Shown here one piece after another: positions 1-64,000 of a stretch of DNA of 64,000 nucleotides. Below the pieces are notes generated by a model. The model was not told the origin of the DNA. It saw nothing but the letters and a program-made list of their open reading frames with translations, and did not search any database. The stretch comes from Ostreococcus lucimarinus. Its lineage: Eukaryota. A program made the position numbers and the translations under genes. The first letter of the stretch is position 1. Every line of letters begins with the position of its first letter. Location of the stretch: the NCBI GenBank assembly GCA_000092065.1, contig CP000601.1, one strand, 5' to 3'.

Positions 1-49
1 CGTATCGTCAGTCATACAAACTCGTCTCCACCCTCGTTTCCACCCTCGC

Positions 50-104
50 CTCGTCTCGTCTCGTCTCCACCCTCGTCTCGTCTCGTCTCGTCTCGTCTCG
101 TCGA
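50..104. repeat. (CTCGT)n-like pentanucleotide microsatellite upstream of the IDH gene
   Basis: Direct reading: ctcgtctcgtctcgtctcgtctcgtctcgtcg. A (GTC)9 tract follows at about 268-298. Confidence 0.7.
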
Positions 105-594
105 TGTCGTCTCTCGGCGCGCGCGTCCACCCTTCCTCGCGCTCGCACGCACCGCATCCCGTCTCGCATCGCTCCCGCGTCCATCATCGTCGTCCGTCCA
201 CGCCGCGGAATCCCGCGTCGTCGACGCCGTCCCTCGCATCGCGCGCGCTCGCGTTCGCGTCCCGCGCCGTCGTCGTCGTCGTCGTCGTCGTCGTCGGTCG
301 TTCGTGCCGCCGCCTCAATCTCGACCGTTCACGCCGTGCGCGCGCGTCCAGACGTCCGCGCGTCCACGCGTCGCGCGCGACGTTCGCTCTCGAACCCTCG
401 TCGATTCGTCGCCGCGCTCGCGCGACGTCCTCGCGCGCGCGTCTGCGGGCGGCGCGTCGTCGCGCGCGCGCGGGGTCGTATTGGTCCGTGTGGGCTTGAC
501 CGAGCCCCCACACACGCGGGTGTTTTCGGTTACCCGCGACGACCGACGCGCGCGGCGCGCGAGAGCGCGACGCGAGCGACGCGCGACGCGAGCG

Positions 595-696
595 ATGCGC
601 GGTGACGTCGCGCGAGCGATCGCGCGGGCGTCGAGACGCGCGATGACGACGCAGACGCACGCGCGAGGCGAAAGAATGGCGATGGCGAAAACGATC

Positions 697-727
<31 letters not shown>

Positions 728-1992
728 GGACGACGCGCGCGAGCGCGAGCGCGCGACGGATGATGAGCGCGAACGCGTCGAAGATCACGGCGGCGCCGAT
801 GGTGTACGTGCGGGGAGAGGAGATGACGGCGTACGTCATGGATTTGATTCGCGCGAAGTGGATCGAGCCGCGCGTGGACACGACGGCGTGGCGAGAGTTT
901 GATTTGCGAGCGAAGAATCGAGACGATACCGAAGATCAGGTGCTGCGAGACGTGATCGAGGCCGGGAAGGCGGTGAAGGCGATATTTAAGGAACCGACGG
1001 TGACGCCGACGGCGGATCAAGTGAAACGATTGGGGTTGCGAAAGAGCTGGGGGTCGCCGAACGGCGCGATGCGACGCGGATGGAACGGGATTACCATTTC
1101 TCGAGACACCATTCACATCGATGGCGTGGAATTGGGATATAAGAAACCGGTGTTCTTCGAGCGACACGCCGTGGGCGGGGAGTACGCGGCGGGGTACAAG
1201 AATGTGGGCAAAGGGACTTTGGTCACGACGTTTACGCCGAGCGAAGGCCCAGACGCGGGGAAACCTGTCGAGGTCGATTCGCGCACGATCACCGACAACG
1301 AAGCGGCGGTGGTGACGTACCACAATCCGTACGATAACGTGCACGAGCTCGCGCGTTTCTTCTTCGGTCGATGCCTCGAAGCGAAGATTACGCCGTACGT
1401 CGTGACGAAGAAGACGGTGTTCAAATGGCAAGAGCCGTTTTGGCAAATCATGAAGAAAGTTTTCGACGAAGAGTACAAGTCCAAGTTCGTCGACGCTGGG
1501 GTGATGAAGTCCGGTGACGAGCTCGTGCACTTACTGTCCGACGCGGCGACGATGAAGCTCGTGCAATGGCGCCAAGGCGGATTCGGCATGGCGGCGCACA
1601 ACTACGACGGCGACGTTTTGACGGATGAGTTAGCCCAGATCCACAAGTCCCCGGGTTTCATCACGAGTAACTTGGTCGGCGTCGATGAAAACGGTACGCT
1701 TATCAAAGAATTTGAAGCCTCGCACGGCACCGTCGCCGACATGGACGAAGCGCGTCTGCGCGGCGAAGAGACCTCTCTCAATCCTCTCGGCATGGTTGAA
1801 GGTTTAATCGGCGCCATGAACCACGCCGCCGACGTTCACAACGTCGACAAAGAGCGTACGTTAGCGTTTACCGCTAAAATGCGCGCCGTGATTCACCAAC
1901 TCTTCCGCGAAGGCAAAGGCACGCGCGATTTGAGCGGCCCCTCTGGTTTAACCACCGAACAATTCGTCGACGCCGTCGCCGAACGTCTTTGA
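595..1992 (+). CDS. IDH: NADP-dependent isocitrate dehydrogenase, eukaryotic IDH1/IDH2 type, with an N-terminal presequence containing a poly-Thr run
   Basis: ORF 304..1992. The translation from KITAAPMVYVRGEEMT..WIEP..NRDDTEDQV..SPNGAMRRGWNG..NYDGDVLTDELAQ..GTVADMDE follows the dimeric NADP-IDH family along its whole length. The first in-frame ATGs are at 595, 643 and 676, and the upstream part of the ORF is low-complexity 5' sequence. A TTTTTTTT run encoded by (ACG)n lies at about 697-723. Confidence 0.9.
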
Positions 1993-2269
1993 TTTCGATG
2001 GCGTCTCTCACACCCTTGTCATACTAGTGCCGCGTCATTATTACATCACATCACCACCATTAGGCTCGCGCTTTCGATCGCGTCGCGTTTCCCATCGAAC
2101 GAGCGCGCGGCGAGACGTTTTCGTCCCCGAACCGCGCTCTCGACGACGTCCTAACCCTGGACATTAACGTCGGTATCGTCGTAATTTGACCCTAACGCTG
2201 GCGTCACTCGCCGTCGAACGACGCCCGCGTCGTCTGCAATCGCGCATCGCTCGACGAATCGCACGAACG

Positions 2270-3307
2270 ATGAGCTTTGCCACCCAAGCGGCCGCGTCCG
2301 ACGGCGCTAAGAAGCCGCAAGAGCCCAAGGCGCCGGTAAAAGCCGTCGAACTCGACGGCGGCGCCGCGCTCAAGATCATGAAACATTGCGCCGACGCCGC
2401 GCCCGGGAGCGCGACCGGACAGCTGTTGGGGCTGGATATCGGCGCGAGCCTCGACGTGACGGCGTGCTTTCCGTTTCCCAAGGTGACCGCGGACGATCAG
2501 TACGATCCGGACGGCTCGTTCGCCGCGGAGGAGGGCGCGGCGTATCAACTCGACATGATGCGGTGCTTGCGAGAGATTAATGTGGATTCGAACATCGTTG
2601 GATGGTATCAGAGCACGTATCTCGGGACGTTTTATAACGAGGAACTCATCGCGACGTTTTTGTCCTACTCCGAGAGCTTGCAGCGCTGCGTGTGCGTGGC
2701 GTACGATCCGACGTACGCGGAGCAAGGCGTGTGCGCGTTGAAGGCGTTGAAACTGAGTGAAAAGTTTATCGAGGCGTATAAGAATGGCAACGGAGAGTTG
2801 ACCGTGGAACAGATTCATGAGAAAGGGTTGAAGTGGAATGATGTCGTGGTGGAGGTGCCGCTGACGATTAGGAATAGCGCGCTCGCCACGGCGGTGATGG
2901 GCGAGTTGATGCGAGACAAGGATGTGACGCTCAACGACACCGATTACGAGAGATTGGATTTGAGCACGGCGCCGTTCGTGGAGGAGAACATGAAGTTGCT
3001 CGGCGAGTGCATGGAGGATTTCGCGAACGAGCAGCAGCGTGTGGCGTATTACCAGCGCAACATGCAGCGGTACCAGTCGCAACACGCCCACTGGTTGCAC
3101 AAGCGTCGTCAAGAAAACGCGCGTCGACGCGCCGCAGGGGAGGACTTGCTTCCGGAAGAAGATCCCAACTACAAAGCTCCGCAACCGCCGAGTCGCTTGG
3201 AGAACTTTTTGATCACCAACCAAGTCGCTGAGCACGTGACTCACCTCGAAAATTTCACCAAGAAGACGTCGGCCAAGCTCGATTTGGTCACCGCGCTGGG
3301 GAAGTAA
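2270..3307 (+). CDS. EIF3H: Translation initiation factor eIF3 subunit H (MPN/JAB domain)
   Basis: ORF 2186..3307. From the ATG at 2270 the product is 345 aa. VELDGGAALKIMKHC...GQLLGLD...VGWYQS is an MPN-domain opening typical of eIF3h, and the length fits. Confidence 0.7.
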   Translation: MSFATQAAASDGAKKPQEPKAPVKAVELDGGAALKIMKHCADAAPGSATGQLLGLDIGASLDVTACFPFPKVTADDQYDPDGSFAAEEGAAYQLDMMRCLREINVDSNIVGWYQSTYLGTFYNEELIATFLSYSESLQRCVCVAYDPTYAEQGVCALKALKLSEKFIEAYKNGNGELTVEQIHEKGLKWNDVVVEVPLTIRNSALATAVMGELMRDKDVTLNDTDYERLDLSTAPFVEENMKLLGECMEDFANEQQRVAYYQRNMQRYQSQHAHWLHKRRQENARRRAAGEDLLPEEDPNYKAPQPPSRLENFLITNQVAEHVTHLENFTKKTSAKLDLVTALGK

Positions 3308-3537
3308 AGTCGTAGCACATCACTCATCTTGTTGCAACAACACACGAAGACGCTAGCAGTTTTGGCACTTCCTGACGTCTCCACGCGTCTACCGTTCACG
3401 CATCGAACTGTCGGCGTCCCGAGCGCGCGCCGAGGCGTTGACTCGCGTCTCGCGCGTCCGCCGCGGCGCCTCCCTCACACACCGACTCCGCGCGTCCCTC
3501 GACGGCGCGCGCTCGACGCGAACGCATCACGGTCGCG

Positions 3538-4431
3538 ATGATGGTGGCCATCCCCCCCGCCCTCGCGCGCGCGCACGACGCGTTCGCGACGCTGGAACCG
3601 TTCCTCGCGCCCCTGGGCGAGTGGACCGCGAAAGTCGTCACCGGAAACCCCGCGCACGACGTCGCTCGCGCGCTATTCACGTACTACTTCATGTCCATCG
3701 CGTGTAACGCGTTCATCATGCTCGTGTCCCTGTGTTTCAGCCGCAGAGTCGTCGGGGCGAAGCGTTTCGACGCGATGAAGCCGCACGAGCGAACGACTTG
3801 GCACACGAATTTGTGCACGTTTTGGCCCGCGTTCGCGGTCACGGCGTACGCGCTGCCGGCGATCGCGACATTTTCGGGGAAGAGCGATTCGTTCGTGAGC
3901 GATGTGAGCGCGCTGACGTCGAAGGCGTGTGGGTTGTCGATCGGTTACATGACGTGGGACTTGGGAGTGATTTTAGCGCGTTGGGACGATCAAGTCGTGG
4001 CGTATGGAGGGAAAGGCGCGCTGTACTTGTTCATCGTGCATCACGTGTTTTCCATCGTGCTGTGGCCGTACGCGCTGATGCGACACTTGTGCGCGTATCA
4101 CATAAACTATTTTCTCGTGAGCGAGGTGACGAATTTTAACATGTCGCTTCGATGGATTTTAGCGGCTCTAAACATGTCCAACACGAAACTGTATTTGATC
4201 AACGGCTTGGCGTGGATTCCATTGTTTTTGGGCGTCCGCGTGGTTGTCATACCGCGACTTTTCGCGGCGTACATGAACTCGGATTGGGGAGTATTGACGA
4301 CGCCACAATACTACGCCGCGCTTTTGACGCTTCCCATTCCGTCGCTCTTAAACTTGTATTGGGCGCAACAAATCGTCGTCGGAGCGGCGAAATTCTTAAT
4401 CACGGGCGAGGACGTGCTGAAACAAGATTAG
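3538..4431 (+). CDS. TLC (TRAM/LAG1/CLN8) domain multi-pass membrane protein
   Basis: 297 aa with about six hydrophobic helices. The GYMTWDL and FIVHHVFS motifs resemble the TLC/TLCD family. Confidence 0.5.
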   Translation: MMVAIPPALARAHDAFATLEPFLAPLGEWTAKVVTGNPAHDVARALFTYYFMSIACNAFIMLVSLCFSRRVVGAKRFDAMKPHERTTWHTNLCTFWPAFAVTAYALPAIATFSGKSDSFVSDVSALTSKACGLSIGYMTWDLGVILARWDDQVVAYGGKGALYLFIVHHVFSIVLWPYALMRHLCAYHINYFLVSEVTNFNMSLRWILAALNMSNTKLYLINGLAWIPLFLGVRVVVIPRLFAAYMNSDWGVLTTPQYYAALLTLPIPSLLNLYWAQQIVVGAAKFLITGEDVLKQD

Positions 4432-4502
4432 TTCTCGCGTAGCAAACAGGTTGTAAACGAGGGCAAAGTTAAGAAATGCTTTGTGCGTAAAAAATACATG
4501 GT

Positions 4503-5159
4503 CTAAAACGGCGCCGTCACGCCTCTCGCGGACAACTCCGCGTACACCTCGTAAGCGATGGCTAACATCGCTAATCGTCCATGAATCATCTCCTTACGCG
4601 CGGTGAAGATTCCGACATCCTTCTTACTTTTGGGATCGCCGCCGTACGTCTTCCCCAAAAAGCTCGGCGCCGCCGACGCCGCGGCGACCACCGCCAACAC
4701 CGCCGCGAACAACAACACGTGATCGTGCGCTTGCGTCACGAACCCCGTTCCCGTGGTGTACTGCCGCCACAGTCCGCACACGATCCCAATCTGCGCCGCT
4801 CGTCCGTTTACCGTCTCGGGCGCCCAACCCGAGAACGCCAGCGCGTCGAACGCGCTTCTTCCCTCCACGCGTCCTCCTCGCGCGTCTCGCGTCGCCTTCG
4901 CGCGCTCAAGAGCCTCACTCACGGGCACCATGACGTTATCGTTCGCTTTCGGCGCCTCCACCGCGCTCGATCGCACCGCTCGACGTCGCTGTTCGTTCGG
5001 TGGCGGAGTCGACGTCGACGAACTCGACGCCGCCGCCGCGTCTTTTCGACGGAACGGACACGCCGACCCGAGCGCGCACGAGCGCACGGCGGTGTACATT
5101 TTCGCGCGCGCGACTTTTCGGGGCGAGCGTCGCGGAGTGCGGCGGTGGCGACGCGCCAC
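4503..5159 (-). CDS. Two-helix light-harvesting-like protein (LHC motif, SEP/LIL/ELIP-related), probably plastid-targeted
   Basis: Two chlorophyll-binding LHC motifs: ETVNGRAAQIGIVCGLW and EMIHGRLAMLAIAYEVY (the E..NGR..M pattern). The N-terminus is Ser/Ala-rich and transit-peptide-like. An alternative ATG at 5099 gives a product starting MYTAV. Confidence 0.6.
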   Translation of the reverse strand: MARRHRRTPRRSPRKVARAKMYTAVRSCALGSACPFRRKDAAAASSSSTSTPPPNEQRRRAVRSSAVEAPKANDNVMVPVSEALERAKATRDARGGRVEGRSAFDALAFSGWAPETVNGRAAQIGIVCGLWRQYTTGTGFVTQAHDHVLLFAAVLAVVAAASAAPSFLGKTYGGDPKSKKDVGIFTARKEMIHGRLAMLAIAYEVYAELSARGVTAPF

Positions 5160-5299
5160 TGAAAAGTGTGCGGCGCGTGGACAGACTGTGCGTCGCGTCG
5201 CGTCGAGGGTCGCAAAATTTTAATTCGTTTTACATGATTAGCGTCGACGCCGACGCGGGCCGACGTCGCGATGATGAACATTGATGCGCGCGATCGCGA

Positions 5300-7204
5300 T
5301 CACGGCCCCGAGGCGCAGAGCTTGGCGCCGAAAGCCACGCACGAAAAGAATTTCGCCTTGACGAGGACGAAGAGCCAGTGCAGCGAACCGTTTGGCTGAA
5401 TGCTCGTCGTGAAACTCACGAGGACGCTGACTATGGTGAACAGAAGACCGTACGTCGCGATGCGTTCGTTGATGCGCTGTAAGCGCACTTCCACGGATGC
5501 TTGGACGAGGGAAGTGGTGCGCTCGAGGGCGTCGCTGAGAATTTTCGCTTGCTCGGCGACGGCGTAGATGGTGCTCACCGCCGGGTCGATGCGCTTCTTG
5601 ACGAAGAGCGGTAAGAAGCGAATCTCGTACCCGAGACGCGTGAAACTGGCTTCTGCTAGGCGAAGCTCGATGATCTCGAGATACGACGCCGTCGTGAGGG
5701 CGACGAGCTTCGTTCGCGTCACGAGCTGCGTGATGGCTTGCTCGAGTTCGGTGATTTGCGTCACAAACTCTTGCTGGTCTTTGTGCCCGCGCGCAGTGGC
5801 TTTCGATCGGCGCAGCTCGCGCGATAGCGTTTCGTACCGCTCGTTCAAGCCGGCTAGAAGTGGGAACTTGGACTTGGCCATGGGTAAACGTTGCAGAATC
5901 ATGAGTCGATATTGCTCGAGGGCGAAGAAGCGTTGCAACTGTCGCCCCGCGCGAATAAACGTGCTGTCTCCCGGGGGCACGACCACGAGCGTGGTCATCG
6001 CGCCCGAATCATCGAGCTCATAGTTGGCAAACATGCGACTCCCATCGCCTATGCCACATCCCACGAGCGAGCCGGCGTCCCATTCCAATACCGCGTCTTC
6101 CTCGTCCATCGACGCGTTGACCTTGTCCTCGTACAGCGTCGATCCGAGCGCTTTGCGAATGGCGTTCAATTCTTTCAGCGTCGGCTCTTCGCTTCGCGAT
6201 GGCTGCGAAAGCTGTCTAAATACCGCGTGATTCACCAAGAAAACCTTGCCCGGAATGTCAGCCAACCAATCGTGCGGTAACAACCACTGCCACGGCGTGA
6301 TGCGCGTTCCGAGCGACGCCTTCATGTTCCCCGGACCGCTCAGCGTGATCGTCTCGAATTCCGTGTGCCTTTGCATGCGTAAGTTGAACCCAGAGCCAAG
6401 ATTCAGCGTGACGTCGGACCAACCGCGTTCGATACCGTCGAGCGTTTCTTCCACGAGCTCCTTCGGCATGGTGTAGTGCGCCAAGAGTTGCTCGATGCAC
6501 TCGCGATACGCCAACCCTTCCTCGCGCGTGAACTTCCCGGTTTCATCGTACTCGCGATACCACGCTATGTGTAGAACTTCACCCTTCAACGGCACAAACG
6601 GTCGCGACCGCGTCTCCGCGCTCAACGCTCGCCTTTGTCCGAGCCCGCGGTCCGCCGTCGACTTCTTCGCCTCTCGTCCCTCCGCGTCCTCGTCCACCGA
6701 CTCGCTCGTCGACGCCTCGCTCGCGCCGGCGTCACCGTTCGCACCATCATCCACCACCACCGCGGACGCGTCCTCGCCCTCCATCGCTTCGACGTCCTCG
6801 TCCCGAACGCTCGTCGTTCGCGCGTCGCTCGCGCGCGTCCTCGTCCCGCGCGTCGTCGCGCTCGACCCGTCCCGCGCGTTCCAAGCGTCGAGCCATCGCG
6901 ATGCGCGCGTCGCGCGCGCCGCGCGCATCGCGTCTTCAACGCGCGCGCGCGCCGCGTCGTCGCCGATCGTCGCGCGTCGCGTCGCGCGCGCGTCGAAACC
7001 GCTTTCCGAACGCCCCCTCTCGAGCGCGCGTCGCGCCTTCGTCCGTCGCGCGCGTCGCGCGTCGCGCGCGACGACGCGCGCCGGCGCGCGCGCGGGCGCG
7101 ACGCGCATGTTCGCGGCGACGCGCGTCGAGCGCGCGATCGCGCGTCGCGAATTGACGCGCGGCGCGGCGTCGCCGCGACTCTTATCCGTCCCGGTCGCAC
7201 TCAC
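5300..7204 (-). CDS. Uncharacterised conserved-looking protein with a long Arg/Ala-rich low-complexity N-terminus and a single C-terminal TM helix
   Basis: 634-aa ORF. The C-terminal roughly 400 aa are non-repetitive (HIAWYREYDETGKF...LLFTIVSVLVSF) and read as real protein. The N-terminal roughly 230 aa may partly be 5'UTR read-through, so the true start is uncertain. Confidence 0.45.
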   Translation of the reverse strand: MSATGTDKSRGDAAPRVNSRRAIARSTRVAANMRVAPARAPARVVARDARRARRTKARRALERGRSESGFDARATRRATIGDDAARARVEDAMRAARATRASRWLDAWNARDGSSATTRGTRTRASDARTTSVRDEDVEAMEGEDASAVVVDDGANGDAGASEASTSESVDEDAEGREAKKSTADRGLGQRRALSAETRSRPFVPLKGEVLHIAWYREYDETGKFTREEGLAYRECIEQLLAHYTMPKELVEETLDGIERGWSDVTLNLGSGFNLRMQRHTEFETITLSGPGNMKASLGTRITPWQWLLPHDWLADIPGKVFLVNHAVFRQLSQPSRSEEPTLKELNAIRKALGSTLYEDKVNASMDEEDAVLEWDAGSLVGCGIGDGSRMFANYELDDSGAMTTLVVVPPGDSTFIRAGRQLQRFFALEQYRLMILQRLPMAKSKFPLLAGLNERYETLSRELRRSKATARGHKDQQEFVTQITELEQAITQLVTRTKLVALTTASYLEIIELRLAEASFTRLGYEIRFLPLFVKKRIDPAVSTIYAVAEQAKILSDALERTTSLVQASVEVRLQRINERIATYGLLFTIVSVLVSFTTSIQPNGSLHWLFVLVKAKFFSCVAFGAKLCASGP

Positions 7205-7254
7205 GCGCGCGCGACGGCGACGCGCGCGCGCGAGCGACGCGCGCGGGCGGCGAC

Positions 7255-9315
7255 ATGCGGTGGGTGCGCGCGGAGCGCGACGCGCGCGCGCGCGCGTCGA
7301 ACGCGGCGCGCGGGGAGGCGCAATCGCGCGATGAAGACGCGCGCGCGTCGACGTCGGCGGATGCCGAAGCGGCGCGGGCGGCGTCGCTGCGCCCGGCGAC
7401 GCGGGCGAACGTTCGACGGGAGATCATGACGATGAACGACGGCACCGAACGCGAGATCACGGTGGACGCGCGGTTTAAGTGCGCGAAGTGCGCGCGCGGG
7501 AGCTCGTGCTTCGCCGTGCACCGAGCGACGAGCGCGGTGAGCGGGATGCGAGCGAAACGGCGGTATAACGAACGGAAAAAGGCGAAAAAGACGAAGAGTA
7601 AATACGCGTCGGACGTCGAGGGCGGCGGGCGAGGGTCGAGGGCGCGCGCGGACGCGGATCCGGTCGGGGCGACGCTGGCGCTGATACGAGACGGACACAG
7701 GCCGACGGCGAAGACGTTTACGGCGGTGATTAGCACGCTAGGCGCGATGGGACGCGCGAAAGAGGCTTTGGACGATGTGTTGCCGATGATCGAGGAGTAT
7801 GGCGATGACGTCGATGTGGCGGTGTGGAACGCCGTGGCGCACGCGTTTTGCGCCGGCGGAGACCCGGCGGGGGCGGAGAAAATCGTGGATAGAATGGTCG
7901 GCGAAGACGGCGTGGGCGTGAACGGGGCGACGCATCCGGAGATCATATACACGTACGCGAAGCGTGGAGAGGCAAATAGAGTGTATAGGTTGATCAGACG
8001 AATGTCGAGCGAGCATGGAATAATCCCAGACGAACGCGCGTATAACGCGTTTTTGCGAGGCTTGTGCGAGCGGGACGATCTCGAGGACGCCGAGGAAGTG
8101 CTCAGACGATGGAACAACGAAAAGTTCGACTTGGAGCGACAGAGTGACCGCGGTGGGCGAGTGTCGAAGCCGAGCGCGGCGTCATACGGGTTACTCATCG
8201 ACGCGTGGACGCGTCGCGGAAACATGCTCGCCGCGCGCAAGCTTTTACAACAGATGCAATGGGAGCGCATCGCGCCCTCACTGCCGCTGTTTAACATGCT
8301 CATAGACGGATACCTCAAGCAAGAAAACATGCGCGCTGCGGAAGGGCTGTTTCGCGAGCTCGAATCGAGTGGAACGTGGGATATGGAGTCGTTGGGGATC
8401 AAACCAGACAACGTGACGTACACGTTGTTTTTAGATTATTGGGCGAATCAAGGCCAAGTCGACGCGTGCGAGCGAATCTTCAATCGCATGCATCGCAAGG
8501 AAGTCGCGCCAGACGTCACAGCTTACGGGACGTTGGTAAAGGCGTACGCGCGCGCGCGCGATTCCGACGGCGCTGAGGCGGTTTTGGATCGACTCGCCGA
8601 GGCAAAGGTGGCTCCGTCGGTGGCTATTTACAGCGCCGTCGTCGCCGCACATTGTACGATTGGTAACATGTCGCGCGCGCGCGACGTACTCGAGCGCATG
8701 TTCGACGCGGGCTTGCGCCCGAACGAGCGTACGTTCGCTCATTTCGCGTGGGGATACGGCCAACTGGAAGACATCAACGGTATTGCCGAGGTGGCGAAGT
8801 TAATGCTCGCGAGCGGGCTCAAACTCAAGGGTGCGAACCGCACCGCCATCGTGCGCGCGTGCGAAGAGTGCGGAATGAGCATGAGCGCCGTACAAGCGCT
8901 GCTGGATCGAATCAATCCCGAAATGACGCAGCGCAAGGGCGTGTGGAAACGAGACGGCGGCGAGCCGAAACCCAAATCCAATCGAGCCGCCGCCGCCGCC
9001 GCCGACGAGGACCTCGAACCGTCAACGCTCGAACCGACGAAGACGAAAGAAATCTACGGAGGTCCGGAGTCCACCGCGCGTCGGGTGTCGCTTTCCCAGC
9101 GTGTAGAGTCCCTCGACGAAGACGACGACGACGGCGATACGGGCGCCGTGGACGCGCCGCCGGCGAGCTCGGATTGGCCTCGCAAAGTCTCCACTCGCGC
9201 CGTCGCCATCGCGCACCGCGCGTCCTCGCGCGCGCGCCCTATCCGTCGCACATTTACACGAACGAACGCGCGCGCGTTCGCGATCACGCGAGCCCTCGGC
9301 GCTGCTTCGATGTAA
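7255..9315 (+). CDS. Pentatricopeptide-repeat (PPR) protein with an acidic, low-complexity C-terminal tail
   Basis: Repeated 35-aa helical hairpins of PPR type (TFTAVISTLGAMGRAKEALDDV, AYNAFLRGLCERDDLEDAEEVL, SYGLLIDAWTRRGNMLAARKLLQQM, TYTLFLDYWANQGQVDACERIF, AYGTLVKAYARARDSDGAEAVL). The real start is probably the ATG at 7426 (MTMNDG). Confidence 0.75.
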   Translation: MRWVRAERDARARASNAARGEAQSRDEDARASTSADAEAARAASLRPATRANVRREIMTMNDGTEREITVDARFKCAKCARGSSCFAVHRATSAVSGMRAKRRYNERKKAKKTKSKYASDVEGGGRGSRARADADPVGATLALIRDGHRPTAKTFTAVISTLGAMGRAKEALDDVLPMIEEYGDDVDVAVWNAVAHAFCAGGDPAGAEKIVDRMVGEDGVGVNGATHPEIIYTYAKRGEANRVYRLIRRMSSEHGIIPDERAYNAFLRGLCERDDLEDAEEVLRRWNNEKFDLERQSDRGGRVSKPSAASYGLLIDAWTRRGNMLAARKLLQQMQWERIAPSLPLFNMLIDGYLKQENMRAAEGLFRELESSGTWDMESLGIKPDNVTYTLFLDYWANQGQVDACERIFNRMHRKEVAPDVTAYGTLVKAYARARDSDGAEAVLDRLAEAKVAPSVAIYSAVVAAHCTIGNMSRARDVLERMFDAGLRPNERTFAHFAWGYGQLEDINGIAEVAKLMLASGLKLKGANRTAIVRACEECGMSMSAVQALLDRINPEMTQRKGVWKRDGGEPKPKSNRAAAAAADEDLEPSTLEPTKTKEIYGGPESTARRVSLSQRVESLDEDDDDGDTGAVDAPPASSDWPRKVSTRAVAIAHRASSRARPIRRTFTRTNARAFAITRALGAASM

Positions 9316-9434
9316 TGTCAAACCGCTTCGCTTAGCTTCGCTCGCGTTCTCGCGCTTCGCCTCGCCGCGCGCCTCACCGCATTCATCGTCGCACCACCGT
9401 CGTCCGCGCGGGACGCGGCGCGCGCGCTCGCGCG

Positions 9435-10667
9435 ATGGCACCACCGCACACCGACCTCCCGATCCGCGTGCTCGCGTGCGACGAGCTCGGATACGTCCGC
9501 GCGTTCGCCACGGACCCCGCCGCCGGCGGCGACGCGGCCGAAGACTTGACGCTGATTGGGAAATTCGGCGCGCTCGACCGCGCGCGACGCGCGGTGCGCG
9601 CGCGCGCGGTGTGCGAATTGCGCGGCGCGAGCGATGCGAGCGGACCGCGGGTGGTGTGCGCGCGAAAAGGCGGCGCGGTGGAGGTGATGGAGGCGAGGAG
9701 CGGGACGCGCTCGACGGCGACGTTGACGCTGTCGAAAGAAATCGTCGACGCGCACGCGTGGTGCGAGGGAGACGAGCGTGGAACGTCGTGGGAACGCATG
9801 CACGTCGTCGCCGTGCACGACGACGGTGAGGTTGGGGTGCATGGAATCGTGAATGAATACGGCGACGAAACGTGGCGAGAAACCGGGACGTTTCGAGCGT
9901 GCGGCGACGCGACGAGCTCCGATCTCGACGCAAGATTGGGGAGATTGGTGCTGGGAGGTAAGGGCCAAGGGAACGATGTCGTGGTGTACGACGTACACGA
10001 ACAGAAACGGACGTATAAGGCGAAACCACCTCCGCCAAATTGGTTGGGGTACCGAGCGCCGCCTTGGGTGAGCGCGACGTGTTTCGCGTCGACGAGCGAA
10101 TGCGCGCGCTTCTTCGTCGGCACGGGAGAGCATAGATTTAGACACTACGATACGCGCGCGGATAAGCGCGCGGTGCTGGACTTGGACGTCGGTAAGGGCG
10201 TGATCACGAGCGTGGCGAGCTCGGCGGATGGTTACGAGGCGTACGTCGCCAACGCTCGCGGGATGTTTGAAATCGTCGATCTTCGCGCGGGAAAAACGCG
10301 AGGGAAGTTTAAGGGAAACTCCGGGAGCATTCGTCAAGTCGCGGTCCATCCCGACGGCGCGCACGTGGCGTGCGCGGGTTTGGATCAATACGTGCGCGTC
10401 TACGACACCGCGACGCGCAAGTGCGTCGCCTCTGCGTACGCCAAGCAACCGCTCACGGCCATCGTCTTCGACGCCCACACGCCAGCGTTTGAGGCGGCGA
10501 GCGTCAAAAAATCGTCAAAAAAGAAGAAACGAGCGCCCGACGTCGACGACGACGACGCTCGCGCGGAAAAGAAAGCCAAGAAGAAGAAGAAGAAGATTCG
10601 CGAGTGCGCCGTCGCCGTCGACGACGCCGCGCCGAAGAAGAAGAAGAAGAAGAAATCCAAAGAATGA
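9435..10667 (+). CDS. NSA1: WD-repeat ribosome-biogenesis protein WDR74/NSA1 with a C-terminal Lys-rich tail
   Basis: N-terminal IRVLACDELGYVRAF matches the NSA1 start. Further on, RFRHYDTRADKRAVL, FEIVDLRAGKTRGKFKGNSGSIRQVAVHPDGAHVACAGLDQYVRVYD and PLTAIVF line up with the human WDR74 WD blades. The tail KKKKRAPDVDDDD...KKKKKKSKE is typical of the family. Confidence 0.7.
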   Translation: MAPPHTDLPIRVLACDELGYVRAFATDPAAGGDAAEDLTLIGKFGALDRARRAVRARAVCELRGASDASGPRVVCARKGGAVEVMEARSGTRSTATLTLSKEIVDAHAWCEGDERGTSWERMHVVAVHDDGEVGVHGIVNEYGDETWRETGTFRACGDATSSDLDARLGRLVLGGKGQGNDVVVYDVHEQKRTYKAKPPPPNWLGYRAPPWVSATCFASTSECARFFVGTGEHRFRHYDTRADKRAVLDLDVGKGVITSVASSADGYEAYVANARGMFEIVDLRAGKTRGKFKGNSGSIRQVAVHPDGAHVACAGLDQYVRVYDTATRKCVASAYAKQPLTAIVFDAHTPAFEAASVKKSSKKKKRAPDVDDDDARAEKKAKKKKKKIRECAVAVDDAAPKKKKKKKSKE

Positions 10668-10783
10668 CGCCACACGACGTTCAATTCCGTACGTTCAAGT
10701 TTAATTCTCTACGCTAGCGTTACACATTACTCGATACAACTCACGCGCGTCGCTTCGACCGCGACTCCGCGCGTCTCGCGCTC

Positions 10784-11119
10784 TCAGTGCACGATTTTCG
10801 CCCCCCCCCCGAACGCCCCCTTTCTCGCGAACCGCACCGCCATCGGCTCGACGACCCCTTCCCCTCGCGCCCACGCGCCCTCGCGCGCCTGTCTCGCCCC
10901 CTGCAGCGCCCACAGCACGACGCTCGCGATCGCCAACACGACGAGTTTCCACAGTTTGTTTCGCAACCGCTGCTTCATGACGCTCGGCGTCGGCGCGCCC
11001 ACGCGCACGACGTCGCCGTGCAGCAGATCGCGCACGCGCGGATGGAGCACGTCTTCGGGATCGACGCCGAGCGTCGACGGCGTCGCGCGCGCGCCCGCCC
11101 GCGTCAGCGACGTCGGCAT
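10784..11119 (-). CDS. Possible small single-TM protein (111 aa) between the NSA1 and HslU genes
   Basis: The ORF contains a clear hydrophobic helix, LWKLVVLAIASVVLWAL. It has no recognisable homology and could be a chance GC-driven ORF. Confidence 0.2.
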   Translation of the reverse strand: MPTSLTRAGARATPSTLGVDPEDVLHPRVRDLLHGDVVRVGAPTPSVMKQRLRNKLWKLVVLAIASVVLWALQGARQAREGAWARGEGVVEPMAVRFARKGAFGGGAKIVH

Positions 11120-11130
11120 GGCGCCATTGA

Positions 11131-11253
11131 GTGACGCGGGCGTCTCGACGCGTCGCGATGTCCCGGCGCGCGTTCGGCGCGCTCGCGCGCGCGTGGCGCG
11201 CCGCGCGCGACGCGGACGTCGACCAACGATGCGCCGCGACGCTCGCCGCGCGC

Positions 11254-11293
<40 letters not shown>

Positions 11294-12786
11294 AAACGCA
11301 CCGCGGCGAGCGACCCTACGGCGCGACGGGACCGTCGCGCGTCGCGAAACCGCCGAAACCGCCCACGAAGCGGTCGACGATCGACGTGACGATCGACGTG
11401 ACGCCCGCGGACGCGCGCGACGGGCGAGACGCGAGGGAAGAGGACGGACGCGGTGGGTTGACGCCCGAACGCGCGACGGCGCTGCTGGACAAGCACATCG
11501 TCGGACAGACGGAGGCGAAGCGGGCGTGCGCGGTGGCGCTTCGGAATCGATGGCGGCGACACAGGATCGGGAAACCGATGCGAGACGAAATCGTGCCGAA
11601 AAATATCCTGATGATCGGCCCGACGGGGTGCGGGAAGACGGAAATCGCGCGACGATTGGCGAAGATTACGGATTCGCCCTTCGTAAAGGTGGAGGCGACG
11701 AAATTTACAGAGGTTGGATTTCACGGGCGAGACGTCGATCAGATCATTCGAGATTTGGTGGATAATGGGATCGCGGTGACGAAACAAAAGATGCGCGCGA
11801 AGTTTGAAAAGTTTGTGGAGGAGTTGATCGAGAATAAAATTTTAGATTTTGTGTGCGGGGAGGGGGCCAACGACGAGACGCGCGAGGCGTTTCGGACGTT
11901 GTATCGAGACGGTACTTTGGACGATCGCACGATCGAGGTTGAGTTGCCGGATTCGGGTGGGCAAAACATGAAGATCGACCCGAGCGGGGGACCGATTCCC
12001 ATTCACGAATTAGTCATCAAGGTTGATAAATTGTTCGGAAACCGCAAGAGCACGTCCAAGCGTAAAATGACGGTGGCCGAGTGCAAACCTTTGATCGAAG
12101 AGATGGAGTTTGACAACTTGTTGTCCGCGGAGACGATCGCGAAAGAGGCGATCACGGCGGTGGAGAACGATGGGATCGTGTTCATAGATGAGATTGATAA
12201 GATTGTGTCGTCGAGCGATTACCGTCACGGCGCCGACGCGAGCTCCGAGGGCGTGCAGCGCGACTTGTTGCCGATCATCGAAGGCTCCGTCGTGAGCACG
12301 AAGCACGGCAACGTCAACACCGACCACATCTTGTTCATAGCCTCCGGAGCGTTCCACAGCGCGAAACCGAGCGACATGCTCGCCGAGTTACAGGGACGAT
12401 TGCCCATTCGCGTCGAGCTCAAAGGTTTGACCGAGCGCGACTTGTACCGAATTTTAACCGAACCGGAGATGAACATGATCGCGCAACAAAAGGCGCTCAT
12501 GAAGACGGAAGGGATCGATTTAGAGTTCACGAACGAAGCGATCGAGCACATCGCGAGCATCGCGGCCAAGGTGAACAAAACGGTCGACAACATCGGCGCC
12601 AGACGACTGCACACCGTGCTCGAACGCATCGTCGAGGATTTGTCGTTTGACGCGCCCGAGAGATATGCGAAATTCGTCGCGGCGGGCGGCAAAGGCGAGC
12701 TGCAGGTCAAGATTGGCGTCAAAGATATCGACGACGCGATCGGCAACATGCTCAAGCAAGAGGACTTGAGTCGATTTGTACTTTAG
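11131..12786 (+). CDS. hslU: HslU (ClpY) AAA+ ATPase subunit of the HslVU protease, bacterial type, with an organelle-style N-terminal extension
   Basis: Unmistakable HslU signatures: HIVGQTEAKRA, Walker A ILMIGPTGCGKTEIARRLAK, the I-domain, IVFIDEIDKI, GAFHSAKPSDMLAELQGRLPIRVEL, and RRLHTVLERIVEDLSFDAPE. The N-terminal roughly 100 aa are Arg/Ala-rich with a (T)13 run encoded by (ACG/GAC)n at about 11248-11293. Confidence 0.9.
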
Positions 12787-12831
12787 GGAAACGTTTCATC
12801 GTCATCGCTTGTTTTTTAATCACAACAATCA

Positions 12832-13691
12832 TCAGTCATCCATTTTACTACCATCGTCTGGATCGTTGCCCGTCGGCGACGGCGGCTTCGCGCCTTCGTC
12901 CATCGCTCGCGTCGGTCGCACGTAGCTGCTCTTATACCGGCGACCGCGTCGCGCGACGCATTCGTACAATCGCGTTTGGTACGAATCCGCGTCCTCTCGT
13001 TCGTCGCGCAGCAACTTGGTCGAGGCGGCGTACGCGCCGCCTGCCCGGCATTCAAAGCACACGATGCGCGTCGAACACCCCGCGTTCTTGCCCTCCCCGT
13101 GGATCGGAGGAAACACCTCGGGCGGTTGGCACCGTCCGTGAAACATTCTTTCGCACCCGACGCACTCGTGCAGCAAATCCGCCACCGTTCCGATGGACGT
13201 TTGAATCCCCCCCCCGCAGTTCCCGCACGTCCCGCGCGTCAAATCCTCCTCGTGCGCCGCCTCGTACTCCAAAAAATAATTCTCATACGCCGTCAGCATG
13301 CGATTCCCGCAATCCGTCATCGTGTGATTTTCGTAGTGATTAAACATGTTTCTGAAAATCTCCGCCGCCTTGATTCGCTCCTTCGCGCTCGTCCTCGACG
13401 CGAACCCCCCCAGCGAGCACACCTGTCGGTACAGGTGCAAGCAATCCAGCGGCGCACCCGTGCGCCCGACGACTCGATCCAAATTCGCCCAGCACTGCTC
13501 CCAATCCCGTCCTCGCTCCTGATGAAACCGCATCAAATCAAACGTGAAATCCTCCAGCGAGCACGCCGCCAGCGCCGGTCGTCGCCACGCCGCGCTCGCG
13601 ATCGTCCCGCGTCCGCGGCGCGTCCACGCCGGGCAAAACCCATCGTCGCCGTCGTCCCGTCCCGTCGGCGTCTTCACCGCCGTCGTCGCCG

Positions 13692-13728
<37 letters not shown>

Positions 13729-13818
13729 GCGCGTCCCGTCGTCGTCGTCGTCGCCGTCGATCGCGGTCGTCGTCGCGCCCGCGCGTCGCGCGTCGTCGTC
13801 GCGCGTCGCGGCGTCCAT
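12832..13818 (-). CDS. ARID (BRIGHT) domain plus PHD-finger protein
   Basis: ARID core: LDCLHLYRQVCSLGGFASRTSAKERIKAAEIF. A Cys/His-rich C-terminal finger follows: CGNCGGG...HECVGCERMFHGRCQPP...CFECR. The N-terminus carries poly-Thr and poly-Asp runs encoded by (GTC)n on the + strand. Confidence 0.6.
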
Positions 13819-13927
13819 CGTCGTCGTCGCCGACGCGACGCGCGACGCGCGTCGTCGTCGCGCGATGGCGTCGCGATTCGACGCGCGCGCGCGTCACATC
13901 GGCGCGCCGATCGAGGCGTCGAATCCG

Positions 13928-16538
13928 ATGTTCGGCACGCTCGGAAGCCTGTTCGCGAGCGGACCGAGGCTGAAGTACGACCTCGGGCGCGAGTTCGCGT
14001 GTCGCGCGTTCGGCGTGTGGACGCACCGACGCGGGACGTGCCAGGTGCGACGAACGAACGCGACGCGACGCGAAGGATGAGTGAATGAATGAATGAATGA
14101 ATGAATGAATGAATGAATGAATGCGTCTGATGACGATGATTGACGAAAGGAAACGCGCGCAGGAGACGGGAGAGGAACACTCGATATTCACGTTTCACGC
14201 GGACGTGAATCGCGATCAACAGCGGGTGAGGCTGGCGAAGAACGGGGCGCGACGGATGAAGACGCTTCGACACCCAAACGTGCTGCTGGTGAAGGACGTG
14301 ATCGAGATCGAGAGCGGGAACGAGCTGACGATACACGTCGTGACGGAGGCGGTGACGCCGCTGGAGGCGCACCTGCGGGAGGCGCCGATCGGGGGGGGGG
14401 GGAACGGGCAGAGGGATGATTATTTTTCGCTCGGGGTGCGGGAAATCGCGACGGCGGTGGCGTTCTTGAGCAACGATTGTAAGCTCGTGCACGGGGGGGT
14501 CGGGCTGAGCGCGGTGGTGGTGACGGAGCGGTTAGACTGGAAGTTACACGGGTTCGATCTGTGCAGCGAGCTGGAGAGCATCGGACACGGGGTGAACGGG
14601 GACGCGGCGCTCATTCGCGGGGCGTATCTGGTGCCGGATCAATACAAGCCGGAGGAGTACAGAAGGGGAGACTGGGTGATCATTCCCGAAGGGCCGCCGT
14701 GGGCGATCGACGCGTGGGGGTTGGGATGCTTGATTCAGGAGGTGTACAGCGGCGGCGCTCTGCGCGGGACGGACCAGTTGCGCGAGATTGATCAAATCCC
14801 AAAGTCGCTGCTGAAGGATTATCAGCGTCTTCTCGGCTCGCAACCTGCGCGACGGTACAACCCGAAGAAGCTCATCGAGAACAAAGAGGCGTTTTCGAAC
14901 AAGCTCGTGGAGACGATCACGTTCATCAACAACTTGGCGTTGAAGGATTCGATTGAAAAGGAACGATTCTTCGGCCACCTGCCGCGCGTGTTGGAGCAAC
15001 TCGCCCAGGCGCCCGTGCAAAAGAAAATCTTACCCATGTTGTGCGACGCGCTGTCGTTTAATCAAGCGCCGCATCAAGCCATCTTACCCATGCTCCTCGC
15101 CGCAGAGGAGGTTCCGCGCGATCAGTATCAAAAACTCGTCATCCCGACGGTCATGAAGCTTTACGAGGCGCCGGATAAGATGATTCGACTGGATTTGTTG
15201 GAAAATTTGACGCGATATGCCGACCACGTGCCGGATGCCATGATGGATGATCCGTTGTACGAACGTCTACAGACCGGCTTCGCGCACAACGACTCCAACG
15301 TGCGCGAGATGACGCTGAAGGGGGCGCTGACGTTGGTGCCGCGACTCTCCGAGCGCGTCATCACGGCGTCGCTTTTGAGGCATTTGAGCAAGTTGCAGAT
15401 TGATGAAGATCCGGCGATTCGCGCCAACACGACGATTTGCCTAGGAAACATCGCAAAGTATTTGAGTCAAGCGACGGCGAAGCGGGTGTTGCTGAACGCG
15501 TTCACAAGATCGCTCAAGGATGGATTTCCGCCCGCGCGACTGGCGGGTCTCATGGCGCTCGAGCACACGACGCAATATTATGAACCGTTAGAAGTGAGCC
15601 AGCGGTTGATCCCAGCGCTCGCGCCGCTCATGACGGACATCGAAAAAGACGTGCGAACGCGCGCGTTCACCGTACTTGAGTTGTACGTGCAAGGGTTAAA
15701 AGGGCACTCAGAGGCGCTCGAACTCGGCCCCGAAGCGGCGGCGGCGCACGTCGAGGCGCAACAACAGAAAGGGCACGCGAACGCGGCTAAACGCGCGGCA
15801 AACATGCTTTCGTGGGCTGTGAACATGGCAGCGACGAAAATAGGCGGACCAGATGACGCGCACGAACCGGTTGATCTTCAGAATGAACGATTGATGGCGA
15901 AATCATTCAGTTCGGCGGCGCCGCCGCCGAAGTTGTACGGCGAGAGCCCGCGAACTTCGACGCAAAACACGCCGGCGACGTCTCTTGGACCATCGCCTGC
16001 GAAAGCCATGACATCAAACGCGTACGACTCGAGTCGCCGAACGATCGAGGCGGCGGCACAAAAGGTGAGCGCGCTGTCCATGGGGAACGAAGACTTGGAG
16101 GACGACGACGACGACGGATGGGGCGATTTAGACGTCGTCGATCCCGCGGAAGAAGCCGCCCGCGCGCGATTGAACTCACGCGCGGGTTCGAGCGCGCGAG
16201 CGCCGATGAAAACATCCATACCCAAAGTGGCCAGTCACGAGAGCGATGGTTGGGGTGACGACGACCTGTTCGAGGACATGAGCGCTCCGGCGCCGCCGAA
16301 ACCGTCGGCGAAGCCGCCGTCCCAGGCGCCGCGCGCGTCGTCGGGATTCAGCGGTGCGCGGTCGATGGGGGCGACCGGCCACGCTAGTATCGGTGGTGTG
16401 CGCCGTCCACCGTCGAGTGGATCGCTCGGGGGCGGCGTGCGCTCGATGGGAGGCGCCAAACCGCCGCCGATGAAGCTCGGCGGCGCCAAGACGTTGTCGA
16501 AGAACGACATCGATCTCGAGGCCATGCTCAACGGATAG
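13928..16538 (+). CDS. SCYL1: SCY1-like pseudokinase/HEAT-repeat protein (SCYL1/NTKL); two exons: 13928..14044 and 14163..16538
   Basis: ORF 14121..16538 matches SCYL1 from SIFTF...RMKTLRHPNVL...HVVTEAVTPL through the HEAT repeats to the C-terminal PMKLGGAKTL. It lacks the first roughly 40 aa. That missing N-terminus, MFGTLGSLFASGPRLKYDLG...FGVWTHRRGTCQ, lies in another frame at 13928..14044 and matches plant SCYL1 (MFKFLKGVV...LKDLPYNIG...WGSWSHFRGTS). A phase-0 intron at 14045..14162 (GTGCGA...CTGAC-like...CGCAG) joins the two pieces in frame. Confidence 0.8.
14079..14123. repeat. (TGAA)n / (GAAT)10 tetranucleotide microsatellite inside the SCYL1 intron
   Basis: Direct reading: gaatgaatgaatgaatgaatgaatgaatgaatgaatgaat. 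Confidence 0.9.
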
Positions 16539-16614
16539 TTTTAGTTAGACCCTACGTTCTGTTTCGATGATGTACAACAGTAAACTACTAACGTCTATAT
16601 TCTTGATCCCATCG

Positions 16615-17454
16615 TCAGTGACGCTGTTGTTGGTAGTCCCCTTCGATGAGCGCTCCGTACATGGACAAATCGGTGTCGATGGCGCGTTTGAAGACTTCGG
16701 CGATGACGCCCTTCTCCGCGCGCTCGAGGTCGCGCTTGATCCAGTCACCACCGTCATCGATAGTGTTACCACCAGCGTCGACTTGCGAGTACAGATAAAT
16801 ATCCTCAAGCCTATGCGCCAGCAAACGAGCGCGCGCGATTTCCCAGGAAACCACGTACGGGTTCGCCTGCGGACGCGACGTGCGCACGGCGTGCAGCGCC
16901 GCTTCCAAATCAAACATCTTGACAAAGGTCAAATAACCGACCACGGTGAGCGATGCGCGATTGATCCCCGCCGTGCAGTGCACGTACGTGCGCTTACCCA
17001 TCGCTTGAAACGCCGCCAACTTCCGCACCGCCTCGGGTAACATCTTCGCCTGGTCCAGTCGATCGAAATCGCGCACGTTCACCTGCACGATCATCACTCC
17101 TCGTTCGATCGCTCGCCTTCGCACGCTCTGCCAATCGATCTCCATCGCCGCGTGACACAACGAGCACTGCAAGCACACGATCGCCTCCACTCCCGCTTCG
17201 TCGACCAACCGGTCCACGTCCTCCGCGTTTCGCGGGCACGACCCGATGAGCACCCGCGCGCGCGCCATGTCCTCCTTCGTCGGTTCCTCGATCACCCTTC
17301 CCCGCGTATCGAACATCACGTGATCCCAATTCAGCGTCCACGACCACGATCCCGGCGCCGGGGCGTCCCCGCCTCGCGGCGGTCGTTTCTCCTCCACGCC
17401 CGCCGCCGCGCTCTCCGCCGCGCGCTTCTCGTACCCGCTCGCCTCGTCCCTCAT
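16615..17454 (-). CDS. Dual-specificity phosphatase domain protein (HCxxGxxR catalytic loop), plant SEX4/LSF-like
   Basis: The C-terminal 279 aa of the long minus ORF 16615..19314 contain VHCTAGINRASLTVVGYL, the CX5R DSP motif, with surrounding DSP-fold residues. I verified the ATG at 17452-17454 (MRDEASGYEK). Everything upstream of it in that ORF is low-complexity antisense to the coiled-coil gene. Confidence 0.6.
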   Translation of the reverse strand: MRDEASGYEKRAAESAAAGVEEKRPPRGGDAPAPGSWSWTLNWDHVMFDTRGRVIEEPTKEDMARARVLIGSCPRNAEDVDRLVDEAGVEAIVCLQCSLCHAAMEIDWQSVRRRAIERGVMIVQVNVRDFDRLDQAKMLPEAVRKLAAFQAMGKRTYVHCTAGINRASLTVVGYLTFVKMFDLEAALHAVRTSRPQANPYVVSWEIARARLLAHRLEDIYLYSQVDAGGNTIDDGGDWIKRDLERAEKGVIAEVFKRAIDTDLSMYGALIEGDYQQQRH

Positions 17455-17752
17455 CGCGTCGTCGCTCGCCTCGCTCGCGCGCGTCACCGCGACGCGTCGC
17501 CGCGCGATCGCCCGCGCCTGTCGCCTCGCGTTCGTCGCGCGCGTCGCCCCGCGCGCGACGCGCGCCGTCGATCGTCGCGCGGCCGTTCGCGCCATCATCG
17601 CCGTCGCGATCGCCTCGCGCGTCCGAGCGTCGCCTTCGACGCGCGCGGTGACGCGCGCGAGGCGCGCGCGGCGTCTCGCGCGCGCTCGAACGCCCTGCGC
17701 GCGGCGTCGAGGCGCGCGCAGGGCGTCGTTCGTCGCGGAATGCGGCCGACGA

Positions 17753-19321
17753 ATGTTCGTGAAATGCGGCGACGAACGAGACATCGAGGCGCGCGCGACG
17801 CGACGCGCGACCCTCGCGCGCGCGCGACGCGAGCGACGGTCGATGGTTGTCTCGAACGACGCGCGCGCGCGCGAGGAGGACGTCGTCGCGCGCGCGCGCA
17901 GAGAAAATCGCGACACGGCGACGGCGCTGGTGACGATTTGGAAATCGCGATGCGAGGCGCTCACGCGCGATCTCGAGCACGCGCACGGAACGTACGAGGA
18001 GATAAAGAGAGAATTGTTTCGAGCGCGCGAGGACGCGCGAGAGGCGGCGGCGGTGCGAGAGGAGATGGAAAATGAGTTGACGAGGACGCGGCGGCTGTCA
18101 GAGTTGAATTCAAACGCGAACGCGAGCGCGGAGGCGGAGATTCGGTCGTTACGACGCGCGGTGGAGGAGGGAAATCGCGAAAGAGACGCGCTGGATGTGG
18201 AATGTCGCGCGTTTCGAGGAGAGTTGGCGGCGAACGCGGAGAACGCGGAGATTGAACGTGCGGCGGCGCGAGGCGCGCTGGACGGCGAGCGACGCAAGCG
18301 AGAGAGCGCGGAGAAGCGGGCGTCGAAGATGGAGCGAGCGGTGAAGGCGATGCGGGATGAATACGAGGCGAAGGAGAGACAGTTTTTGAATGAGCTCGAG
18401 CGCGAGCGAGCGGTGCGGGCGCGGTTGGAGGAGGAGCGCGTCGAGCTCGAAGCGGACAGACGGCGGTTTCGCGACTTTGAATCCATGTTGGCGGCGGAAC
18501 GCGTCAAAGTGGTGGAAGCGCACAGCGCTGGGAAAATCGCGCAGGATGCGCTCAGAGAGCAATTGACGAAGAGTGAAAATGAGACCATGGCTCTGCGGCG
18601 AATGATGGAGACGAGGTCGACGGAGATGGCGAACGCGGTGCGGCAGCTCAACGAAGAGCTCGCGGCGCAGCACGAAATCGTTGAACGCGGGATGGCGAGT
18701 CGCGTCGATGCTTTACGAGAGACGTTTGATGATGAACTAGCTCGCGCGCGAGAGCGTGCGAATGAGATGATTGAATCGGCTAGGAAAAGTGTGAAGGAGG
18801 CGAACGAGCGCGTGGCTCGCATGGAGTCCACAGCGACGAGAGCCGAGAACGTTTCTCGCAACGCGCTGATGAAATTGAAAGAAATCGCCGCGGCGTCGGC
18901 CGATACCGAACGCGAGTGCGCACAGCTACGCACAAATTTGCATGCCGTCGGGGAAATCAACGCAAAGCTCACGCGTCGCATCATAGACGGCGAACCTTTC
19001 GTGTTGGATGAGGAACTCGACGTCGTTCGCGAGCCCGGGGCGGAGATGAGCGTCAACACGCCGTCGCCCGCGAGCGAGAGATCGCGCGGTAAACCTGCAA
19101 AATTTGATACTCGCGACATCCAGCACATCCATCGCGAGTTACAAAACGAGCTCTCCAAGCTACGCGTCGAGCACGAATCCATCGCGCGAGAAATCGGCGG
19201 GAGCTCGGGCGCCGAGGGAGAATTTCTCGCCAAGGCGCTCGAGGACGCGCAAGAGCGCGTCGAGAGTAAAGCGCGCCAGGTGAAACTTCTCAACAAGACG
19301 ATACGCAGCGCCACGCATTAG
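17753..19321 (+). CDS. Long coiled-coil protein (Glu/Arg/Ala-rich heptads), function unknown
   Basis: ORF 17648..19321 starts at GTG and the first ATG is at 17753. It is continuous coiled-coil-like sequence (EELARARERANEMIESARKSVKEANERVARMESTATRAENVSRNALMKLKEIAAAS). The opposite-strand reading of the same DNA is Ser/Arg/Ala junk, so the + strand is taken as coding. Confidence 0.5.
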   Translation: MFVKCGDERDIEARATRRATLARARRERRSMVVSNDARAREEDVVARARRENRDTATALVTIWKSRCEALTRDLEHAHGTYEEIKRELFRAREDAREAAAVREEMENELTRTRRLSELNSNANASAEAEIRSLRRAVEEGNRERDALDVECRAFRGELAANAENAEIERAAARGALDGERRKRESAEKRASKMERAVKAMRDEYEAKERQFLNELERERAVRARLEEERVELEADRRRFRDFESMLAAERVKVVEAHSAGKIAQDALREQLTKSENETMALRRMMETRSTEMANAVRQLNEELAAQHEIVERGMASRVDALRETFDDELARARERANEMIESARKSVKEANERVARMESTATRAENVSRNALMKLKEIAAASADTERECAQLRTNLHAVGEINAKLTRRIIDGEPFVLDEELDVVREPGAEMSVNTPSPASERSRGKPAKFDTRDIQHIHRELQNELSKLRVEHESIAREIGGSSGAEGEFLAKALEDAQERVESKARQVKLLNKTIRSATH

Positions 19322-19441
19322 AATACGATTAGATGACTTAGAAGACGAAACACTGATGTGATGATGAGACCAATGACACAAAACATGACGACATTGACAC
19401 GATCTACGCTAAGGCTACTGAAGTGAATCGAGACGAGACGC

Positions 19442-21277
19442 TTACTCGTCGAGCAAGTAGTAGCAGTTCGCCGCCTTTTGTTCGCTGTCGAGCTGGGACT
19501 GGTACTTGTTAATGCGCGGACGGTAGTTCGTGGGATCGCGTCGAAACGTAATCTCCAACGCCTTCAGGAACATGTTCATACCCGTCAACAAAGACTGCGG
19601 CGCGTGCGCCGTCGCTTCGATGGCGGGGACGCCAGAGTACACCACAACCTTGTCCGCGAGGTACGTGGCCATGATGAAATCGTGCTCCACGATAAAAGCC
19701 ACCTTTTTGGCGTGCAAGATGAAGCGCTTGATAACCTTAGACGCCCACACACGTTGCTCGGAATCCAAATACGCCGACGGTTCGTCGATGAGGTAAATGT
19801 CCGCGGGCGTACCCATGCACATCGCCAACGCCACGCGTTGCAATTCACCACCGGAGAGGTTTTGCACCGCTTGGTCCATCAACGGATCGATGTTCATAGG
19901 CTTCATAACGTCCGAAACGAACTGAGGGTGCATGTAAGAGTCGCGAATCTTCTTGTGAAGCAACTCGCGCACGGTGCCCGGGAACTTCGGGGAAATCTTT
20001 TGAGGCTTGTACGACACGTTGAACTCCGGAAGTTCGAGTTCTTCGTCGTCCGGTTGAATCAAGCCGGCGATAAGGCGAATAAAAGTCGTCTTACCCGTAC
20101 CGTTCTCCCCGAGCAACACGACAATTTCGCTATCGGTGAACTCACCGGACTCGACGTTGAGTTTGAAATCGCCCTGCGTCTTCACCAACGCCGGGTATTC
20201 GTATCGCGAAAAATGTTTGTCGGTAATCTCCATCCCACTATCCGCGCCCGCGACTTTGAACGTGAGCGCCTCGTCGCGGAAACGCAAGTTCTCCGTCGGC
20301 ACAAAACCGGCGAGGAAAATGTTGATGCCTTCGCGAACAGAGAAGGGCATGGTGACGACGCCGTACGCCCCGGGCTTCCCGTACAGGCAGCAAATGAAGT
20401 CGGACAAGTAATCGAGCACGGACAAATCGTGCTCGACGACGATGACGTACGTATCGTTCTTTAACAAAGAACGAATCACCCGAGACGCCTTCAAACGTTG
20501 CTTGACGTCTAAGTACGACGACGGCTCGTCAAACATATAAATGTCTGCCTTTTGGCACGCGATGATCGCGGTGGCGAACCGCTGAAGCTCCCCCCCAGAT
20601 AACTGCGCCACCTGACGCTGCATGACATTCTCCAAGTCCAATTGGTCCTTGAGAAATTCCAAGTTGTCCAACTCGTTTCTATCGTTCAAGCATTGCTCGA
20701 CTTCTCCCTTGACGGCTTTCGGAATGTTATCGACGTACTGCGGCTTAATCAACGCCTTCATGTCATCCTCCAAAATCTTCGTCAGATAGTTTTGCAACTC
20801 CGACCCGCGGAAGTGCGCGAGAATATCGCTCCACTCGGGCGGTTTCGTGAAATTCCCAAGATTCGGCTTCAATTTCCCCGCCAAAATTTTCAGCGCCGTC
20901 GACTTGCCGATCCCGTTTGTGCCCACCAACCCGAGCACCTGTCCCGCGCGCGGCGTCGGCAACCGATGCAACTTAAACGTGTTCGGCCCATATCTATGCG
21001 TCGTCTCTCGCTCCAAATTCTTCGGCAGATTGATGATCGTCAGCGCTTCAAACGGGCACTTCTTCACGCAAATCCCGCATCCGATGCACAACTCCTCGCT
21101 CAGAAACGCAATCTTATCCTTCGGTCCGACCTCGATGCACAACTTTCCGACCTTCACCACCGGGCACGATCGCTTACACTCTTGTTTGCATTTTTTCGGT
21201 CGGCACCGCTCGCCGTTGACGATGGCGATGCGATCGAGCTTTTCGTTCGGGTCCTCGTCTTTGTTCTTTTTGCCCAT
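19442..21277 (-). CDS. ABCE1: ABCE1 / RNase L inhibitor (Rli1) ribosome-recycling ATPase: two 4Fe-4S clusters plus twin ABC domains
   Basis: [41 protein letters not shown]...[15 protein letters not shown], then two Walker A/signature/Walker B sets ([32 protein letters not shown]). It is a complete, intronless 611-aa product. Confidence 0.95.
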
Positions 21278-21474
21278 GGCGATCGTCGACGCGCCGTTCG
21301 TCGCGCGCCGTCGCCGTCGCGGTCGTCACGACGTCGTCGACGATGCCGTTCGTTTCCTGCGTGCGCTCGTGCGTGCGCGTGCGTTCGCGACGGCGTTCGC
21401 GACGCGCGCGCGAATGAGGTTCGACGATGACCTAGCACAGCCCTAGTGGTGCGCGGGCGCGAGCGTTACAAGGG

Positions 21475-23703
21475 CTAGTCGTCGTCTTGCGCGGCGCTGA
21501 GCATGATGAGTAAATCCTCGTCGCGAATCGCGCCGTGAACGTCCACGGCGACGTCGAAAGCGGTCTGACCGCGCCCGTTGAGGACGCGCGGGTCGGCACC
21601 GCGACGGAGTAGAACCTTGGCGAAGGCGTCTCGGCCTCTTCGTGCGGCGTAGTGGAGCGCGGTGTCCTCGGTGTACGGATTCTCTCGAGCGTTCACGTCG
21701 ACGTTGTGGTGCAGCAGAGCTTCGAGGATGGCGATGGAAGCATCACCGCAGTCGCAAGCGGCGGTGAGCATGACCCAGTGCATCTTGATGTGCGGGCCTT
21801 TGAGGAGTAAATCCATGACGGCTGGTAGCGAGTTGGAGTTGATCGCCGTCAAGAGCTGCGACTCGGTCGGTTGCGCCTCGCGACGGCAAAACGCCTTGGC
21901 GACGTACTTTGAGAGTATGAAAGCCTTTCGAGATTCGAGCGACGAATTCTTGTTGGGTTTTTTCGCCTCGACTTCGGCTTTTTCGTACTCCCAACGCGCG
22001 TTCGATTGGGCGTTGCCCCAGCGCGAGAAAAATTCCAACACGCTTGGCTCCCACGCGCGCACGTCGAGCGTTGCGCTCCGAACTTTGCTCACCTGCACGC
22101 CCAACTGCCTATGAACGCCGCTGCATTGCAAGCAAAGCATGATACCGAGGTTAAGACTCGCCCAATCCGGCTCTGGCATGTCGCAATCGGCGCAGAATCC
22201 GTTGCCGGGCACGGCGCCGAGCACCGTCAAGGGTGGCGGACCGTCGTACGCGGAGACGCTCGAGATCGACGACATCGTCCGCGAATGCTTGCTCCCGTAT
22301 TTGTTCACGCTCGCTTCGTGCTCTGCCAGGATTGTTTCGTTCACGCTCGAATTTAATAAACTCGCGATCGCGGTCGTGATAGCTTCCATCCATTTGCTTC
22401 GCTCCGCGTTGCTTTCGCAGCGTAAATAATACGTCTTTTCGGGAGAAACGATGCGAAACGCGAAACGCGCGTTCGAGTCGTCGTCCAAGTCGGGTTTAAT
22501 CGTCGCCGTGAGCAAAGATACCGTCTCGCGTACCTCTCCTCCGCCAGTCGTCTGCGTCGAAGGCGCGTTTGACGACTTATTTCGCATCGACCCGAGCGAT
22601 AACAACTTCCCGCCGAGCGCTTTCCTCGGATTGGACGAAAGCGATTTCGTGTACGTCAGCGATCCGCGCGCATCCAAAACGAAGAATCGCCGCTTCCAAT
22701 CTTGAATTTTCCCGCTCGATCGCTTCAATAAATATCCTTGCATCAACGCTTCGTTTTGAGAGGACCCGTATCCCGCGGCGGACGACGCCATCTGCGCGCT
22801 CATCTCTCTCGCGCGGTCACTTACCATCGACAGTGCGTCCGATGTCGATTGCGCTTCGTCATCGCACCGCGCCATCAGCTTTTCCATTTCCTCGTTCAAC
22901 GCCGCCTCTAAGTCCGCGCCCTCGGCCTCCGCCGCCGCGACGTCCTTTCTCAAAATATCCAGCGTGGGCGAGAGGCGAGTCAATATTTCCACCCCCCGAC
23001 GAAAGTAATCCAACTGCGCGTCGATTAAGTCTACGGCGCACCGTTTCGTGCGCGTGTGCTTCGCCACATTCACTCGTTGCAGCGCTACGAGCAAATCCCG
23101 TCGCGCGCGCTCAAACGACAGTTTCGCCGCGCGCAACTCTTCCTCCCCTCCCGTCGTCTTCATATATCGCTGTCGCACCCCATCGTACTCCTTCTTCGCC
23201 GCATCCACCGCTTTACGACGTTCGCGCAGCTCCCCGACGTCCTTTTCCGTCGCTCTTCGCACGTTTTCGCTCGCCAGCGCGTTTCTCGTGAAATTCGCCA
23301 ACCGCTCGCGTTCGCTCGACAGCGCCTCCATCGCCTCCCGCATCGCGTCCGCGCCCTCGCCGCTCCCGGTCGTCACGCACGTCGCCAACGCGCGCGTCTT
23401 GTGCGCGCACCCGACGTCGGCGTCGGACACCGACTCCAGCGCGTCCGCGAGCGCGTCGTACGTCCGGCGTCCTTCGTTCGTGAATTCTCGTTCGAGCTTC
23501 AACACGCGCTGTTTCAGCGCCGGCGAGTGCTCGAGCGCGCGACCGAACAGCGCGAGCGCATCGTTCGCGTCGCTCGACGGCACCGCGCGCGCGCACGCGT
23601 CGACGCGCGCGGCGATTTCGTCGTTCGTGTCCAACGCGTGCACGCGAGGCGGGATGATGCCCGCGCCGCGCCTGTGCGCCGTCGACGTCGAGCGCGCGAA
23701 CAT
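21475..23703 (-). CDS. BAR-PH-ArfGAP-ankyrin protein (plant AGD1-4 / animal ACAP class ArfGAP)
   Basis: N-terminal coiled-coil/BAR-like region. PH domain: GYLLKRSSGKIQDWKRRFFVLD...FRIVSPEKTYYLRCES..ERSKWMEAI. ArfGAP zinc finger: CADCDMPEPDWASLNLGIMLCLQCSGVHRQLGVQVSKVRSATLD. C-terminal ankyrin repeats. Confidence 0.85.
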   Translation of the reverse strand: MFARSTSTAHRRGAGIIPPRVHALDTNDEIAARVDACARAVPSSDANDALALFGRALEHSPALKQRVLKLEREFTNEGRRTYDALADALESVSDADVGCAHKTRALATCVTTGSGEGADAMREAMEALSSERERLANFTRNALASENVRRATEKDVGELRERRKAVDAAKKEYDGVRQRYMKTTGGEEELRAAKLSFERARRDLLVALQRVNVAKHTRTKRCAVDLIDAQLDYFRRGVEILTRLSPTLDILRKDVAAAEAEGADLEAALNEEMEKLMARCDDEAQSTSDALSMVSDRAREMSAQMASSAAGYGSSQNEALMQGYLLKRSSGKIQDWKRRFFVLDARGSLTYTKSLSSNPRKALGGKLLSLGSMRNKSSNAPSTQTTGGGEVRETVSLLTATIKPDLDDDSNARFAFRIVSPEKTYYLRCESNAERSKWMEAITTAIASLLNSSVNETILAEHEASVNKYGSKHSRTMSSISSVSAYDGPPPLTVLGAVPGNGFCADCDMPEPDWASLNLGIMLCLQCSGVHRQLGVQVSKVRSATLDVRAWEPSVLEFFSRWGNAQSNARWEYEKAEVEAKKPNKNSSLESRKAFILSKYVAKAFCRREAQPTESQLLTAINSNSLPAVMDLLLKGPHIKMHWVMLTAACDCGDASIAILEALLHHNVDVNARENPYTEDTALHYAARRGRDAFAKVLLRRGADPRVLNGRGQTAFDVAVDVHGAIRDEDLLIMLSAAQDDD

Positions 23704-23867
23704 GCGCGACGGTCACCGCGCGTCGTCGCGTCGTCGCGTCGTCGTCGGCGCGGTCGCGCCGCGCGCGCGTCTCGCGTCGTCGTGTGCGGCGGCCGCGATG
23801 AAGCGCCGACCGCACTCGACGACGCCGCGCGGTCGCGCGACGCGCCGGCGATCGAGCGCCGCGCGCC

Positions 23868-26800
23868 ATGGCGACGGACGCGATCGACTGCTCCGTCCCG
23901 GGCGTGCTCGCGCTGCTCGGCGACGCGCTGAGCGCGGACGCGCGGCGGCGCGAGCGCGGCGAGGCGGCGCTGCTGTCGGCGGTGAAGCGCGCGGACGGCG
24001 CGCTCAAGTCGCTGCTCGCGATCGCGTGCGGAGGCTGGACGGAGACGGTGCCGACGATGTCGGCGAGCGACGCGGAGGCGGTGCGAACGCTGGCGTGCGT
24101 GACGGTGAAGCGAAGGTGCACGCCGAGGGCGTTCGCGTCGAGGTTGACGCGCGGCGAGAGGGACGAGGCGAAGCGAGCGCTTCTGGATCGAGCGATGACG
24201 GCGGAGAGCAAGGCGCTGAGGAATGCGGTGCTGGACGTTATCGCGAAAATCGCGCGTTGGACGGTGCCGCAGGGGGAGTGGAACGAGTTGTTGGAATTTT
24301 TGGGACAGTGCGCGAGCTCGCCCGAGACGGCGCATCGAGCGTTGGCGTTTAAGTTGTTCGAGAGCCTGACGGAGACGATCGTGAGCTCGCTGAGTCATCA
24401 CTTTAAGACGTTGGCGGGATTGTTTGCGAACGGACTCGTGGACGCGCACGATGAGGTGCGGGTGAGCGCGCTTCGCGCCGTCGGGGCGTTGGTGGCGAAC
24501 GCGTCGGGCGAGCCCGAGGAGGTGGCGGTGATAAAGTCGTTGGTGCCGCACGTGCTCGAGGCGGCGAAGACGGCGGTGTCGAACGAAGACGAAGAGTCGG
24601 CATCGATCGTGTTTGAGGTCCTAGATGCGCTCACGGAGAGTCGCACGAGCGCTTTGAGTGGACACGTGCCCGCCGTCGTCGGCTTTTGCATTCAAGTCGC
24701 CACGGCGGAACGCGAGCTCGGGACGAGCGCGCGACGACGCGCGTTAGACGTGCTGGCGTACATGGCGCGTCACAAACCAAAGGCACTGACAAAGTCTAAG
24801 CTTGTCGAGCCGATGCTGGCCGTGTTGTGCCCGCTGTGTGGTGAGCCCAAGGAAGCCGAGCTCGCGGGCGAGGACGATCTCGAAGACGAAGACGAGGTGC
24901 ACATACAAACCGTAGCGAGTCAGCTCATTGATATTTTAGCGCTTAAAGTGCCGGCAAAGTATGTCCTTCCGACGGTTCTGTCATTCGCCGCGGCGAATAT
25001 CAACAATGCATCGAACGACCGCTTGCGTCACGCCGCAGTCGCCGTGCTCGGCGTCGTCACCGAAGGGTGCGCCGAGGGCGTGCGCGCGCACGCGAGCACC
25101 ATCGTGCCGAGTGTGGTCGGACGCTTGAGCGATCTAAATGGACCCGTGCGAGGCGCGGCGGCGTTTACGCTCGGACAGTTTGCCGAGCACCTTGGGTTGA
25201 CGTTGGAAGACCCGGACATGCACAAGCAAGTGCTGCCGAGCTTATTCACCGCGCTTCCGGTTGAGCAAGTGAAGAGCGTGCAAGAGCGCATGATGTATGC
25301 AATGGATGCGTGGTTGGAAGACGTTCAAGACGAAGTCGGCGTGTACGTCAAACCTTTGCTCGACATAGTCTTATTAGCTCTCGATAGCGGTGCCAAGCGC
25401 CACGTGCGCGAGATGTTACTTTCGGCGCTCGCGTCCGCGACGGCGTCGAGCGGGGACAAGGTGCATCCGTACTTGGGCGAACTCTTGCCTAGACTCGATC
25501 GTTGCTTGTCTCTGACGGCGGATGAAGAATTGAACGTTCGCGCGCGCGCGTTAGAAGTGCTGGGGATGTTGATTTCGGCCGAAGGTGGCAAGGAGGCCAT
25601 GGGACCGCACGTGGAAAACGCCATGCAAGCCGGGCTCTCTGGGTTCGAGCTCGATTTTGCCGAGCTCCGGGAATACGCCCACGGCTTGTTTGGCGAAGTG
25701 GCGGAGGCGCTCAAGGAAGATTTCGATCGCTACCTCGCCGTGTGCGCGCAGAAAGCGTTCGCGTCGCTCGAACTGGACGATGGTATCATGTTTGACAGCG
25801 AGGACGAAGCCGATCGCGAAGAGTTGGATTCGGACGACGACGGCGACGGCGACGGTGCCGATGGTATGACGAGGAAGCCGGCGGGTTACTCCATTCGCTC
25901 CGGCGTCATGGACGAGAAAGCGTCGGCGTGCAAAGCGCTGAATTGTTATGCTTCGCATTGTCCTCGCGCATTCGCGCCGTACATCGCCAAGGCGTCCGAG
26001 CTACTCGGAGGCATGACGGATTATATGCACGAGATGGTGCGCGTGCAGGCGCACCTTGCGCTCGCGCAAACTACGATCGCGGCACTCAGCATCAACCCCG
26101 AAGGCGCGAAAGAACTGGTGAACGACTCACTCTCGGCCACGATTCGTTGTGTTTTAGAAGACGAAGATCGGGATGCGGTGGCCGCGTCCGTGGAAGCCGC
26201 GGCGCTTCTCGTAAACATTCTCAAAGAACATCGCGGGGTAGACGTCTCGCAGCACGTCATCGATCTCACCGCGGCAAGTTTGGAAATTCTAGAGGGCAAC
26301 ACGTTCTGTCAAGTCGAAGATGGGTATGACAGCGAAGAAGGCGACGAAGAAGGCGATGAAGACGAAGACGAAGACGTCGAAGCGGGCTTGGTTGTCATCG
26401 AAGCCGTCGCCGAGCTCTTACCTGCGCTCGCGATGTACATGGGAGAGACGTTCGCGACGCACTTTGTGCCGCACTTCAACGCTTTGATGAAGCGCACGGA
26501 AGAAAATCATACCGAAACCGAGCGTTCACTGTGCTACGCGACGCTCGTCGAGGTGGTGCGCGCCGTCGGTGCGCCCGCTGCGGGATGCGCCGTCGTTGCG
26601 CTCCCGAGGTGTTTGCGTGACGTCGCGTCTCTGGACGTCGGTTTGAGGCGCAACAGTATTTATTGCATCGGTATACTGGCGCAAATAGGTGGTGCGAGCG
26701 CGATAGATTTCCACGGCGCCATCGCGGAGGCACTCGCGCCGATGACGCGAGCGGACCGAGAATCCGACGGCGGCGTTCGCGATAACGCCGTGGGCGCCAT

Positions 26801-27152
26801 CGCGCGTTTGCTACAAGTCATCGACGGCGGTCATGCTCGCGAAAACGCATCCGCACTGCTTGATGTCGTTCTCAACGCGCTACCCTTGCGAAACGATTTA
26901 GAAGAAGGCCCGGACGTCTACCATTGGCTCGCGTCGACGATTACGGAAAATCCAACCTCGCTCGCCGACGCCGCGATGACTCGCATCGTCGGTATTTTAG
27001 CCGAAGTGGTCACCGATGGTGCGCTCGCACCGATAGACACGTCGCGAATATTAGGAATCGCGCTCTCGCGCGCCGAAGATCAGCGCGTGCGAGCTACGCT
27101 CTCCAGTCTGCCCGCGCAGAGTCAAGACGCGATTCGTCGAGCCGGGGCGTAG
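23868..27152 (+). CDS. Importin-beta family karyopherin, importin-4/5-like HEAT-repeat protein
   Basis: 1094 aa of HEAT repeats. It has an N-terminal importin-N-like region (RRRERGEAALLSAVKRADGALKSLLAIA), acidic loops (EEGDEEGDEDEDEDVE), and size and architecture typical of IPO4/IPO5/Kap123. The ATG at 23868 was verified. Confidence 0.65.
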   Translation: MATDAIDCSVPGVLALLGDALSADARRRERGEAALLSAVKRADGALKSLLAIACGGWTETVPTMSASDAEAVRTLACVTVKRRCTPRAFASRLTRGERDEAKRALLDRAMTAESKALRNAVLDVIAKIARWTVPQGEWNELLEFLGQCASSPETAHRALAFKLFESLTETIVSSLSHHFKTLAGLFANGLVDAHDEVRVSALRAVGALVANASGEPEEVAVIKSLVPHVLEAAKTAVSNEDEESASIVFEVLDALTESRTSALSGHVPAVVGFCIQVATAERELGTSARRRALDVLAYMARHKPKALTKSKLVEPMLAVLCPLCGEPKEAELAGEDDLEDEDEVHIQTVASQLIDILALKVPAKYVLPTVLSFAAANINNASNDRLRHAAVAVLGVVTEGCAEGVRAHASTIVPSVVGRLSDLNGPVRGAAAFTLGQFAEHLGLTLEDPDMHKQVLPSLFTALPVEQVKSVQERMMYAMDAWLEDVQDEVGVYVKPLLDIVLLALDSGAKRHVREMLLSALASATASSGDKVHPYLGELLPRLDRCLSLTADEELNVRARALEVLGMLISAEGGKEAMGPHVENAMQAGLSGFELDFAELREYAHGLFGEVAEALKEDFDRYLAVCAQKAFASLELDDGIMFDSEDEADREELDSDDDGDGDGADGMTRKPAGYSIRSGVMDEKASACKALNCYASHCPRAFAPYIAKASELLGGMTDYMHEMVRVQAHLALAQTTIAALSINPEGAKELVNDSLSATIRCVLEDEDRDAVAASVEAAALLVNILKEHRGVDVSQHVIDLTAASLEILEGNTFCQVEDGYDSEEGDEEGDEDEDEDVEAGLVVIEAVAELLPALAMYMGETFATHFVPHFNALMKRTEENHTETERSLCYATLVEVVRAVGAPAAGCAVVALPRCLRDVASLDVGLRRNSIYCIGILAQIGGASAIDFHGAIAEALAPMTRADRESDGGVRDNAVGAIARLLQVIDGGHARENASALLDVVLNALPLRNDLEEGPDVYHWLASTITENPTSLADAAMTRIVGILAEVVTDGALAPIDTSRILGIALSRAEDQRVRATLSSLPAQSQDAIRRAGA

Positions 27153-27213
27153 TCGAAACGTACACAGGTGTTTGATAATACAACGCTATTAGTTCCTAGT
27201 TAAGCTCATCGGC

Positions 27214-28185
27214 TCATCGCTTGGACTTTCTCCCCGCCTTGACTGCCTTGCCTTTTTTCTTTGTCTTCTTCCCGGACGACTTCATCTGCGGCCGCCTGCC
27301 CTCGCCGCGCAGCATCGCCTTCGTGTCCACCAACTTGTCGTGATTCACCATGTCTCTCTTGTTCACCTTCATCACCCCGTTACTGGTACTAAACGTCGAC
27401 GACCCCCACGCTAATCCGCGATCGCGCGCAGCATCGCTCGACTTCTTCGCCGCCTTCTTTTCGAGCTTATACCCAGCCGCGAACGCCTCCTGCCTCGCCG
27501 TCTCCGCGCGCTTTTCGTTCGCCTTGGCCAACCCGACGCCGATGGTCGGCGGAATCCTCGGTCCTTTCTTCGGCTTCATCCCGAGCTCGACCAATCGTTT
27601 CGTTTCCAGCGCCTGCCTATCCCACTTCGCCAATCCGCGCGCGCCGAACGCTTGCACCTCCTCCCGCAGCGCGCTAAATTTCCCGAACCTCGCCTCGCCG
27701 CCATCCTCCGCGTCCTTGTCGCGCTCGCGCGCCGCTCTCACCACGTCATCGTTCAGCACCTTCCCCGCCTCGGCGCTCATGAACGCCTTTCGCGCCTTTT
27801 TCGTATCGATCAGCCGTCCGCTCGGACTCGCGCTCGCCGCGCTCGCGTCCCGCGCCTTCGCCTTCGCCGCCGCCGCCGAAACCGTCCGTCGTCCGTCGAA
27901 CACCATCGTCTTCCCGTCGTCCGACGTCGACCCGTTCGCGGCGCGCGATGTCTTCGCGACCGCGTCCGTCGAGCGCGCGCGTCGCGTCGTCGTCGCGTCG
28001 TCGTCGTCGCGCGCGCGTTTCTTCGCCGCCGCCGGCGCCGACCCATCGCGCGCTTTCGCGCCGCGCGGCCCGCGTCGCCGTCGCGCGCCGTCGTCGTCGG
28101 CGTCGAACATCGCCATGAACGCCTCGCCGTGCCTCGCGAGCGCGTCGCGCGCGCGCGCGCCGGTTTCCGCGTCGTCGTCGCGCAT
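27214..28185 (-). CDS. Lys/Arg-rich hypothetical protein, possibly nucleolar, with a conserved-looking C-terminal region
   Basis: The C-terminal roughly 230 aa of ORF 27214..29073 are non-repetitive (FGKFSALREEVQAFGARGLAKWDRQALETKRLVELGMKPKKGPRIPP...KKTKKKGKAVKAGRKSKR). The first convincing ATG is at 28183-28185 (MRDDDAETGARARD), and upstream is low-complexity. Any DUF assignment would be a guess. Confidence 0.4.
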   Translation of the reverse strand: MRDDDAETGARARDALARHGEAFMAMFDADDDGARRRRGPRGAKARDGSAPAAAKKRARDDDDATTTRRARSTDAVAKTSRAANGSTSDDGKTMVFDGRRTVSAAAAKAKARDASAASASPSGRLIDTKKARKAFMSAEAGKVLNDDVVRAARERDKDAEDGGEARFGKFSALREEVQAFGARGLAKWDRQALETKRLVELGMKPKKGPRIPPTIGVGLAKANEKRAETARQEAFAAGYKLEKKAAKKSSDAARDRGLAWGSSTFSTSNGVMKVNKRDMVNHDKLVDTKAMLRGEGRRPQMKSSGKKTKKKGKAVKAGRKSKR

Positions 28186-28946
28186 GGTTGTGTCGTCGGC
28201 ATTCGCGCGCGCGATGGCGCCGGCGCCGGCGCGCGCGGGCGCCGACGCGCTCGCGCGTCGCGCCATCGCGCGCTGGAGCGCGAGCGCGCCGCTCGTCGGC
28301 GCGTGGGGCGCGGCGTCGATCGCGCTCGTCGTCGCGGCGCCGCGCGCGCTGTACGTCGCGCTCGTGCCCGGCGTCCTCGGCGCGCTCGCGGCGACGACGT
28401 TCTTCGTCCCGAGCGCGCGCGGGCGGCGCGGCGTCCAGGGCGCGCTCGCGACGCTGCGCGTCGCGGGCGGCGCGAGCGCGGTGATCGACGCGTGCGCGAG
28501 CGCGGCGTGCGCGACGCTCGCGGTGGCTCGGCGCGGCGTCTCGCGTCGCGGCGTCGCGATCGGATTGGCGTACGCGACGCACGGCGCGGCGTCGATCGCG
28601 GTGTACGCGATGGCGGTGGACGTGCAGGGGGCGATCGAGGCGCGAGACGACGACGGCGACGATTCGCGGGATGGATTTTCGGCGTGACGCGCGTTCGGCG
28701 ACGAATTTTCGGCGACGACGAACGACGCGGCGCGAGACGCGGCGTCGACGCGACGACGACGCGCCGTCGTCGAGCGCGATATTGTTGTATCATCATCACG
28801 CTGTGTTTTGCGTTCGCGAACCCGCGCGCCGTCGTTCGATCGCCGCGGCGCGTCTGAACGTCGCGTCCGAGCGTCGCTTTGGAATTTAAAATTCCAAAGA
28901 CAGCTCGCGATTCCAAAGCCGCACGTCGCGTCGTTCGTCCGTCGCC

Positions 28947-29792
28947 ATGAGCGCGTACGAGTTAGAGCGCCTCGAGCGCATCGAGGCGAACAAACGACGC
29001 ATGGCGCAGCTCGGCGTGCTGGAGCACGCGAAATCGCTCGCGCGCGACGCGCAAAAGAAGCGCAAAAAAACAAACTTTTCGAACGCCTTCGAGCGGACGT
29101 CGAACGAGGAGAATAAGGGCAGCGCCGCGCCCGTGCGCGCGTCGCGGCGCGTGCGCAACGAAGAACCGGAAGCGTTCGATCCGAACGACGCGTCGCGGGA
29201 TTTGTTCGAGGTGCGGTACAACGAGGAGGTGTACGAAGCGCGGCACGCGGAGGCTCTGGGAAGCGCGGCCGAGCCGTGGACGCTGTTCGAGGACGGTTAC
29301 GACGATAAAGGGCGCAGAATATACGACCCGGTGAATGGACAGTGCTGTCATCAGTGCCGACAGAAGACGAAAGGGCTGCGGACGTCGTGCGCGGGGTGCG
29401 AGATGATGCGCGGGGTGTATTGCGGCGACTGCCTCTACATGCGGCAGGGACTTAATATTCGGGAGGTCATCGCTCGCGGCGACGCGTGGCGGTGTCCGAG
29501 TTGCTTGGACATATGCAATTGCTCGTTTTGTAGAACGAAGAAGGGATACCCGCCGACCGGCACCATGTATCGCCGCAGTTTGGCGATGGGCTACGATTCC
29601 GTCGCGCACTACTTGGTGCTCACCGGGCAAAAAGACGAAGCCGCGCGCGCGCGTTACGAAGCCGAAGCGGCGGTCAAAGCCGAAGCGTACGCCAAGCGCG
29701 AGGCCGAGGCCGAGGCGCTGCGCGAGAGCGATGAGAATGCGCCGGATAGAAAGCCGCATTGGTTGAAGGAAAAAGTCATCGCGAGCGAATGA
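28947..29792 (+). CDS. CDCA7 / zf-4CXXC_R1-type zinc-finger protein
   Basis: Cys pattern CCHQCRQKTKGLRTSCAGCEMMRGVYCGDCLYMRQGLNIREVIARGDAWRCPSCLDICNCSFCRTKKG, characteristic of the CDCA7/JPO family C-terminal zinc finger. The ATG at 28947 was verified. Confidence 0.7.
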   Translation: MSAYELERLERIEANKRRMAQLGVLEHAKSLARDAQKKRKKTNFSNAFERTSNEENKGSAAPVRASRRVRNEEPEAFDPNDASRDLFEVRYNEEVYEARHAEALGSAAEPWTLFEDGYDDKGRRIYDPVNGQCCHQCRQKTKGLRTSCAGCEMMRGVYCGDCLYMRQGLNIREVIARGDAWRCPSCLDICNCSFCRTKKGYPPTGTMYRRSLAMGYDSVAHYLVLTGQKDEAARARYEAEAAVKAEAYAKREAEAEALRESDENAPDRKPHWLKEKVIASE

Positions 29793-29884
29793 CGACGAGA
29801 AACGAAACGACGAAACGAAACTGTATTAAAGAAACGAAACAAAATTGGATTATTAAAACGACAACCTTATTAAACGACGACGAC

Positions 29885-31012
29885 TCACCACAGCAAGTGC
29901 GCGCGACACGCCAGCGTCGTCTGGCGATGTCCGCGATCATCCGTGGAGATTACGACGCCCGGAATCAACGTCGAGCCGGGTTCTTCGCCGTCGGAACCGA
30001 TGCGCAAGAACGCCTCGGCTTGCACGCCGCCGCGATTGGCGGGCTTGCCGGCGACGATCCCCCATCCCGCGTTCTTCACCAGTCCCGCGCCTTTGGTCGG
30101 AGGCACGCTCGCGGCGATCCCCCACTCGGTTAAATCCTCGCGCGCGTTCGGTTGCCTGACGGCGACTTGCCCCCAGGCGTTACCGACGACGGCTCTCGTC
30201 GTCTTCGGCAGCGTCTTCGCCACCGTCAGCGCGACGCCCAGGATGGCTTCGCCGCTCTGACACCTCGACGCGTTCACCGCGAAGTTCACGTGGCGCGTGG
30301 ACGTCGAGCTCTTCGCGCTCGCCTGCGCGAGCACCTTGCCCATGTTGTCCTCGGGTTGTCGGTTCCCGGTGAACACCCCCAAGTGCGCCGCGAACCTATC
30401 CTTGTACTCCACCGACACCGCCCCCATGCTGTCCTGTTCGCATCTTTCGATCAAGTTCGACCCGAGCGCGCCGAATCCCGTGAGTCTGTGCGACCGTCTC
30501 GCGCCGCCGACCCCTCCCGGGCACGCGTCCACGCCCTCCGCGCCGAACGGCGTCGCCCGCGCCCGCACCCTCACCCCGTTCGCCGTCTCCCGCACCGTCC
30601 GCGCGAACGTCACCTTCTCCAGCGTCACCACTCGCGCCTCGTACTCGTCCTCGTTCGCCAGATAATCCGCCCGCGCGCTCGCGAACCTCACCGTCGCCTC
30701 GCCCTCCGCGCCCGCGTCGCCGAACGTCGCCCGCGTCTCGCGCGTCGCCCGCATCGTCCGCCGCGCGTCGCTCTTCATCGCTTCGGACGCGTCGTTCGAG
30801 CCTCTCGCGACGTTGATCTCGATCGCCGTCTCCGTCGCGACGCGCGCGTTCGCGCGCGCGCCGCGCAGGTCGTCGAGCGCCGACTCGGCGATTCGTAACC
30901 GTCGCGAGACGTCGTGCGTCTTCTCCGCGGCGTCGCGCGCGATTCGTCGCAGCCGCTCGACGTCGTCCGCGACGCTCGACGACGACGCGCTCGCGGGCGT
31001 CGACGCGGTCAT
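29885..31012 (-). CDS. Hypothetical protein: coiled-coil N-half plus a Gly-rich C-terminal domain
   Basis: The ORF 29885..31954 N-terminus is Arg-rich junk. The first plausible ATG is at 31010-31012 (MTASTPASASSSSVADDVERL). The C-terminal roughly 250 aa are compositionally normal (GFGALGSNLIERCEQDSMGAVSVEYKDRFAAHLGVF...). I recognise no homology. Confidence 0.35.
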   Translation of the reverse strand: MTASTPASASSSSVADDVERLRRIARDAAEKTHDVSRRLRIAESALDDLRGARANARVATETAIEINVARGSNDASEAMKSDARRTMRATRETRATFGDAGAEGEATVRFASARADYLANEDEYEARVVTLEKVTFARTVRETANGVRVRARATPFGAEGVDACPGGVGGARRSHRLTGFGALGSNLIERCEQDSMGAVSVEYKDRFAAHLGVFTGNRQPEDNMGKVLAQASAKSSTSTRHVNFAVNASRCQSGEAILGVALTVAKTLPKTTRAVVGNAWGQVAVRQPNAREDLTEWGIAASVPPTKGAGLVKNAGWGIVAGKPANRGGVQAEAFLRIGSDGEEPGSTLIPGVVISTDDRGHRQTTLACRAHLLW

Positions 31013-31062
31013 GGCGCGCGATTCGAACGCGCGTCGCGGAGTGTTCGAACGCGCGCGAATGA

Positions 31063-31863
31063 ATGCATGCGAGAATGCGCGCGCGCGCGCGTCATTCGTC
31101 GACTCGACGACGAATCGCGGGCGACATGCGCGCGACGACGGCGCGCGCGCGCGCGCGCGTCGACCGCGGCGCGCCGGCGCGTCGCTCGCGGCGTCGCGGC
31201 GTCGTCGCGCGCGCCGACCGGACGACGACGACGACATCGACGACGCGACGCGACGCGCTGCGCGCGCTCGCGCTCGCGCCGGCGCTCGCGCCGGCGCTCG
31301 CGGCGCGCGCGAACCCGCTCGAGGCGGTCGCGGACGCGCGCAAGGCGGCGAACGCGCGGTTTTTGTTGGGCCCGATCGCGCTCGCGCGCGGGCGACTCGC
31401 GGCGCTGCGGCGCGAACTCGACGACGACGCCGCGACGCTCGACGACGCCGCGCTTCGCGAGCGATTGACGAGCGCGACGCTGGATTGCACGAATCCGCGA
31501 GATTCGCTGGAGATGTACTCGAACGCGCGAGAGGTGTGCACGCTGGCCATTCTGGCTCGATCCGCGACTTCGGGACCGGCGGCGAGACGCGACGCCGCGT
31601 CTCGCGAATCCGTCGACGTCTTTCGAACCCTCGACGCGTGTCGCGCCTCGTTCGAGGCGCTCGAGCGCGTCCTCGCGTCTTCGGCCGCGGGCGAGCGCGA
31701 GCGCGACGCCGCGTTCGACGCGTGCGACGCGGCGCTGCTCGAGTTCGCGCTTCGCGTGCTCGCGTGTTTCGGCTTCGACGACGCGCGCGCGCGCGACGCG
31801 ATGGCGGCCGTGCCGGGCGCGTTCGCCGATCCCTCGGCGTCGCGTCGATCGAACGCGTCTTAA
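31063..31863 (+). CDS. Hypothetical protein with a transit-peptide-like N-terminus, divergent from the previous gene
   Basis: The presequence is Arg/Ala/Thr-rich. The body is non-repetitive (PLEAVADARKAANARFLLGPIALARGRLAALRRELDD...EMYSNAREVCTLAILARSATSG...DACRASFEALERVL). The antisense frame here is junk. The real start may be the ATG at about 31123. Confidence 0.35.
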   Translation: MHARMRARARHSSTRRRIAGDMRATTARARARVDRGAPARRSRRRGVVARADRTTTTTSTTRRDALRALALAPALAPALAARANPLEAVADARKAANARFLLGPIALARGRLAALRRELDDDAATLDDAALRERLTSATLDCTNPRDSLEMYSNAREVCTLAILARSATSGPAARRDAASRESVDVFRTLDACRASFEALERVLASSAAGERERDAAFDACDAALLEFALRVLACFGFDDARARDAMAAVPGAFADPSASRRSNAS

Positions 31864-32055
31864 AAGCTCGCCGTGCGTCGATTCTCGCGCGCGTTCGAAA
31901 CCGCGCGCTCTTTGTCGTTCGAATCAGAATCTTTCTTTTCGCCGTCATCGTCATTCGTCGCGCGAACGCCCCGACGTCACTTTTCGACGCGTCTCGACGC
32001 GTCTCGACGCGCGCGCGCGCCTCTCGCGCGCCCGCGAGCGGCGTCGCGCGCGCGC

Positions 32056-35000
32056 ATGGTCGAACTCACGATCGTCCCGTCGTGGGACGGTAAGGGCGTC
32101 ACCTGGCGCCCGATATTCGACGACGACGAGGAGGCTTTCGCGGCGTACACGCACGCGTGCGAGTACGCGAAGAGCGGACGCGGGAAGTGCGGGAAGTGCG
32201 GGGAAAAGGTGCGGCGAATCGACGAATCGACGCGAAGAGAAGAGAAAAAAGACTGACGACGAGGGGTTCGGATCGGCGACGAAGATCGCGAAGGACGCGG
32301 TGCGAATCGGGGAACCGCTCAAGTATCGCGGCGGCGATTACGGATGGATATCGAAGTGGATGCATCCGGAGTGTTATCGCGCGGAGGGAGTCACGAGGGA
32401 GGAGCTGGAGACGCGCGTGCACGGGTTGGACGCGCTGAAGGATGGGGATCGGGAGGTGTTGCTGGCGACGGTGCTGTCGCCGGATCGGCCGGAGATCGAG
32501 AACACGGCGTTGGACGTGACGAGCGAGGAGTTTTTGCGTCGGCCGGCGGTGGAACCGATGGAGGCGCCGCGGGCGTTGACGCGGCCGTTGTTGGGGTTTC
32601 AGCGCGAGGGGTTGCGGTGGATGTGCGATAACGAGAGCGGCGATGCGAAGGGGGGGATATTGGCGGATGAGATGGGGATGGGGAAGACGATACAGTGCAT
32701 ATCGATGTTGCTGGCGAGGAAGGAGGCGTGGATGCGAGACCGCGCCGAGGTGGGGGAGATGGTGACGGACGACGACAGACCGCCGCCGACGCTCGTGGTG
32801 GTGCCGACGTCGGCGCTCGTTCAGTGGGAAGAAGAGATCAAATCGTGCGTCGAGGAAGGGTCGCTGCGCGTGTTTGTGTATTACGCTGATCGCGCAAACG
32901 TCGTGGAAGGAGACTTTAAAGGATACGACGTCGTGTTGACGACGTATCCCGTCGTCGAAGCCGAGTGGCGGAAAATCATCAACCGACACTTGACGGCGTG
33001 TCAGTGGTGTGGGAAAAAGTACTTACCTCGCTCCATGGTGACGCACTTGAAGTACTTCTGTGGACCAGACGCCGTGCGCACGGAAAAACTCGCGCGGCGC
33101 GAGGTGACGCGCGACGTGGCGAACGAAAAAGCCATGCGCACGCTGAAAATCAAGCCGGGCAGCGCCAAGGACGTGAAGAAGGGGATTCCCACGATGGCGA
33201 ACGTATACAAGGAACTCATGGCGATGGCCGGACGGGAGACGCTGAGCATGTATGATGGCGCGCACAAGGCGCGCGCACGCGCGGCTTCAGGTCTCGCCCC
33301 GGGCGGCGACGTCGTCGTCGTCAAGGAGGAAGTTGAAGACGGCGTCGCCGAGCCGAGCGAAGTTCTGAAAGCTTTGATTTCGCAGCTTCCAGTGCCGACG
33401 ATTGTAGTTGAGAATATCAAAGAGGAGTCGATTGAGGAGAAAGAAAAAGAGGTCGAGTCAGTGAACGAGCCCGCCTTGGCTGACGCGTCAACGGCGGCGA
33501 TAGCGAGTACGGTGAAGAAGGCGCAGAAGCGCAAGTCGAAGGCTTCGGGTAAAGCGACTTCGACTTCGAGCGCAAAGAAAAAGAAGAAGAGTCTGCGCGA
33601 AGCTAGCGACGGCGAGGCTGAAAGTGATTACAAACCGGACAGTGATAGCGAAGATGATGAGATCATATTAGTCGACGATAGCGAGAGCGAAGATAGAAAG
33701 CCAAAGAAGAAACAGAAGAAAAAGAAAACGCCGGCGAAAACCGAGGAAGCGGACGACGTGAAGGCGTCCAACATCGACGACATTCCGCAAACCTCGCAAG
33801 GTGGTTCGCAAGGTGGGAGCCAGTTTGAAGACGAAGACGACGTAGATTTGTCGGATTCCCTTCTTCATCGCACGCAGTGGCACCGAATCGTTCTCGACGA
33901 AGCGCACAAGATCAAGGCGCGCACGAGCAACACCGCCAAGTGTATCTACGCTTTGAAATCCACGTATAAGTGGTGTTTGACAGGTACACCGTTGCAGAAT
34001 CGAATCGGCGATCTTTACAGCTTGGTGAGATTTTTGCGTATGGATCCGTACGCGTTTTACTTTTGTTCGACGAAGGGTTGCGAGTGCAAAACGCTCACCT
34101 GGAACTTCGGTCCTCAGGCGCGATTTTGTACCAACTGCGGATGCGGCGCTCCTAGGCATTATTCGCATTTCAATCGCACCGTGCTAAACCCGATCAACCG
34201 TTATGGCTACATCGGTGACGGCAAGAAAGCGATGCTGACTCTTAGAAATGACATTTTGTTGCCGATGCAACTTCGCCGGACCAAGGCGGAACGCGCCGAG
34301 GACGTGCGACTGCCGGACTTGAAGATTATCATTCAAGAAAACACATTCAATGAGGTTGAACAAGACTTTTACGAGTCTCTGTACATGCTGACGCGCTCGA
34401 AGTTCGACGCGTTCGTGAAGAAAGGGAGCGTTTTGCACAACTACGCACACGTCTTCGAGCTCCTCGCACGACTGCGACAAGCGTGCGATCATCCGTACTT
34501 GGTGATTCATTCGAAGAGTGCGAACGTGAAAAAAGACGCCCCTGACGCGCCGAAAGTTGAATCCCCGGCAGACACCGACGTTCCGAAGCATTATTGTGGC
34601 ATGTGTCAGGACGAAATTGAGGAAGAAGACGCGGCTCTGGCGAATTGCAAACACATTTTCCATCGTGAGTGCATCATGCAATACGCGTCTTGTGCGCCTG
34701 CGGATGGCAAAAAAGTGACTTGTCCCGTCTGTCGCACGGCGTTGACGATTGACTTCTCTCCAGAAAGTCTCGAAAACGTCAAGAGTGCCATTAGTCGTAA
34801 TTTCAAGGATGCGCTACCAGACAAGTCAATTCTCAACAAGCTCGATCTCACGCAGTACACGTCGAGCACAAAGGTTGAGACGCTCGTTAACGCTCTGCGA
34901 GACATGCGTAATCAAGAAAATGGGCACTTAAACAAAGCCATCGTGTTTTCGCAGTACACAGCCATGATAGAAATCGTCGAATGGCGTTTGAAAAAGGCCA

Positions 35001-35392
35001 AGTTTACCATCGCCAAGCTTCTCGGTTCCATGCCGGTCACGCAACGCGCGGCGAATTTGCAAGCTTTCCGAGAAGATCCAAACGTCAGCGTGATCTTGAT
35101 GAGTCTCAAATCTGGCGGTGAAGGACTCAACTTGCAAGCGGCGAATTACGTATACGTTCTTGAGCCATGGTGGAACCCAGCGGTGGAAATGCAAGCCGTG
35201 ATGCGCGCACATCGCATCGGGCAGCTTCGACCGGTGACCGCTGTTCGATTTTCGACCAAAGGCACGATTGAAGAACGCATGATGGAGCTTCAAGAAAAGA
35301 AGCAGCTTGTGTTCGAAGGGTGTATGGACGGCAATCAAGCCGCGCTTTCTCAACTGACTGCCGAAGACTTGCAATTTTTGTTCAAGCGATGA
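32056..35392 (+). CDS. RAD16/RAD5-family SNF2 ATPase with a RING finger and an N-terminal PARP-type zinc finger; two exons, about 32056..32208 and 32294..35392
   Basis: SNF2 N-domain: LLGFQREGLRWM...ILADEMGMGKTIQ...VVPTSALVQWEEEI...LDEAHKIK...LTGTPLQNRIGDLYSL. Inserted C3HC4 RING: CGMCQDEIEEEDAALANCKHIFHRECI...CPVCR. Helicase-C: ANYVYVLEPWWNPAVEMQAVMRAHRIGQ. Upstream, in another frame (ORF 31873..32256), CEYAKSGRGKCGKCGEK is the first half of a PARP-type zinc finger, and RIGEPLKYRGGDYGWISKWMHPECY at the start of ORF 32300 is the second half. They join across an intron of about 85 nt (GTGCGG...CTGAC...GCGAAG) at approximately 32209..32293. My hand count is off by one from the ORF track here, so treat these as +/-1. 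Confidence 0.75.
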
Positions 35393-35477
35393 CGATGATG
35401 TATGGTATAATGACAAATTTGACCTATGTAGCTAAAACGCTGTAACGCTGTGATGTGAGCACTTTCTGTCATGGCTC

Positions 35478-37973
35478 TTAAAAATCCTTGAAAATCTCGT
35501 TCGCACGATTCATAGACGCATCCGTCGGTCCTCTCGCCGAATCCATTTCAGTTGCGAGCAACGATTCCCGTTCGATCTCGATAAGACGTTCGCGCTGAAT
35601 TTCTAAAAACTGCCGCGAAAGCGTCAGCGGCTTGGGCGTGTACTCGCCACTCTCTAGCAGCGCCCAGTCAAACTTGGCGAACCAAGGGTGTCTCTTAATC
35701 TGACTGACCCCGCCTTGCATGTTTCCGAGCCTTTTCGCCGAGTTTCGCTGCAAGAGCTGAGAAATAAAATTGCACGCCTCGTCGGTGGCGTACGTGGGGT
35801 ATTGCACCTCGTACGACATGTCCACGATTCGCCGCATCACTTTCAATGGATCGTCTTTTTGGGACGGATCCTTTGATATCGTGAACGGCTGTTGTCCCGT
35901 TATTGTGACGTACGTCAAAACACCCAGCGCCCACCAATCGACGGCGTAGCCGTATCCCGTGGACAGCACAATTTCTGGCGCCACGTACCCAGGGGTGCCG
36001 CAAAACGTAAACGCGCGTTCGCCGACGTCAAGTTTCTTCGCGTAGCCAAAATCTCCGAGCTTACATTTGCCGTTGAGCGCAAGCAATACATTCTCTGGCT
36101 TCAAGTCGCGATAGATGATTTGGTTGCCGTGCAGATACTCGAACGCGAGAATAACCATGGCGGTGTAGTATCGCGCCGTGTCTTCGCTGATGCCAATCTG
36201 CGTGGGCACGTGGCGAATCTCACCATCGATTTGTGTCGGAATTAACTTCACTTGCACCGCGCTCGCAAGCATGTCCATCAAGTCACACCCATCCATGATG
36301 TCGAAAAGCATGTACAGATGATTCCTGTCTTGGAAACTGGCGTGCTGACACATCAACGAAAAGTGGCTGATTTCGCTCGTGACTTCCTTTTCGCAGAAAA
36401 TGTGCGACGGACTCTCCATCACGGCACGCTTACGCACGCGCTTGAGCGCGAAGGCGCGCGGTGACGACACATTCATACCTTCTTGAATAACGCGATACAC
36501 GTGCCCACCAGTGCCTCCACCGAGCATTTCCTTCTCCACTAAATCGATCGACCCCAACTCCCGATTGACGTCCGTGGCGAACGACCTCGGGTTTACTGAG
36601 CCGTACATGCTAATGTTCACCTTCTTTCCTCCCACGCGCGCGCTACCTAACAGGCGAATTCGGGCGGAGCGCCACGACTTTTCACCCTTGAGCTGCCGCA
36701 TGCGATTACGAATGACTTCTCGAGACTTTTCTCGAAGTAAATCTTCGCGCACGGATGACAGCTTCTCGAGGAACACGTCTCGATTGACGACGTAACACAC
36801 CAGAGGAGTTTCCACGCATCGCACGGTGTACTCTCGCGGTTCATCACCGCGAATGATCTCGGAAGCACCAAAAAAGTCGTGTCGAAACAAGTGATTCACC
36901 GTGCGCGGTTCACCCGTGTCCGGGTCGAGCTTGGAAACTTGCGCTCGCCCCGAATTGACGAGGTAAAATTTACCGTCGCACGCTTCGCCTTCGGTAATAA
37001 CGTCCGTGTACGGGTCGAACGAGACCGTCTCCAAGGCATCCGCGAACGACTTCCGCGTGTCGATCGGTAAAGCGCTGAGCACGGGAACTTGTTCGAGGAA
37101 TAAATTCTTCGCGAGCGTCGTCGCCTCGACGCTGTGCTTGACCTCCCTCTTGAAGACTTGTTGCGTGCACACCCAAACCTGCGACCGCGTCTTCGCCCGC
37201 ACCGTCGCCGAGCGCGGCACGCTATAAAGTAAAGCTAACTCGCCGATGATATCGCCTTTCGTGCGCGTGAGGACGCTGATATCGGCGCCGAGCCGATTTT
37301 GCAGCACGTCGAATTCGCCTCCGGCGATGAGATACAACGCGTCGCCCGGTTCGTCCTCCTCCATCAAAATCGTCCCCTCCGGCACGTTGATGAAGAACAT
37401 TTCGCTCGCCACGCGTCGCCTGACGTTCGCATCGAGCTCAGAAAACGTAAACGTCTGCGACAGCGCCTCGCACAGCGGTTCCAATTCGCTCTTCGTCGCT
37501 CTCCGTCGCTTCGCCAGCATCTTCGCGTTCAGCTTCACGAAATACGTCAGCTCCGCCGATCCCGCGTCGCCGACGAACTCATCGTCTCCTCCGTTCGCGT
37601 TCGCCGTCGCCTCTTCCCCCGACGCGAGCGATCCCTGACTCGCGCGCAGCGCGTAGTCGACGCTCTGCCGCCTCGCCTTCGCCTCGCCCGCCGACGCCGA
37701 CGCCGACGTCGACGCCGACGCCGTCGACGTCGCGCGCGCGCGCGTCCCGTCCGACGTCCGACCCGCGTCGGCGTCGCTCGCGCTCGTCGACCCATCGCTC
37801 GCGTCGCGTCGCGCGTCCTCGTCGTCCGACGCCGCGTCCCGCGCGCCGAAGCAGCATCCGACGCGCGCGCGCGCGCGCGCCGTCGGTCGCGCGCGTCCGC
37901 GCGCGCGCGCGTCCGACGACGAGTCCGTCGCGCGGCGCGATCGCATGCGCGCGGTGTCGACCTCGTCCGCCAT
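35478..37973 (-). CDS. cGMP-dependent protein kinase (PKG): tandem cyclic-nucleotide-binding domains plus an AGC kinase domain
   Basis: Two cNMP-binding domains (GDALYLIAGGEFDV...GELALLYSVPRSATVRA; GKFYLVNSGRAQVS...FGASEIIRGDEPREYTVRCV). The kinase domain has GTGGHVYRV..ALKRV, HGNQIIYRDLKPENVLL, DFGYAK, GTPGYVAPE, and an AGC C-tail. The N-terminal roughly 150 aa are Ser/Ala/Asp-rich low complexity. Confidence 0.8.
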   Translation of the reverse strand: MADEVDTARMRSRRATDSSSDARARGRARPTARARARVGCCFGARDAASDDEDARRDASDGSTSASDADAGRTSDGTRARATSTASASTSASASAGEAKARRQSVDYALRASQGSLASGEEATANANGGDDEFVGDAGSAELTYFVKLNAKMLAKRRRATKSELEPLCEALSQTFTFSELDANVRRRVASEMFFINVPEGTILMEEDEPGDALYLIAGGEFDVLQNRLGADISVLTRTKGDIIGELALLYSVPRSATVRAKTRSQVWVCTQQVFKREVKHSVEATTLAKNLFLEQVPVLSALPIDTRKSFADALETVSFDPYTDVITEGEACDGKFYLVNSGRAQVSKLDPDTGEPRTVNHLFRHDFFGASEIIRGDEPREYTVRCVETPLVCYVVNRDVFLEKLSSVREDLLREKSREVIRNRMRQLKGEKSWRSARIRLLGSARVGGKKVNISMYGSVNPRSFATDVNRELGSIDLVEKEMLGGGTGGHVYRVIQEGMNVSSPRAFALKRVRKRAVMESPSHIFCEKEVTSEISHFSLMCQHASFQDRNHLYMLFDIMDGCDLMDMLASAVQVKLIPTQIDGEIRHVPTQIGISEDTARYYTAMVILAFEYLHGNQIIYRDLKPENVLLALNGKCKLGDFGYAKKLDVGERAFTFCGTPGYVAPEIVLSTGYGYAVDWWALGVLTYVTITGQQPFTISKDPSQKDDPLKVMRRIVDMSYEVQYPTYATDEACNFISQLLQRNSAKRLGNMQGGVSQIKRHPWFAKFDWALLESGEYTPKPLTLSRQFLEIQRERLIEIERESLLATEMDSARGPTDASMNRANEIFKDF

Positions 37974-38180
37974 CGCGCGCGCGCCGCGGGAAGTGCCGAC
38001 GGACGCGCGGCGTCACATCGCCGCGCCGACGCGCGCCGAGTCGCGCCGCGAGCGCGCCGCGCGTCGGAGCGACGCGCGCGCGACGCGCGCGCGTCGCGCG
38101 TCGACGCGCGTCCGCCGCGAGCGTCGAGCGACGCTCGGAAGCGACGCGAATTCGGGTTGGGATTCGGCGGCGGCGGTGCG

Positions 38181-41100
38181 ATGGCGATTCGACGCGCGTG
38201 CGGCGCGCCGCCGCGCGCGACGGGCGCCGCGCGCGCGCGCGGGACGCGGACGATGGTCGCGCGACGCGCGATCGTGCCGGACAGGGACGACGGCGCGCGC
38301 GCGCGGGATGAGACGCGAGGAGAGACGCGCGCGGGACGAGGGCGCGAGCGCGGCGCGAGCGAGGGCGAACGCGAACGCGAACGCGCGCGGAGGGAATACA
38401 GGGCGTACCGCGCGCGACGGACGGACGTCGGGATGGACGCGCGCGCGGGGGAAGGGACGTCGACGTCGTACGGGACGGATGGCGCGGACGCGGACGCGGA
38501 GGCGGCGGCGAGGCGGGGACACGCGGAGGCGCTGCGCGCCGGGGACGTCGACGGTGCGGTGAAGGCGCTGGCGACGCTGGCGAGGCGGGGGGAAGGGGAC
38601 GCGCGGATGACGCGCGCGGTGGTGTCGAAAGCGATGGCGAAATCGCTCGCGAAATCGCATAAGGGGTTCATGAAGCTGTGCGTGAAGACGTACAGGATGG
38701 ACGCGGCGCTGCGGTACGCGCGTCTCTTCGACGCGCGCGATCGCGATTTCGCGCGCGGGAAGGATTTGTATTGCACGGTGATTTATCTGTGCGGTCGCGA
38801 GGAGGGGTCGAATCAGTGGAACATCGCGCGAGAGGCGTTTGAGCTTCGACGAGACGAAGCGGGGTTGGAGCCGGATCCGTACGCGTACAGCGCGCTCGTG
38901 TGCGCGGCGGGACGGTGCGGAAAGGCTAGGACGGCGCGAGAGGTGTTCGAGGAAGCGAATGCGGTCAATGCGGTGGATACGGTGGTGTACAACGCGTACA
39001 TAGACGTGTGTGCGCACGGGGGTGATTACGACGGCGCGAGGGCGACGCTCGAGCGCATGAAGACGACGCCGAATTGCGCGCCGAATATTCGTTCGTACAA
39101 CGGCGTCATATCCGCGGCGACGCGCAAAAAGCACTTCCCGGGCGCGATGTGGGCTTGGGAAGAGATCGAGACGGCGAATTTACAGCCAACCATGATCACA
39201 TACGGCGCCATGCTCGCCGCGGGCGCGGCGGCGGACGACGTCGACGTGCGTTGGTCGGAGGACTTGTTCGCTCAAGCGTTGGAATCTGGCGCGTGTGGCA
39301 ACGCAGGGAACGATCACATGGTGACTTCTATGCTCCAGACGTATGCTCGCGGCGTCGCGCTCGAGCAAATCGAGCGTGATGTCGCGATGGAACGCGGAGA
39401 GAGCGTCGTGCAAGCGCTCATAGAGGACGCGCAGTGGGACGAACGGCGCGCCGAGTCAACGCCCAACGGACGCGTCTGGTCGGCGTTGATAACGCTTTGC
39501 GCTCGATGTGGGCGCGCCGCGCGCGCGATCGAAGTGCTCAAGATTATGATTTCTACTCGCTCGCATCGTGTGGGACACGAATGGTTGCACTTGACGTACG
39601 CCTTGACGTCCGCGCTCGAAGCGTCGAAGGAGGGCATCGAGTACTTTGCCCGCGTGCAGCGCGAAATCGAACAGAGCCCGGCGATGGTTCGAGACTGCAC
39701 GGGCGTTCGCAACGGCTTAATCGCCACACATTTGCACTTTGGTGATTTCAAGAGTGCGTTTAAAGTCTACGACGACTTCAAAAACGATATTTTCAAGTAC
39801 CGCAAGGCGCACGAAGAGAATTGGAACGCGCGCGCGCGGAGAGGGTTGGAACGTCAACTTCCAGATACGATTACGTACAACTCCCTCATCTACGCGTGCG
39901 CTGATGACGACGTCAAGGCCATGGGACTGTATCACGACATGGTCTCGAACGGAATCAATCCTACAGTGCGAACGTACGTCGCGCTCATCGTCGCCTTGAG
40001 CCGATCAAAGCGTGGAAGTAAAGTCACCGAGGCGGAAAAAATATTCAAAGCCGCCATCGACGACGGCGTGACGCCGAACGAGTTTTTGTTCACCGCGCTC
40101 ATGGACGCTCAGGTCAAAGGCAACCGGCCGTTATCTGCGTTTGAAACGTACGCGCGCATGATTGAAGCTGATGTCAACTGCACGACTGTGACTTTCGGGT
40201 GCGCACTGCAAGCGTGCTGTTACGTCGAGGATGTCGAGGAGAGCGTCGAGCGCGCGTACTCGGTGCTTCGTGATATGACGGAGCGTGACGTCCAGATGAA
40301 CGACTGGTGCTCTAACACGTTCTTGCGCGTCATATCACGCGCCGGTCGCATTGAAGAAATGCTCGAAGAAGTGAAAAAGACGGTTCGTCGTAAAGGCAAG
40401 CTCGAACAAGAGACGCTTGAAGCCATCATTCGGGCCTTGTGTTCGGCGGGTTACGTCGAGCGCGCCAATCGCTTCATCTCTATGATGAACTCGCGTAACT
40501 TGGAACCGCGTGAGCAAACGTTCAAGGAGTTCATCGTCGCGAGTAGTCGCGATGGATTCGTCGATTGGGCTTGGGAGTCGTACAAACGTTTCACACGTTT
40601 AGGACACAAACTCGACGCGGGCACGCGGTCGGCGCTAGTCACCGTCTTGAGCGTCGCTTCGACGAGCCCGGACCCCGACGATGCGGAACTCTTGCTCGCT
40701 CGCGCGATCGGCGTCTTCGAAGCCGCGTTTAAACGCGCGGATGAAGACAATGGGCCACAAGTCTTGGACGTCATCGACGCCGAAGCGCGATGCGCGCTCA
40801 TAGTCGCCATGGCGCGAAGCGAAAAACTTGACCGAGCATTGGATATCTGGCGCGACTCCCCAAAGGCTCAATCATTTTCCAAGGCGCGTAAGCACACTTC
40901 GAGTGAAGGGAACGATTACATCGGCGATGTGCGCGCCATGTATGAGTGCCTCATCGAAGTGTGCTGTCACGAAGATCGCATCGACGACGCGCTGGAGGTG
41001 TTCGATCACTTGAAGGACGCCGGCGTGCGCGTCAGTACGGTGACGCTCGCGTTTTTGGAATCATCGTGCCGCCGATGTCGCGTGGAGGAATGGCGAATGT

Positions 41101-41276
41101 TTGACGTGTGCGCACAAATGCGCGCGCAAGTGGAACAAAAAAACGAAGGTCGCCTGGCGAAGCCGACGAAGATGAGCCACCACGTGCGCGACGACGGCAA
41201 CATCGCGAGCGAACTCGCCACGGATGGACTGGGGGGCGAACAAAAGACGTCGGCGTGGCGCAAAAACGTCGATTGA
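38181..41276 (+). CDS. Large pentatricopeptide-repeat (PPR) protein
   Basis: ORF 37299..41276. The first 290 codons are Arg-rich and overlap the PKG gene on the other strand, so I treat them as not real. The ATG at 38181 (MAIRRACG) is the first plausible start. From about 38700 there are many PPR hairpins (AYSALVCAAGRCGKARTAREVF, VVYNAYIDVCAHGGDYDGARATLERM, SYNGVISAATRKKHFPGAMWAWEEI, TYNSLIYACADDDVKAMGLYHDM, TYVALIVALSRSK..). Confidence 0.7.
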   Translation: MAIRRACGAPPRATGAARARGTRTMVARRAIVPDRDDGARARDETRGETRAGRGRERGASEGERERERARREYRAYRARRTDVGMDARAGEGTSTSYGTDGADADAEAAARRGHAEALRAGDVDGAVKALATLARRGEGDARMTRAVVSKAMAKSLAKSHKGFMKLCVKTYRMDAALRYARLFDARDRDFARGKDLYCTVIYLCGREEGSNQWNIAREAFELRRDEAGLEPDPYAYSALVCAAGRCGKARTAREVFEEANAVNAVDTVVYNAYIDVCAHGGDYDGARATLERMKTTPNCAPNIRSYNGVISAATRKKHFPGAMWAWEEIETANLQPTMITYGAMLAAGAAADDVDVRWSEDLFAQALESGACGNAGNDHMVTSMLQTYARGVALEQIERDVAMERGESVVQALIEDAQWDERRAESTPNGRVWSALITLCARCGRAARAIEVLKIMISTRSHRVGHEWLHLTYALTSALEASKEGIEYFARVQREIEQSPAMVRDCTGVRNGLIATHLHFGDFKSAFKVYDDFKNDIFKYRKAHEENWNARARRGLERQLPDTITYNSLIYACADDDVKAMGLYHDMVSNGINPTVRTYVALIVALSRSKRGSKVTEAEKIFKAAIDDGVTPNEFLFTALMDAQVKGNRPLSAFETYARMIEADVNCTTVTFGCALQACCYVEDVEESVERAYSVLRDMTERDVQMNDWCSNTFLRVISRAGRIEEMLEEVKKTVRRKGKLEQETLEAIIRALCSAGYVERANRFISMMNSRNLEPREQTFKEFIVASSRDGFVDWAWESYKRFTRLGHKLDAGTRSALVTVLSVASTSPDPDDAELLLARAIGVFEAAFKRADEDNGPQVLDVIDAEARCALIVAMARSEKLDRALDIWRDSPKAQSFSKARKHTSSEGNDYIGDVRAMYECLIEVCCHEDRIDDALEVFDHLKDAGVRVSTVTLAFLESSCRRCRVEEWRMFDVCAQMRAQVEQKNEGRLAKPTKMSHHVRDDGNIASELATDGLGGEQKTSAWRKNVD

Positions 41277-41380
41277 TACACTACATTTACAAGCACCGCA
41301 CGCCGCGCTGCATTTGCTACCACTACTACTGCATTGCTAATTTTTTTCTCTTGTACCAAATACATCGCAAGCACATTTCT

Positions 41381-42283
41381 TTACTCGTACGTCTGCGCGT
41401 ACTTTTCCTGCAAGTAATCGCCGAAGCGAATCGGCGCGTATTTCGCCGCCTCGCCGTCACCCACACACACCGGTTCAATCACGGCGTCGTAACTCGGCTC
41501 GAAGAAAAACGGTATCGAAAACCGTTCGCGCTCGCCCGTCGTCATCACGCGGTGTCGCGTGGAAGCGAACCGTCCGTTGGACCATCTCTCCAGCAAGTCC
41601 CCGACGTTCAACACGAAATGATCCGGAGGCGGCGTCACCGGCACCCACGTCTCTGTCTCTCGGTCGTAAATCTCCAACCCCGTCGAGCCGTCGTTCTCCA
41701 CCGCCAAAATCGTCAAGGCGCCGTAATCCGTGTGCGCGCCGCAGGCGAATTGGCCTTCGCCTTCGTCGCTCCTCGACGCCGAGTACTTTAAAAACCTCAG
41801 CACGCAATTATGCGACGACGCCGACCAATGCGCGTCAAAGTACGCGTCGTTCACGCCGCACGCGCGCGCCAACGCGGGCAACAGCCGTTTCCCGAGCGCG
41901 TACATCGATTCGTAATACGTCGTCGCCGCGTCTTCGAACGCCGCGCTGGGCCATCGATTCTTCGCGCGTTCCCGCACGACGTAAAACCCCTCCTTACTGT
42001 CGCCGACGCTCGAACTCGACGGGTCTAACTTTTCGGACGCGAACGCGGTGTACCCGATCCCCGGCGCGTCGCCCGTCAGCGCGCGCTTCCTCGTCTCGTC
42101 GCTCGAGTCGAAGAACGTCCTGCTCTCCGCGAAACACTTTCGAACGATCTCCGGCTCGGGCAGCGCGCCCTCGTGCGCGACGAACGCGAATCCGCGTCGA
42201 GCGAAATCGTCCGACGCGAACGCGTCCGTCAAACCGCGCGCGGAGCCGTCGCGCGCGAGATTGATGGTTGGAATGCGCGTCAT
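41381..42283 (-). CDS. 2-oxoglutarate/Fe(II)-dependent dioxygenase (DIOX_N plus 2OG-FeII_Oxy)
   Basis: Facial-triad and 2OG-binding pattern: GAHTDYGALTIL (HxD) ... RHRV (His then RxS-like). The N-terminal IPTINLA...FFDSSDETRKRA is typical of the non-haem dioxygenase N-domain. Confidence 0.8.
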   Translation of the reverse strand: MTRIPTINLARDGSARGLTDAFASDDFARRGFAFVAHEGALPEPEIVRKCFAESRTFFDSSDETRKRALTGDAPGIGYTAFASEKLDPSSSSVGDSKEGFYVVRERAKNRWPSAAFEDAATTYYESMYALGKRLLPALARACGVNDAYFDAHWSASSHNCVLRFLKYSASRSDEGEGQFACGAHTDYGALTILAVENDGSTGLEIYDRETETWVPVTPPPDHFVLNVGDLLERWSNGRFASTRHRVMTTGERERFSIPFFFEPSYDAVIEPVCVGDGEAAKYAPIRFGDYLQEKYAQTYE

Positions 42284-42339
42284 GAAGTGTCGTCACGTCG
42301 CGCGTCGCGTCGCCGCACACGCGCGCGCGGTCGCGGTCG

Positions 42340-44112
42340 ATGCGACGCGCGACGTCGCGCGCGGACGTCATGCGCAAGGCGTCGTCCGCGACGAGCGATC
42401 TCGCGATCGACGCGCTCGACGCGAGCCCGCAAAAGGCGTCGCACGCGCGCGGGTCATCTTTATCCTCCACGGGCAGTCTCTCGTCGAACGCGTCGGCGCC
42501 GGGCGCGTCGGCGCGGCGCGGTCGCCACCGCTTCCACCGGCCGTCGATGTTCTTCGCGCTGTGCGCGCTGGTGACGACGACGCTGGCGACGCTGACGCAC
42601 GAGGGGCGATCGGCGACGTGCGCGCGAACGCCGACGCACGTCGTCTTCGTCGACGCCGGGAGCACGGGGTGCCGCGCGCACGCGTTCGCGATAGAAAACG
42701 CGAGGAAAGCGAAAGGGAGAGGATCGTTGTTCGAGATGCGCACGCTCGGGACGAAGGAGAAGACGAGACTGCCGTTGGCGGAGATGGGAGGACGGGTGCG
42801 CGAGGAGTTGATGCCGGCGGTGCGCGCGGCGTTGGCGAAGATCCCGGATCGCGTCGAGCGCGCGCGAACGCCCGTGTACGTGTGGGCCACGGCTGGATTT
42901 CGCGTGTTGACGCCGGCGAAGCAACAAGCGCTGTGGCGCGAGGTGAGGGAGGCGGTGGAGGCTGAGACGGGGACGCGGCACGGGTACGGACATTTTCGAA
43001 CCGTCGACGGCGCCGAGGAAGGATTTTACGCGTGGCTGGCGGCGAATTACTTGTCAGACGTCGACGTCACCGCGGTCGGGCGATTAAACGACGCGAACAC
43101 GCCGGCGCCGGCGTTCGCGCGCGTTTCTGAGGACGATAATCCTTTGCTCAAGTCTGTCGGCGCGATTGACGTCGGCGGCGGGAGCGTGCAGTACGTGGCG
43201 CTGCCAAGGGAAGGCAAAGGCGCGTTCGTGAAGTCCATGCTCGAGTTGAGGAATGCGGTGAAAGTGGAGTCGTTTTTGGGGTACGGGGCGAACCACATGG
43301 AGACGAGATGGCGCGGCGCGCTGGCGGCGGCGAAGACGACGCGAAACGCGTGCGCGTTTCCGGGGCACGTCGTCACCGTGGACGGCGTGGAATTGACCGG
43401 AACCGGCGAATACCGCCAGTGCGTCGTGGGATTACGCAAACAAATCGCATCGATGCAGCGCGAACAAAAAGTGACGCTGCGCATGCCCGACGATTTCAAA
43501 CGCGTAGAGCGGTTTCTTGGCATGTCGCTGCTGTTTCATCTCACAAATTTCATCACCGTCGCCCTTCCGGGCGCGCTGCCATCCATGCCCAAGGCCACGC
43601 TTGCGGAAATTGCGACCGCCGGAGAAAAGCTGTGCGCCATCGAGTGGGCGAAGCTCGTGAAGGATGTCGATGGGAAGGATCCCAACACTCCCGCGGATCG
43701 CCTCAACGGACGTTGCTTCGACGCCGCGCTCGTGCAGGCGCTCCTCGGCGTAGACTTCGCGGAAGACGACATCGCCGCCGGCGAAGTCGGTCTCGGATTT
43801 TCACAAAACGACGAGCGTTTGAATTTCATCGAGCGCATCGACGACGCGGAGGTGGAGTGGACGCTCGGAGCGGCGATGAGCGTCGTGCACCCGACGGCGG
43901 CGCGCTCGAACTCGGCGTGGGCGAAGACGCGCGTACCGACGGAGTGCGCGCGCGTGCTTCACACGTCCTTTTTGAACGCTCTTTACGAGTGGGGCGTCAT
44001 CATCATGCCCGCGGCGCTCGTCGCTACCGGGTATTTATTGTACAAGACGCTCAGGATGACGGCGAACGTCGCCACGATGGCGCGTTCGCCCTCGTACCTC
44101 GAGGTACTCTAG
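42340..44112 (+). CDS. GDA1/CD39-family nucleoside tri/diphosphatase (apyrase) with N- and C-terminal membrane anchors
   Basis: Apyrase conserved regions: HVVFVDAGSTGCRAHAF (ACR1), PVYVWATAGFRVL (ACR4-like), DGAEEGFYAWLAANYL. Hydrophobic stretches near both ends (MFFALCALVTTTLATL; VIIMPAALVATGYLLY). Confidence 0.8.
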   Translation: MRRATSRADVMRKASSATSDLAIDALDASPQKASHARGSSLSSTGSLSSNASAPGASARRGRHRFHRPSMFFALCALVTTTLATLTHEGRSATCARTPTHVVFVDAGSTGCRAHAFAIENARKAKGRGSLFEMRTLGTKEKTRLPLAEMGGRVREELMPAVRAALAKIPDRVERARTPVYVWATAGFRVLTPAKQQALWREVREAVEAETGTRHGYGHFRTVDGAEEGFYAWLAANYLSDVDVTAVGRLNDANTPAPAFARVSEDDNPLLKSVGAIDVGGGSVQYVALPREGKGAFVKSMLELRNAVKVESFLGYGANHMETRWRGALAAAKTTRNACAFPGHVVTVDGVELTGTGEYRQCVVGLRKQIASMQREQKVTLRMPDDFKRVERFLGMSLLFHLTNFITVALPGALPSMPKATLAEIATAGEKLCAIEWAKLVKDVDGKDPNTPADRLNGRCFDAALVQALLGVDFAEDDIAAGEVGLGFSQNDERLNFIERIDDAEVEWTLGAAMSVVHPTAARSNSAWAKTRVPTECARVLHTSFLNALYEWGVIIMPAALVATGYLLYKTLRMTANVATMARSPSYLEVL

Positions 44113-44130
44113 CTAGCTAAATCGTTGAAA

Positions 44131-44790
44131 TTAGTCGGCGCGCGGTCGCGGTCGCCAGCACTCGAGCAGCTCGAATTCCTCGTTCGACGCCGGATAATCG
44201 GGATGCGCCTCGGACGCCGGCACGCGCGTGACCTCGAAACCGTTCGCCTCGATGATCGACGCGAACAACTCGACGCTCTCCGGTCGATGCTCTTTACACG
44301 CCGCGAACACCGCCGCGCGACCCGGCCCCACCAACGCCATCGTCGTCGCCGCCAGCGCGCGAATCACGCCTTCGTCCGAGGTATACATCAAATCCGCTCC
44401 CAGCACCACGTCCGGCCGCCGAATCGCCTCCGGCAACCGCTCCACGTCCTCCGCGCGTCCCCACCGCAGCGTCGTCGTCGCCATCGCCACGCTCGCCGGT
44501 ATCCGCCCTCCGCTTTCCGCCTTATTCGCCCGCGCGTTCATCCGCGTCAGCGGCACGACCCGCTTTAAATCCGTCATCGCGCACACCATCCCCGCCTCTC
44601 CCTCCGCGCTTCCCCGCGCCGCCGCGACGAGCAGCGTCGCCAGTCCCGTGCCCGCGCCCAGCTCGAGCGTCGTCGGCCCGCGCGCGTCCTCGCGCGCCTT
44701 CTTCGTCAACCGCCGCCACGTCCTCTCCCGTCCGACGTACTTTCCCAGCAGCACGCTCGCGTCCCACACCGTGAATCCCGTCGCCGGCAC

Positions 44791-44825
<35 letters not shown>

Positions 44826-44976
44826 GCGTCGTCGTCCCGGTCGTCCCGGTCGTCCCGGTCGCCTTGACGAACGCCTCGCTCGACGCGTACTGCCGCACGA
44901 CGACGCCGTCGACGTCGCACGCGTCGACGAATTTCTCGCGAAAGCTCAGGCGGTTCCGGCGCCACGTCGACGCCAT
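44131..44976 (-). CDS. Protein-lysine methyltransferase, Methyltransf_16 (METTL21/FAM86-like) class
   Basis: TVWDASVLLGKYV...LELGAGTGLATLLVAA...VVLGADLMY is the Methyltransf_16 pattern. The N-terminus carries a (TG)3TTT plus D10 run encoded by (GTCGTCCCG)3 and (GTC)n on the + strand. Confidence 0.75.
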
Positions 44977-45197
44977 CGCGCGGCGCGGTGCGCGGCGCGG
45001 TGCGTCCGCGCCGTCGCGCGTCCGACCGACCGACCGTTCGTCGGTAGTTAGACTGTATGCACATACGAGACATATATAATCACGTAAAGCCCTATATGTA
45101 CGAACCGACGGCGCGGCGACGCCGCCGACGGCGCGCGAGACCGCGTCGCGCGTCGCCGCGCGCCCGCGCGCGCGCGAGACGCCGCGCGCGCGTCGGC

Positions 45198-48100
45198 ATG
45201 TCGCGCGCGACGCGCCTGCGCGCGACGCTGTTCGCCGACGGCGCGAGCGACGCCGAACGACTCGCCGCGGCGCGCGCCGCGCTCGACGACGACGACGACG
45301 ACGACGCGCGCGCGGTCGTCCTCGCGTGGACGCGCGCGCGACTGCGACGCGCGGGACGACGCGACGACGCGTCGACGACGCGCGAGCGCCGAGGCGACGA
45401 CGCGACGCGGGACGGGACGCGGGACGAGGAGACGCTGTGGCGGTGCTTCGCGGACGCGAGCGAAAGGGCGACGCGATCGGGACGCGCGATGACGACGGAC
45501 GCGAGCGCGGGGCGAAGGGAGGTGATGCGCGCGCTGCGACGGGCGGCGGCGTCGAGGGCGCGAGCGGTCGATGGGGAGACGCTGCGACGGGCGTTCGACG
45601 CGTTGACGCGCGACGACGGCGAGCGACGCGGCGCGAGGGCGTCGTGCGAAGAGTGCGTCGAGGTGGCGAAGAGCGCGATGTGGGACGAGGGGAATGCGGC
45701 GCTGATGAGCGCGGCGCTCGCGGCGGCGGCGGCGGCGGCGAACGCGCAGCCGAATAAGCCCGCGCCGGCGTGCGTGGATTTTGAGTTTTTGTGGAGCGTC
45801 GTCGAGACGTGGTCGCGAGCGGGCGAGGGGGACGCGCGGAGAGGTGCGAAGGAGGCGTGCGACGCGACGATGCGGGCGTTCGTGTTGCACCCGATGTACG
45901 CTCGCGCGATTCCGAATTTAGTCGCCGACGCGGCGAGCGCGAAGAAGCAGAAAACGATAGCCTCGACGGACGACGCTCGCGGCGCCGGCGGCGCGCGTTC
46001 GTCCGCGCCCGGGTTCATTTGCGACACCATCGCACGCGTCGCGCGAGCGGCGGAAAGCATGGACGTGGACGCGTTGCGCTTGGCGCCTTGGGTCTTGCGA
46101 GCGACGTGCGAGCAAGACGCAAACGAGCGTAAACCCACGGCGAGCAGTTCGGCGAACAAGTCGAGTGAATCGGTGTCAAAAGACGCGCGCGCGCTCTTCG
46201 TCGAGCTCTTTGAACCGATCGCCGCCGCTTTCGTTGCGGTACCGACGGGCGGGAAGGGTGAGCGACGCGTCGACGAAGACGCCGCCTCCGCGCTCGTCGA
46301 TGCGCTCGTCGGATTACTCGACATTGCCGTCGATTTCACGATTTACTCGCCTCTGGAAGACGAAGGTCGCGTCGAAAGCGCGCTGCAGGCGTTCGTGACC
46401 AGCATCGCAACGGTCGTAAAGACGAATGAGGTGCGCGATCGAGGTTGGTCCAGAGTCATCGGCGCGTTGTCAACGTTGGATTTGCGATTAGTCGAGCCGC
46501 ACGTCAAGGTGATGTTGACGCTCTTACTCGTGAAATCGCGCGACGCCCGTGAAGAGTGCGTCGCGGTGACGCAAACGATGATAAAAGCGTTCGCCGAGAT
46601 GCGTCAGCTACCAGAGTTCATGGAATCTGTAGGTGAAGTCGTCATAGAGGCGATGGCAAACGGCGAAAAAGTCAACGACGCGCTGGCTTCGGAAGAAGTC
46701 CTCGTCGCGTTTCAAGACGCCGCCAAGACCGTCCCGCTCAGGCAAACGCCTGATCTCATGGTGATATGTCGCAAGGCATTCATCACCGCCTACGACGGCG
46801 ACGAGAAGCCCAGCGGTGCGCGAGCGCCGTACGATTCTTTGGACAAGCTCGCGCGAGTGCTGCAAAGCGCGCTCGGGACGTGTCCGATTGACGCGGGCGA
46901 ACCACTGCTGCCAGAAGCGCAAGCGTGCCTCGAAGGGTTTTCGGAAGATATCGCGCAGCGTTTGCACTCCCACGTCGAGAGCTCACCTGCCCGCACAGGT
47001 GCCTTACTCCGAGCGTACGTGCCCGTAGCATCACTCCGCCAAGGCTTGAGCGAGGTCGCGGATGCGACGGCGCGAGATTCTTATTTTCGTTCCGAGAGCG
47101 TCGACTTGTCCGCCATCGTACGACATCTCGTTCGTGATAGTCCACGTGCGAACCAAGAGCACGAAAACGCCGAGTCGGCGGCGATTGGATGCGCCATACA
47201 GCGAGTGAATAATTTGTCGCGGCTGCGGTATCCGCGCGAAGACGTGAGTCCAGAGGAATCCGCTAAGGCTGGGTCGGAGATCAAATCTCTGTTATCTGCG
47301 TGCTTAAAGCTGGTTCCGGATACTTTGACGACTTCATACGATGCGCCCGACTCCAAAACGGAAGCGTGGAAGGTGTTGACTTCCACGATCGACCTCTGGT
47401 ACGAACAAGCGACGGATGCTAGAATCTTAGACTATTATCGATGCCGCCTCGAGACGGACATCGAAGGCGAAGGCGCGCTTTCGACAGAAGAGGAAGATAA
47501 GTTTAGCGAACTCGTGGCGACGTTTAAACCATGGGTCAGGGCGATTGCGAGCGTTATCACGCGTGGTGCGGTAGATTTAACGCGGGAGTTGAAGGAGTCG
47601 CTGAGCAGAGATGACGATTCCAGCGCGGCGGGAAGATGCGACGTTTTAGAAGACATCATCGCAGATTGCGTGGAGAATAAACGGCAAGGCGAGGCGGCAT
47701 GCGATAAAATAAAAGACTTTTGGATCGGACCGGCGAGCACGCCCATCACCGATGGATTTGGAAAGAACTGCACGAGAGAAGATTCGGCGGCGCTGAAGCG
47801 AATGCGAAGAGCCGTGGATGCGGCTGAGCGCTTGCACTACCGTGCGGTATCGGAAACCGACGTCCACGAACTATCTATCGCGTTACAAATAGGCGATTGC
47901 GCGATGTTCAACGCCGCATCGCTCGGCATGTCATCCGCCATGGATTTGTGCACTCGCGTGCGCTCGCGCTCGGCGTTTTTAGCCACGCACGACGAAGATT
48001 CGGCGATGATTGTATCTGGGTTGATCACACGAGGAGGGCATTACTTGAACGTCACCAACCTGGCGCTTCGCAACATGCTCGACGTAGAACTCGCGTCAAG

Positions 48101-49796
48101 GCTCATCGAGTCGACGACTAGTGCGTTCCAGGCGAGCTTGGTCGGAAGCGCGTTGAAGGTAAAAGCTGCGGTGTATACGAACGCGGCGACGAACGTGGCG
48201 CGTCTTTTAGACGACCGATTTATAAACGAAGACTCCATCGAGCGCAACGTCGCAAACGTCGGAGGTGCGTTCGCTCTATCGCTGGTAGAGTCCCTATTCG
48301 CGGCGGCGAACGTGGTGCACACGGAGCCCGAGCGGGAGAAGTACGGCTGGGTCGACGGTAATCCAGATTTGGACGAGGAAGACGAGCTCACGGACGAGCA
48401 AGGCGACGCCATAGCGCAATTTTGGGACGCACCTGCGGTGATGCAAGTTCGTGCGCGTATTGAGTCTATGATTCTCGACATGAAAAATGGTCTTGAGAAC
48501 GGTGAGTTCAAGCCCGTCGCAGAGTCTGTCGAAGTCGTCGCCTCGTGCGTCTCCGCCGCTGGGTTCATTCTCGCGGTGTCGGCGACGACACTGGATTACA
48601 GCGAGGCGTTCCATCGCACGTGCGACGCAGATTTTGTCCAAAACGCGATCGCGGTTGCGATTAAAGTCTTGTTGGACACGTCTAACGAACTATCTTCACG
48701 CGGGACGTCGCGACTGGTCAACTTTATCGGTGCGGCGTGCGACGCGTTGAAGCAGACAGGACCACAGCTCACGTCCGAGGCGCACGCCTCGCTCGTAGCT
48801 GTCCTTATGTTCACGTACACGCGCGGAACGCGCGCTTTAGTGGATCGTGACGGCGCGAAAAGCGCGACGCCAGCGGCAGATTTGCACGAATCGCTCAGTT
48901 TGACGATGTCGGAGCTCGTCTACGGCGCAGGCAAACGTCCCTTGACTGCGATGTACGACGCGTGCGTCGACGCATTCAAGACGACAGACGCAGAATCGCG
49001 AAGGGCGTATTTATCGTCCGATCGCTTGGATGTTTCCCTGGCGGCACCCATGTGGTGCTTGATGAATCTCGTCAAGTCGTTTCATTTGGGCAAGGCGATT
49101 CGCACGGCGGCGCAGGAAAATGTTGAGACCGTGATGGATGCGTGCATGCGAGCGATGACCGTCGCCATTAGGGTGCCGAACGCCAACGCCGTGGTACATA
49201 AGCTCCTCGAAATCACCACCGAGTTCGCCAGACTCGGTCCTCGATGCGAGATAAGCACAAGATGCGTGTCGCGCATGTGTCAGCTTCCGAGCGTCGCGTG
49301 CGCGTCGGACGCCGTATTCGACGACGGCGACGCGATGACAAAGATTTTCTGCCAAGCGTGCGAACTCATCGGCGTGCTGTTGAAGTCTCGAAAAGATCAC
49401 CTGCGTCGCGCGGTATCGGGTATCACCGTGGCGTGTTCAGATCTCCTCGCCGCGTTGCGACGATTTAAAGCCTCGGGCGCGAGCGCCGCCGTCATGGAAA
49501 GCTGCGCCGGTAAGCTCTCCTTCGTGTACGAATCCGCCGAGGCCAGCGGTCTGGACCGTTATTGCACCCACTTACTCGCCGACGCCATCACCGCCATCAC
49601 CGGCGGCGGCATCGGCGTCGTCGCCGAATCCGCGCTCAAGCCCGGTCTCTTCGCCCTGCTCGACTCGAGCGGCGACCGCGAGCTTCAGCAGCTTCACGCC
49701 GCGCTCGGCGCCGGCGCGGGCGGCGCGCGCCGCGTCGTCTTCGCCGCCCTTCGCGAGGAGCACAAGCACACCCACAAGTTCACCGGTCGCGTGTAA
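45198..49796 (+). CDS. Giant alpha-helical protein, probable URB2/NPA2-like nucleolar ribosome-biogenesis factor
   Basis: ORF 45057..49796, with the first convincing ATG at about 45198 (MSRATRLRATLF) after a poly-Arg stretch. It is largely helical and non-repetitive. The C-terminal LFALLDSSGDRELQQLHAALGAGAGGARRVVFAALREEHKHTHKFTGRV resembles the Urb2/Npa2 C-terminal family signature. That assignment is from memory, not a search. Confidence 0.4.
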   Translation: MSRATRLRATLFADGASDAERLAAARAALDDDDDDDARAVVLAWTRARLRRAGRRDDASTTRERRGDDATRDGTRDEETLWRCFADASERATRSGRAMTTDASAGRREVMRALRRAAASRARAVDGETLRRAFDALTRDDGERRGARASCEECVEVAKSAMWDEGNAALMSAALAAAAAAANAQPNKPAPACVDFEFLWSVVETWSRAGEGDARRGAKEACDATMRAFVLHPMYARAIPNLVADAASAKKQKTIASTDDARGAGGARSSAPGFICDTIARVARAAESMDVDALRLAPWVLRATCEQDANERKPTASSSANKSSESVSKDARALFVELFEPIAAAFVAVPTGGKGERRVDEDAASALVDALVGLLDIAVDFTIYSPLEDEGRVESALQAFVTSIATVVKTNEVRDRGWSRVIGALSTLDLRLVEPHVKVMLTLLLVKSRDAREECVAVTQTMIKAFAEMRQLPEFMESVGEVVIEAMANGEKVNDALASEEVLVAFQDAAKTVPLRQTPDLMVICRKAFITAYDGDEKPSGARAPYDSLDKLARVLQSALGTCPIDAGEPLLPEAQACLEGFSEDIAQRLHSHVESSPARTGALLRAYVPVASLRQGLSEVADATARDSYFRSESVDLSAIVRHLVRDSPRANQEHENAESAAIGCAIQRVNNLSRLRYPREDVSPEESAKAGSEIKSLLSACLKLVPDTLTTSYDAPDSKTEAWKVLTSTIDLWYEQATDARILDYYRCRLETDIEGEGALSTEEEDKFSELVATFKPWVRAIASVITRGAVDLTRELKESLSRDDDSSAAGRCDVLEDIIADCVENKRQGEAACDKIKDFWIGPASTPITDGFGKNCTREDSAALKRMRRAVDAAERLHYRAVSETDVHELSIALQIGDCAMFNAASLGMSSAMDLCTRVRSRSAFLATHDEDSAMIVSGLITRGGHYLNVTNLALRNMLDVELASRLIESTTSAFQASLVGSALKVKAAVYTNAATNVARLLDDRFINEDSIERNVANVGGAFALSLVESLFAAANVVHTEPEREKYGWVDGNPDLDEEDELTDEQGDAIAQFWDAPAVMQVRARIESMILDMKNGLENGEFKPVAESVEVVASCVSAAGFILAVSATTLDYSEAFHRTCDADFVQNAIAVAIKVLLDTSNELSSRGTSRLVNFIGAACDALKQTGPQLTSEAHASLVAVLMFTYTRGTRALVDRDGAKSATPAADLHESLSLTMSELVYGAGKRPLTAMYDACVDAFKTTDAESRRAYLSSDRLDVSLAAPMWCLMNLVKSFHLGKAIRTAAQENVETVMDACMRAMTVAIRVPNANAVVHKLLEITTEFARLGPRCEISTRCVSRMCQLPSVACASDAVFDDGDAMTKIFCQACELIGVLLKSRKDHLRRAVSGITVACSDLLAALRRFKASGASAAVMESCAGKLSFVYESAEASGLDRYCTHLLADAITAITGGGIGVVAESALKPGLFALLDSSGDRELQQLHAALGAGAGGARRVVFAALREEHKHTHKFTGRV

Positions 49797-49904
49797 TCGT
49801 ACAACATTTCGTCTTCGCGTCTTCGCGTCTTCGCCGCCGCCGCTCGCGCCGAGGCGACCGATCGCGTTCGCGTCCACCGTCGCCACTCGTCCGCGCGCGT
49901 CGTC

Positions 49905-51272
49905 ATGAGCGAGCGCGATTCCCTGATACCGGACGTCGATGACGTCGAGCGCGCGTCGCGTCGCGCGTCCTCGTCCTCGCGCGCCGCGTCGCGCGCCGTC
50001 GCGGGCTCGAGCGCCGAGGGTGTTGGGCGACACGTCGTGTTCAACATGCGCGTCGCGAGCGCGCTGTTCTTCGCGGGAACCACGCTGCTCGCGATGGGCG
50101 CGATCGTGGGACGCTCCGCGGACGCCGCGCGGGCGTCGGCGCTCGGCGAAGGGGCGGGAGGGACGTGCGCGTTGTCGCCGACGGGCGCGGGGGCGAACGC
50201 GGCGGCGAACACGTGCGCGGCGCGATACATGGATGAGCTCGGATTGTGGGACGCGGCGGACGCGGGCGATAACGTCGAGTTCGAGACGAAGGTGTACGAG
50301 TGCATGAACGAACCGACGGGCGCGCCGGTCGTGGTGCCGCAGGATGGGGTGGCGAAACCGTTCGCGACGAAGCCGGGTTCGGCGTACGCGTGGATCTTCG
50401 TGCACATTCCCAAAGCCGCGGGGTCGGTTTTCATCGAGATGTTGAAGCAGAATAAGAACCACGAGACGGTCGTGCTTCACGAGCCCGCGCACCCGGACTT
50501 TCTCGTGAATCCGTGGAGGCCGTTGAATTCGTTGCAGGCGCGGCACGTTCCGACGATGTTGAGGACGTTTAAACAAAACCGCGAGTCGAAATCGGGTACG
50601 TTTTCAAAGGAATTTATGCACGCCGACTACGACGAAGGCAGACGGATGTACTTCACCGGTGCGACGGGCATCGGGATGTGCGGAACGGTCGACGCGCCGT
50701 GCGCGTACATCACGGTCCTTCGCGAGCCGATGTCTCGCCTGTGGAGCGAGTACACGTATTTGTGTCTCGAGGCGAACGAGGGCCACTTGTCGTGGACTGC
50801 GGAAGAGATCGCAGCGGACAATCACCAGGGATGCCCATTGAATCCCTTGGAGTGGTACAACCAGAAGCGCAGCACGGCGGCGCAGCTCACGGGCTTACTC
50901 GGCGCGCGCGGCGGTCACACGCCCTGCGGCGCCGAAGCCGCCAAGGCGAATTTGGCCTCGTCGTGCGTGCGCTACATTTTCCAAGACGACATCGAAAACG
51001 GTATGAAGCGCATTCGAGAAAAGCTACCGGACCTCGCGCATCTCGGCGACGACGGCGGGAACAAGCAGTACATCAGCGGCGCTCTTCTCGAGCATCACAA
51101 CGGCAGCGCCGAAAAGCTCGCCCCCGCGCTCGCCGCGCGTCTCGACGCGTACAAAGCCGACCCCACCATCGTCGCGGGATTGCGCGCGCTCGTCGAGCAC
51201 GACATCAGCGTCTACGAATTCGCCAAGGCCAAGTACGACGAGCACTGGAGCGCCCCGCTCGTCTCTTGCTAG
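49905..51272 (+). CDS. Type-II membrane carbohydrate sulfotransferase (Sulfotransfer_2-like, Golgi type)
   Basis: N-terminal signal anchor (ALFFAGTTLLAMGAIVG). 5'-PSB motif WIFVHIPKAAGS, then RxxS-type 3'-PB-like residues (YITVLREPMSRLWSEY). Confidence 0.7.
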   Translation: MSERDSLIPDVDDVERASRRASSSSRAASRAVAGSSAEGVGRHVVFNMRVASALFFAGTTLLAMGAIVGRSADAARASALGEGAGGTCALSPTGAGANAAANTCAARYMDELGLWDAADAGDNVEFETKVYECMNEPTGAPVVVPQDGVAKPFATKPGSAYAWIFVHIPKAAGSVFIEMLKQNKNHETVVLHEPAHPDFLVNPWRPLNSLQARHVPTMLRTFKQNRESKSGTFSKEFMHADYDEGRRMYFTGATGIGMCGTVDAPCAYITVLREPMSRLWSEYTYLCLEANEGHLSWTAEEIAADNHQGCPLNPLEWYNQKRSTAAQLTGLLGARGGHTPCGAEAAKANLASSCVRYIFQDDIENGMKRIREKLPDLAHLGDDGGNKQYISGALLEHHNGSAEKLAPALAARLDAYKADPTIVAGLRALVEHDISVYEFAKAKYDEHWSAPLVSC

Positions 51273-51496
51273 CGCGTCCCGAGCGTCGGCTGGTTACGGC
51301 GCGGCAATCCGGTACCAGCCGGTACGAGCCGGTACGGAGACGACGACGTCGAGACGCGCCCGCTGGTGACGGTGGTAGGCATGGCGTGAATCGCGCGCGC
51401 GCGCTGTAGTCTTACGAAAGCACCATCGTATCGTCGACCATCGATTTTCAGCCTCGTTCCGCGTTTTCGCGCGCGCACGCGCGCTCGAGCGCCCGG

Positions 51497-51526
51497 ATTC
51501 GCAAAAATTCACAAAAATTCACAAAA
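51497..51526. repeat. (TTCACAAAAA)3 decamer tandem repeat immediately 5' of an ATG
   Basis: Direct reading: attcgcaaaaattcacaaaaattcacaaaaATG. It is AT-rich and stands out in 68 % GC surroundings. Confidence 0.8.
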
Positions 51527-51555
51527 ATGTCGAGCGCCGCGTCACACCGTCGCGC

Positions 51556-52275
51556 ATGTCGTCCGCGCGGTCCGCGTCGACCGCGACCGCGTCCGCGCCG
51601 TCGCGCGCCGCCGTCCCCGCGCGCGCGTCCGCGCCGAAACCCGCGCCCGGCGTCACCGTCGACGTCGTGCTCCCCGCCGAGCGCGCGATCTTCACCCTCG
51701 AGCACGTCGACGCCGGCGCGCGCGAGATCTGCGTCGCGCTCGGCCCGTTCCGACGCGCGATCGCGTTCGTCAGAGACGCGCTCGATGGACGCGGCGGCGT
51801 CGTCGCGGCGATCGCGGTGCGAGCGGCGATGGTGGCGGCGATCGCGCGGCCGAACGCGGCGTGCGCGGCGCTGGCGGCGGCGTGCGCGCTGGCGACGCGA
51901 GACGGAAAACGACGCGCGGATCTGCGGCGAGCGCTGATGCGCGGCGAGGGCGGCGGCGAGAATGAGACGGAAGAGACGGCGCCGGTGATGGAGTTCACGG
52001 CGAAAGACGCGACGGTGTTGATGGAACGCGCGGCGAAGGCGGCGGAACGGGCGGCGAGCGTGGCGGAGTGGCGGTCGAGGACGGTGAGCGCGGCGACGAT
52101 GTACGCGGCGATGGCGCTGAGTGGAGTGAGCGCGTTCGTGAGGGCGGATGTGATGATGTGCGCGATCGCGCTGTACGCGACGCGGCCGGCGAGGTTGCGG
52201 GTGATTCCGGATCCGATCAACGCGTGCTGGTCGCGCTTGCCGAGCCTGTGGAAGGATCAGTCGAAGATTCAATGA
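51556..52275 (+). CDS. Hypothetical Ala-rich protein (239 aa)
   Basis: Of three overlapping ORFs here, this is the only one with protein-like composition (..VDVVLPAERAIFTLEHVDAGAREICVALGPF.., a hydrophobic C-terminus, ends WKDQSKIQ). No homology recognised. Confidence 0.3.
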   Translation: MSSARSASTATASAPSRAAVPARASAPKPAPGVTVDVVLPAERAIFTLEHVDAGAREICVALGPFRRAIAFVRDALDGRGGVVAAIAVRAAMVAAIARPNAACAALAAACALATRDGKRRADLRRALMRGEGGGENETEETAPVMEFTAKDATVLMERAAKAAERAASVAEWRSRTVSAATMYAAMALSGVSAFVRADVMMCAIALYATRPARLRVIPDPINACWSRLPSLWKDQSKIQ

Positions 52276-52328
52276 CGCGTTCGTTCGAGTTGTGCGCTAA
52301 TGTAGCATCGTGTGTATTCATAGTCTAC

Positions 52329-55300
52329 CTACGTCGTGGGTTTTTTAATTTTGAACGAAAGTTTGAGCTTCTTCGCGGGCGCGGCGTCCTCCGTCGCGGC
52401 GGGCGCGGCGTCCTCCGTCGCGACGGGCGCCGCAGGCTCCACGGCAAACTGCGTGACGCTCGGATTCTGATCTCTCGCGCGCTTCAGGCCACCCACCGGA
52501 GTACCACCTTGAGGCGTGGCGTCGCCTTCTGATCCCATCATCGTCGCCGTGCGCTCGGAGACGGTCGTCTTGTCGTCTTGTACGTGTTCCGCTTGCTGTT
52601 CGACAAACGCCGCCTCGGCGTCGATTCTACGCTGTTCAGCGTTTTTCAAGTCTACCTCGGCGCGCGCGGCTTGTCGCAAGCGCTCGCGTTCTCGCTTCCG
52701 AGCACGCTTAGCTTCCTTCTCCGCGCGCTTGACTTCATCCTCAGCCGTTGGCGCGGCGTGCGCGGCGTGGACATCGACGCCGACTGGGACTTGATCGCCC
52801 GCGCGCCGAATCGCCTCGGCGATGGATTCTCGAATCTCACTCAGGCTCTCATCTTGCGAAGCGAGCGTGGCGAGGATCGAAAACGCCGCGCTCGCAATTT
52901 CGCTTCCGCCCTTTAGCACGAGATCACGGAGGTCGGCCAATATCGGCTTCGAGACGCCCTTCAAAGAATCCGCCCCGGCGACGGATTGCAAGTACTCGCA
53001 CGCGCTCCACAACATGGCAGCCTTTGTCGCCGCAGACTCTTGCGCCGATCGTTCAAGCATGTACTTGAGCGCTTCGATCTCGCTCTTAGTTTCGACGAAG
53101 CGAAGGTACATCATCGTGTCCGCGGAAGCGAGCACGGTGGATTGTCTACCGAGCGCGAATCCAAGTTTGGCGACGTGTTCGGCGTCGGCGCGGAGCTCTT
53201 TCGAGTCGATCGTCGAAGCGAGTAAGCCTAACGCTCTGATTCCAGCGCACGTCACGCAAAGGTCGTCGCTTGGAAATCTGTCATCACGCCGAATGTAGTA
53301 ATGAATCGTCTGCATGACGGTTTGCAGTTGCTTGCCATCCGCGGGAACGCAGCGGCCGAGCGCGGCGATGCACGTCGCCACGAATCCGTCATCACTCTGC
53401 GGATTGCCCTCGTTGTCGTTATACTTTAGTCGGGCAACGATAGCCTCGAGCGCATCCTGATGGGTGATTCCGTTATCCATGACGTAACCAAGCGCCGTGA
53501 TGACGGCTTCGTCAACGATGACTTTCGCGAGGTCTCTAAAGTCGTTTTGTTTCGGCTTTCCCGTGTTGGCGTCGCACTGAAACTTTTTGTAATGCCGAAT
53601 CAACGCGTTCAATCCGCCCCATTGCGTTTTCTCGCTCGCACTTTTGCCGAGCGCTAGCGCTGCTTCGGCGCGCACGCGACAGAAGGTATCCTCAGAGTTC
53701 AGACACTTATCCAGCACGAGAACTGCGCTCACGGATCCGTTGGCGACGCGGCGACCGAGAAATTCCACGGCGATGGTTTGCGCGACGATGTCTTTTTCTT
53801 TCTCCAGCATCTGCGCCATCATCGACTCTAACCCGACCTGCTTCGCACTTTGTTCTATGTTGCCCATCCACTCGAATTCCGGGTCCACGCGGACGTATCG
53901 TACCGGACAATCCATCGCGGCGATGAGTTCGGGGTCACCTCCAGATTCGATGATTGTCTTCGGGCGACGATCTTTGATTTTCGGTTGCAGAGGAATCTCC
54001 ATCAACTGCCAAGCAGAATGTCCTAGCGATACGACGTGATCGTTCGCATCCGGGCGGTTCTCTTCGCGCATGCGCACGGTGACCGAAGTGCGATGGTTTC
54101 TGGCGACGGCGAGTGCCGCTCTGTCGGCCGCCGCCGCCGCGACGCTCCCTTCGAGTTTGACCGCAAACTCCATGACGTTTTTCCTACGTTTCACAACGTA
54201 TCCAACGCACAGCTTCGGCGTGCCCGCGCCATACACCCAGCGTTCTAAGAAGGAGTTCACCTCACCTTTGCCCAAGTTGACCGTCGCGCGGCAGTGATCG
54301 AAGAGTTGCAGCGTGTGAATCCAACGCGCGTTGCTCGACAGCACCTCCGCGGAGGGACCAGCGCGCGTCCCGCCCTCCTTCTTATTTCTACGAACATGCA
54401 ATCCTGCGAAATATTTCAACACCTTCTGCATGACATCCGGCCCGAGGCGTTTCTCGAGCATGTAAATGATCGTCACCGCCTTGGCTTGCAACCCGCGCTC
54501 GACGCTCGCCGAGAGTGGCTTCGGCGTCCCGCCGGCGGCAAGGTCGGGGCCGGCGTACTGTCCGGCGCGCCAAATGCGCGCCGCACGACTGGCGAGAGGG
54601 GGGAGTGATTCACCGTCGTCCATCCGCGCCGTCAATTGCATGTCGCGCATGCGCCTGAACGACAGTTCGTTCAATCCCGTCAACTTTTTCACATACGCGC
54701 CGGCGAGATACTGCGCCAGTCCTTCCACGACCCAACAGTCCGTGGTATCCGCCGGGACGACGACGCCCCCGAACCACTGTCGCGCGATGGCGGTGGCGAT
54801 ATGCACGCGCGCATCGAGCAAAGCCGTGTTGAGCGTCGGGTCTATCAACCATTTAGCCGAGTGAATGTTCATGCACGCGCCCAAGCTATCGCGCGCTCCC
54901 ACGTACTCGTCCGGCATGAAGACGATATTCAAGCACGAAATAGGGTACGGATGCCCGAGATATTCCTCGTACGCCACGATAGCCTTACTCACACCCGCGG
55001 CCGCGATCTCCAAGCGCTCGGCGTAATCGCCGTCTTTGGGAGCGAACAAAGTCACGCCTTTGATCGGGCTCGACACCGCCTTGAACCTGCCACAAATCAA
55101 TCGCATTTCGTGCGCAAACGTCGGATACATCCCCGTGAAGTGATGTCGCAGCCTAAAGCCGTCTTCGTCTTCATCGATGTCGTTGCACCGCTCGACGCGA
55201 TCCCAATGCGCGGACGTGATGACTTGCAAATCCCTCGGCGCGCTCACCGAGAAATCAAACGTCGTCAGCACGTCCCCTCGCTCGACGCACGGAAACCAAC

Positions 55301-55670
55301 ACGCCGGCCGCCTCGACGCCCCCGGGCACAAAAAGTACGATTCATCCGCCGCGATTCCCATCGCGCTTTCGTCCGTTTCGTACTCGATCTCAATCACGAT
55401 TTCCTTCTCCGTAGTCGCCGACGTCGACTCCCCGTTCGCCGCGCCTCGCGCTCGAGCCTCAATCTTCTCCCCGCTCACCGGCGCGATCACCACCTCCCTC
55501 GAGTGTTCCTCTCCGTCCAAGTTACTCTCAGACTCCAAATACGTCCGCACGTCTTTCGCCAGGCTCAACGCATCGCTCGGCGCCGTCTTCGTCCCGATCG
55601 TCGGTTTACTCGTCTTCGTCTTCGTCGCTCGACACTCCACGCCTGGCGCGCGTCGAATTCCATCCATCAC
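52329..55670 (-). CDS. TAF2: TFIID subunit TAF2 (catalytically dead M1-aminopeptidase fold plus a Lys/Glu-rich tail)
   Basis: 1113 aa. M1-like domain with a degenerate zinc motif: HIATAIARQWFGG...CWVVEGLAQYLA, where the HExxH of active M1 peptidases is replaced and WLNEGFA appears as WVVEGLA. C-terminal basic/acidic region: KRAEKEAKRARKRERERL...KKLKLSFKIKKPTT. Size and organisation fit TAF2. Confidence 0.6.
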   Translation of the reverse strand: MMDGIRRAPGVECRATKTKTSKPTIGTKTAPSDALSLAKDVRTYLESESNLDGEEHSREVVIAPVSGEKIEARARGAANGESTSATTEKEIVIEIEYETDESAMGIAADESYFLCPGASRRPACWFPCVERGDVLTTFDFSVSAPRDLQVITSAHWDRVERCNDIDEDEDGFRLRHHFTGMYPTFAHEMRLICGRFKAVSSPIKGVTLFAPKDGDYAERLEIAAAGVSKAIVAYEEYLGHPYPISCLNIVFMPDEYVGARDSLGACMNIHSAKWLIDPTLNTALLDARVHIATAIARQWFGGVVVPADTTDCWVVEGLAQYLAGAYVKKLTGLNELSFRRMRDMQLTARMDDGESLPPLASRAARIWRAGQYAGPDLAAGGTPKPLSASVERGLQAKAVTIIYMLEKRLGPDVMQKVLKYFAGLHVRRNKKEGGTRAGPSAEVLSSNARWIHTLQLFDHCRATVNLGKGEVNSFLERWVYGAGTPKLCVGYVVKRRKNVMEFAVKLEGSVAAAAADRAALAVARNHRTSVTVRMREENRPDANDHVVSLGHSAWQLMEIPLQPKIKDRRPKTIIESGGDPELIAAMDCPVRYVRVDPEFEWMGNIEQSAKQVGLESMMAQMLEKEKDIVAQTIAVEFLGRRVANGSVSAVLVLDKCLNSEDTFCRVRAEAALALGKSASEKTQWGGLNALIRHYKKFQCDANTGKPKQNDFRDLAKVIVDEAVITALGYVMDNGITHQDALEAIVARLKYNDNEGNPQSDDGFVATCIAALGRCVPADGKQLQTVMQTIHYYIRRDDRFPSDDLCVTCAGIRALGLLASTIDSKELRADAEHVAKLGFALGRQSTVLASADTMMYLRFVETKSEIEALKYMLERSAQESAATKAAMLWSACEYLQSVAGADSLKGVSKPILADLRDLVLKGGSEIASAAFSILATLASQDESLSEIRESIAEAIRRAGDQVPVGVDVHAAHAAPTAEDEVKRAEKEAKRARKRERERLRQAARAEVDLKNAEQRRIDAEAAFVEQQAEHVQDDKTTVSERTATMMGSEGDATPQGGTPVGGLKRARDQNPSVTQFAVEPAAPVATEDAAPAATEDAAPAKKLKLSFKIKKPTT

Positions 55671-56345
55671 CCGTCAGTCTCCCCGCTCGCGCCTCCTCTC
55701 GTCGCGGCGTCGCATCGCGTCGCATCGCATCGTTTGCATCGTTCGAATCGCTCGTCGTCGTCGTCGTCGTCGTCGCTTCGCCTCGCGCGTCTCGCACCGT
55801 TTATCGCGCACGACGCGATCTTCAACCCCTCGGCGCGAACCCGCGCGCCCGCGAACGCGCCGTCCGCGCCCGCGCACGTCAGCGTCGTCCTGCCGCGAAG
55901 CGCGCGTTTCGTGCGCCTCACGTCGACGTCGATGCGCTGATGCGTCACTCTGCGCGCGTCGTTTCGTCGATTCGTCGCGTCAGTCGGCGCGCCCTCGTCG
56001 CGTCATCATCGCGTCGTCGTCGCGCGTCGACGCGCGCGCGCGCGAGAGCGCGTCGGCGTAACGCACCGCGGGAATAACACGCCGCCGTCGTCGACGTCGC
56101 GCGTCGTCGCGCGCGACGCCATGGCGGCGCGCGCGGCCGATGCGTCGGCGAGTGACGATTGCGTCGCGTCATTCCGCCGGCATTCGCGCGCGCGCGCACG
56201 AATCGCGCGCGAATCGCGCGTCGACGCGCGTCGACGCGTCGGTGCGCGTCGCGCGGACGCGCCGACGTCGCGCGGCGCGCGGCGCGTCGCGCGCGGTCGG
56301 CGATTGTGAATCTCGATTGACACAGTTTGGTAAACTCGCGAACGA

Positions 56346-59300
56346 ATGGCGCCGGTGTTCGACGGATCGACGACGAAAAAGCGACACATCTCGCTCGGAG
56401 GACGGCGAAAGGATGAACCGTCGACGCAGCGGGCGCTGATCGAGAGCGCGCGCGAGGCGCGGGAGCGGAGGGCGGCGCAGAGGGCGACGGCGACGGCGAC
56501 GGCGACGGCGCAGCGGTTTCGACGAGGCGCGCGGGAGGTTAGACGCGCGAAAGCGGCGGTGAGGGAAGCGTACGCGAACGCGAGCGAAGGTGTGATGGTT
56601 GATGACGCGTCGTGCAGGGCTTTGGTGTATTTTGGTGATGGATGGAGAGATTGGGCGGCGTGCGCGGCGGCGTGTGAACGGTTGTACGCGGCGGCGACGA
56701 CGACGACGAGCGTGGCGCCGAGCGAGGCGTTCGTGGAGAGATGGGACGACGCGATGCGGGCGTCGGGCGTGGAGCGCGCGCGATGGGTGATTAGGATGCG
56801 GAAGATGGTGCGGTTGATCGTGGGGTCGCTTCGAGCGACGACGCGCTTGGAGGAGACGACTGGACGCGACGTCGCGGAGACGCACTTAGCGAGCGCTTTG
56901 TTGGCGCTCATGGCGAGAGATGACGCGAGATGGAAAGATACTGGCGTTCAATTGTGCGCGACTCTGTGCTCGAACGATGGTTTGGAAGATGTGCGAGAGA
57001 TTTTGCTCGATATTTTGAGAAATCAAAGTCGCCGCGACGACGTCGTTCGGGCGGCGATGCTTAGGACGTGCGAAAACATCGCGCGGTGTAGCGGTGACGA
57101 CGCGAGTGGTGCGCTCGCGTCGATGCTCGCGACGATACCCGGGGTGTGGGACACGTTCGGGCCGGAGATTCATTCGAGAGATTTGTGGTCGTTCGTCGTC
57201 GACGCGTTCAAGTCTGATCGTCACGTCGACTCGGTGGCTACCGTCGCACTCGAGACGCCGCTGAGCGGCGTCGACGCCGCGCTCGGGAACGTGTTGCAAC
57301 TCACGAAAACGTTCATAGGTACGATGGACTTTTCGCAGTCACAGAATGTCGTCGTCGCGGTGACAAAACTCATGGAGTCGTCTGTTTTGAGCGGCGCGCT
57401 CTTTGCCACAACGCCGAACGCGATGGAGGACGAAGACGATGACGAGGGCGGTGCGGACGACGACGACGACGACGACGATAGCGTCAAGATTGACTTACTC
57501 AATCTTCGCGCCGTGCGCGCGGAGGCGCGTAAAATTCGACGCGTGCCCCCTGACGTGGACATGGAGGCGGTGCGAGCCACGAGGACGTGGATGCAAACGC
57601 GCGAATTCTTCGGCGACAACGCGTGTGTCGCGCGACTCGTCACAACGATCATGCCTGCGAACGACGCGCAGCGATGCTTAGTAGGCATCGAAGGGTTCAC
57701 GCATTTCGCGTGCGCGTGCGACATGGTGCTCAGAGGCGCCGAGCGAGCGTCGTTCACGCGCGTGCTCACGTTTGGCACGGATTGCATCGCTCAACTTTGG
57801 CCCGCCCTCGAGCATTGGAGGCAAACTTCCGGAGGTGGGCAAGAACGCTCGTTCCGCAGAGCCTTGGGCGTTTTCGCAAAGTTGTACAACACCTACACCG
57901 CTATTTCCGACGATGAAGAATTTTATCGTCTGGGAAAACCGCTCGGTCTCGAGGCGACGACGCGTCTCGTCGCATTTTTAAGAGACACGCTCTGGACGTT
58001 GCTGTGGGTTGAACGGGGTCCGGATGGCACACCTTTAAACGCGCTGTCTTTCATCGACGAATATTTCGAGGCGGAGACATGGCACGCGTGTTCTATAGCG
58101 CTCGCGCGCCTGCACGATCGCAACGGGCGTCATCAATTTATGAACCCGCTCGAGTTTCAAGTGCGCGACGCCCAAGTGGACATCCCAACGCTTTTGCAAG
58201 AGGCCCGCGATGCAAAATCGCGCGCGTCGATGCTTTTGTGCGGTGCACCGTGTTTGGTACCGTTCGAAGTGCGCGTGCACAAATTCATGGACGTCCGTCG
58301 TCGCGAGCGTCAAATGGGCGCCGTTGGTTACGCCACGATTCGCGTAAGACGCGGGCACTTGCTCGAAGACGGCATCGCCGGTCTTTCGGATAAGCTCACA
58401 GAGACGCTCGGCGGAATCATTCGCGTGCAGTTCATCAATCAGCAAGGGCTCGAAGAGGCTGGCGTCGACGGCGGCGGTTTATTCAAAGATTTCTTGAACG
58501 ATTTAATTGCGGAAGCGTTCGATCCGAAATTCGGCTTGTTCGTCGAGACGCCCGAGCGCACGCTCTACCCGAATCCAGCGTCTGAGTTGCACGCGGGCGA
58601 GCGACACTTGCAGTACTTTTACTTTCTCGGCGCCATCCTCGGCAAAGCGTGCTACGATGGGATTCTTCTCGACGTTCCACTCGCTGATTTCTTCCTCGCC
58701 TCGCTGAAAGGTCGACACGTCGAGTTTAACGACCTGACGACGCTCGATCCCGAGCTTTATCGCAACTTGGTTTCGCTCAAACGCTACCAAGGCGACGTCG
58801 AGGATTTATGTCTGTACTTTACCGCCATCGATCGAAGTGGCATGGAAGAAACTGTGATCGAGCTCATCCCGAATGGCTCGAGCGTACCGGTGACGAGGGC
58901 TAACGTCCCGCGGTACCTTCATTGCATGTCGATTTATTTGCTTCGAGCGCAAATCTACCGCCAACTTTCGAGCATGAAGGCGGGCTTTAGCATCGCCGTT
59001 CGCAAGCGTTGGCTCGACATGTTCACCCCCGCCGAACTGCGATTACTCATATCAGGTAATCGCACGGGAAGCATGGACATCGATGACATGGCGGCAAACT
59101 GCGAATACTCTGGCGGCTACGAGGCGTCGCATCCGACGATTCGCGCGTTGTGGCGCGTCATGCGTACGATTTCCCCAGACGACCAACGTTTGGTGCTCAA
59201 ATTCATCACCTCGTGCAGCAACACACCACTGCTCGGGTTTTCGCATCTCGAACCCAAACTGTGCGTGCATCGAAGCGGTACCGCGGGCACGGACGCCCCC

Positions 59301-59444
59301 GACGCGACCGCGGACTTGACCAGGCTTCCCACCGCCGCGACGTGCATGAACCTTCTGAAACTACCGCCGTATTCTTCCGACGACGCGTTGCGCGAAAAAT
59401 TAATGTACGCCGTCAAGTCCGGCAGCGGCTTCGATTTATCCTGA
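56346..59444 (+). CDS. HECT-type E3 ubiquitin ligase of the UBE3B/UBE3C (plant UPL6/7) class with an N-terminal IQ-like region
   Basis: The N-terminal KKRHISLGGRRKDEPSTQRALIESAREARERRAAQRA parallels the UBE3C start (KVSLGGASRKEEK...QEERRKRE). The C-terminal HECT domain has RVQFINQQGLEEAGVDGGGLFKDFL, LGFSHLEPKLCVHRSG and LLKLPPYSSDDALREKLMYAV, ending GSGFDLS. Confidence 0.85.
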   Translation: MAPVFDGSTTKKRHISLGGRRKDEPSTQRALIESAREARERRAAQRATATATATAQRFRRGAREVRRAKAAVREAYANASEGVMVDDASCRALVYFGDGWRDWAACAAACERLYAAATTTTSVAPSEAFVERWDDAMRASGVERARWVIRMRKMVRLIVGSLRATTRLEETTGRDVAETHLASALLALMARDDARWKDTGVQLCATLCSNDGLEDVREILLDILRNQSRRDDVVRAAMLRTCENIARCSGDDASGALASMLATIPGVWDTFGPEIHSRDLWSFVVDAFKSDRHVDSVATVALETPLSGVDAALGNVLQLTKTFIGTMDFSQSQNVVVAVTKLMESSVLSGALFATTPNAMEDEDDDEGGADDDDDDDDSVKIDLLNLRAVRAEARKIRRVPPDVDMEAVRATRTWMQTREFFGDNACVARLVTTIMPANDAQRCLVGIEGFTHFACACDMVLRGAERASFTRVLTFGTDCIAQLWPALEHWRQTSGGGQERSFRRALGVFAKLYNTYTAISDDEEFYRLGKPLGLEATTRLVAFLRDTLWTLLWVERGPDGTPLNALSFIDEYFEAETWHACSIALARLHDRNGRHQFMNPLEFQVRDAQVDIPTLLQEARDAKSRASMLLCGAPCLVPFEVRVHKFMDVRRRERQMGAVGYATIRVRRGHLLEDGIAGLSDKLTETLGGIIRVQFINQQGLEEAGVDGGGLFKDFLNDLIAEAFDPKFGLFVETPERTLYPNPASELHAGERHLQYFYFLGAILGKACYDGILLDVPLADFFLASLKGRHVEFNDLTTLDPELYRNLVSLKRYQGDVEDLCLYFTAIDRSGMEETVIELIPNGSSVPVTRANVPRYLHCMSIYLLRAQIYRQLSSMKAGFSIAVRKRWLDMFTPAELRLLISGNRTGSMDIDDMAANCEYSGGYEASHPTIRALWRVMRTISPDDQRLVLKFITSCSNTPLLGFSHLEPKLCVHRSGTAGTDAPDATADLTRLPTAATCMNLLKLPPYSSDDALREKLMYAVKSGSGFDLS

Positions 59445-59504
59445 GAAGTTTCTACTAGTGATCACTCCAGCAGAGTTTGTATCGATACGCGCATTCATTC
59501 ATTC

Positions 59505-62462
59505 ATGGCGCGTCCGCGAGCCGACAGCGCGTGTGCTCGCCGCTCGCCGCTCGGCTTCGCGTCGAGCGCGCTCGGATCCAGGCACCGCGTCACTCACCCG
59601 CGCGCGCGGGACATGCGCGTCGACGCCGCGCACACAGCGCGCCCGCGACGCGTGCACTTTCTCGTCGACGCGCGCGCGACGCGCGAGCGCGCGAGCGCGA
59701 CGCAGTCGGCGTCGACGTCGGGAGCTGATTTTAAATCTTCAACTTGGAAAACCTTCGCGCGCCGCGCGCTCGAACGCGCCGTCGACGGGCGCGCGGGCGA
59801 AGACGTTGAATTTACCGTGCGCGCGTGCGATGGGTCGGTGCCGCCGCACGCGTTCGACGCGCGGGCGCGAGAGGCGACGGGACGACGCGGCGATGAGTTT
59901 GGAAAGTTTCGGCGGTGCGACAAAAACGCCGTCGAGGACGCGTTCAGGACGTGCGAGACGACGTGCGGGGAGTATTTAGAGACATTTACGAGCGGCGGCG
60001 ACGTCGCGGCGAGCGACGAGGATGGACGGGGGGCGATCGAGAGTTGGTTGGTGAACGCGACGCGGAACGTCGGCGCGGCGACGAACGATTTCGCCGCCGC
60101 GGGCGGCGGATTCGCCGCGACTTTCGCGGACGACGACGACGAAGGCGAGAAGTACAGCGCGTTATTCATCATCACCGCACTCCCCGAGCTGTCGGAAGCG
60201 GAAGCGGCGAAGGTTGATGCGAAGCACGTGGCCAAGTTGTTTAAAGGCATCGAGGAGAAGTTCAAGCGAGACCGCGTTCGAGCGCATTTGTTGTACGTCG
60301 GCGACGGACCGACGGGCGCGTTCGCGGACGTCTTGCAAGAGACGTTTCATAAATTGAATGGTGCGGTGATATCGCTCGATGTCGCGAGCAGACTCGCGTC
60401 CTGGCTGCCGCTGTATTCGACGCTCTCGGCGCTGAGCCGCGGTGACGAGGCGAGCGCGTCCACGACTACGGTGGAGTCGACAAGTACGGTGGACATAATC
60501 GTCGAGACTCGAGACTCGCAATCGGCGCATCGCTTAGGCGAAGCCCATCAAGCGCGATATCATGGTCGAGGTGACGGTTCGATTGCCATTGTCGGTTTCA
60601 TCGACCGCGCCGAAGCGCCCTCAGCCGCGGCGCTGGCTGTTGAAACGCAAACCATTTTGTGCTTTGACGACTCGCCGATTCGTGCGCTTATGGCGATGCT
60701 TGTACTAAAAGACGCAGTCGCAGTCGTCCGACGCGATGCTGGGAGACACGAGCAGATCGCGATTCTAGAGCCGTTGACGTGTTCGTCCTTCATCGTCACT
60801 TCCCTGAAGACGACGCCTGGCGAGCTGTGCCCGCGCGCGTCGGCAGCGAAAGCGAGCGCTCGGAGCGAAATTGTTAAACTCGCGTCGAGGCGAGATTGTT
60901 TAGCGTCACTCGAAAATGTGCACGTATTGCTCGCGAAGATTCGCGAAGACGTGCGCGAGAAGATTGTGTCACCTCCGGCGACGCAGGATTCTTTAGCGTT
61001 GACGCAACAAGTGTTGTCGATGGACGCTGCGACGCAGAGCTCAAGTGCGCCGCTGATGCCGGTCGATGTGAACACCCTTGAGGAAGCTTTCATCGCGGAC
61101 CAGCGAATTGGCGTGCAACAAGATGCCTCTCGGTTGGAAGCTTGGTACGGCTCGCGCGATTTGGTGCCAAAGACTCGAGAAATGTTGCGTCGCGTGGAAG
61201 ATAAAGCGACGAAATCTTCAGACACCGCGGGCGAACTCTTGAATAATCTCGATGAACGGTTCAAGGACATGCTCAAACGCCATAATGGCATTGTTTCGCC
61301 GCCGCGAAAGTCACGAGCGCGACGATCGCTCGCGTCTACGCTAACGGTGTTTGCAATGGACGCTGACGTGCCGCCATGGACTGGGGATGTCGAACAGGCG
61401 GCGCTCGAGGAATACGAGTCATTCGTCGCTACGTTCAGCGCGCTCGAAGGTGGGGACGGATTGAACGAGCCGAATCTCCATGATTTCGCTGCCAAGATTA
61501 TTTATCGATTCCGCTTGAGCGTGGGCTCGAACGAAGACGATAATCTCGTCGAGCGACTCGAACGCGCAATCGCGAAGAATTCAAAAGAGCTCAAGGCAAA
61601 GTACGTCGGTGTACACTCATCCAAGGCGGCCAAGCGGCTGGAGTTCATATTACAGATGCACGTCGCGCTGCAGTTGGCTTCTCTCAAAGTGACGCAAGTG
61701 CGCGATGAGAATGGCGCGGACGCGTGCGAGGCTGTCGAAGAGCGCGCCATCTCGAAGAAAGAGCAAAAGAAACTCGTCAAGTCTGTGCAAAAGTTGGTGG
61801 ACGAGATTCATTTTCTTCTTCAACCCTGCGGCGTCGAGGGCGTGCGCTCGTTGATGGCGGCAGAGTTGACTCCACACTATAGCGGATTCATACCAGACAC
61901 TTTGCGAGTGTTGCAGCGCGATCTCGGCTTGACCATGGAACCCGACGCCGGCGGCGACGCAAGTGCCGTCGCGTTGACGCCGTTTTCTCCCGTGCCCGCG
62001 CTCAGGCGCTCACCAAGAAAGCCGAAAGCACCGGAAAGACTCGCACCCGCAGAACCGGCGCCGAAGCTCAAAATTAAGGCGAAACCGCACGAGGGCTGGC
62101 ATCACCTCGCGCGTGGGCGGAACAACACGAAGGAAGTCAAGGTGTCCGTCAAAGATTTGAAAAAGCCGACGTTCGCGCATCCGCGACCGCAAACGTTTCG
62201 CGGCGTTACGCGCCATTCAGCTCTCCAAGGTGGCGCCACGCCCGCACCGAGCGGTAACCGCGCGCTATCGACGCCCGCGATAGTGAAATGCACGCCCATG
62301 GGCGGCACCACGCCCGCGCCGATGCGCGGGGGACCGCGAGCAATTGTCGCCGCGACACCCGTCGGCGGCGCGATGTCGACGCCGTTGGCGAATCGTGCGC
62401 CCGTCCGCAAGCTGGCCGACGACTTCACGCCCGCGAAAAGATCGCGACTGCACAATACATAG
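59505..62462 (+). CDS. Hypothetical 985-aa nuclear-type protein: structured N-terminal two-thirds plus a (T/S)P-rich basic C-terminal tail ending in an NLS-like KRSRL
   Basis: A continuous ORF with no recognisable enzyme motifs. An alpha/beta-looking segment (YSALFIITALPELSE...HLLYVGDGPTGAF...SIAIVGFIDR) is followed by a tail with seven or more TP/SP sites in 80 aa (TPAPSGN..STPAIVKCTPMGGTTPAP..ATPVGGAMSTPLANRAP). An alternative ATG lies at about 59613. Confidence 0.4.
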   Translation: MARPRADSACARRSPLGFASSALGSRHRVTHPRARDMRVDAAHTARPRRVHFLVDARATRERASATQSASTSGADFKSSTWKTFARRALERAVDGRAGEDVEFTVRACDGSVPPHAFDARAREATGRRGDEFGKFRRCDKNAVEDAFRTCETTCGEYLETFTSGGDVAASDEDGRGAIESWLVNATRNVGAATNDFAAAGGGFAATFADDDDEGEKYSALFIITALPELSEAEAAKVDAKHVAKLFKGIEEKFKRDRVRAHLLYVGDGPTGAFADVLQETFHKLNGAVISLDVASRLASWLPLYSTLSALSRGDEASASTTTVESTSTVDIIVETRDSQSAHRLGEAHQARYHGRGDGSIAIVGFIDRAEAPSAAALAVETQTILCFDDSPIRALMAMLVLKDAVAVVRRDAGRHEQIAILEPLTCSSFIVTSLKTTPGELCPRASAAKASARSEIVKLASRRDCLASLENVHVLLAKIREDVREKIVSPPATQDSLALTQQVLSMDAATQSSSAPLMPVDVNTLEEAFIADQRIGVQQDASRLEAWYGSRDLVPKTREMLRRVEDKATKSSDTAGELLNNLDERFKDMLKRHNGIVSPPRKSRARRSLASTLTVFAMDADVPPWTGDVEQAALEEYESFVATFSALEGGDGLNEPNLHDFAAKIIYRFRLSVGSNEDDNLVERLERAIAKNSKELKAKYVGVHSSKAAKRLEFILQMHVALQLASLKVTQVRDENGADACEAVEERAISKKEQKKLVKSVQKLVDEIHFLLQPCGVEGVRSLMAAELTPHYSGFIPDTLRVLQRDLGLTMEPDAGGDASAVALTPFSPVPALRRSPRKPKAPERLAPAEPAPKLKIKAKPHEGWHHLARGRNNTKEVKVSVKDLKKPTFAHPRPQTFRGVTRHSALQGGATPAPSGNRALSTPAIVKCTPMGGTTPAPMRGGPRAIVAATPVGGAMSTPLANRAPVRKLADDFTPAKRSRLHNT

Positions 62463-62514
62463 CTTCGATCATCGTTGTACAACACGTATTCACAATAAAC
62501 TAAGGGAAAATGCT

Positions 62515-63263
62515 CTAAGGGAAATATTCGCGTTCTCGAAACGCGCTGGCGCCGAGCGCCATCGTGAGCTCTCTGGCGCGAGCGATATCCACGCCGGGCG
62601 TTCGCGTCGTCGTCGCCTCTACCTCCATCCCGAGTTCACTACATCGTTCAATGAACGCCAACGCGTCTCCTTGCGTCCTTCCGTCCCTCGGCGCCATGAT
62701 TCGCGCGTACTCATCCGGATCCGCGCTCGCAAAGTTAACCGTCACGCTTCGCAATCCGGCGTCCCGCAACGCGTCGCACACCGCCACATCCACCAGTCCA
62801 TTCGTCGCGACGCGCGTCGCGATTCCGTGTCTTCGCGCTCGTATCTCTCGCAGCGCGTCGCACAGCACGTCGTGGCGCAGCAACGGTTCGCCGTATCCCG
62901 CGAAGACGACGCCCGGGTCGCTCTCGCCGCTGCGCGCGTCGTCCAGAGTCACTTCTTTCGTCAGCGCGGGGTCCGATCGAGCGCGAGAGACGCTCGCGGG
63001 TGGAATCGAGCCGCGCGCGCGGTCGCGTCGACGCACCTGCTCGCGATGGGCGGCAGCGCGTCGTAGAAGGCGTCGATGACGTCGACGAGTTCAGCAGCCG
63101 TCGGCTCGGGCTCGGTCAGTAACTGAAACTTTGACGACGCCGGCATCGAGAACGCGGGTCCGCGGAGTCGCGTCAGCGGCGTCGCATTCGTTTGGTTGGT
63201 CAACGCGAGATACAACGCGCCGCGAAGGGTGTAGGCGACGCCCGGTCGCGCGAGGGACGCCAT
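62515..63263 (-). CDS. Hypothetical protein with a radical-SAM-like GxGEPLL motif but no Cys triad; two exons, 63263..63037 and 62929..62515
   Basis: Two overlapping minus ORFs in different frames (62961..63263 and 62515..63036). They are bridged by a 107-nt intron at 63036..62930 (GTGCGT...CTGAC...CGCAG, phase 2), giving ...AELVDVIDAFYDALPPIAS|SGESDPGVVFAGYGEPLLRHDVL.... Confidence 0.45.
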
Positions 63264-63359
63264 GATGTGCCGGGACGGCGGGCGGCGCGCGGCGAGACGC
63301 GAATTCGTTCGACCGGACTCGCTACAGAAGTCGCCGCGACGCGACGCTACGAGCTAAAA

Positions 63360-64000
63360 CTACTTGTACAGAAACGCCACACCGCTCAAGAGTGGGGCGC
63401 GGGATTGCGCCAGGGTGGCGTACACGGTGACGGATCCGCGCTCGCGCGCGGGGGACACGCAGTCGATTTCAATGTTTTCGCCCTGCGCCGAAGCGACGGT
63501 TTCGACGACGGCGACTCCCGCGGGGCGGGCTTGGACGCGCGTGGAACCAAAGTGGCACGTAAGCATCTCACTCGCGACGGCGATGGAGAGCGTGGCGCGA
63601 ACTGGCGTGCCGCCGAATGTCCAACCGCTCGCCGCGTCGACGGCGGACATGTACGATTGCGCCATGGACGTCAACGCCACGCGCGTGTGCGAGGCGGAGG
63701 CGGTCGATCCGGTGGGTAATGCTTTGGTGGAATCGCACTCTTCGAAACACGGCGTCACCCAACGCTCGACCACACCCGTGGACTCTGCGAGCGGAGACTC
63801 GCACATGATCAACGCGCTCGAAACAACGACGCCACCAGAGACGCCGGCGCCGCCGCCGAACACGCACAGCGATTTCGCGGAATCTATCGTTCCCTCGACG
63901 TGCGTGGATATGAGATTCGATCCCGTGATTGATATCACGTCTACCGGTCCCCAGGTCTGGCGCGGATGCGCGCCAGTAACCGCGTGGTCTTCCTTGACTA
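63360..64000 (-). CDS. Hypothetical Gly/Ser/Val-rich protein, 5'-truncated by the window edge
   Basis: ORF 63360..63938 is GTG-initiated in the track. The reading frame is open upstream to position 64000, with no stop in ...VKEDHAVTGAHPRQTWGPVDV-ISITGS..., so the gene continues beyond the window. No homology recognised. Confidence 0.3.
   Translation of the reverse strand, partial: VKEDHAVTGAHPRQTWGPVDVISITGSNLISTHVEGTIDSAKSLCVFGGGAGVSGGVVVSSALIMCESPLAESTGVVERWVTPCFEECDSTKALPTGSTASASHTRVALTSMAQSYMSAVDAASGWTFGGTPVRATLSIAVASEMLTCHFGSTRVQARPAGVAVVETVASAQGENIEIDCVSPARERGSVTVYATLAQSRAPLLSGVAFLYK

What the first reader, a model, noticed from the sequence alone, without database searches (positions are those of the whole stretch)
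11131..12786. Bacterial-type HslU (ClpY) ATPase encoded in a eukaryotic nuclear context with a long poly-Thr, Arg-rich N-terminal extension
- The mature part is a textbook HslU with all AAA+ and I-domain motifs.
- It sits among unmistakably eukaryotic nuclear genes (ABCE1, importin, TAF2) and shares their GC3 codon bias.
- It has a roughly 100-aa presequence that includes a 13-Thr run.
- HslVU is sporadic in eukaryotes, where it is mitochondrial in kinetoplastids, apicomplexans and a few algae.
- No HslV is present in this window.
- The partner gene and the organelle in which the complex acts are both unknown.
Basis: partly seen in the sequence, partly recalled or inferred. Interest (0 to 1): 0.5.

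Follow-up and report, generated by a model that had tools for sequence, protein, structure and literature searches.

The report
Ordinary mitochondrial-type HslU of Ostreococcus-like alga
This is the normal nuclear gene for the ATPase half (HslU) of a bacterial-style protease that a tiny marine green alga inherited with its mitochondria. Its partner gene HslV sits elsewhere in related genomes and is already annotated there, so the finding is real but ordinary.

Summary
Window 11158..12786 (+) encodes a 542-aa protein whose residues 101-542 are a complete HslU (TIGR00390, 517 bits against a cutoff of 362; H. influenzae HslU E=1.5e-127). It lies among eukaryotic nuclear genes and shares their codon usage.

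Corrections:
- The start is the ATG at 11158, not the GTG at 11131.
- The Thr run is 12 residues, not 13. It is an (ACG)n microsatellite that varies in length between near-identical metagenome copies.

The claim that the partner and organelle are both unknown is not supported.
- HslV is absent from the window. It is present and already annotated in Ostreococcus tauri, O. lucimarinus and Bathycoccus, on eukaryotic contigs unlinked to HslU.
- In an NJ tree, eukaryote-type HslU is monophyletic (200/200) and groups with Alphaproteobacteria (190/200). No cyanobacterium is among the 80 closest bacterial loci.
- The N-terminus is basic and amphipathic. It ends in a conserved R-x-(Y/F)|(G/A) motif that fits a mitochondrial processing site.
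- HslVU is experimentally mitochondrial in other eukaryotes.

Best reading: a nuclear-encoded, mitochondrion-imported HslU that works with HslV. This is already known and of low interest. One side note: all eukaryote-type HslUs examined carry GFHG in the pore loop, where all 80 bacterial ones carry GYVG.

The parts
11158..12786 (+). HslU (ClpY) coding sequence: single exon, 542 aa plus stop codon
   Evidence: ORF. The ATG start is shared with 98-99% identical metagenome proteins. TIGR00390 scores 517 bits.
11158..11208 (+). N-terminal basic amphipathic segment (res 1-17, MSRRAFGALARAWRAAR): the putative core of a mitochondrial targeting signal
   Evidence: There is no acidic residue before position 18. 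Net charge of residues 1-20 is +3. The helical hydrophobic moment is 0.64-0.80. Orthologues show the same character despite different sequences. The low-confidence AF2 model predicts a helix at residues 3-27. Targeting itself is inferred.
11158..11319 (+). Putative cleavable presequence (res 1-54). The boundary is inferred.
   Evidence: The variable region ends at a conserved R-x-(Y/F)|(G/A/T) motif. The assignment is an inference from the published MPP R-3 consensus, recalled from my own knowledge. It is not tested.
11257..11292 (+). (ACG)12 microsatellite encoding 12 consecutive Thr (T34-T45)
   Evidence: Located. Its length and purity vary among near-identical copies: 12, 11 or 10 Thr, Pro- or Met-interrupted versions, and one 7-aa-shorter variant. 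CGA/TCG/CGT arrays recur at least 9 times in the window.
11311..11325 (+). R52-P-Y54|G55-A56: candidate mitochondrial processing peptidase site (R-3 type)
   Evidence: Equivalent motifs occur in orthologues: RAYGS, RGFAA, RGFTA, RGFLT and REFHA, and RGFAS in Bathycoccus. numbering is one too high for the window because I mistyped the sequence there.
11320..11457 (+). Poorly conserved linker (res 55-100): a Lys/Pro-rich patch, a short hydrophobic IDVTIDV element and an acidic patch
   Evidence: The pattern is conserved among Ostreococcus-like orthologues only. AF2 predicts no secondary structure here, with pLDDT below 40.
11458..12783 (+). HslU core (res 101-542): AAA+ large domain with inserted I-domain, then the small domain
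   Evidence: TIGR00390 positions 1-441 of 441 match. 1g3i residues 4-444 align continuously.
11617..11640 (+). Walker A, GPTGCGKT (res 154-161)
   Evidence: The Cys variant is shared by 16 of the 17 eukaryote-type sequences and by 12 of 28 Alphaproteobacteria.
11716..11727 (+). Pore-1 loop, GFHG (res 187-190), in place of the bacterial GYVG
   Evidence: All 17 eukaryote-type HslUs have GFHG and all 80 bacterial ones have GYVG. F188 and H189 are invariant in the 33-sequence alignment.
12181..12201 (+). Walker B, FIDEIDK (res 342-348)
12364..12405 (+). KPSDMLAELQGRLP (res 403-416): the Pro equivalent to E. coli P315 and the Arg-finger region
   Evidence: P315 is retained. E. coli P320 is Ala in all eukaryote-type sequences.
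12595..12615 (+). Sensor-2, GARRLHT (res 480-486)
12760..12783 (+). C-terminal HslV-docking tail, EDLSRFVL (res 535-542)
   Evidence: It matches the E. coli tail EDLSRFIL at 7 of 8 positions. The E. coli tail peptide activates even Leishmania HslV (PMC6429459).

Best explanation
The gene is the nuclear copy of HslU (ClpY) in an Ostreococcus-like prasinophyte (Mamiellophyceae). It descends from the alphaproteobacterial ancestor of mitochondria.

Proposed mechanism, with the basis for each step:
1. The precursor is made in the cytosol and imported into the mitochondrial matrix through its basic amphipathic N-terminus (inferred).
2. It is probably cut after Y54 at an R-x-Y|G site. That would remove the polymorphic poly-Thr tract (inferred).
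3. The mature protein forms an AAA+ hexamer. It uses ATP to unfold substrates selected by the I-domain and threads them through the pore (by homology).
4. Its C-terminal EDLSRFVL tails dock into and open the HslV dodecamer, a Thr-protease encoded by a separate nuclear gene (by homology). HslV is shown here in relatives, not in this exact genome.

The likely role is protein quality control and regulated turnover in the matrix.
For: - Identity.
- Native nuclear gene: eukaryotic neighbours and matching codon usage. The synteny WD40 / small ORF / HslU / ARID recurs on dozens of metagenome contigs of up to 130 kb.
- Ancestry: the 80 best bacterial loci are 44-54% identical. By tool rank, 8 of the top 9 loci are named alphaproteobacterial taxa. 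In an NJ tree of 97 sequences, eukaryote-type HslU is monophyletic in 200/200 bootstraps and groups with Alphaproteobacteria in 190/200.
- Partner: HslV is present in O. tauri, O. lucimarinus, Bathycoccus and many unnamed Mamiellophyceae lineages. These copies keep Thr1, Asp17 and Lys33 (read from the O. tauri sequence printed) and carry their own presequence ending (R/K/H/S)-A|TT. The bacterial HslVs nearest to the O. tauri protein are all alphaproteobacterial.
- Tail competence: EDLSRFVL is almost identical to the E. coli tail, which activates heterologous HslV (PMC6429459).
- Targeting features.
- Experimental precedent for a mitochondrial location: T. brucei (PMC2277460), the Diplonema mitoproteome (PMC12699882) and the Leishmania work (PMC6429459). 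Chlamydomonas HSLU/HSLV are listed as mitochondrial (bioRxiv 10.64898/2026.04.02.716084).
Against: - No localisation experiment exists for any Mamiellophyceae HslU, and no trained targeting predictor could be run.
- Green-algal mitochondrial and plastid transit peptides are hard to tell apart by composition.
- Chlamydomonas HSLU2 was 75-fold enriched in the proximity proteome of the chloroplast protein LCP1 (bioRxiv 10.1101/2025.08.22.671721).
- I could not tie one particular HslV allele to the exact population this window comes from.
- In T. brucei the Phe-tailed HslU1 did not activate HslV in vitro (PMC4106860), although it did in Leishmania (PMC6429459).
Confidence: 0.85

Rival explanations
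1. The protein is plastid-targeted, or dual-targeted to plastid and mitochondrion, and acts in the chloroplast stroma.
For: Chlamydomonas HSLU2 is 75-fold enriched in the proxiome of the chloroplast protein LCP1, and two predictors call it chloroplastic (bioRxiv 10.1101/2025.08.22.671721). The extension is long (100 aa) and rich in Thr, Ala and Arg, which would also suit a green-algal transit peptide.
Against: The ancestry is alphaproteobacterial, and no cyanobacterial HslU appears among the 80 closest loci. The first 17 residues are amphipathic and basic, and a conserved R-x-(Y/F)| motif fits an MPP site. Every experimental localisation of HslVU found in the searched papers is mitochondrial. 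Which Chlamydomonas paralogue is orthologous to this gene was not determined.
Confidence: 0.1
2. The protein is an HslV-independent unfoldase or chaperone, like the kinetoplastid HslU1 that fails to activate HslV in vitro. A second HslU paralogue would then serve HslV.
For: The tail carries Phe and the P315-equivalent is Pro, the state Sung & Song assign to HslU1 rather than to the HslV-activating HslU2 (PMC4106860). Chlamydomonas and kinetoplastids each have two HslUs. I could not search for a second paralogue in Mamiellophyceae.
Against: Phe plus Pro is also the state of E. coli HslU and of most gammaproteobacterial HslUs; many other bacteria there carry Tyr. All bacterial HslUs are assumed here to work with HslV. 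The tail matches the E. coli activating octapeptide at 7 of 8 positions. Phe-type peptides (E. coli, LmHslU1) activate Leishmania HslV (PMC6429459). HslV is retained throughout the clade.
Confidence: 0.05
3. The gene is bacterial contamination or a recent horizontal transfer, not an ancestral organellar gene.
For: None beyond the bacterial family assignment.
Against: The gene is flanked on both sides by eukaryotic genes on the same contig, with the same codon usage. The same locus recurs on many independent metagenome contigs. The best bacterial identity is only 54%, against 63-85% to other eukaryote-type HslUs. Eukaryote monophyly is 200/200.
Confidence: 0.01

Closest known systems
Bacterial HslU/ClpY (E. 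coli P0A6H5; H. influenzae, PDB 1g3i)
   Same: The architecture is the same along the full length: AAA+ module with I-domain, all nucleotide motifs and the C-terminal HslV-docking tail. TIGR00390 scores above its cutoff.
   Different: This copy is nuclear and monocistronic, not in an hslVU operon. All 70 bacterial loci in which HslV was detected carry hslV just upstream. It has a 100-aa N-terminal extension, a GFHG pore loop instead of GYVG, and Ala at the E. coli P320 position.
HslU/HslV of sequenced Mamiellophyceae (O. lucimarinus 'ClpYQ (HslUV)-type protease' annotation; O. tauri; Bathycoccus prasinos CAL6373018.1)
   Same: These are orthologues, 71-85% identical over the full length. They share the type of extension, the RxF/Y motif, GFHG and the tail.
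   Different: The differences are at species level, in the presequence and the Thr tract. The exact 542-aa sequence is not on record. The closest records are metagenomic (99% protein identity; 99.5% DNA identity).
Kinetoplastid mitochondrial HslVU (TbHslV, TbHslU1, TbHslU2)
   Same: A nuclear-encoded, presequence-bearing bacterial-type protease that coexists with the 26S proteasome (PMC2277460).
   Different: Kinetoplastids have two HslUs of about 40% mutual identity, and the HslV-activating one carries a Tyr tail and Thr315 (PMC4106860). The window protein has the Phe/Pro state. The kDNA-replication role is lineage-specific and cannot be transferred. Kinetoplastid HslV is divergent: a T. brucei HslV query retrieved only Euglenozoa and then alphaproteobacteria.
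Chlamydomonas HSLU1/HSLU2/HSLV1
   Same: A green-lineage HslVU system, assumed to be mitochondrial.
   Different: Orthology to HSLU1 or to HSLU2 was not resolved here. HSLU2 has a proximity-labelling hint of a chloroplast location.
ClpX
   Same: It is the nearest other AAA+ unfoldase family. In bacteria it shares the GYVG-type pore loop.
   Different: The ClpX models score only 175-202 bits against cutoffs of 359-371, and in three separate pieces. The window protein has no zinc-binding N-domain, and it has an I-domain in its place.

Membership tests
HslU (TIGR00390 equivalog) | Full-length match to the family model above the curated cutoff | tested here: met
   517.5 bits against 362.45. Model positions 1-441 of 441 match residues 110-551 of the GTG-start ORF.
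HslU (TIGR00390 equivalog) | AAA+ catalytic motifs: Walker A, Walker B, sensor-1, Arg finger, sensor-2 | tested here: met
   GPTGCGKT, FIDEIDK, FIASGAF, ELQGR and GARRLHT align with those of the 80 bacterial HslUs.
HslU (TIGR00390 equivalog) | I-domain inserted in the AAA+ large domain | tested here: met
   Continuous alignment across H. influenzae HslU residues 4-444, including the I-domain region. The model is covered without a break.
HslU (TIGR00390 equivalog) | Pore-1 loop with an aromatic residue between two glycines (bacterial GYVG) | tested here: met
   GFHG: both glycines and the aromatic residue are kept. E. coli Y91F is functional (PMC10743992). Val to His at the next position departs from all 80 bacterial sequences but is shared by all eukaryote-type sequences. 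Its effect is unknown.
HslU (TIGR00390 equivalog) | C-terminal tail that docks into HslV (E. coli EDLSRFIL) | tested here: met
   EDLSRFVL.
HslVU two-component protease | HslV partner encoded in the same genome | not testable with these tools
   Only 64 kb of this genome is available, and it holds no HslV. HslV is present in O. tauri, O. lucimarinus, Bathycoccus and at least 6 unnamed Ostreococcus-like lineages. No allele could be assigned to this exact population.
Eukaryotic organellar (mitochondrial) HslVU | Nuclear gene with an N-terminal targeting extension | tested here: met
   Eukaryotic flanks and codon usage. A 100-aa extension with a basic amphipathic start.
Eukaryotic organellar (mitochondrial) HslVU | Alphaproteobacterial ancestry | tested here: met
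   NJ bootstrap for eukaryotes plus Alphaproteobacteria is 190/200 and for eukaryote monophyly 200/200. The HslV tree agrees but is weaker, at 119/200. Caveats: a distance method and a similarity-selected bacterial sample.
Eukaryotic organellar (mitochondrial) HslVU | Protein located in mitochondria | not testable with these tools
   Only precedent from other eukaryotes is available (PMC2277460, PMC12699882), together with sequence features.
Kinetoplastid-type HslU2 | Tyr at the E. coli F441 position and Thr at the P315 position (PMC4106860) | tested here: not met
   The window protein has Phe (SRFVL) and Pro (KPSD). It is therefore not of the HslU2 type. It has the E. coli/HslU1-like state.
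ClpX | Family model above the curated cutoff | tested here: not met
   TIGR00382 scores 174.6 bits against 370.75, and NF003745 scores 201.7 against 359.

The most novel reading that the evidence does not exclude
In the green lineage this GFHG-type HslU may not be purely mitochondrial. It could be dual-targeted or plastid-resident and act in chloroplast proteostasis, as hinted by Chlamydomonas HSLU2 in the proxiome of a chloroplast protein. The clade-wide Tyr-Val to Phe-His change in the pore loop might then reflect an altered substrate grip. Nothing here excludes this reading, but the ancestry, the presequence features and all known localisations argue for the mitochondrion.
Probability: 0.1. 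Interest if true: 0.45.

Novelty: already known. Interest (0 to 1): 0.12.

Why it matters
It matters little. The gene adds one more orthologue, from an abundant but unnamed Ostreococcus-like population, to a system that is already described. HslU and HslV are known to be retained in many eukaryotes, including green algae, as mitochondrial proteins of bacterial descent.

The partner exists in the clade, the origin is alphaproteobacterial, and the poly-Thr tract is a neutral microsatellite.

Two by-products may interest specialists. First, GFHG replaces GYVG in the pore loop of every eukaryote-type HslU examined. Second, HslV persists in bryophytes, lycophytes and a fern, even though one paper states that plants lack it.

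Tried and rejected
- An exact look-up of the window's 542-aa HslU found nothing on record, so the source genome could not be named.
- IMG/VR scans for Mamiellophyceae-type HslV or HslU, in case host contigs had been misfiled as viral, returned only bacterial-like hslVU or ClpX-like hits.
- T. brucei HslV (PDB 4hnz, recovered) was used as a query for eukaryotic HslV. It returned only Euglenozoa and then alphaproteobacteria.
- The supplements of the Andalucia paper held no HslV sequence.
- What worked: an exhaustive search of 50%-identity representatives with an alphaproteobacterial HslV. I picked out hits with long N-terminal extensions, then ran a profile search with two of them.
- I tried to assign one HslV allele to the window's population by shared sample accession and by GC and tetranucleotide composition. 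Neither gave an assignment. Composition does not separate Ostreococcus lineages.
- There was a single same-sample coincidence in JGI Ga0209666: the HslU contig Ga0209666_1000114 and the HslV contig Ga0209666_1004613. That HslV is of a different, Micromonas-like type (68% identical to the P0497-type Ostreococcus HslV, 65% to O. tauri's; GC 0.66), so it was rejected as evidence.
- The AlphaFold2 model built from a 33-sequence alignment was poor (mean pLDDT 50.9, pTM 0.29). It was not used for fold search.
- No targeting predictor (TargetP, PredAlgo, MitoFates) is available. Only hand-computed features were used.
Full report
**What is there.** The ORF at 11131..12786 (+) is real. Its first codon is a GTG. 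In a eukaryote the usable start is the ATG at 11158, which gives 542 aa. The 98-99% identical proteins found in marine metagenomes begin the same way, with MSRRAFGALARA....

Residues 101-542 are a complete HslU:
- The NCBIfam equivalog model TIGR00390 matches end to end, positions 1-441 of 441, at 517.5 bits against a cutoff of 362.
- The best solved structure is H. influenzae HslU (1g3i), E=1.5e-127, aligned across residues 4-444 including the I-domain.
- ClpX models fall far below their cutoffs.
- Walker A (GPTGCGKT), Walker B (FIDEIDK), sensor-1, the ELQGR arginine-finger region, sensor-2 (GARRLHT) and the tail EDLSRFVL all line up with 80 bacterial HslUs.

**Context.** The neighbours are plainly eukaryotic nuclear genes. 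They include PPR proteins, a WD40 protein, an ARID protein, ABCE1/RLI, an ArfGAP-BAR-PH-ankyrin protein, an IPO5-type importin, an SNF2-RING helicase, a cGMP-type kinase, TAF2, a HECT ligase and Urb2.
- HslU has GC3 of 0.77 against 0.68-0.79 for the neighbours, and its codon-fraction correlation with them is 0.94.
- The arrangement WD40 / small ORF / HslU / ARID recurs on dozens of independent metagenome contigs of up to 130 kb. One of them is 99.5% identical in DNA across the gene.
- Contamination and assembly chimerism are therefore excluded.
- The closest named relatives are Bathycoccus prasinos (71%) and clusters that contain NCBI genome contigs of about 0.88 Mb (80-85%). The HslV family anchors the clade to Ostreococcus tauri and O. 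lucimarinus.
- The window comes from an Ostreococcus-like member of the Mamiellophyceae that I could not name. Its ABCE1 protein occurs in more than 1000 blocks of the metagenome index.

**The extension and the poly-Thr.** The extension is 100 aa long.
- The Thr run is 12 consecutive residues (T34-T45, nt 11257-11292) followed by K-T, not 13.
- It is a perfect (ACG)n microsatellite. TRF reports it as (CGA)13 in another phase.
- The same CGA/TCG/CGT class occurs at least nine more times in the window. One is a Thr run in the ARID gene next door.
- Among near-identical natural copies the tract has 12, 11 or 10 Thr, is interrupted by Pro or Met, or is largely missing.
- It is therefore a neutral, length-polymorphic repeat and not a signature of function.
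- The first 17 residues have no acidic residue, a net positive charge and a high helical hydrophobic moment. Orthologues keep that character while their sequences differ.
- At the end of the variable part, the orthologues in which the motif was detected (13 of the 20 scanned, plus looser RGF variants in others) share R-x-(Y/F) followed by G/A/T. In the window this is R52-P-Y54|G55-A. Elsewhere it reads RAYGS, RGFAA, RGFTA, RGFLT and REFHA, and RGFAS in Bathycoccus (window numbering corrected).
- From my own knowledge, this fits the R-3 type of mitochondrial processing-peptidase site. If it is used, the poly-Thr is removed on import. This step is inference.

**Origin.** A scan of one genome per bacterial and archaeal species found 598 relatives, and the best 80 are 44-54% identical.
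- By tool rank, 8 of the top 9 loci are named alphaproteobacterial taxa; the other is an unnamed metagenome contig. No cyanobacterium is among the 80.
- In a neighbour-joining tree (97 sequences, 426 columns) the 17 eukaryote-type HslUs form one clade in 200/200 bootstraps. That clade groups with Alphaproteobacteria in 190/200.

**The partner.** No HslV is in the window. In bacteria, hslV was detected in 70 of the 80 loci, and it lies upstream of hslU, immediately so in most.

Finding the algal HslV took three steps:
1. An exhaustive search of 50%-identity representatives with an alphaproteobacterial HslV.
2. Selection of hits that carry long N-terminal extensions.
3. A profile search with two of those hits.

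The result is a large green-lineage HslV family. It includes:
- O. tauri (XP_003080566.2/CEF98888.1; OUS47179.1, 'ATP-dependent protease HslVU')
- O. lucimarinus (XP_001418801.1, annotated 'ClpYQ (HslUV)-type protease, proteolytic subunit HSLV (ClpQ)')
- Bathycoccus prasinos
- at least six unnamed Ostreococcus-like lineages

These genes lie on eukaryotic contigs beside FKBP, PPR, ubiquitin-E1, MAPEG and fibrillin genes, and never beside HslU. They keep Thr1, Asp17 and Lys33, and they have their own presequence ending (R/K/H/S)-A|TT. So the partner exists throughout the clade and is already annotated.

What I could not do is tie one HslV allele to the very population the window comes from. Sample lists did not overlap. 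The one same-sample coincidence involved a Micromonas-like HslV.

**Literature.**
- HslU and HslV were reported in many eukaryotic supergroups, including plantae, in 2006 (Ruiz-Gonzalez & Marin, as cited in PMC2277460 and PMC4106860).
- HslVU is mitochondrial in T. brucei (PMC2277460) and in the Diplonema mitoproteome (PMC12699882). It is predicted to be mitochondrial in Andalucia (PMC7050145).
- Chlamydomonas has named HSLU1, HSLU2 and HSLV1 genes that are treated as mitochondrial (bioRxiv 10.64898/2026.04.02.716084). However, HSLU2 was strongly enriched near a chloroplast protein in one proximity-labelling study (bioRxiv 10.1101/2025.08.22.671721).
- The window protein has the Phe/Pro state at the positions that distinguish kinetoplastid HslU1 from HslU2 (PMC4106860). 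That is also the state of E. coli HslU and of most gammaproteobacterial HslUs.
- Phe-type tail peptides, including E. coli's, activate Leishmania HslV (PMC6429459).

**Verdict.** It is a bacterial-type HslU in a eukaryotic nuclear genome with a presequence. But the 'unknown partner, unknown organelle' framing does not hold. The gene is an ordinary, already-known component of the mitochondrial-type HslVU protease of green algae. The residual uncertainty is the untested localisation, with a small chance of plastid or dual targeting.

**Worth noting in passing.** Every eukaryote-type HslU examined has GFHG in the pore-1 loop, where every bacterial one has GYVG. A literature search for GFHG together with HslU found nothing. 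E. coli Y91F is functional (PMC10743992). The Val to His change is untested.

Noticed in passing
window 11716-11727 (HslU res 187-190): The pore-1 loop is GFHG in all 17 (33 in the larger alignment) eukaryote-type HslUs examined: Ostreococcus-like, Micromonas-like, Bathycoccus, Pavlova and others. All 80 bacterial HslUs have GYVG. E. coli P320 is also Ala in all eukaryote-type sequences. A full-text search for GFHG together with HslU found no paper.
   Followed up: partly
window 10784-11119 (-): A small ORF of 111 aa has a hydrophobic segment (LWKLVVLAIASVVLWAL) and lies head-to-head with HslU. Its ATG is only 38 bp from the HslU ATG. Between two sub-lineages it is far better conserved than the flanking intergenic DNA, and its only indel is in frame (12 nt). 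It has no Pfam hit. It may be a real small membrane-protein gene sharing a bidirectional promoter with HslU.
   Followed up: partly
window 11118-11120 (+): An out-of-frame ATG lies 40 nt upstream of the HslU start, and its reading frame runs to 11765. It is not conserved in the sister sub-lineage (ATC in L166). Some automatic gene calls (P0003, P0008) start there after a frame change in the repeat. It probably lies upstream of the transcription start.
   Followed up: partly
window 13643-13829, and the ARID gene 12832-13818 (-): A long imperfect (TCG)n array of about 66 copies overlaps the 5' part of the neighbouring ARID gene. It encodes Thr and Asp runs, including an 11-12 Thr run. CGA/TCG/CGT microsatellites are a general feature of this genome, with at least 10 arrays in 64 kb.
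   Followed up: partly
related proteins P0518, P0523, P0525, P0526, P0535, P0540, P0543, P0551, P0555, P0563: HslV homologues with N-terminal extensions occur in several streptophyte groups. Liverworts: Riccia and Marchantia. Mosses: Physcomitrium, Sphagnum and Ceratodon. Lycophytes: Selaginella and Diphasiastrum. A fern: Ceratopteris. Charophytes: Chara and Klebsormidium. PMC7050145 states that plants lack HslUV. The loss seems confined to seed plants.
   Followed up: no
P0616 / OUS47179.1 (O. tauri, 391 aa) versus P0615 (239 aa): One O. tauri annotation of HslV is 152 aa longer than the other. Because an FKBP gene lies directly upstream of HslV in related contigs, the long model may be a fusion of the two genes.
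   Followed up: no
L081-L085 (IMG/VR contigs IMGVR_UViG_2832490380_000009 and 3300035698_016860): Two contigs filed as viral carry a bacterial-type hslV next to hslU (57-63% and 41-49% identity to the queries). They may be prophage-flank or misclassified bacterial DNA.
   Followed up: no
window 14077-14123: A perfect-looking (ATGA)n tetranucleotide array of 11.8 copies lies in the intergenic region between the ARID gene and the HEAT-repeat gene.
   Followed up: no

What the first reader, a model, noticed from the sequence alone, without database searches (positions are those of the whole stretch)
32056..35392. PARP-type DNA-nick-sensor zinc finger fused to a RAD16/RAD5-like SNF2-RING ATPase, with the finger split by an intron
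- The first exon encodes CEYAKSGRGKCGKCGEK and the second starts (D)AVRIGEPLKYRGGDYGWISKWMHPECY.
- Joined, they reconstitute a complete PARP-type zinc finger (CxxC...H..C), the module PARP1 and DNA ligase III use to recognise strand breaks.
- Here that module sits in front of an SNF2 ATPase that carries an embedded C3HC4 RING, which is the Rad16/Rad5/HLTF architecture.
- I do not know of a described RAD5/16-family member that carries a PARP-type finger.
- The fusion would link nick recognition directly to a ubiquitin-ligase/translocase repair enzyme.
- Because the finger spans an intron, gene models that ignore the 5' exon would miss it.
Basis: partly seen in the sequence, partly recalled or inferred. 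Interest (0 to 1): 0.65.

Follow-up and report, generated by a model that had tools for sequence, protein, structure and literature searches.

The report
RAD16 repair gene with PARP-type finger
This is an Ostreococcus-type green alga's version of the DNA-repair gene RAD16, whose motor-plus-ubiquitin-ligase protein starts with a PARP-type DNA-break-sensing zinc finger split by a 76-base intron; the fusion is real but already common in public protein annotation across protists, although its function has not been studied.

Summary
One gene runs from the ATG at 32056 to the stop at 35390-35392. It has one GT..AG intron, at 32209-32284, which is 76 nt and not about 85 nt.

The spliced 1086-aa protein has four parts:
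- zf-PARP, residues 36-110, at 56 bits against a gathering cut-off of 39.3;
- an SNF2 ATPase split by a roughly 270-aa insert;
- a RING whose pattern is RING-H2;
- Helicase_C.

Related Ostreococcus-like lineages encode the same protein as one uninterrupted ORF, and their DNA differs from the window by exactly this 76-nt gap. Within the window's own species the intron varies in length while the exons stay identical.

The finger keeps its zinc ligands and six PARP-1 F2 DNA-contact residues. Its dN/dS is 0.13. A model of an 84%-identical orthologue superposes on DNA-bound PARP-1 fingers.

The protein is a RAD16/Rhp16 orthologue, not Rad5/HLTF, because it has no HIRAN domain.

The novelty claim fails. 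93 of the 120 best full-length homologues carry zf-PARP. They come from chlorophytes, kinetoplastids, apicomplexans, dinoflagellates, oomycetes and other stramenopiles. The architecture is tabulated for trypanosome proteins in a published supplement.

The sampled fungal fragments and the land-plant RAD16 inspected lack the finger. Its role is inferred: docking the Rad16 motor and ligase at nicks or gaps.

The parts
32056..32208 (+). Exon 1, codons 1-51. It holds the conserved N-terminal stretch MVELTIVPSWDGKGVTWRPIFDDD and the first half of the zf-PARP finger: K39, S40, R42 and zinc ligands C45 (32188) and C48 (32197).
   Evidence: The ATG aligns with the start Met of related ORFs P0166, P0167 and P0169. 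Translation is and coordinates are.
32209..32284 (+). Spliceosomal intron, 76 nt, phase 0. It opens GTGCGG, has a CTGAC branch-like motif at 32251-32255, and ends AG at 32283-32284. It contains an in-frame TGA (32254-32256) and a purine-rich tract of variable length.
   Evidence: There is an exact 76-nt gap against intron-less L001. This splice gives the best zf-PARP score. Strains of the same species differ in intron length and reading frame while the exons stay identical. The intron is not a repeated element within the window.
32285..35392 (+). Exon 2, codons 52-1086 plus the stop at 35390-35392.
   Evidence: A single open frame. It is collinear with the orthologues.
32161..32461 (+). zf-PARP domain, residues 36-110, with the intron inside these coordinates. 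Zinc ligands are C45, C48, H78 (32363) and C81 (32372). The equivalents of the PARP-1 F2 DNA-contact residues are K39, S40, R42, K54, R58 and W76.
   Evidence: Pfam 56.1 bits. PDB sequence hits to PARP-1 and Lig3 fingers. Alignment. Contact residues taken from PMC3094755. The AF2 model of the 84%-identical P0001 matches PARP-1 Zn1/Zn2 bound to DNA at TMt 0.71-0.78. dN/dS is 0.13.
32597..33067 (+). First part of SNF2 ATPase lobe 1, from residue 156. It includes motif I DEMGMGKT (32666-32689) and a C-x2-C-x11-H-x4-C zinc knuckle, CQWCGKKYLPRSMVTHLKYFC (32999-33061).
   Evidence: Pfam SNF2-rel_dom and motif coordinates. The knuckle is conserved in land-plant RAD16 and in protists but absent from the fungal rad16 fragments.
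33068..33868 (+). Insert of about 270 aa inside lobe 1, residues 313-579. It has a conserved head (DAVRTEKLARRE...MRTLKIK...YKELM) followed by a poorly conserved K/E/D/S-rich tract.
   Evidence: Identity to related lineages is 42-58% here, against 81-99% in the catalytic parts. In other lineages this region carries HMG-box or SAP hits.
33854..34501 (+). Second part of the SNF2 domain. It includes motif II LDEAH (33893-33907), motif III LTGTPLQN (33977-34000) and the Cys-rich motif YFCSTKGCECK...HYSHFN (34058-34174).
   Evidence: Pfam SNF2-rel_dom 1.7e-57, stretch 519-734 of the ORF. Coordinates. The Cys-rich motif is shared with fungal proteins named rad16.
34595..34732 (+). RING finger between the two ATPase lobes, with a RING-H2 pattern, residues 822-867.
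   Evidence: zf-RING_2 2.8e-7 and zf-C3HC4 2e-5. Pattern.
34874..35221 (+). Helicase_C, ATPase lobe 2. Motif VI reads QAVMRAHRIGQ (35192-35224).
   Evidence: Pfam Helicase_C 9.8e-21. Motif.

Best explanation
The locus is one two-exon gene. It encodes the RAD16/Rhp16 orthologue of an Ostreococcus-type prasinophyte.

The protein is an SNF2-family double-stranded-DNA translocase with a RING ubiquitin-ligase domain between its two ATPase lobes. Ahead of these, on a flexible linker of about 40 residues, sits a single PARP-type zinc finger.

Shown here:
- The gene structure.
- The domain architecture.
- That finger and motor are one polypeptide.
- That the finger is under purifying selection and keeps the zinc ligands and DNA-contact residues of PARP-1 F2.
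- That the same architecture is the usual state of RAD16 orthologues in several major eukaryotic groups.

Inferred:
- The finger binds DNA discontinuities (nicks, gaps, ends or sharply kinked DNA), as single PARP-type fingers do in DNA ligase III and PARP-1 F2.
- This docks or retains the Rad16 motor and E3 ligase at damaged or incised DNA during global-genome nucleotide excision repair.
- In yeast, Rad7-Rad16 binds UV-damaged DNA, generates torsion needed for excision and ubiquitinates Rad4. This is established knowledge of the yeast complex and was not tested here.

My rough likelihoods:

| Claim | Likelihood |
|---|---|
| Gene structure and architecture | about 0.97 |
| RAD16 orthology | about 0.85 |
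| The finger is a structure-specific DNA binder | about 0.6 |
| Its main use is in excision repair | about 0.5 |
For: - Splice and domains.
- One polypeptide: the uninterrupted orthologous ORFs P0165-P0171 and P0001.
- The intron is non-coding: its length and frame vary among strains while the exons are identical.
- Finger identity: Pfam 56.1 bits; PARP-1 and Lig3 hits in the PDB; fold match to DNA-bound PARP-1 Zn1/Zn2 for the orthologue model.
- Finger function retained: K39/S40/R42/K54/R58/W76 match the F2 contact residues K119/S120/R122/K134/R138/W157. dN/dS is 0.13, against 0.115 for the ATPase lobe and 0.53 for the linker.
- A single finger can be enough for strand-break recognition, as stated for DNA ligase III in PMC3094755.
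- RAD16 assignment: the same protein cluster is named 'DNA repair protein RAD16'. Named homologues are RAD16/rhp16 at E around 1e-180 to 1e-210, whereas Rad5, the best solved structure, reaches 1e-61. There is no HIRAN. The Cys-rich motif is shared with fungal rad16.
- Wide conservation of the fusion, with a shared signature (GWIS.WQH..C) in chlorophytes and kinetoplastids.
Against: - No transcript, DNA-binding or genetic data exist for this protein or for any finger-bearing orthologue that I could find.
- The RAD16 names are automated annotations, and I built no phylogeny with Rad5, Ris1 or SHPRH outgroups.
- The sampled fungal rad16 fragments and the one land-plant RAD16 I inspected have no finger, and yeast Rad16, the studied model, is not known to carry one (my knowledge), so the finger is not essential to the core Rad16 mechanism.
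- PARP-type fingers also bind double-strand ends and other structures, so nick specificity is not assured.
- Motif VI has Met where plant and oomycete RAD16 have Asp (QAVMRAHRIGQ). The effect on ATPase activity is unknown.
Confidence: 0.6

Rival explanations
1. The finger is a general DNA or chromatin anchor rather than a break sensor. It keeps the RAD16 complex on undamaged DNA or nucleosomes so that the motor can scan. This would be comparable to the anchoring that the sequence-specific factor Abf1 gives the yeast Rad7-Rad16 complex.
For: - Other lineages add further generic DNA-binding modules to the same protein: HMG box, SAP, PHD and a C2HC knuckle.
- The sampled fungal rad16 fragments have no finger, and yeast relies on Abf1 (established knowledge).
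Against: - The residues conserved are specifically those that contact DNA in the PARP-1 F2 complex with a single-strand break.
- Known members of the fold prefer discontinuities (PMC3094755).
Confidence: 0.25
2. The finger is mainly a regulatory or protein-contact module. For example, it could hold the ATPase or RING inactive until DNA is engaged, or it could bind a partner such as a Rad7-like protein.
For: - In PARP-1 the fingers take part in inter-domain contacts that switch on catalysis (established knowledge).
- About 30 conserved residues precede the finger and have no assigned function.
Against: - The AF2 model shows a confident finger (pLDDT 86-96) joined by a low-confidence linker (58-62).
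- The pTM is only 0.54, so the arrangement of the finger relative to lobe 1 is not confidently predicted. The model covers only the first 347 residues.
Confidence: 0.1
3. The protein is a Rad5/HLTF-type post-replication repair enzyme, not RAD16, with the finger playing the 3'-end-sensing role of HIRAN.
For: - The best solved-structure match is K. lactis Rad5 (1.2e-61), although no Rad16 structure exists for comparison.
- The overall layout is similar: an N-terminal DNA-binding module, then SNF2 with an embedded RING.
Against: - No HIRAN hit.
- Homologues named RAD16/rhp16 score far higher, at E around 1e-180 or better.
- The same cluster is named RAD16.
- The Cys-rich motif is shared with fungal rad16, and the C2HC insert with plant RAD16.
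Confidence: 0.04
4. Exon 1 is a separate small gene or an untranslated upstream ORF, and the real protein starts inside exon 2.
For: - Automatic gene calls for this species start at MHPECY or at other internal codons.
- No transcript data were available.
Against: - Eight related sequences (P0001 and P0165-P0171) encode the same N-terminus fused in frame, with no interruption.
- Exon 1 alone carries half a zinc site.
- dN/dS across the finger is 0.13.
- The gap against L001 is exactly the GT..AG segment.
Confidence: 0.01

Closest known systems
RAD16/Rhp16 orthologues with an N-terminal zf-PARP in other protists and algae. Examples: the O. tauri 'P-loop containing nucleoside triphosphate hydrolase protein', Micromonas commoda 'SNF2 super family', T. 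cruzi Q4E4N3 / T. brucei Q387H5, Plasmodium 'DNA repair protein rhp16', and oomycete 'Nucleotide excision repair protein RAD16'.
   Same: The domain order is the same: zf-PARP, split SNF2 with a C2HC knuckle and a long insert, RING, Helicase_C. The finger signature is shared, for example GWIS.W.H..C.
   Different: In this species the finger is split by a 76-nt intron that the other Ostreococcus-like lineages lack. Micromonas has a different intron 10 nt upstream. Oomycetes add a PHD, and pelagophytes and others add HMG or SAP.
Saccharomyces cerevisiae Rad16 / S. pombe Rhp16, the global-genome excision-repair translocase and E3 that works with Rad7.
   Same: SNF2 ATPase with a RING between the lobes. 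The Cys-rich motif after motif III is seen in fungal rad16-named fragments. The repair role is assumed from orthology.
   Different: The fungal rad16 fragments examined lack the PARP-type finger, the C2HC knuckle and the long lobe-1 insert. The yeast RING is C3HC4 (my knowledge), whereas here the pattern is RING-H2.
PARP-1 zinc fingers F1/F2 and the DNA ligase III zinc finger.
   Same: Same fold and zinc ligands, C-x2-C-x29-H-x2-C. The six F2 DNA-contact residues are conserved.
   Different: There is one finger rather than a pair. It is attached to a translocase and ubiquitin ligase, not to an ADP-ribosyl transferase or a ligase. DNA binding has not been tested.
Rad5 / HLTF.
   Same: A sister SNF2-RING subfamily whose N-terminal module (HIRAN) recognises a DNA end. 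The design principle is the same: a DNA-structure sensor ahead of a RING-bearing motor.
   Different: The sensor fold is different. No HIRAN is present here, and sequence similarity is lower than to RAD16-named proteins.
Arabidopsis ZDP, a DNA 3'-phosphatase with three PARP-like fingers.
   Same: A repair enzyme in the green lineage that uses PARP-type fingers as a proposed nick sensor (PMC10573277).
   Different: The catalytic domain is different, and ZDP has three fingers rather than one.

Membership tests
zf-PARP (PF00645) | Profile score above Pfam's gathering threshold | tested here: met
   56.1 bits (E 6.6e-15) against a cut-off of 39.3 with the 76-nt splice; profile positions 1-83 of 87 are covered.
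zf-PARP (PF00645) | Zinc ligands C-x2-C-x(28-30)-H-x2-C | tested here: met
   C45, C48, H78 and C81, with 29 residues between the pairs.
zf-PARP (PF00645) | Fold: three-stranded sheet plus two helices, as in PARP-1 F1/F2 and Lig3 | tested here: met
   This was tested on the 84%-identical orthologue P0001, because the spliced window protein could not be submitted. Finger pLDDT is 86-96. The top Foldseek PDB hits are 3odc and 3od8, at TMt 0.71-0.78.
zf-PARP (PF00645) | Conserved DNA-contact residues of PARP-1 F2 (K119, S120, R122, K134, R138, W157) | tested here: met
   They correspond to K39, S40, R42, K54, R58 and W76.
zf-PARP (PF00645) | Preferential binding to nicked, gapped or broken DNA | not testable with these tools
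   This needs gel-shift or fluorescence binding assays with recombinant protein.
RAD16/Rhp16 subfamily of SNF2-RING proteins | SNF2 ATPase with motifs I-VI in two lobes | tested here: met
   SNF2-rel_dom 1.7e-57 and Helicase_C 9.8e-21. GMGKT, DEAH, LTGTPLQN and HRIGQ are present. Motif VI has Met at the position that is Asp in plant and oomycete RAD16.
RAD16/Rhp16 subfamily of SNF2-RING proteins | RING domain inserted between the ATPase lobes | tested here: met
   Residues 822-867, zf-RING_2 2.8e-7. The pattern is RING-H2, not the C3HC4 pattern of yeast Rad16.
RAD16/Rhp16 subfamily of SNF2-RING proteins | Closest relatives are RAD16/Rhp16 proteins, and subfamily-specific motifs are shared | tested here: met
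   The same 90% cluster is named 'DNA repair protein RAD16'. Homologues named RAD16/rhp16 reach E 1e-180 to 1e-210. The YFC..C.C...C..C motif is shared with fungal rad16 fragments. Caveat: these names are automated annotation.
RAD16/Rhp16 subfamily of SNF2-RING proteins | Phylogenetic placement inside the Rad16 clade against Rad5, Ris1 and SHPRH | not tested
RAD16/Rhp16 subfamily of SNF2-RING proteins | Works with a Rad7-like partner in global-genome excision repair | not testable with these tools
   This needs genetics or biochemistry.
Rad5/HLTF subfamily | N-terminal HIRAN domain | tested here: not met
   There is no HIRAN hit at E<=1 in the N-terminal 186 aa or in the 1030-aa ORF.
Spliceosomal intron | GT..AG boundaries, a branch-like motif, and precise absence in orthologues | tested here: met
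   GTGCGG...CTGAC...AG. The gap against L001 is exactly 76 nt. Length varies among strains.
Spliceosomal intron | Spliced transcript observed | not testable with these tools
   No transcript of this species turned up among the homologues or cluster members read.

The most novel reading that the evidence does not exclude
The PARP-type finger is the ancestral DNA-discontinuity sensor of eukaryotic RAD16. It was lost in fungi and land plants, which include the only organisms where Rad16 has been studied. In most eukaryotic lineages the global-genome repair translocase and ubiquitin ligase would then be recruited or switched on directly by nicks or gaps. That would be a ubiquitin-based strand-break response running parallel to, or in some lineages in place of, PARP signalling.
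Probability: 0.2. Interest if true: 0.55.

Novelty: new member of a known kind. Interest (0 to 1): 0.3.

Why it matters
For annotation, the common public gene calls for this abundant marine alga start inside the finger and so lose a whole DNA-binding domain. The correct model is 32056-32208 joined to 32285-35392.

For biology, the point is modest but real. RAD16 has been characterised in fungi, and the fungal fragments and the one plant orthologue examined here lack the finger. Orthologues in chlorophytes, kinetoplastids, apicomplexans, dinoflagellates and stramenopiles carry a well-conserved PARP-type finger that nobody appears to have studied.

A binding assay and a finger-dead allele in a tractable species such as O. 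tauri or T. brucei would show whether strand-break sensing is part of how this repair motor finds its substrate. The fusion itself is not a discovery, because it is already visible in public domain annotation.

Tried and rejected
It removes IAK, including the equivalent of F2 K134. It drops the zf-PARP score to 40.1 bits and gives 26-residue spacing, where all Mamiellales orthologues have 29.
- Other in-frame GT..AG pairs were enumerated. The 55-nt option scores 48.4 bits and adds residues that no orthologue has.
- I tested whether the intron is a repeated, introner-like element. Only short low-complexity matches occur elsewhere in the window.
- The first homologue search used a 324-aa query and returned only proteins up to about 566 aa. 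It missed full-length annotated orthologues, so I repeated it with the full protein.
- Five literature searches for a described PARP-finger/RAD16 fusion found no dedicated study. A sixth was rejected for its syntax. Only domain catalogues turned up.
- Petrucco & Percudani 2008 (FEBS J 275:883) surveys PARP-like finger families and may already list this family. It could not be read.
- The antisense ORFs over the locus (32099-32989 and 29885-31954, minus strand) have no Pfam hits. However, L001 has a called minus-strand gene whose DNA matches window 29885-30739. The 5' part of the longer ORF may therefore be a real upstream gene; the rest looks like a by-product of high G+C.
Full report
**What is in the sequence.** An ATG lies at 32056. 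It opens a frame that reads MVELTIVPSWDGKGVTWRPIFDDDEEAFAAYTHACEYAKSGRGKCGKCGEK and meets a GT at 32209. A 1030-codon ORF in a different frame starts upstream of 32300 and ends with the stop at 35390-35392. I enumerated every GT..AG pair that joins the two frames without a stop. That left three serious candidates with the donor at 32209:
- acceptor at 32263, a 55-nt intron;
- acceptor at 32284, a 76-nt intron;

**Which splice is right.**
- Pfam zf-PARP scores 56.1 bits for the 76-nt splice, 48.4 for the 55-nt splice and 40.1 for the 85-nt splice. The gathering cut-off is 39.3.
- P0001 is 84% identical and lies on a 577-kb contig. It is encoded by an uninterrupted ORF (L001 5001-6044).
- Aligning that DNA to the window gives a single gap of exactly 76 nt, flanked by ...GAAAAG and ATCGC.... 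A whole-locus blastn breaks at 32208/32282.
- Seven further Ostreococcus-like lineages, 73-82% identical, read CG.C.EKIAKD continuously.
- The intron is therefore 32209-32284. It opens GTGCGG, has CTGAC at 32251-32255, and uses the first AG at a workable distance downstream. Exon 2 begins at 32285 with IAKD.

**The intron is non-coding and the fusion is one protein.** Cluster members that are essentially identical in the exons come from many environmental contigs of the same species. They differ in the length and frame of this segment:
- P0296 reads through a 93-nt in-frame version.
- P0163, P0290 and P0294 enter from another frame.
- P0297 and P0302 terminate inside the segment.

This is the behaviour of a purine-rich intron, not of coding sequence. 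In the other direction, P0165-P0171 are single ORFs of 1087-1143 aa that run from the conserved Met through the finger to the C-terminal LQFLFKR. Finger and ATPase are therefore parts of one polypeptide. The commonest gene call for the window's species (P0283, 109 contigs, 1010 aa, named 'DNA repair protein RAD16') starts at MHPECY, inside the finger.

**The finger.**
- Residues 36-110 match zf-PARP.
- phmmer against PDB sequences finds PARP-1 F1 and F2 (E 1.6e-16 for the two-finger chains) and the DNA ligase III finger (E 1.7e-6).
- The zinc ligands are C45, C48, H78 and C81, with 29 residues between the pairs.
- PMC3094755 names Lys119, Ser120, Arg122, Lys134, Arg138 and Trp157 of F2 as conserved residues involved in binding a single-strand break. 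All six are present here as K39, S40, R42, K54, R58 and W76.
- The AlphaFold2 model of P0001 has pLDDT 86-96 across the finger and 58-62 in the following linker, with pTM 0.54.
- Its best Foldseek hits in the PDB are PARP-1 Zn2 and Zn1 bound to DNA, at TMt 0.71-0.78.
- Between the window and L001, dN/dS is 0.13 for the finger, 0.115 for the adjacent ATPase lobe and 0.53 for the linker. The finger is being maintained by selection.

**The rest of the protein.**

| Feature | Residues | Detail |
|---|---|---|
| SNF2-rel_dom, two blocks (1.7e-57) | from 156 | Motif I DEMGMGKT (179-186), DEAH (589-592), LTGTPLQN (616-623) |
| Zinc knuckle | 290-310 | CQWCGKKYLPRSMVTHLKYFC |
| Insert between the blocks | 313-579 | About 270 aa, mostly K/E/D/S-rich |
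| Cys-rich motif | 643-681 | YFCSTKGCECK...HYSHFN |
| RING | 822-867 | C-x2-C-x13-C-x-H-x2-H-x2-C-x16-C-x2-C; best Pfam hit zf-RING_2 |
| Helicase_C (9.8e-21) | 915-1030 | Motif VI QAVMRAHRIGQ (1021-1031) |

The RING is RING-H2 by pattern, not C3HC4. No HIRAN domain is detected.

**Which family.**
- The best solved structure is K. lactis Rad5 (1.2e-61). No Rad16 structure exists for comparison.
- Full-length homologues named RAD16 or rhp16 score E 1e-180 to 1e-210. They include oomycetes, Plasmodium, Cryptosporidium, Perkinsus and the land plant Nyssa.
- The protein's own 90% cluster is labelled RAD16 by JGI.
- The Cys-rich motif after motif III is shared with fungal fragments named rad16. The C2HC knuckle is shared with land-plant RAD16.
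- I therefore file it as a RAD16/Rhp16 orthologue. Two caveats apply: the names are automated, and I built no outgroup phylogeny.

**Is the fusion new?** No.
- In the full-length search, 93 of the 120 best hits carry PF00645 together with PF00176, a RING family and PF00271.
- At least 14 of the 27 hits without PF00645 are N-terminally truncated ORF calls that start at or after the finger, as in P0164, P0175 and P0176.
- Named examples of the full architecture fall into four groups:
  - Chlorophytes: Ostreococcus tauri, Micromonas commoda, Chloropicon primus.
  - Kinetoplastids: Leishmania, Leptomonas, Novymonas, Phytomonas, Trypanosoma rangeli, Perkinsela.
  - Alveolates: Plasmodium species, Cryptosporidium felis, Eimeria, Perkinsus, Durusdinium.
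  - Stramenopiles: Aureococcus, Nannochloropsis, Aphanomyces, Phytophthora, Peronospora, Plasmopara.
- Chlorophyte and kinetoplastid fingers share a signature (GWIS.WQH..C) that PARP-1 lacks. This argues for one old fusion rather than repeated gains.
- Land-plant RAD16 (P0276) and the fungal rad16 fragments lack the finger.
- In print, the supplement of PMC5976635 lists T. cruzi Q4E4N3 with Pfam:zf-PARP (33-109), SNF2_N, RING and Helicase_C, and lists T. brucei orthologues with the same domain set. A Toxoplasma SNF2 survey includes zf-PARP and RING in its domain legend.
- I found no functional study of the finger in any RAD16 orthologue. A 2008 survey of PARP-like finger families could not be read.

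**How it most likely works.**
- Shown here: one protein; an intact, selected PARP-type finger on a flexible linker ahead of a complete SNF2 motor with an embedded RING.
- From established knowledge of yeast Rad7-Rad16: the complex binds UV-damaged DNA in an ATP-dependent way, its translocase generates torsion needed for excision, and its RING is part of the ligase that ubiquitinates Rad4.
- From PMC3094755: a single PARP-like finger, as in DNA ligase III, is thought sufficient to recognise single-strand breaks.
- Inference: the finger docks or retains the RAD16 motor and ligase at nicks, gaps or sharply distorted DNA. These could be incised repair intermediates or breaks near lesions.
- Main rival: a non-specific DNA or chromatin anchor. 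This is supported by the way other lineages add HMG, SAP or PHD modules to the same protein.
- Second rival: a regulatory, inter-domain role. This is possible but not suggested by the model.

**Surroundings.**
- The upstream neighbour on the same strand ends at 31863, 192 nt before the ATG. It has no Pfam hit.
- The downstream neighbour (35478-37973, minus strand) converges on the gene. It is a cyclic-nucleotide-binding protein kinase.
- The minus-strand ORFs overlapping the locus have no family hits.
- Gene order matches L001, except that L001 has an extra 1.5 kb with an E2-like gene after RAD16.

**Verdict.** The domain reading is correct. The gene is RAD16-like rather than Rad5-like. The claimed novelty does not hold, because this is the normal architecture of RAD16 outside fungi and land plants and is already in public annotation. 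What remains open, and mildly interesting, is what the finger does.

Noticed in passing
window 32209-32284; proteins P0163, P0290, P0292, P0294, P0296, P0297, P0302: The intron varies in length among environmental strains of the same species. It is 76 nt here, a 93-nt in-frame version occurs in P0296, and other lengths shift the frame. The variation appears to lie in the purine-rich tract GAAGAGAAGAGAAAAAAG, while the flanking exons are identical.
   Followed up: partly
L002 1129-1230 (Micromonas commoda-like contig): Micromonas orthologues also have an intron in the finger, but at a different site. It lies in phase 2 inside the Lys codon of CRK^C, is 102 nt long and opens GTGCGC. That is 10 nt upstream of the window's intron position, so there are two independent or slid introns within the same few codons. 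The other Ostreococcus-like lineages have none.
   Followed up: partly
L001 8282-9780 versus window 35393-35477: The related species has an extra 1.5 kb between RAD16 and the convergent kinase gene. It carries a 188-aa UQ_con (E2-like) gene directly downstream of the RING ligase gene. tblastn finds no copy anywhere in the 64-kb window.
   Followed up: partly
window 32050-36400: G+C falls along the gene, from 0.62-0.66 with strong G-over-C skew (+0.25 to +0.40) over 32050-32950 to about 0.50 in the 3' half. The zone where RAD16 and the kinase gene converge (34000-36000) has the lowest G+C in the window, 0.51 against 0.57-0.71 elsewhere.
   Followed up: no
protein P0172 (NCBI Ostreococcus tauri): The public O. 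tauri model looks mis-built. It begins inside the upstream neighbour's reading frame and skips much of ATPase lobe 1 including motif I (...YGLDAF|NGVDVVLTTYP...). The environmental ORF P0165 of the same lineage is complete.
   Followed up: partly
window 32999-33061 (residues 290-310): A C-x2-C-x11-H-x4-C zinc knuckle (CQWCGKKYLPRSMVTHLKYFCGP) sits inside ATPase lobe 1. It is conserved from land-plant RAD16 to kinetoplastids and apicomplexans, but absent from the fungal rad16 fragments. It is predicted with pLDDT around 90 in the orthologue model. Pfam reports nothing for it in the window protein, although some homologues carry PF13913.
   Followed up: partly
window 35192-35224 (motif VI): Motif VI reads QAVMRAHRIGQ. 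The position that is Asp in plant and oomycete RAD16 (QA.DR.HR.GQ) is Met in the Mamiellales and Gln in Chloropicon, kinetoplastids and Plasmodium.
   Followed up: no
window 32056-32127 (residues 1-24): The stretch before the finger (LTVVPSWDGKGVTWRPIFDDD) is conserved in Ostreococcus-like lineages. It is recognisable as a W.P motif in Micromonas, Chloropicon, Leishmania and others. It is predicted as a beta-hairpin, but at low confidence (pLDDT 46-49). Its function is unknown.
   Followed up: no
homologues P0015, P0238, P0245 (HMG box); P0209, P0216, P0218 and others (SAP); P0261, P0265, P0267, P0274, P0278 and P0280 (PHD): RAD16 orthologues in different protist lineages have picked up further nucleic-acid or chromatin-binding modules in addition to the PARP-type finger.
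   Followed up: no
L001 6010-6090: In L001 the gene is called as two ORFs (5001-6044 and 6086-8281). The cause is a frameshift at ...ATCAAGGAGGAAGCGCC.... P0002, a closely related sequence, reads through (IKEGSAKDVKK), so this is probably an assembly indel in a long-read, polished contig rather than a second intron.
   Followed up: partly
protein P0214 ('Batrachochytrium salamandrivorans BASA81_002712'): This is the only fungus-labelled protein with the finger. It also has two RING regions and long inserts, and it resembles protist RAD16 more than the other fungal fragments do. It may be a contaminant or a mis-assigned record.
   Followed up: no
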